IMG/VR virus record: IMGVR_UViG_2534681705_000018
Location: 1-14,535 of that record
From: a virus
Taxonomy: Duplodnaviria > Heunggongvirae > Uroviricota > Caudoviricetes
Direction: 5' to 3' (one strand)
DNA length: 14,535 nt
Shown: positions 1-14,535 of the stretch, in pieces
Layout: the number at the start of each line of letters is the position of its first letter
How positions within the stretch are numbered: the stretch's first letter is position 1
The notes under the pieces: model-generated
What the model was told of the DNA's origin: nothing
What the model saw: the letters and a program-made list of their open reading frames with translations, nothing else
Databases searched by the model: none
Program-made: the position numbers and the translations under genes

Positions 1-78
1 ATAAATCTCACTCTCGTTTTTTTTGATATCAAAATCATCTGTTTCAAAATCTTCCTCGTACTCAAAATGATCAGCCAT
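1..78 (-). CDS. 5' end of an unknown protein-coding gene running off the left edge; N-terminus MADHFEYEEDFETDDFDIKKNESEIY is strongly acidic
   Basis: ATG at 78-76 (minus) with AGAGGAG Shine-Dalgarno 6-7 nt upstream; frame stays open to position 1. Too short for the ORF track, so this is my own read. Confidence 0.3.
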   Translation of the reverse strand, partial: MADHFEYEEDFETDDFDIKKNESEIY

Positions 79-318
79 TTTTAACTCCTCTGGATAAATT
101 AAATCACAAATTTTTGTATTATAAATAACCGCATAAGCCAAATTATTTGAGATTAATAAAACATCACCAACTTCAATATCAACAAGACTTCTGTAACATG
201 TTTTACTAAATCCAATTACAAAATGAATGGACCAATATAATGATTTTTTGTCTAACACTGGAGCGTTTCCGTATTGGCAGACTGTGACTTTATCTAACCA
301 AAGATTCAATTCCCCTGT

Positions 319-684
319 TCATATTCTTATTAGTGGTTGAGCAGGGCTCAATACTCCATCAAATACTTTACCTACGTGCAAACGATTATATTTTAGTTCA
401 GGATGCTTTAGATTTAACGGGGAACTGGATAAACTGAGCCATTCCCCTATTAACCTTTCCGTTTCTGGCATTAAAGCCATCCCAGCGAGCTCAGATGAAA
501 TTAAGGGAAATATTTCTCCAAGCAATACCCATCCAGACCAGCTGCCACTCTCTTCTGCTATCGGTAACCATTTAGCACTAAATTCGGGCATTAATAATGC
601 AACATCTTCGCCATTTTCTTTCCAATTTTGAAAAGTGGTTTCAAACGTATGAGTGTTTCGATTTACTTTCCTCAGACCGAACAT
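319..684 (-). CDS. hypothetical 121-aa Trp-rich protein
   Basis: ORF-track ORF; ATG at 684 with AAGGA about 11 nt upstream; protein-like composition; no recognisable motif. Confidence 0.45.
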   Translation of the reverse strand: MFGLRKVNRNTHTFETTFQNWKENGEDVALLMPEFSAKWLPIAEESGSWSGWVLLGEIFPLISSELAGMALMPETERLIGEWLSLSSSPLNLKHPELKYNRLHVGKVFDGVLSPAQPLIRI

Positions 685-815
685 TAACTTTCATCCTTCT
701 GATCGTTTTCGAATTTGCTTTCATTTTCTTGCTCCTCATAAGGCTGATGTCGTTGTCCTTGTCGTTCATCTTGCTCAGTCAATACCCAACGTTGTGCTGT
801 AACTCATTATGAAAA

Positions 816-2426
816 CTATTTAATTCCCTCATCATTGATAAGGTTGGACATCTCTTTCAACATGAGAGTCATTGAAGCTTTCGACCAATTTAGCGGAATG
901 ATAGGGCTTGGCGCTTCATGCAAAGTTCCCGACTTGTGGATATAGTTATAGCTTTCGGGAAGTGCCATTTCAGGTACACTCCTGCCATTTGCACCAATCA
1001 TATTCTCGCCTGTTATTTGGGCCAATGATCTATTCATAAATTGCACTGAGTCATTCAAATACTCTTCCTTTCTTGATTCTTTATAAACAATTGCTGCTGA
1101 TTTTGCATACCATGAGTCAAAAAACCATTCTGCTTCTGTTGATGGAATGAAGCTCTTTTCTCTTTTCGCATGTGAATTTTGATCGGTATCGGTTTTAATA
1201 TCATTGAACCAAAAATTTGCCGACTGATAATTATCCTTCTCGTATCTTTTTATACCATACGGACCTGCTAGTTTTTTAACTATTTTTAGAACCTGCTCTT
1301 TTCTTCTGGTGTTTATCTTTGCAAGATTTGCAGGATAAATAACATTAAGTAAAGCCGCATCGGCTTCTCTGTAATGTTTATCTTTTTCCAGATAACCTGG
1401 GGATTCTCCCCCTAAATCAAGCTGTAACGTTATTCTTTCATAACCTTTATCTATGAGGTGGTTCAACCTCGTTGTTGAAAGAGGTTCATCCAGTTCATTG
1501 GCTTTAGCTTCGCGTAGTAAATCAGAGACAAAAACAGAGTCTTTCTTCGAGAGTAAGTTCGACAAACGTTCCAGTCCAGAGGTCACCAGTGCAACGGAAG
1601 ATGTGTTTAATCGGGCATCTTCTTCCCATGCTCCGGAATCTTCCATAACATAGAAATTGGCTTTATCCAGATAAGCAATCAGCAGCGCAACCGATTTTAA
1701 TCGGTCACCTTTTTGCCAATCTTCAGCGTTAATTGTATCAGTGTCGATTGCTTGTATAAGGAGATCAAGATAAAGACCTAACGCATCATTTTGTTTATGG
1801 TTCCACAGCTGCGGCTTGCCTTCTTCCTGCACATCTGCCATCACGGGGGAGTTGCTGTCAAATCGGATATGCACAACATTCATTTGCCCGGGAACTCCAT
1901 CCAGTCGTTTGGGGTTGCTAATGACGTCCTGCATTCGCTTAATCTGGTCGGGCGTAGACATATAATCCCACAGGGTGAGCAGAACCTTTTTTGCGGCTAC
2001 ACTATTTCCCTGATCTGATACTAATGCCATATAGCCCCATAAACTATCCCTCAGCCAGACAGCATCATAGTGGGTTTCTGCCGCTGTTTTGTCATCTTCG
2101 AAAGTAGAAGCAAGAATAAACGTTCCCCAGGGTTTCTCCGTCAACGTTAACTTTCGTGTGTTTTCTGTTAATGTTAGCAATCCTTGAATTTCGTCTTTGG
2201 TATAGTGGCTCTTTATTTCATTTTGTAATTTGGCTGAGTGAATCAAAAGACGATAATTAGGATACTTATCTGGATTTAACGATAAATAACTTTTATCTGT
2301 TGCTGCCCCCGTGGAATTAAGAATGTTAAATACAGATTCACTCGTCACTTCTGCCCCTGTCGCCTGGCATGTGCCGCACGAAAATATACCAGCGAGCAGA
2401 AGAGTTAATGCAGATTTCCCTTTCAT
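816..2426 (-). CDS. secreted glycoside hydrolase family 15 (glucoamylase-like) enzyme with N-terminal signal peptide
   Basis: ORF 816..2468; likely start at MKGKSALTLLLAGIFSCGTCQATG (ATG 2426; alternative ATG 2438). Matches recalled GH15 signatures: VWLRDSLWG (WxRDS), GKPQLWNHKQNDALG (GxPQ...D.AL) and SGAWEED (general-acid WEE). AT-rich gene unlike the rest of the window. Confidence 0.7.
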   Translation of the reverse strand: MKGKSALTLLLAGIFSCGTCQATGAEVTSESVFNILNSTGAATDKSYLSLNPDKYPNYRLLIHSAKLQNEIKSHYTKDEIQGLLTLTENTRKLTLTEKPWGTFILASTFEDDKTAAETHYDAVWLRDSLWGYMALVSDQGNSVAAKKVLLTLWDYMSTPDQIKRMQDVISNPKRLDGVPGQMNVVHIRFDSNSPVMADVQEEGKPQLWNHKQNDALGLYLDLLIQAIDTDTINAEDWQKGDRLKSVALLIAYLDKANFYVMEDSGAWEEDARLNTSSVALVTSGLERLSNLLSKKDSVFVSDLLREAKANELDEPLSTTRLNHLIDKGYERITLQLDLGGESPGYLEKDKHYREADAALLNVIYPANLAKINTRRKEQVLKIVKKLAGPYGIKRYEKDNYQSANFWFNDIKTDTDQNSHAKREKSFIPSTEAEWFFDSWYAKSAAIVYKESRKEEYLNDSVQFMNRSLAQITGENMIGANGRSVPEMALPESYNYIHKSGTLHEAPSPIIPLNWSKASMTLMLKEMSNLINDEGIK

Positions 2427-2734
2427 AAAATATTCCATCAATCGTTTGTTAAAAGCGTAGATAACCACTTATTTAACAACTTGAAAATAAGGTGTTTTAC
2501 CTGGGTTGTTACAAAAGGATTGCATTGCGTAAACGCTTTTTATTTACAACAAAATGGGGAAGTATTACGGCGATTGCGAAAAGTCTGAAGCGATTGAATT
2601 AAGATAATATAGAAAATCAGATACAGCAAAAATGGCAGATTGATCAGGTGAAGATAAATTGGAGCGGCGAAGGGAACAACACAACAAGCCACAAGACCAG
2701 TAATAAAGGCGCATTCGCGAGTTCTAAAATAAAT

Positions 2735-2758
2735 TCTATACACATTTCTATACACATT
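2735..2758. repeat. perfect tandem direct repeat TCTATACACATT x2
   Basis: Read directly at 2735-2746 and 2747-2758. Confidence 0.8.
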
Positions 2759-2770
2759 TATCACTCGCTT

Positions 2771-2850
2771 GGGGATTACACATCCCCTGTTAACCGTGAT
2801 CAAGCTGGTGGATGATCACGGATAAACCGATATGGGAATCCCCATATCGG
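2771..2850. promoter_or_regulatory. three consecutive perfect dyad symmetries: GGGGAT-N5-ATCCCC (2771-2787), CCGTGATCA-N10-TGATCACGG (2794-2821), CCGATATGGG-N4-CCCATATCGG (2827-2850)
   Basis: Inverted repeats read directly; non-coding; sits where composition changes from AT-rich cargo to element-like DNA. Confidence 0.6.
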
Positions 2851-2855
2851 CATCG

Positions 2856-2967
2856 CGTAGTTAATCGTAGTGGCTACCGTAGTAGCCTCCGTAGTTGAGT
2901 AGCAGGATGTAACCTGCCAGGAAGGAAATGATCGTGACTCGCCGTGACATGGCGTGATTAATCGTGA
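2856..2967. repeat. helically phased short direct repeats: CGTAGT x4 (2856, 2866, 2878, 2890) with embedded palindrome GGCTAC-cgta-GTAGCC, then CGTGA x4 at exact 10-bp spacing (2933, 2943, 2953, 2963)
   Basis: Read directly; the 10-12 bp phasing puts the motifs on one face of the helix, typical of multimeric protein-binding sites (integrase arm sites, TerS sites, iterons). Confidence 0.6.
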
Positions 2968-3000
2968 CACCAAACAAAAATCCTTACCCGTAGGCTTAAT

Positions 3001-3023
3001 GTAAGGCTTGGCTGTAGCCTTAC
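3001..3023. other. perfect 8-bp inverted repeat GTAAGGCT-N7-AGCCTTAC
   Basis: Read directly. Confidence 0.6.
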
Positions 3024-3035
3024 CGAACGCGCCGC

Positions 3036-3215
3036 TCACCGTCGCGGCCTGTCCGGTTTCCGCCACTGATACGGCCTCACATCATCATGCTGGTGGCGCT
3101 CCTGTTGCAGCACAACGGAAACAGGCGCTGAACACCTGTTAATTTTGCTTGCTGGTTGTTTGATTCCGGCAATGCTGCGGATCATCTCCAGCAAATCGGC
3201 TTCGGTGATGGTCAT
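3036..3215 (-). CDS. possible small ORF (59 aa, MTITEADLLEMIRSIAGIKQ...), unknown function
   Basis: ATG at 3215 with AAGGTG 7 nt upstream; stop at 3036-3038; not in the ORF track (under 60 aa); low support. Confidence 0.25.
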   Translation of the reverse strand: MTITEADLLEMIRSIAGIKQPASKINRCSAPVSVVLQQERHQHDDVRPYQWRKPDRPRR

Positions 3216-3245
3216 GATTTACACCTTAGGAAATCTTAGGGGGCT

Positions 3246-3518
3246 GGTTGACACTTTCCGGCTTAAGACCTTAATAAATCTTAATATCGTAGGTTGACAC
3301 ACTTGACACTTTTTCGGGAAAAACCTTAACAAAACTTAACCATCCCTGGCATTTCTAAGCATGGCAACTTGACACTTTTCGCTATTTTTTCGGCTTTTTG
3401 ACGTGGTAAATCTGGCGAAAGGCCAGTAATGGCGTGGCTTACAGCGAGGTTGACACTTTTTCGCGTTCAGAGTGTAAAGTGTCAACCTGGCAAGCTGCTC
3501 AACTTGACACTTTTTGAG
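3246..3518. repeat. array of six direct copies (one inverted) of about 14 bp, (G/C)TTGACACTTTT(T)CG
   Basis: TTGACAC at 3248, 3294, 3303, 3369, 3450, 3504 and inverted GTGTCAA at 3479; non-coding, directly 3' of the HTH gene at 3520-4047. Confidence 0.7.
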
Positions 3519-3519
3519 G

Positions 3520-4047
3520 TCATTGATGGCCTGATTTTTCCCACTCAGCCAGGGCGTTTAGTCCGGCTTCACTCCAGTTATCCAGCTCATCGGGACAATC
3601 ACCTGCAACATAGCAGAGCTCACAACGCAGCATACGAATTGCCAGCCTGGCATTTTCCCGAAAATCATACTGCTCAAAGTAATATTGCCCAGCATAATCC
3701 TCAAGGCAGATAGCACCATCATCAAGAAATTGCACTTCACAGCATAATTCCCCGGCTGCATCCTGCACACGCTGCTGTATGTCATCGTCCGTTACTGGTG
3801 CAGGGATTTTACCGTCTCTGGCCTTAACTGCTTTCCAGAACTCGCCCCACGTCATTTCCAGCGTTCTCTCTGGCCACATTTCAGAAACGGGGTTTTTTCC
3901 CTGTGCTGGTGGGCTGTTCCGCTGCTCTGTCGCTTCCACATCAATTTTTTTGCCAGACATGATCACTTCGCCTTTCTCGATCCAGTCGTAAACTGTCTGG
4001 CGGCTTACGCCTTTGTGTTTGGCATATTCTGCCTTGCTCATCAGCAT
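3520..4047 (-). CDS. HTH DNA-binding protein, 175 aa; N-terminus resembles lambda Nu1/terminase-small-subunit winged HTH; Cys-rich C-terminus; candidate packaging-redirecting or regulatory protein
   Basis: N-terminal KAEYAKHKGVSRQTVYDWIEKGE parallels recalled Nu1 KKQLADIFGASIRTIQNWQEQGMPV; C-terminal RCELCYVAGDC; ATG 4047 (or 4041) follows the upstream stop by 6 nt with GGGTGAG Shine-Dalgarno. Confidence 0.6.
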   Translation of the reverse strand: MLMSKAEYAKHKGVSRQTVYDWIEKGEVIMSGKKIDVEATEQRNSPPAQGKNPVSEMWPERTLEMTWGEFWKAVKARDGKIPAPVTDDDIQQRVQDAAGELCCEVQFLDDGAICLEDYAGQYYFEQYDFRENARLAIRMLRCELCYVAGDCPDELDNWSEAGLNALAEWEKSGHQ

Positions 4048-4053
4048 TATGAC

Positions 4054-4725
4054 TCACCCTTCTTTTTCCAGTTGAGCCAGCCGCCCGGATATTTCTTCCA
4101 GTTTTTCCAGGGCTGGCTTGCAGGCCGCATCAATAACATCCCGGACCATTCCGGCAAGCTGCTCTTCTGCTGTCGGCGTTGTTACTTCCACACCCGATGG
4201 TTTCCCTCCCTTATCCCATACACCCAGCGGTACGAGGGCAACGTGATCGATAAGAAATGGCGTACCCTCAATGACAAAATTGTCCTCGCCCATTACATCA
4301 GGAACTTCTGCCCCACCGGACGCACCACAAAACACAACCGACGGGCTGGTGGATACCTCCCCCCGGGCTTTCTGGATGTAATCGATGATTTCCTGCCCGT
4401 AAATCCGGCATACGCCCCACACCTCGTCATCGCGAATATACGGCAACATAACGGTGCCAATAATGCGCGACCGTTCGCCCACGTCTTCAATGGTTTTGCC
4501 TTCGGGATGGTCGATAATGACGGGTACTCCGGCGCAACGTTCCAGGAACTGCGGATTGAGATAAGTTTGCGGTGAACGCCAGACAAATTCTTTTTCTTCG
4601 GCGCGGTAGGCCATTCCGGTTCCTGTGATACGCAGGTTAACCAGCCACATGTTGGAGAACTGATAAGGCGACGGTAGCTGACCGTCCCGAATCTGCTTCG
4701 CCGCCTCAATTTCTGTTAAAAGCAT
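4054..4725 (-). CDS. hypothetical 223-aa protein with coiled-coil C-terminus
   Basis: ORF-track ORF; same operon and strand as neighbours; no motif recognised. Confidence 0.55.
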   Translation of the reverse strand: MLLTEIEAAKQIRDGQLPSPYQFSNMWLVNLRITGTGMAYRAEEKEFVWRSPQTYLNPQFLERCAGVPVIIDHPEGKTIEDVGERSRIIGTVMLPYIRDDEVWGVCRIYGQEIIDYIQKARGEVSTSPSVVFCGASGGAEVPDVMGEDNFVIEGTPFLIDHVALVPLGVWDKGGKPSGVEVTTPTAEEQLAGMVRDVIDAACKPALEKLEEISGRLAQLEKEG

Positions 4726-4789
4726 AATGTTATCCGGTTATAAGCAATAAGCCCCGCCAAATCCGGCAGGGCTGAACTCAGCACGTTTT

Positions 4790-5368
4790 TCATGCCCCCG
4801 CGAGGCTTGCAGTGTTAATTTTGACCAGGCGACGGGGAGGGATTTTGAAGGCGTTCAGCCAGACGTTCGGATCGCCCTGATATTCAGTAATACGACGACC
4901 AGCTTCATCCATTCTTACGGTTTTACCCAAATGGCCCGGCGTGTTTTCCACGGCCCACTGAGCACTTTCCTGAGCAGCCTTGTAAATCTGATCTTCCAGC
5001 ACCGCCAGCGTTGCAGAATCTGAAACGGAACGAATATCCACATCACTGAATTTTTTAGCCAGCTTCTGTGCGCCAATTAATGCACGCTTGCGGTAATCCA
5101 TCGACTTTTCACCAGCAAACGGGGCCGGAGCTCGACGGCCCATATTGCTGTATGCGGAATCCGCTTTAGCCTGGGCTTCTGCCAGTGAGGATTCATCTTC
5201 GACTGACGCGACGATGTTTTGATTAGCGTTATCCTCTTTTATGAAATCCTGTGCGGGGATCGCATTCAGAATTTCGATAATCTCCTGCGGAGTGCTGCCC
5301 TGCGACTCTGACAGAGCGTTAACCACCTCCATCAGTTTTAATCGCAAATCTTCTTTGCTTGCTGGCAT
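4790..5368 (-). CDS. hypothetical 192-aa protein
   Basis: ORF 4790..5377 opens on GTG; in-frame ATG at 5368 has a better Shine-Dalgarno (GAGAGGTGG). Confidence 0.55.
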   Translation of the reverse strand: MPASKEDLRLKLMEVVNALSESQGSTPQEIIEILNAIPAQDFIKEDNANQNIVASVEDESSLAEAQAKADSAYSNMGRRAPAPFAGEKSMDYRKRALIGAQKLAKKFSDVDIRSVSDSATLAVLEDQIYKAAQESAQWAVENTPGHLGKTVRMDEAGRRITEYQGDPNVWLNAFKIPPRRLVKINTASLAGA

Positions 5369-5407
5369 TTTTACCACCTCTCTTTTTTCACCAAAAAATC
5401 ACGACCA

Positions 5408-5587
5408 TCAGGCCGGACGTTCTACGGGATAAAGCGCCCGCTGCATTAAACGCCGGGCGACCTCATGAATGCTCGGAGCAATCCCCAGCGGAGAATTGCG
5501 GCGTTCCTCGTCCTGGATGCGCTGTAATGCTTCAATCTGATCACGAGCGAGTAAAACGGGTTTCACGCTGGCTTTTCTCATAGTCAT
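5408..5587 (-). CDS. small 59-aa protein (MTMRKASVKPVLLARDQIEALQRI...), possible small DNA-binding regulator
   Basis: ATG at 5587 with AGGAGA Shine-Dalgarno; first gene after the tandem terminators; assignment is tentative. Confidence 0.45.
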   Translation of the reverse strand: MTMRKASVKPVLLARDQIEALQRIQDEERRNSPLGIAPSIHEVARRLMQRALYPVERPA

Positions 5588-5605
5588 ATCTCCTGAACAA
5601 AACAA

Positions 5606-5700
5606 TGATTATGATTGCACAAACTGAAATGACGATCTACATCGTTGCAATTTATGAAACGATAACGCATGATGATCGCGTTCTTCCCATTGACTTCAAT
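5606..5700 (-). promoter_or_regulatory. promoter/operator region for the 5587->3520 operon with repeated ACGAT/ATCGT dyads and a CATAAT -10-like hexamer
   Basis: Between terminators and the first gene of the next operon; dyads GACGATctacATCGT and AACGC-N8-GCGTT read directly. Confidence 0.4.
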
Positions 5701-5704
5701 CACC

Positions 5705-5745
5705 TGAAAAACAAAGCCCGCAACACTTCTGGCTGCGGGCTTTTT
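5705..5745 (-). terminator. second, bidirectional intrinsic terminator
   Basis: 8-bp stem AGCCCGCA/TGCGGGCT (5715-5722, 5734-5741), 11-nt loop, T-runs on both sides. Confidence 0.6.
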
Positions 5746-5753
5746 ACTGGCAC

Positions 5754-5777
5754 AAAAAAGCCGGGAAAAATCCCGGC
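5754..5777 (-). terminator. Rho-independent terminator right after the PerC-like gene
   Basis: 7-bp GC stem GCCGGGA/TCCCGGC with 4-nt loop, followed on the minus strand by a 6-T run. Confidence 0.7.
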
Positions 5778-5782
5778 CTCCG

Positions 5783-6070
5783 TCACTGACTGCAATTTTT
5801 CGATCCAGGGTATTTCCTGAATGCCTTACCATTGGGCTGATGTAATCCCATCCCGGCATGTGCCCGGCTGATGGTTTCGCGCATCTCCCCGAAATTATCC
5901 TGCCGTGCTGGTGGGCGTGCTGCCTTGCGGATACATTCCGCGCGACGTTTTGCCGCCTGTTCCCGTGCCTTGTCATCATTCGCCAGCATGATGACCTCAG
6001 CCCACCGCGCCGCCGCTCTCCGGTACAGACCACGCGCTTCCAGTGCTTCCGCTTTGCTGTCGTGAATCAT
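5783..6070 (-). CDS. PerC/Pch-family transcriptional activator-like protein (95 aa)
   Basis: AEALEARGLYRRAAARWAEVIM matches the recalled PerC-family core (AEELE.KGLWRRAAARWLEVM); ATGA start/stop overlap with the upstream gene. Confidence 0.55.
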   Translation of the reverse strand: MIHDSKAEALEARGLYRRAAARWAEVIMLANDDKAREQAAKRRAECIRKAARPPARQDNFGEMRETISRAHAGMGLHQPNGKAFRKYPGSKNCSQ

Positions 6071-6609
6071 GCGCCTGTTTTCTCCCTGGCTGCCCGGCGC
6101 TGACGTTTGCGCTTCTCATTCAGCGCTACCAGCCGCGTTTCTGCGTCCTGTTGTTCCTGTGGTGTCACCTCGCCGCACGGCTGGCCTTTCAGGTCGTAGC
6201 GTACCCCACCAGCCATTAAGGCGCGGTAATAGCGCGGACACTGCGCATAAGATGCCAGCGTCGCACGTAATGCCCCTGGCCCGAATGCCAGCCCCCTGAC
6301 GGCGAGATCCTGCATCAGGTCGTCGAATATCCCCACCTTAAGCGGCTTCGGTGCTTCCCGGCTGAATAATTCAGGCCACAACTCAGTGAGGCGGTTAACG
6401 CGCCTGCGGTTTTTGCGCTGGCGCTTGGTCATATGCCGCCACGGTGTCGCCCCTGTGGGCTTCTGCTGCGCTTTCTGGTTACCGGGCATCACTTTATGCG
6501 CCGACGTGGTTTTATCCTGCTCCTGTGCCGCCTGCGTCGTTTTCTGCGGCGTGCCATAAATGCCTTTCGGTTTTCTGTTAATGGTCAGCTTAGTCATGCT
6601 TTGCCCCAT
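6067..6609 (-). CDS. ProQ/FinO-domain RNA-binding protein with a basic N-terminal extension
   Basis: LTELWPELFSREAPKPLKVGIFDDLMQDL ... YYRALMAGGVRYDLKGQPCGEVTPQEQQDAETRL parallels recalled ProQ N-terminal domain ([22 protein letters not shown] ... RVDLDGNPCGEL); likely true start ATG 6597. Confidence 0.65.
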   Translation of the reverse strand: MGQSMTKLTINRKPKGIYGTPQKTTQAAQEQDKTTSAHKVMPGNQKAQQKPTGATPWRHMTKRQRKNRRRVNRLTELWPELFSREAPKPLKVGIFDDLMQDLAVRGLAFGPGALRATLASYAQCPRYYRALMAGGVRYDLKGQPCGEVTPQEQQDAETRLVALNEKRKRQRRAAREKTGA

Positions 6610-6937
6610 CGTTTTTACTGATTATTTCATGCCCGGAACTTTCATCTACCGGATACCACGCAAATGATCCAGGTTCATCAGAAAGAATGAATTTTGTGTT
6701 TGGCAAATACATGCATTCGTAAAAACCATCTTCCTGATGATACGGTGCCATTCCATACTCACCAGTAAGAATCGGTAATATTTCAGAATAAATTTCTGAA
6801 TCACCAGAATAAAACACATCACAAATCGCCCATGCTGCAATCGGACTATACCAGTCGTTGCCATTATCATTCCTGAATTTTGCCCACCAACCCTGAACCG
6901 CTGGCGAAATATTTTTGGGTATAGCTTCAAGAAACAT
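6590..6937 (-). CDS. hypothetical 115-aa Trp/Tyr-rich protein, first gene of the ProQ/PerC operon
   Basis: ATG 6937 with strong AAGGGGG Shine-Dalgarno; 3' end overlaps ProQ-like start. Confidence 0.55.
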   Translation of the reverse strand: MFLEAIPKNISPAVQGWWAKFRNDNGNDWYSPIAAWAICDVFYSGDSEIYSEILPILTGEYGMAPYHQEDGFYECMYLPNTKFILSDEPGSFAWYPVDESSGHEIISKNDGAKHD

Positions 6938-6987
6938 ACAACCCCCTTTGCAACTCTATTTCTATAATTTCGTGATAAAAATTCCAA

Positions 6988-7290
6988 TTATTCACACTAT
7001 TCCATTTTGATTGTGAACAGTCGTGAATAGTTAGTGAACAGTTTTTTAATAACTGTTCACTATGTTTTTTAGTTTAAAATCATATGGTTATTTTGTTTCA
7101 GTGAACAGTTGAACAGTTACCCCCTATAGAATTTAATTTGCAGTGAAAATGATTCACTGTTACAAGTTACAATGCGTTTTAAAAGTTTTAGCCGAAACTG
7201 TTCACGGCGTTCATTTCGTCGATGAATCCAGTAATGACGCAGCTTTTAGAGGTGAACACTACTGTTCACCACTGTTCACCACTGTTCACT
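6988..7290. repeat. replication-origin-like iteron region: about 10 direct and inverted TGTTCAC(C) copies, an AT-rich spacer, and a perfect tandem ACTGTTCACC x3
   Basis: Direct copies at 7054, 7199, 7263, 7273, 7283; inverted at 7013, 7034, 7101, 7252; palindrome TAGTGAACAGTT/AACTGTTCACTA (7032-7062). TGTTCACC is the P4 alpha-protein type I iteron as I recall; location just 3' of the primase gene. Confidence 0.65.
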
Positions 7291-9058
7291 TTTCATGGAT
7301 TTTTGGCACAGCGGGTAACCATTCATTAGCACTGTCAGCCAGCTCCATGTTGTAGCGCATTCCGACATTGGTCTTTGCCTTCTTATACTCAGCCCCATAT
7401 TCTTTCATCACTTTTGGGAAATCTTTGCCAAAATTAGTTAGATTTAATGGCTTATCGAAACCATAAGCATCCATATATGCAAGATATGCATGGTAAAGAT
7501 AAATTCGAGGGGCTCTTGGATATATATTCAGGTTTCCCATGAACATTCCTACAGCTTCACCAAGTTCGACAATATGGTTACAAAAAGCATATAGCGGATC
7601 AGTATGGCGTTTTACTTCCATTGCTTCTTCACCATCACGTTGCTCGAGCAGTAATGTTCTTGCTTTTTCGGGATCTGAAAAATTTACCAACAGCCTACGG
7701 ACTATTACCGGAATTTCCGCTGCAATTTTTTTGGGTAAACATGTGTCCTTGTTTTCTTCCGCTATCGGATTATTGAACTGAAAAATAACCCTACGGCGTG
7801 AAATACCTCCCGCTCTTTCTGTAAAAACCATCGGTTTATTATTTGTTATCAAAACAACTGAGCGTAAGACAGTGGTGTATCTTTTTTCATATTTCGGGTT
7901 AATTTGCAGAGGATCCCCACCTGTTATAGCTTTAATACCATTACCTTCACCAAAATATTTAGGTTGGTCCGGTAAAATAATCAGACTTTTACCAACTAGT
8001 TGCTCACGTCCACCAGCATCATCTAACGCTTTCATATCACTGCCTGCGGTGTTCTGCTCACCCGCCAACATTCTGGCAATTTGAGTAAACATACTTTTAC
8101 CACTTCCACCTTCGCCAGTTGCTTCAATGAATAATTGCCAGTCGTAGCGATTAGCCAAAACCATAAACAGAGCAGCACATATCCGCTTCATCTTTGATGA
8201 ATCGTATCCTGCTGCATGTGACAGCCAACGATGAAAATGGGGCGCATGGTCATGAATATTTTCACCAGGCGCAGGTGGCGTATAATAAATTCCATTATGC
8301 GAAGTGATCCAGTGCTCTGGTGAATGAGGTAAAAATCTACCACTTGTTATGTCATAAACTCCATTTTCAAAAGGTATTATGGTGTCACTCTGTTCTCTCA
8401 TTACGGGTACAGATATTTTTAAAGCATCAACCGCATTACTAATTGCCCGCTTACTGAAATTTGTCTTGTTTTTTTCGTAAATTGATACCATTTTACGACT
8501 CAACTCCATATCAGATATTTTTTCCCACACTCCAGAACAGTATGCATAAGCAAAATTGTTACCAGGGTGAACAGCTATTTCCTCAAAGCATTCAGCCAAA
8601 AGTGAAGCTCGCTCGTTATCCGCCATTCTGGAAAGAGAGATTTTGTGTTTTTTCTCAGTCCTTCCTGACAGAATATCCCCGCGCTCTGCCTGTTCGCGGA
8701 TCCGTTGCAGGTAATCGCGCCAGTTCTCCGGTTCCCGGTCGGTGATGCCTTTGTATAATTTCGCCTCCTGTACGCCAGCCAGCGCCAGCTTTTCAGCGAT
8801 AGCATTGATCTGGATTGGTTCGATCTCCCCCGCGAGATAGACACGCGCAAAGCGGCGTTTCTCGTCAATAATGCGGATATTCGCCAGGTCTGCCAGTTGC
8901 TTTGGCCCCAGGTAAACAGGTGGTACGTTATCGCCGTGTTTTCGTCCTTCGCTTTCAATCCAGTGTTGAGCATGGGAGTAAGCGTCCGTCCCGGCAAAAA
9001 TGATTACCTCGGTGAATTTATCCTTCGGCTGATATTTTAAATTCGGTGCGTTTTTCAC
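7286..9058 (-). CDS. P4-family primase / D5-like SF3 helicase replication protein (590 aa)
   Basis: Walker A GEGGSGKS in mid-protein; overall organisation of phage/plasmid primase family; GTG start at 9058 overlaps upstream stop (GTGA). Confidence 0.8.
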   Translation of the reverse strand: MKNAPNLKYQPKDKFTEVIIFAGTDAYSHAQHWIESEGRKHGDNVPPVYLGPKQLADLANIRIIDEKRRFARVYLAGEIEPIQINAIAEKLALAGVQEAKLYKGITDREPENWRDYLQRIREQAERGDILSGRTEKKHKISLSRMADNERASLLAECFEEIAVHPGNNFAYAYCSGVWEKISDMELSRKMVSIYEKNKTNFSKRAISNAVDALKISVPVMREQSDTIIPFENGVYDITSGRFLPHSPEHWITSHNGIYYTPPAPGENIHDHAPHFHRWLSHAAGYDSSKMKRICAALFMVLANRYDWQLFIEATGEGGSGKSMFTQIARMLAGEQNTAGSDMKALDDAGGREQLVGKSLIILPDQPKYFGEGNGIKAITGGDPLQINPKYEKRYTTVLRSVVLITNNKPMVFTERAGGISRRRVIFQFNNPIAEENKDTCLPKKIAAEIPVIVRRLLVNFSDPEKARTLLLEQRDGEEAMEVKRHTDPLYAFCNHIVELGEAVGMFMGNLNIYPRAPRIYLYHAYLAYMDAYGFDKPLNLTNFGKDFPKVMKEYGAEYKKAKTNVGMRYNMELADSANEWLPAVPKIHEK

Positions 9059-9345
9059 TTCTTACCTCCCGCAACCAACATTGCCCGGATTTTTTTAATA
9101 TTCGTGGCTGCACGTCTCGCCACCGCCTGTTGTTTGTTTTCCACCAGAATAAAATCACGCTCAAACTGACGGCGCGGCATTACGCAGTCATATTCGTAAG
9201 CCTCACGGCGGTAGGTGATATTGCCTGGCGTAACGTGACGAATAACCACTCGTCCCCCACGTCTGGTGTCGCGGTAAATATCTCCGTGTCTGATTTCAGG
9301 CCGAGCGGGGCCGCTGGCAGTAAAGCCAGAATTTTTCTTTTTCAT
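9055..9345 (-). CDS. hypothetical 96-aa basic protein, coupled to the primase gene
   Basis: ATG 9345 with AGGAAA upstream; stop overlaps primase start. Confidence 0.5.
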   Translation of the reverse strand: MKKKNSGFTASGPARPEIRHGDIYRDTRRGGRVVIRHVTPGNITYRREAYEYDCVMPRRQFERDFILVENKQQAVARRAATNIKKIRAMLVAGGKK

Positions 9346-9349
9346 GGTT

Positions 9350-9550
9350 TTATTTTCCTGTCAGCAGTTCCGGTTTTATTTCCGCACGAATACAGAGTTC
9401 AGAAAAAAATTCAGGAGAACCAACAATCTCATTACTTTTCAGTCGGCATTGTGATTTCACTTTTCCTTTATCCAGGTAAACCAGTATGCGTCCGGTGAAA
9501 TCATCTGGCGCACTCAGGGTAATTGTCATTGTTGCTTGCTGATTATCCAT
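9350..9550 (-). CDS. small 66-aa protein with one copy of an FTGxxLVxxxxGxV motif; paralog of the gene at 9543-9908
   Basis: PDDFTGRILVYLDKGKV; start overlaps upstream stop by 8 nt. Confidence 0.5.
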   Translation of the reverse strand: MDNQQATMTITLSAPDDFTGRILVYLDKGKVKSQCRLKSNEIVGSPEFFSELCIRAEIKPELLTGK

Positions 9551-9908
9551 GATTCACCCCCTGAATAACCTGATAACCGCAACTGGTCAGCAATTCGATA
9601 AATTCCGGCAATGTGCCGAAACAGTAATCATCACGCAGACGTTCGCGGGATACTTCAACGCCGTTTTCGTAGTGACTCACCATGCGTCCGGTAAAATGCA
9701 GATCATCATCGTGATGGCACGTTAACGGCTTAATCAGTCGCGCACGTTCTGCCAGTTCCAGCAATGCTTCAACGCTTCCGGCAATTGCACCATCCGGCAG
9801 GTTGTAATTACGCACTATGCGCCCGTTCTCCACATGGACCAGTAGCTGCCCGGTAAATTTCTCGTCAAACTGAATGCGGTTAAGGTCGGTAAGTGACAGG
9901 TTAATCAT
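9543..9908 (-). CDS. 121-aa protein carrying two tandem copies of the same small domain
   Basis: FDEKFTGQLLVHVENGRIV and LHFTGRMVSHYENGVEV; ATG 9908 overlaps upstream stop. Confidence 0.55.
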   Translation of the reverse strand: MINLSLTDLNRIQFDEKFTGQLLVHVENGRIVRNYNLPDGAIAGSVEALLELAERARLIKPLTCHHDDDLHFTGRMVSHYENGVEVSRERLRDDYCFGTLPEFIELLTSCGYQVIQGVNHG

Positions 9909-10104
9909 GGCGTACCTCCTGACGAATACGGGCGGCGAATACCATCACGCAGCCATCAGGAGATTGCTGGCGTGCTTCCTGTTCGCTGGTGGCCTCGATG
10001 TGAATCACGCGCGGTTGTGCCGTGCTCAGAGCGATAAAACGCCAGATGTATTTATTCAGGTTGTGCGAGTCCCGCCCTTGCGGGTGTGTGGTATGATTTC
10101 TCAT
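9901..10104 (-). CDS. small 67-aa protein, first gene of the leftward operon; tentatively Icd/Kil-like
   Basis: ATG 10104 with GAGGT Shine-Dalgarno; IWRFIALSTAQ...VMVFAARIRQEV resembles my recollection of Icd-like proteins (unverified); in frame with the C-terminus of the 402-aa track ORF. Confidence 0.4.
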   Translation of the reverse strand: MRNHTTHPQGRDSHNLNKYIWRFIALSTAQPRVIHIEATSEQEARQQSPDGCVMVFAARIRQEVRHD

Positions 10105-10297
10105 AGCTACCTCGATAATCTTGCTATCGTTGGTGGTTAGAAGCTCTGCGAGTGGTAACGACACTTGCGGGGCTTTGCCTTTAAGGTGCAAGTCACCTTT
10201 GAGGGTTATGCTACTTTTAGGTGACTTGCACTTCAAGCCTTTTTTTATTTTTTTTTCTACGTATACTGAACGCCACCTAACAGTAAGGAGGCCAGTA
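10105..10297. promoter_or_regulatory. divergent promoter/operator region with 13-bp inverted repeat AGGTGCAAGTCACCT (10184-10198) / AGGTGACTTGCAC (10219-10231) and a T-rich tract (10241-10257)
   Basis: Read directly; lies between the leftward operon and a rightward gene with AAGGAGG Shine-Dalgarno; candidate -35/-10 (TTGAAG-N17-TAGCAT) on the minus strand overlaps the repeat. Confidence 0.55.
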
Positions 10298-10477
10298 ATG
10301 CCAACGGGTACAACCAACAACAAATCACAACAAAAAACGGCTAGAATCCCTCTAGAAGTTTTAAGCGAAATGAATTTGGTCAAAGAGGAAAACGAAACAG
10401 ACGCGCAGTTTATCGTTACAGCCATGCGTGGCGAGATCAAACGCCGCCAGCGCCGCAAGGCCAAAGAACAGGAGTAA
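10298..10477 (+). CDS. small 59-aa basic protein, possibly ribbon-helix-helix-like; candidate element repressor
   Basis: Near-consensus Shine-Dalgarno AAGGAGG 6 nt before ATG 10298; strand-helix-helix pattern (ARIPLEV / LSEMNLVKEEN / AQFIVTAMRGEIKRR); only clear plus-strand gene in the element. Confidence 0.5.
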   Translation: MPTGTTNNKSQQKTARIPLEVLSEMNLVKEENETDAQFIVTAMRGEIKRRQRRKAKEQE

Positions 10478-10534
10478 CCATCACCAGCGCCGTGGTGTGA
10501 GGAACTACGGTGCATCGTTTTACAGGGCAGCGCC

Positions 10535-10714
10535 ATGACCAACAAAGAATCAACCAAAACACCATCACCAACTCGTAAGAGACGACGCAAAAATATAGCG
10601 CATGAACATGAATCAGAAAGATTCGCACCTTGTTCGTTTGCTCTTGAGAAATTCCTTAAAGAGCACAGGAAAAAGCTCTCGTTGCAAACCTTGGAACGAA
10701 CCAAATCTGACTGA
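10535..10714 (+). CDS. possible 59-aa Lys/Arg-rich ORF downstream of the RHH-like gene
   Basis: ATG 10535, weak Shine-Dalgarno; followed by a plus-strand terminator; not in ORF track. Confidence 0.3.
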   Translation: MTNKESTKTPSPTRKRRRKNIAHEHESERFAPCSFALEKFLKEHRKKLSLQTLERTKSD

Positions 10715-11109
10715 TCACATTGCCCACCAGCCGCAAATGTGGCATTGTTGGTGATGCGTTCAAGTATGTAGCTTTTCCACTGGCGGCTCTCTGCGGTCGC
10801 CTTTGTTTTATCCAGAACGAAATCAGACATCAGATTGATCAGCACCTGGCGACCTGACAAAATCGCATCAGTCGCGCCACCAGCAAAATTTTTTGCTTTC
10901 CGGACAGCGTGGCCAACGATATTTTGCAGCAAAATATTCTGCATTTCTGGCGTGCTGTGGCGACGGTGATCAGCGCCTTCACATTGAACGAACTTGTCGC
11001 TAAAATTCACCCACATAGCAAACATCGCGGTGCTGTAGGTAATTCGTTCACAAAGGCGCTCCGGCAACGGGGCGCTTTCTCTTTTTGTAACGGTCAGAGC
11101 GTTACACAT
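10715..11109 (-). CDS. N-terminal part of the 402-aa track ORF (9901..11109); plausible gene of unknown function whose true 3' end is unresolved
   Basis: ATG 11109 overlaps the AntA stop (ATGTGTAA); first ~130 residues protein-like, but the middle of the 402-aa frame looks non-coding and is antisense to the plus-strand module. Confidence 0.3.
10782..10809 (+). terminator. candidate Rho-independent terminator for the rightward transcript
   Basis: GGCGGC-tctctgc-GGTCGCC stem-loop followed by TTTGTTTT. Confidence 0.4.
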
Positions 11110-11950
11110 GGCTGTTTTCCTCCATGCGACGGGCTAACCAACGCTGCGAAAGACGAATTAATTCAGCCTTCCGCTGGTGGTAGTCCTGGCCTAACTCAAT
11201 CAGCGTGATATTGCTCTGCTCAAGGTAAGAAAGGTGCTCAAGCTGCAACGTGCTCATGTGGTCGCGTGGTTCGCCTGTAATGCCGTTCGCCAGTGCCCAC
11301 TGTTTTGCAGTCATGCCACCCAGCACGATACGCGCCAGCATGTTCGCTTCCGTGGTGTAGTGGTGCTGGAGTGTGTTTTTACCCAGTTCAGCCCGGTACG
11401 CCTCCAGCGCGGCACACATTGGCTTAAAGTAGCTGGCAACTGTGATACGGGCTTTCAGTTCCCGGCGTAACGCTGCGGAACGCACTGGCGCTACCTTGTG
11501 TAGCTCCTCCTCGCATTTGATAAAGTACTGGCGAACGGCGCGGCCCTGTTCGGTACGTTCGACCATCGCCAGTTCTTTCGCCATGTTCGTGGAGATCAAA
11601 TAGTCTTCACTGCGACGATCACCGCCGCGCTTTGTTGTCCAATCAAAATCAAACTGTTCAATATTTACACTTTGGTTCCCCCGTTTCGGGGAATCAAAGT
11701 ACAAATTTTCTACAACTTCAAAATCCACGCCATTTTTAAATCCGTACTCATCAATACGTCCTTTAATCCAGGTAGTGAAATCACGGCCTACCCCGAGCGC
11801 CTTATGCAACGCTCTGGCGCTAACAATATTGGTTTCACGCCCGCCAATAACGCCGGAAATAACCGGGATAATTTCGCCAAAATTTTGCAGATTCTGGTTT
11901 TCAGGCCGAACGAAGCCCTGCCCCTGTACGGGCGTTTTTCGCAGTTTCAT
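11102..11950 (-). CDS. phage antirepressor, AntA/AntB-type N-terminal domain (282 aa)
   Basis: IPVISGVIGGRETNIVSARALHKALGVGRDFTTWIKGRIDEYGF matches recalled AntA domain pattern; AGGAG Shine-Dalgarno before ATG 11950. Confidence 0.7.
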   Translation of the reverse strand: MKLRKTPVQGQGFVRPENQNLQNFGEIIPVISGVIGGRETNIVSARALHKALGVGRDFTTWIKGRIDEYGFKNGVDFEVVENLYFDSPKRGNQSVNIEQFDFDWTTKRGGDRRSEDYLISTNMAKELAMVERTEQGRAVRQYFIKCEEELHKVAPVRSAALRRELKARITVASYFKPMCAALEAYRAELGKNTLQHHYTTEANMLARIVLGGMTAKQWALANGITGEPRDHMSTLQLEHLSYLEQSNITLIELGQDYHQRKAELIRLSQRWLARRMEENSHV

Positions 11951-12028
11951 AAAAACTCCTGCTATCGAATTAAGTTACTTTTATTTGCTGGTGGATAGCT
12001 GGGGGCTTCTGGCCCCGTAGCCATTTAA

Positions 12029-12226
12029 TCAGGTAGCTGTTCCGCGTGATTCAGCAATACGCTGATTAATCCACTCGTCAATTTCACTCTCAACGAAAGC
12101 AATCGCTCGCGAGCCAATTTTAACTGATGCAGGAAATTTACCTTGCCCCATAAGGCGATAAATCCATGCCTTGCTATATCCAGTTCTACGCTGAACTTCC
12201 GTTAAACGAATAAGCGTATTTGACAT
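12029..12226 (-). CDS. alpA: AlpA/Vis-family phage transcriptional regulator or excisionase-like HTH protein (65 aa)
   Basis: IRLTEVQRRTGYSKAWIYRLMGQGKFPASVKIGSRAIAFVESEIDEWI is the typical AlpA-family winged HTH; GAGGT Shine-Dalgarno; family-level assignment only. Confidence 0.8.
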   Translation of the reverse strand: MSNTLIRLTEVQRRTGYSKAWIYRLMGQGKFPASVKIGSRAIAFVESEIDEWINQRIAESRGTAT

Positions 12227-12294
12227 ATATTTACCTCATAACGTCTACTCAATTTGACGAGGTAATCATGGCACAGAAATAACGAATATTTTCA

Positions 12295-12444
12295 TACCCT
12301 CAGGCCTAATGGTAATCGGGAATATTTTTACCCTAAGGGTAATAGTAAAATTGATGGGAAAGCATACAAAAATACCCTAAGGGTGAGGTCTGATTACCCT
12401 TAGGGTGAGACGCGAACAAAACATGAGATACCACTAGGGTAAGG
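12295..12444. promoter_or_regulatory. array of five copies of palindromic motif TACCCT(A/T)AGGGT(A/G) immediately upstream of alpA
   Basis: Copies at 12295 (degenerate), 12328-12343, 12373-12385, 12394-12410, 12429-12444; each an inverted repeat TTACCC-N3-GGGTAA. Confidence 0.7.
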
Positions 12445-12446
12445 CT

Positions 12447-13193
12447 TCATCGTTTGATAGGACAGGCGACAAGCTCAATAGATGCGGCCTGTCGGGAGGT
12501 AAAACCTCGTTTTTCAAGCTCAGTAGTAATCGCGCCCTGGTTTCCCCTGGTGGCGCGCTCATTTTCCGGATCGTAATTGGCCCACTCTCTGTTTCTAATC
12601 TCGATAGCCAGATACAATGGGTCATCATCTCTGTATTTATTTAATAGAATTGGACGTTCGCTTTCGAGTTTGCGGATTTGCTCTTTAAGTGAAGAAATTT
12701 CCGCAAGTAACACTTCAATATTCTGTTCATCATCCAGAAACTCATTATCAACCACATCAGAAGTTGGTAGAGTTATTTCACTTAATGGTAAAAATAAATC
12801 AATGCCTATTTTCTCTGCAAATTCTTTAAGTTCTGCACGACGAAACCCATGCTTATCAAAAAGGCTTGCCGACCATCTTACATCACAATTTTGAAAAGGT
12901 GCGAATAATGCTATAGGCACACTATTTCTTTCACGAATAACTTCCAGGAGGTCTGTTAAAGTAGGGGCACTATTATATTGATTGGAAAGATCGACATATG
13001 TTGATTCAATAGTACCGGCAATACCTTGCTTAACCCATTCAGGAAGTTCAATCGCACATTCTTTCAAGTAAAGAAAATCTGCAATCTGTGAATAACTAAC
13101 ATGCGGTTGATGTAATTGAATACGAGTTATCAACTCCCTCAGGCTAATAAACTCCCACTCCCTTGCTTTAAGCACTTCGGCAATATCAATCAT
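12447..13193 (-). CDS. hypothetical 248-aa protein between integrase and alpA, coiled-coil near C-terminus
   Basis: Track ORF 12447..13274 opens on GTG; ATG 13193 has GAGGTG Shine-Dalgarno 7 nt upstream; no motif recognised. Confidence 0.55.
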   Translation of the reverse strand: MIDIAEVLKAREWEFISLRELITRIQLHQPHVSYSQIADFLYLKECAIELPEWVKQGIAGTIESTYVDLSNQYNSAPTLTDLLEVIRERNSVPIALFAPFQNCDVRWSASLFDKHGFRRAELKEFAEKIGIDLFLPLSEITLPTSDVVDNEFLDDEQNIEVLLAEISSLKEQIRKLESERPILLNKYRDDDPLYLAIEIRNREWANYDPENERATRGNQGAITTELEKRGFTSRQAASIELVACPIKR

Positions 13194-13320
13194 ACGCACA
13201 CCTCGGCGTCCTCTGTAGTGGTGGCTGTGCCAGCCCGCAGAGGTGTACGGGTTTTCAGGAGCGACCCTAGACACAGCCTTTTCTTAATCGCTCAAAGTCT
13301 ACTACTGTATACTCAACCAG

Positions 13321-14535
13321 TCACCCGCATTTTCCGAACTCACCATGCACCACATTTCCGCCATGCTCGAGCGAATCCATATAGTCGGCATACCACTGGA
13401 GCATCTCCCGGCGACCATCCAGATATTGCGCATGGTTGTATGTGCCACGAATTGAGTTTTTATCGACGTGTGCGAGCTGTGTCTCTATCCACGCGGTGTT
13501 ATAGCCCTGCTCATGCAAAATGGTGCTCATGGTGTGCCGGAATCCATGACCAGTAACGCGCCCGGCATAGCCGATACGACGAATGAGCACATTCATCGCC
13601 ATTTCACTCATTGGCTTACTGTGGTGAATACGACCGGGGAAAATAAACTGATACTGGCCTGTCATGTTTTTTAACTGCTCCAGTATTTTTATCGCCTGTT
13701 CTGGTAATGGCACACAATGCGGACGGCGCATCTTCATTCGTTCTTTAGGCACTTCCCACAAACGATTATCAAAATCGATCTCCAGCCATTCTGCCTGCCG
13801 TAATTCCCCGGGTCTGACACCTGTCAGAATTAATAGCCGCATTGCCAGTTTGACGATCTGGCTTCCGGTGTACGTATTAAAAACGCGGAAAAATTCCGGC
13901 AGTTCGTCGGCTTTCAAATAGGCGTAATGCTCTTTTTTATGTGGAGCAAATGCGCTCACCAGGTCAGGGGCTGGATTATATTCGGCGCGTCCGGTGATGA
14001 TTGCGTACCGGAACACCTCGCCGCATCGCTGGCGAACCTTACGCAATTTTTCAGTCGCACCACGGTCATTAAGACGGGAAAGAACCGCCAGCAATTCCAT
14101 CGGCTTAATTTCTGCGATCGGCCTACCGCCAATGTACGGAAAAACATCTTTTTCAAACGTCTCGATCATTTCCTCGGCGTATGACGATGACCACCTGTCG
14201 ATCCGCTTTTCGTACCATTCGCGAGCAATACCCTCAAAAGTATTGCCAAATTTGCTCGCCTGTTCTCGCTTTTGGGCTTTTCTGGCCTCACTTGGATTTA
14301 TACCACCAGCAAGAAGCCTTTTAGCCTCATCCCTTGCCGCCCTGGCATCAGACAGAGACACATCAGGGTATACCCCCAACGACAACATTTTGGGCTTTCC
14401 TGCAAACCTGTAGCGCAGTCGCCACCCTTTCGAACCGTTCGGCTCAATGAGCAACGAAAGCCCGTTACCGTCATTGAGTGTATAAGCCTTTTCTTTCGGC
14501 TTCGCGCGCCTGATGGCAAGGTCTGAAAGCAGCAT
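13321..14535 (-). CDS. int: P4-type tyrosine integrase (site-specific recombinase), 404 aa, start at or just beyond the right edge
   Basis: N-terminal arm-binding-like region (LSDLAIRRAKPKEKAYTLNDGNGLSLLIEPNGSKGWRLRYRF); C-terminal catalytic boxes HGFRHT and RGTYNHAQY (tyrosine nucleophile). Confidence 0.9.
   Translation of the reverse strand: MLLSDLAIRRAKPKEKAYTLNDGNGLSLLIEPNGSKGWRLRYRFAGKPKMLSLGVYPDVSLSDARAARDEAKRLLAGGINPSEARKAQKREQASKFGNTFEGIAREWYEKRIDRWSSSYAEEMIETFEKDVFPYIGGRPIAEIKPMELLAVLSRLNDRGATEKLRKVRQRCGEVFRYAIITGRAEYNPAPDLVSAFAPHKKEHYAYLKADELPEFFRVFNTYTGSQIVKLAMRLLILTGVRPGELRQAEWLEIDFDNRLWEVPKERMKMRRPHCVPLPEQAIKILEQLKNMTGQYQFIFPGRIHHSKPMSEMAMNVLIRRIGYAGRVTGHGFRHTMSTILHEQGYNTAWIETQLAHVDKNSIRGTYNHAQYLDGRREMLQWYADYMDSLEHGGNVVHGEFGKCG

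What the first reader, a model, noticed from the sequence alone, without database searches (positions are those of the whole stretch)
12295..12444. Five palindromic TACCCTAAGGGTA operators upstream of alpA
A 13-bp perfect palindrome repeated five times in 150 bp just upstream of the AlpA-family gene implies cooperative binding by a dimeric regulator at the element's induction control point. The binding protein cannot be determined from sequence; AlpA itself, the RHH-like protein or a helper-phage protein are candidates.
Basis: seen in the sequence. Interest (0 to 1): 0.65.

Follow-up and report, generated by a model that had tools for sequence, protein, structure and literature searches.

The report
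Operator array upstream of satellite alpA
A phased row of ACCCTnAGGGT palindromes in front of a phage satellite's master switch gene (alpA) is real and deeply conserved, and it travels not with AlpA but with an uncharacterised protein encoded just upstream, which is therefore the likely binder and a testable candidate for how such satellites control induction.

Summary
The repeats are real but overstated. There is one exact TACCCTAAGGGTA (12329-12341), copies with 1, 1 and 2 mismatches (12373-85, 12395-407, 12429-41), and a fifth element that is a 20-bp variant palindrome (12295-12314). Chance expectation is 0.13 matches against 7 found.

The core ACCCTnAGGGT survives in diverged relatives while the spacers are randomised. 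Site centres sit 22, 33, 43, 55 or 64 bp apart, so on one face of the helix.

Loci with identical AlpA carry three different upstream arrays, and loci with AlpA only 25% identical keep this one. The RHH-like YlcI/YnfO protein, AntA and integrase type show no association. No phage record encodes a relative of the co-occurring domain.

The array does co-occur, 12 of 12 loci against 0 of 71, with the C-terminal domain of the gene just upstream (12447-13193). That protein has a variable N-terminus, a leucine-zipper-like coiled coil and a conserved helical domain ending IExVACPIKR, with no family or fold match. The pairing holds in 56-64% G+C hosts.

Most likely this protein binds the array as a dimer and sets alpA transcription. 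The sign is unresolved; geometry slightly favours activation. Binding is inferred, not shown.

The parts
12295..12314 (.). Promoter-proximal 20-bp variant palindrome TACCCTCAGGCCTAATGGTA (the same half-sites, 8 bp apart instead of 1)
   Evidence: Relatives conserve it as a variant, e.g. CCCTCATGCCTGAGGGTA, and it ends 23-24 nt upstream of the predicted -10 in all of them.
12329..12341 (.). Site S4, exact TACCCTAAGGGTA
   Evidence: Conserved column block in the 7-locus alignment.
12373..12385 (.). Site S3, TACCCTAAGGGTG
12395..12407 (.). Site S2, TACCCTTAGGGTG, 22 bp from S3. On the minus-strand RNA, S2 and S3 can pair into an 11-bp hairpin followed by AUUUUUGU.
   Evidence: (I5).
12429..12441 (.). 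Site S1, TACCACTAGGGTA (2 mismatches), starting 5 nt after the stop codon of gene X
12265..12273 (-). Predicted extended -10 of the alpA promoter (TGcCATGAT) with no good -35. This is an inference, not a mapped start site.
   Evidence: The motif TGnNATNAT preceded by a T-tract is conserved at this position across families. The consensus scan finds no full sigma-70 promoter.
12231..12266 (-). Conserved inverted repeat in the alpA leader (ATTACCTCG...TATGAGGTAA) that would pair with the Shine-Dalgarno GAGG
   Evidence: Present in array-bearing and array-less loci alike.
12029..12226 (-). alpA (65 aa), the regulated gene
   Evidence: Pfam Phage_AlpA 69 bits, HTH_17.
12447..13193 (-). Gene X (248 aa from ATG 13193): a variable N-terminal part (a separate ORF in some relatives), a coiled coil (about 12657-12731) and a conserved C-terminal domain (about 12450-12626) ending IELVACPIKR. 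Proposed binder of the array.
   Evidence: No hit in Pfam, NCBIfam, PHROGs or PADLOC. Homologues are all 'hypothetical'. AF2 gives an all-helical model, pLDDT 78. Co-occurs with the array.
13210..13277 (-). Rfam int-alpA RNA motif (RF02996), here the leader of gene X rather than of alpA
   Evidence: 47 bits, gathering score 35.8. Same position in L002, L013, L028, L084 and L030.
13321..14535 (-). Tyrosine integrase (runs off the window end)

Best explanation
The palindromes are the operator array of the protein encoded immediately upstream, gene X (12447-13193).

Inferred steps:
- X dimerises through its leucine-zipper-like coiled coil.
- Its conserved C-terminal helical domain reads ACCCT half-sites.
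- Dimers occupy the four 13-bp sites cooperatively on one face of the DNA.
- Cooperativity loads the weaker 20-bp variant site that abuts the -35 position of a weak, extended -10 alpA promoter.
- Occupancy of that last site sets alpA transcription, and with it induction of the satellite, because AlpA is the master activator of Gram-negative PICIs (PMC6092414).

Shown here: the sites, their conservation, their phasing, and their exclusive association with the X C-terminal domain. Inferred: binding, dimerisation, the promoter position and the sign.

Given that X binds, my split is about 50% signal-gated class-II-type activation, 35% repression or roadblock, 15% something else. The variable N-terminal part would be the input domain, possibly sensing the helper phage.
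For: (1) The sites are non-random.

(2) Phylogenetic footprint. In seven arrays, the neighbouring X domain has only 62-67% nucleotide identity to the window in the five of them that one search compared, with 23-30 of 56 codons differing only synonymously. The conserved columns are the four palindromes, the proximal element, the -10 region and the leader hairpin. The spacers are not conserved.

(3) Centre-to-centre spacings cluster at 22, 33, 43, 55 and 64 bp. The resultant length is 0.84-0.86 at a period of 10.5-11 bp, from 121 gaps in 40 unique arrays.

(4) Association. The X C-terminal domain is present in 12 of 12 array-bearing loci and 0 of 71 array-less loci. In an earlier count on the genome loci, which scored array presence at up to 1 mismatch, 7 of 9 domain-bearing loci and 0 of 68 others had the array, Fisher p = 1.5e-8. 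33 of 47 viral-contig hits to a double site carry X, array and alpA.

(5) Dissociation from AlpA in both directions.

(6) The pairing survives in very distant members from 56% and 64% G+C hosts. In L145 every hit in the locus lies in the spacer right after the X-like stop codon; in L146 three of four do, and the fourth overlaps the last bases of the gene. It also survives in L121, which has no alpA downstream.

(7) A paralogous C-terminal domain (hhalign probability 95.5%, E 1.4e-8) comes with different repeats. A third, unrelated upstream gene family comes with ACTTCCA direct repeats.

(8) The coiled coil fits dimer binding to dyads.

(9) Geometry. The proximal site ends 23-24 nt from the -10 in all families, the -35 is weak, and the strongest sites are upstream.
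Against: - Gene and array are physically adjacent, so co-inheritance inflates the association, and the loci are not phylogenetically independent.
- The helix-turn-helix-like stretch of the domain varies between subfamilies while the site does not, so the recognition surface is unknown.
- The Mannheimia homologue (41% identity) lacks the motif.
- The promoter is predicted, not mapped.
- The experimentally studied EcCICFT073 has no gene X, so published induction data do not bear on it.
- No consensus promoter lies between int and X. X may therefore be made constitutively with Int, which sits awkwardly with an unconditional activator.
Confidence: 0.6

Rival explanations
1. Same binder, opposite sign. 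X is made constitutively with Int and keeps alpA silent. It would do so by occluding the -35 and upstream region, and by acting as a roadblock to read-through from int and X. A helper-phage protein would inactivate it through the variable N-terminal part, in the manner of SaPI Stl.
For: - The first site lies 5-15 nt after the X stop codon in most loci.
- No consensus promoter or terminator lies between int and X, or between X and alpA, on the coding strand.
- In L121 the array follows X with a convergent gene downstream, which fits an insulator.
- A quiescent satellite needs alpA off (PMC6092414).
Against: - No site overlaps the predicted -10 or the start site.
- The promoter-proximal site is the weakest and the strongest sites are upstream.
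- The precise 23-24 nt distance to the -10 and the poor -35 are typical of activator-dependent promoters (general knowledge of class II activation).
Confidence: 0.3
2. The palindromes are AlpA's own sites for positive autoregulation or excision.
For: AlpA activates its own promoter in EcCICFT073 and EcCIMP1 (PMC6092414, PMC11773190). The sites lie upstream of alpA.
Against: - Identical AlpA occurs with three different upstream repeat sets (L027, L028, L030).
- An E. coli AlpA 63/65 identical to this one has no palindromes upstream.
- An AlpA-like protein at 25% identity (L145) and an HTH_17-like one (L146) sit behind the same array.
- L121 has the array without a downstream alpA.
- The only DNA conserved in all alpA loci is the core promoter and leader.
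Confidence: 0.05
3. A helper-phage protein or a conserved host regulator binds the sites, and gene X is merely a linked cargo gene.
For: Helper phages induce alpA transcription by an unknown factor (PMC6092414). X has no recognisable DNA-binding fold.
Against: - No array and no X-like domain in 50,697 phage or 72,556 plasmid records.
- The motif follows the X domain across hosts from Enterobacterales to 64% G+C bacteria, where neither a shared host factor nor a shared helper is plausible.
- Other upstream gene families carry other motifs behind the same AlpA.
Confidence: 0.12
4. The repeats act at the RNA level. As the 3' untranslated region of the X transcript, pairs of palindromes fold into hairpins that terminate or structure the transcript before alpA.
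For: On the minus-strand RNA, sites 12395-12407 and 12373-12385 form a perfect 11-bp stem followed by AUUUUUGU. The spacer folds with z = -2.2. The common E. coli variant has a U7 tract after the same pair.
Against: - The U-tract is absent in most other lineages.
- Central-base complementarity of the 22-bp pairs is 7/18, against 8/36 and 5/24 for the other spacings, which is not distinctive.
- Helical-turn phasing and conservation of all 4-5 sites are not explained by a single hairpin.
- This could still be an added role in E. coli.
Confidence: 0.1
5. The RHH-like YlcI/YnfO protein encoded at about 10300-10477 (+) binds the array.
For: Ribbon-helix-helix proteins bind repeated sites as dimers (general knowledge). 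The gene is on the element.
Against: It is present in only 1 of 12 array-bearing loci and in 17 array-less loci.
Confidence: 0.02

Closest known systems
SaPI Stl (Rpr) master repressor and its operators in Gram-positive PICIs
   Same: A satellite-encoded, modular DNA-binding protein sits at the induction switch. Its variable non-DNA-binding part could receive the helper-phage signal.
   Different: Stl has an N-terminal HTH, is transcribed divergently from the genes it controls, and is a proven repressor. X is co-directional, lies between int and alpA, has a C-terminal domain with no known fold, and its sign is unknown. No homology was detected.
AlpA-centred induction of Gram-negative PICIs (EcCICFT073, EcCIMP1)
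   Same: The same element type (int, alpA, Bro/AntA zone, DUF4222, D5-type primase, PerC, ProQ) and the same control point, the alpA promoter.
   Different: In the published systems AlpA autoactivates and an unidentified helper factor induces (PMC6092414, PMC11773190). EcCICFT073 has no gene between int and alpA, and its spacer carries ACAAC repeats with a 10-bp period, not these palindromes. The array here does not track AlpA.
Activators that fill phased upstream sites and then a weak site next to -35 (MelR at pmelAB, BvgA at ptx/fha, lambda CI at PRM). Recalled from general knowledge, not tested.
   Same: Several helically phased dimer sites, the strongest ones upstream, a weaker or variant site abutting -35, and a promoter with a poor -35.
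   Different: Unrelated proteins. Here neither the promoter nor the binding is demonstrated.
Genes of unknown function between int and alpA in PICMI satellites (iolg/icg; PMC10803314)
   Same: The same genomic slot. There are many unrelated families of unknown function, and iolg is needed for excision.
   Different: iolg overlaps int. No operator array is described there, and homology to X was not tested.
Rfam int-alpA RNA motif (RF02996)
   Same: A conserved non-coding element of the same int-alpA interval, present in this window (13210-13277).
   Different: It lies upstream of gene X, about 770 nt from the array. The array matches no Rfam family.

Membership tests
Operator array for a cooperative dimeric DNA-binding protein | Dyad-symmetric sites in excess of chance | tested here: met
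   7 matches against 0.13 expected. 3 exact cores against 0.12 expected.
Operator array for a cooperative dimeric DNA-binding protein | Sites conserved while the flanking spacer diverges | tested here: met
   7-locus alignment. Adjacent coding DNA at 62-67% nucleotide identity.
Operator array for a cooperative dimeric DNA-binding protein | Spacing in whole helical turns | tested here: met
   Gaps of 22, 33, 43, 55 and 64 bp. Resultant length 0.84-0.86 at 10.5-11 bp. The loci are not independent.
Operator array for a cooperative dimeric DNA-binding protein | Defined position relative to a mapped promoter | tested here: inconclusive
   The proximal site ends 23-24 nt from a conserved TGnNATNAT motif, but the scan finds no consensus promoter and no start site is mapped.
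Operator array for a cooperative dimeric DNA-binding protein | Demonstrated protein binding | not testable with these tools
   Needs EMSA, footprinting or ChIP.
AlpA autoregulatory or excisionase sites | Sites co-occur and co-vary with the AlpA protein | tested here: not met
   Identical AlpA behind different arrays. AlpA at 25% identity behind the same array.
SaPI Stl-type master repressor module | Regulator with a recognisable HTH, divergently transcribed from its target operon | tested here: not met
   X is co-directional with alpA. No HTH or other family is detected.
SaPI Stl-type master repressor module | Regulator inactivated by a helper-phage protein | not testable with these tools
   Needs interaction and induction assays.
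Intrinsic terminator | G+C-rich hairpin directly followed by a U-tract, conserved in relatives | tested here: inconclusive
   An 11-bp stem plus AUUUUUGU in the window. The U-tract is missing in most other lineages. The scanner reports none on this strand.
Integrase arm-type sites / attP | Track the integrase type and lie near the attachment site | tested here: not met
   Array-bearing loci carry integrases 37-66% identical to this one, while 80-81% identical integrases lack the array. The array is more than 2 kb from the tRNA-Gly end.
Dispersed repetitive extragenic palindromes (REP/BIME-like) | Many copies scattered over the genome | tested here: not met
   Median of one place per E. coli genome that has any. 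There are no other copies in the window or, with one or two stray hits, in related loci.
bZIP transcription factor (the PGAP name of one homologue) | Basic region plus leucine zipper above the Pfam threshold | tested here: not met
   bZIP_2 scores 16.7 bits against a cut-off of 22.3 and matches the zipper part only. The window protein has no hit.

The most novel reading that the evidence does not exclude
Gene X and its array are the missing input stage of Gram-negative PICI induction. X would belong to a modular family (variable N-terminal sensor, zipper, a previously unrecognised DNA-binding domain) that detects a helper-phage cue and switches alpA on or off through a phased operator array. 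The many unrelated gene families in the int-alpA slot, each with its own repeat motif behind the same AlpA, would then be interchangeable 'helper-specificity cassettes'.
Probability: 0.3. Interest if true: 0.8.

Novelty: new variant of a known kind. Interest (0 to 1): 0.6.

Why it matters
How helper phages turn on alpA, the master activator of Gram-negative phage-inducible chromosomal islands, is an explicitly open question (PMC6092414; PMC10803314). This analysis gives one class of these satellites a concrete cis element and a concrete candidate trans factor. That class is present in about 148 of 5,426 complete E. coli genomes, including O104:H4 outbreak strains, and in Salmonella, Klebsiella, Proteus and others.

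It also gives simple experiments to test the idea. It assigns a likely role to a protein family that has no annotation anywhere. And it suggests that the variable genes between int and alpA are regulators with private operators rather than passive cargo.

Tried and rejected
- Family searches for gene X in Pfam, NCBIfam, PHROGs and PADLOC found nothing.
- A profile search against PDB sequences returned only coiled-coil noise.
- AlpA, YlcI/YnfO, AntA and integrase were rejected as binders by the co-occurrence tables.
- A helper-phage origin of the motif or of the domain has no support. The domain also has no match in plasmid records.
- An RNA-structure reading was tested by central-base complementarity and U-tract conservation. 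It has weak support and is not conserved.
- A literature search for the motif and for the int-alpA interval found no description.
- I tried to infer the sign of regulation from X-less elements (Xenorhabdus loci, EcCICFT073). Their promoters are not comparable.

Full report
**What is in the sequence**

The window is a phage-satellite island with all genes on the minus strand:
- integrase, 13321-14535, cut by the window end;
- an unannotated gene, here called X, 12447-13193;
- alpA, 12029-12226;
- an AntA-family gene, 11102-11950;
- a DUF4222 gene and a D5-type primase, 7286-9058;
- ProQ/FinO-like and DUF2213 proteins.

A near-identical island sits next to tRNA-Gly in E. coli RMDEC465.

The 220-bp spacer between the stop codon of X and the ATG of alpA holds these elements:
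- one exact TACCCTAAGGGTA (12329-12341);
- TACCCTAAGGGTG (12373-12385);
- TACCCTTAGGGTG (12395-12407);
- TACCACTAGGGTA (12429-12441);
- nearest alpA, a 20-bp imperfect palindrome TACCCTCAGGCCTAATGGTA (12295-12314).

At up to 2 mismatches there are 7 strand-matches against 0.13 expected, and none of 200 shuffles reaches that number. The three exact ACCCTNAGGGT cores all lie within 77 bp, against 0.12 expected for the whole window. 'Perfect palindrome repeated five times' is an overstatement.

**Is it functional DNA?**

I collected relatives in several ways:
- E. coli genomes;
- 80 loci around AlpA homologues from one genome per species;
- a scan of viral contigs for two cores 9-39 bp apart;
- look-ups of contigs encoding homologues of X.

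Seven arrays were aligned. For the five of them compared, the neighbouring coding DNA is only 62-67% identical to the window. The conserved columns are the four palindromes, the proximal 20-bp element with the following TATGAAAATA, a T-tract, a TGnNATNAT motif and an inverted repeat in the alpA leader. The spacers are not conserved.

Over 40 unique arrays the consensus is TyACCCTnAGGGTAw with a free centre base. The centre-to-centre distances fall at 22±1, 33±1, 43±1, 55±1 and 64 bp. The resultant vector length is 0.84-0.86 for a period of 10.5-11 bp. These loci share ancestry, so this is not a probability.

Site number varies from 3 to 6, in part through 33-bp tandem duplications that keep the phase. 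This is the signature of protein-binding sites occupied on one face of the helix.

**Who binds?**

*AlpA is very unlikely.*
- L027, L028 and L030 encode identical AlpA proteins. Only L028 has the palindromes; the other two have different repeats.
- An E. coli island at the same tRNA-Gly site has an AlpA 63/65 identical to this one, with no palindromes upstream.
- Conversely, an AlpA-like protein only 25% identical (L145) and one merely HTH_17-like (L146) lie behind the same array. L143 (25%) keeps only ACCCT half-sites and L134 (35%) has none.
- One locus (L121) has the array with no alpA downstream.

*Other element proteins show no association*.
- The RHH-like YlcI/YnfO protein is found in 1 of 12 array-bearing loci and in 17 array-less loci.
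- AntA and integrase type are likewise unlinked.

*Phage and plasmid records hold nothing similar.* Phage records contain neither the array nor a relative of the domain described next, and plasmid records contain no relative of that domain.

*The C-terminal part of gene X does track the array.*
- It is present in 12 of 12 array-bearing loci and 0 of 71 array-less loci by tblastn.
- An earlier count, which scored the array at up to 1 mismatch, found it in 7 of 9 domain-bearing genome loci and 0 of 68 others, Fisher p = 1.5e-8.
- 33 of the 47 viral-contig hits carry X, array and alpA. Most of the rest are unrelated tandem repeats from other organisms.

Adjacency alone could produce such linkage, but three facts argue for more.
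- The domain is under strong purifying selection: 23-30 of 56 codons differ only synonymously from the window copy. The DNA just beyond the stop codon has kept nothing but the sites.
- The pairing persists in very distant members, from hosts with 56% and 64% G+C, with different N-termini and different downstream genes. In L145 every core match in the locus lies in the spacer right behind the X-like gene; in L146 and L147 three of four do, and the fourth overlaps the last bases of the gene.
- A paralogous C-terminal domain (hhalign 95.5%, E 1.4e-8) is followed by different repeats (GGTGG-type). An unrelated third family of upstream genes is followed by four to six ACTTCCA direct repeats, all in front of the same AlpA.

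**What is X?**

It has no match in Pfam, NCBIfam, PHROGs or PADLOC. All homologues are 'hypothetical'. A full HMM search of 1.84 billion representatives finds 74 clusters. The conserved domain is always at the C-terminus, behind diverse and equally unannotated N-termini.

The common form is about 150 aa, preceded by a separate ORF of about 100 aa. In the window the two are fused.

PGAP calls one homologue a 'bZIP transcription factor'. This rests on a sub-threshold match to the zipper only. It is not evidence of membership, but it agrees with a dimerising coiled coil. DNA binding by X is therefore an inference from comparative genomics, not from a recognised fold.

**How it probably works**

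The conserved TGcCATGAT (12273-12265) preceded by a T-tract is the best candidate for an extended -10. The consensus scan finds no complete sigma-70 promoter, and the -35 position is poor.

With that assignment, the proximal 20-bp element spans about -56 to -37. The four 13-bp sites are centred near -77, -121, -143 and -177. The 23-24 nt distance from the proximal element to the -10 is kept in every lineage, including the distant L145 and the paralogous family.

This geometry points to one reading: strong upstream sites, a weaker variant site abutting -35, a weak -35 and nothing over the -10 or the start site. It is what one sees at promoters activated by cooperative filling of sites, as at MelR, BvgA or lambda PRM. 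That comparison comes from general knowledge and was not tested.

Other facts point to the opposite reading. The array begins 5-15 nt after the X stop codon. No consensus promoter or terminator separates int, X and alpA. L121 has a convergent gene after the array. Together these fit a protein that is made with Int and keeps alpA silent by occlusion or roadblock.

I commit to 'X binds and sets alpA transcription' at 0.6. Within that, I put activation gated by a signal through the variable N-terminal part at about 50%, repression or roadblock at about 35%, and something else at 15%.

In the window and the common E. coli variant, the 22-bp-spaced pair can also fold in the X transcript into an 11-bp hairpin followed by a U-tract. 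This may add termination, but it is not conserved elsewhere.

**Comparison with what is known**

[quoted passage not shown] It activates its own promoter and is induced by helper phages through an unidentified factor; no repressor is known (PMC6092414; PMC11773190).

The reference island EcCICFT073 has no gene between int and alpA. Its spacer carries ACAAC repeats with a 10-bp period, so the published experiments do not address this module.

The PICMI paper notes 13 families of unknown genes in the same slot and asks how the helper activates the early regulon (PMC10803314). I found no paper that mentions the motif or the protein.

The thing is therefore ordinary in kind, an operator array with a cognate regulator at a mobile element's switch. 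It is new in its parts: an unannotated DNA-binding candidate family, its recognition sequence, and the idea that the int-alpA slot holds interchangeable regulator-operator cassettes.

**Verdict**

Cooperative dimer operators at the induction control point: yes. The proposed binders: no.
- Novelty: a new variant of a known kind.
- Interest: 0.6, because it makes an open question about satellite induction directly testable.

Noticed in passing
window 13210-13277 (-): The Rfam int-alpA RNA motif (RF02996, 47 bits) lies between int and gene X, ending 17 nt before the X start codon, not next to alpA. The same placement upstream of X-type or XN-type genes is seen in L002, L013, L028, L084 and L030. 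It may be a regulatory leader of gene X.
   Followed up: partly
window 12231-12266 (-); all alpA loci L004-L042: A conserved inverted repeat in the alpA leader (consensus CTCGTAAACC-N-TTACGAGG) would pair with the Shine-Dalgarno GAGG. It is present whatever lies upstream, so it is a candidate translational control element or the true AlpA site.
   Followed up: partly
L005, L010, L011, L021, L030, L031, L034, L040, L050, L068 (about 220 nt upstream of alpA): A different family of genes in the int-alpA slot (C-terminus ...KALTxLIxEAL) is followed by 4-6 direct repeats of ACTTCCA. A family with a paralogous C-terminal domain (...AVNLVLRP) is followed by GGTGG/ACCATT-type repeats. Each regulator-like gene seems to bring its own motif.
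   Followed up: partly
L142 8188-8252 and 8449-8473 (E. coli CFT073, EcCICFT073): The reference PICI has no gene between int and alpA. Its spacer contains six to seven ACAAC-containing repeats with an exact 10-bp period.
   Followed up: no
window 9900-11100: Relatives carry isrK and C4 antisense RNA genes (a P4/P1-type immunity region) downstream of alpA and antA (L027, L028, L030, L084). The window gives no such Rfam hit at gathering score. The 402-aa ORF 9901-11109 looks spurious, and RMDEC465 annotates Icd-like and frameshifted ash fragments here.
   Followed up: no
L003, L110 and other E. coli loci: The number of sites varies (3 to 6) through tandem duplication of a 33-bp unit (ACCCTTAGGGT plus spacer), which preserves helical phase. 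L045 has lost all but one site.
   Followed up: partly
L149 2402-3199 (E. coli GPEC1366): PGAP names one X homologue 'bZIP transcription factor' while near-identical proteins are 'hypothetical'. The name rests on a sub-threshold leucine-zipper match.
   Followed up: yes
L133 (IMG/VR contig of 126,890 bp): An unrelated large viral contig carries 21 exact ACCCTNAGGGT cores in 8 kb, often as TTTACCCTGAGGGTAAATA. This is probably that phage's own regulatory or promoter motif.
   Followed up: no
window 12298, 12332, 12376, 12398: Four of the five elements (all but 12429-12441) contain CCTNAGG, which I recall as the Bsu36I/Eco81I-type restriction site. Four of the six occurrences in the window are in the array. 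This is probably a by-product of the operator sequence.
   Followed up: no
L134 3840-4002 (Mannheimia haemolytica): The most distant X homologue checked with alpA downstream (41% identity) lacks ACCCTnAGGGT. Instead it has two TTATTCCC(C)GATATT repeats about 32 bp apart, plus a terminator-like hairpin.
   Followed up: no
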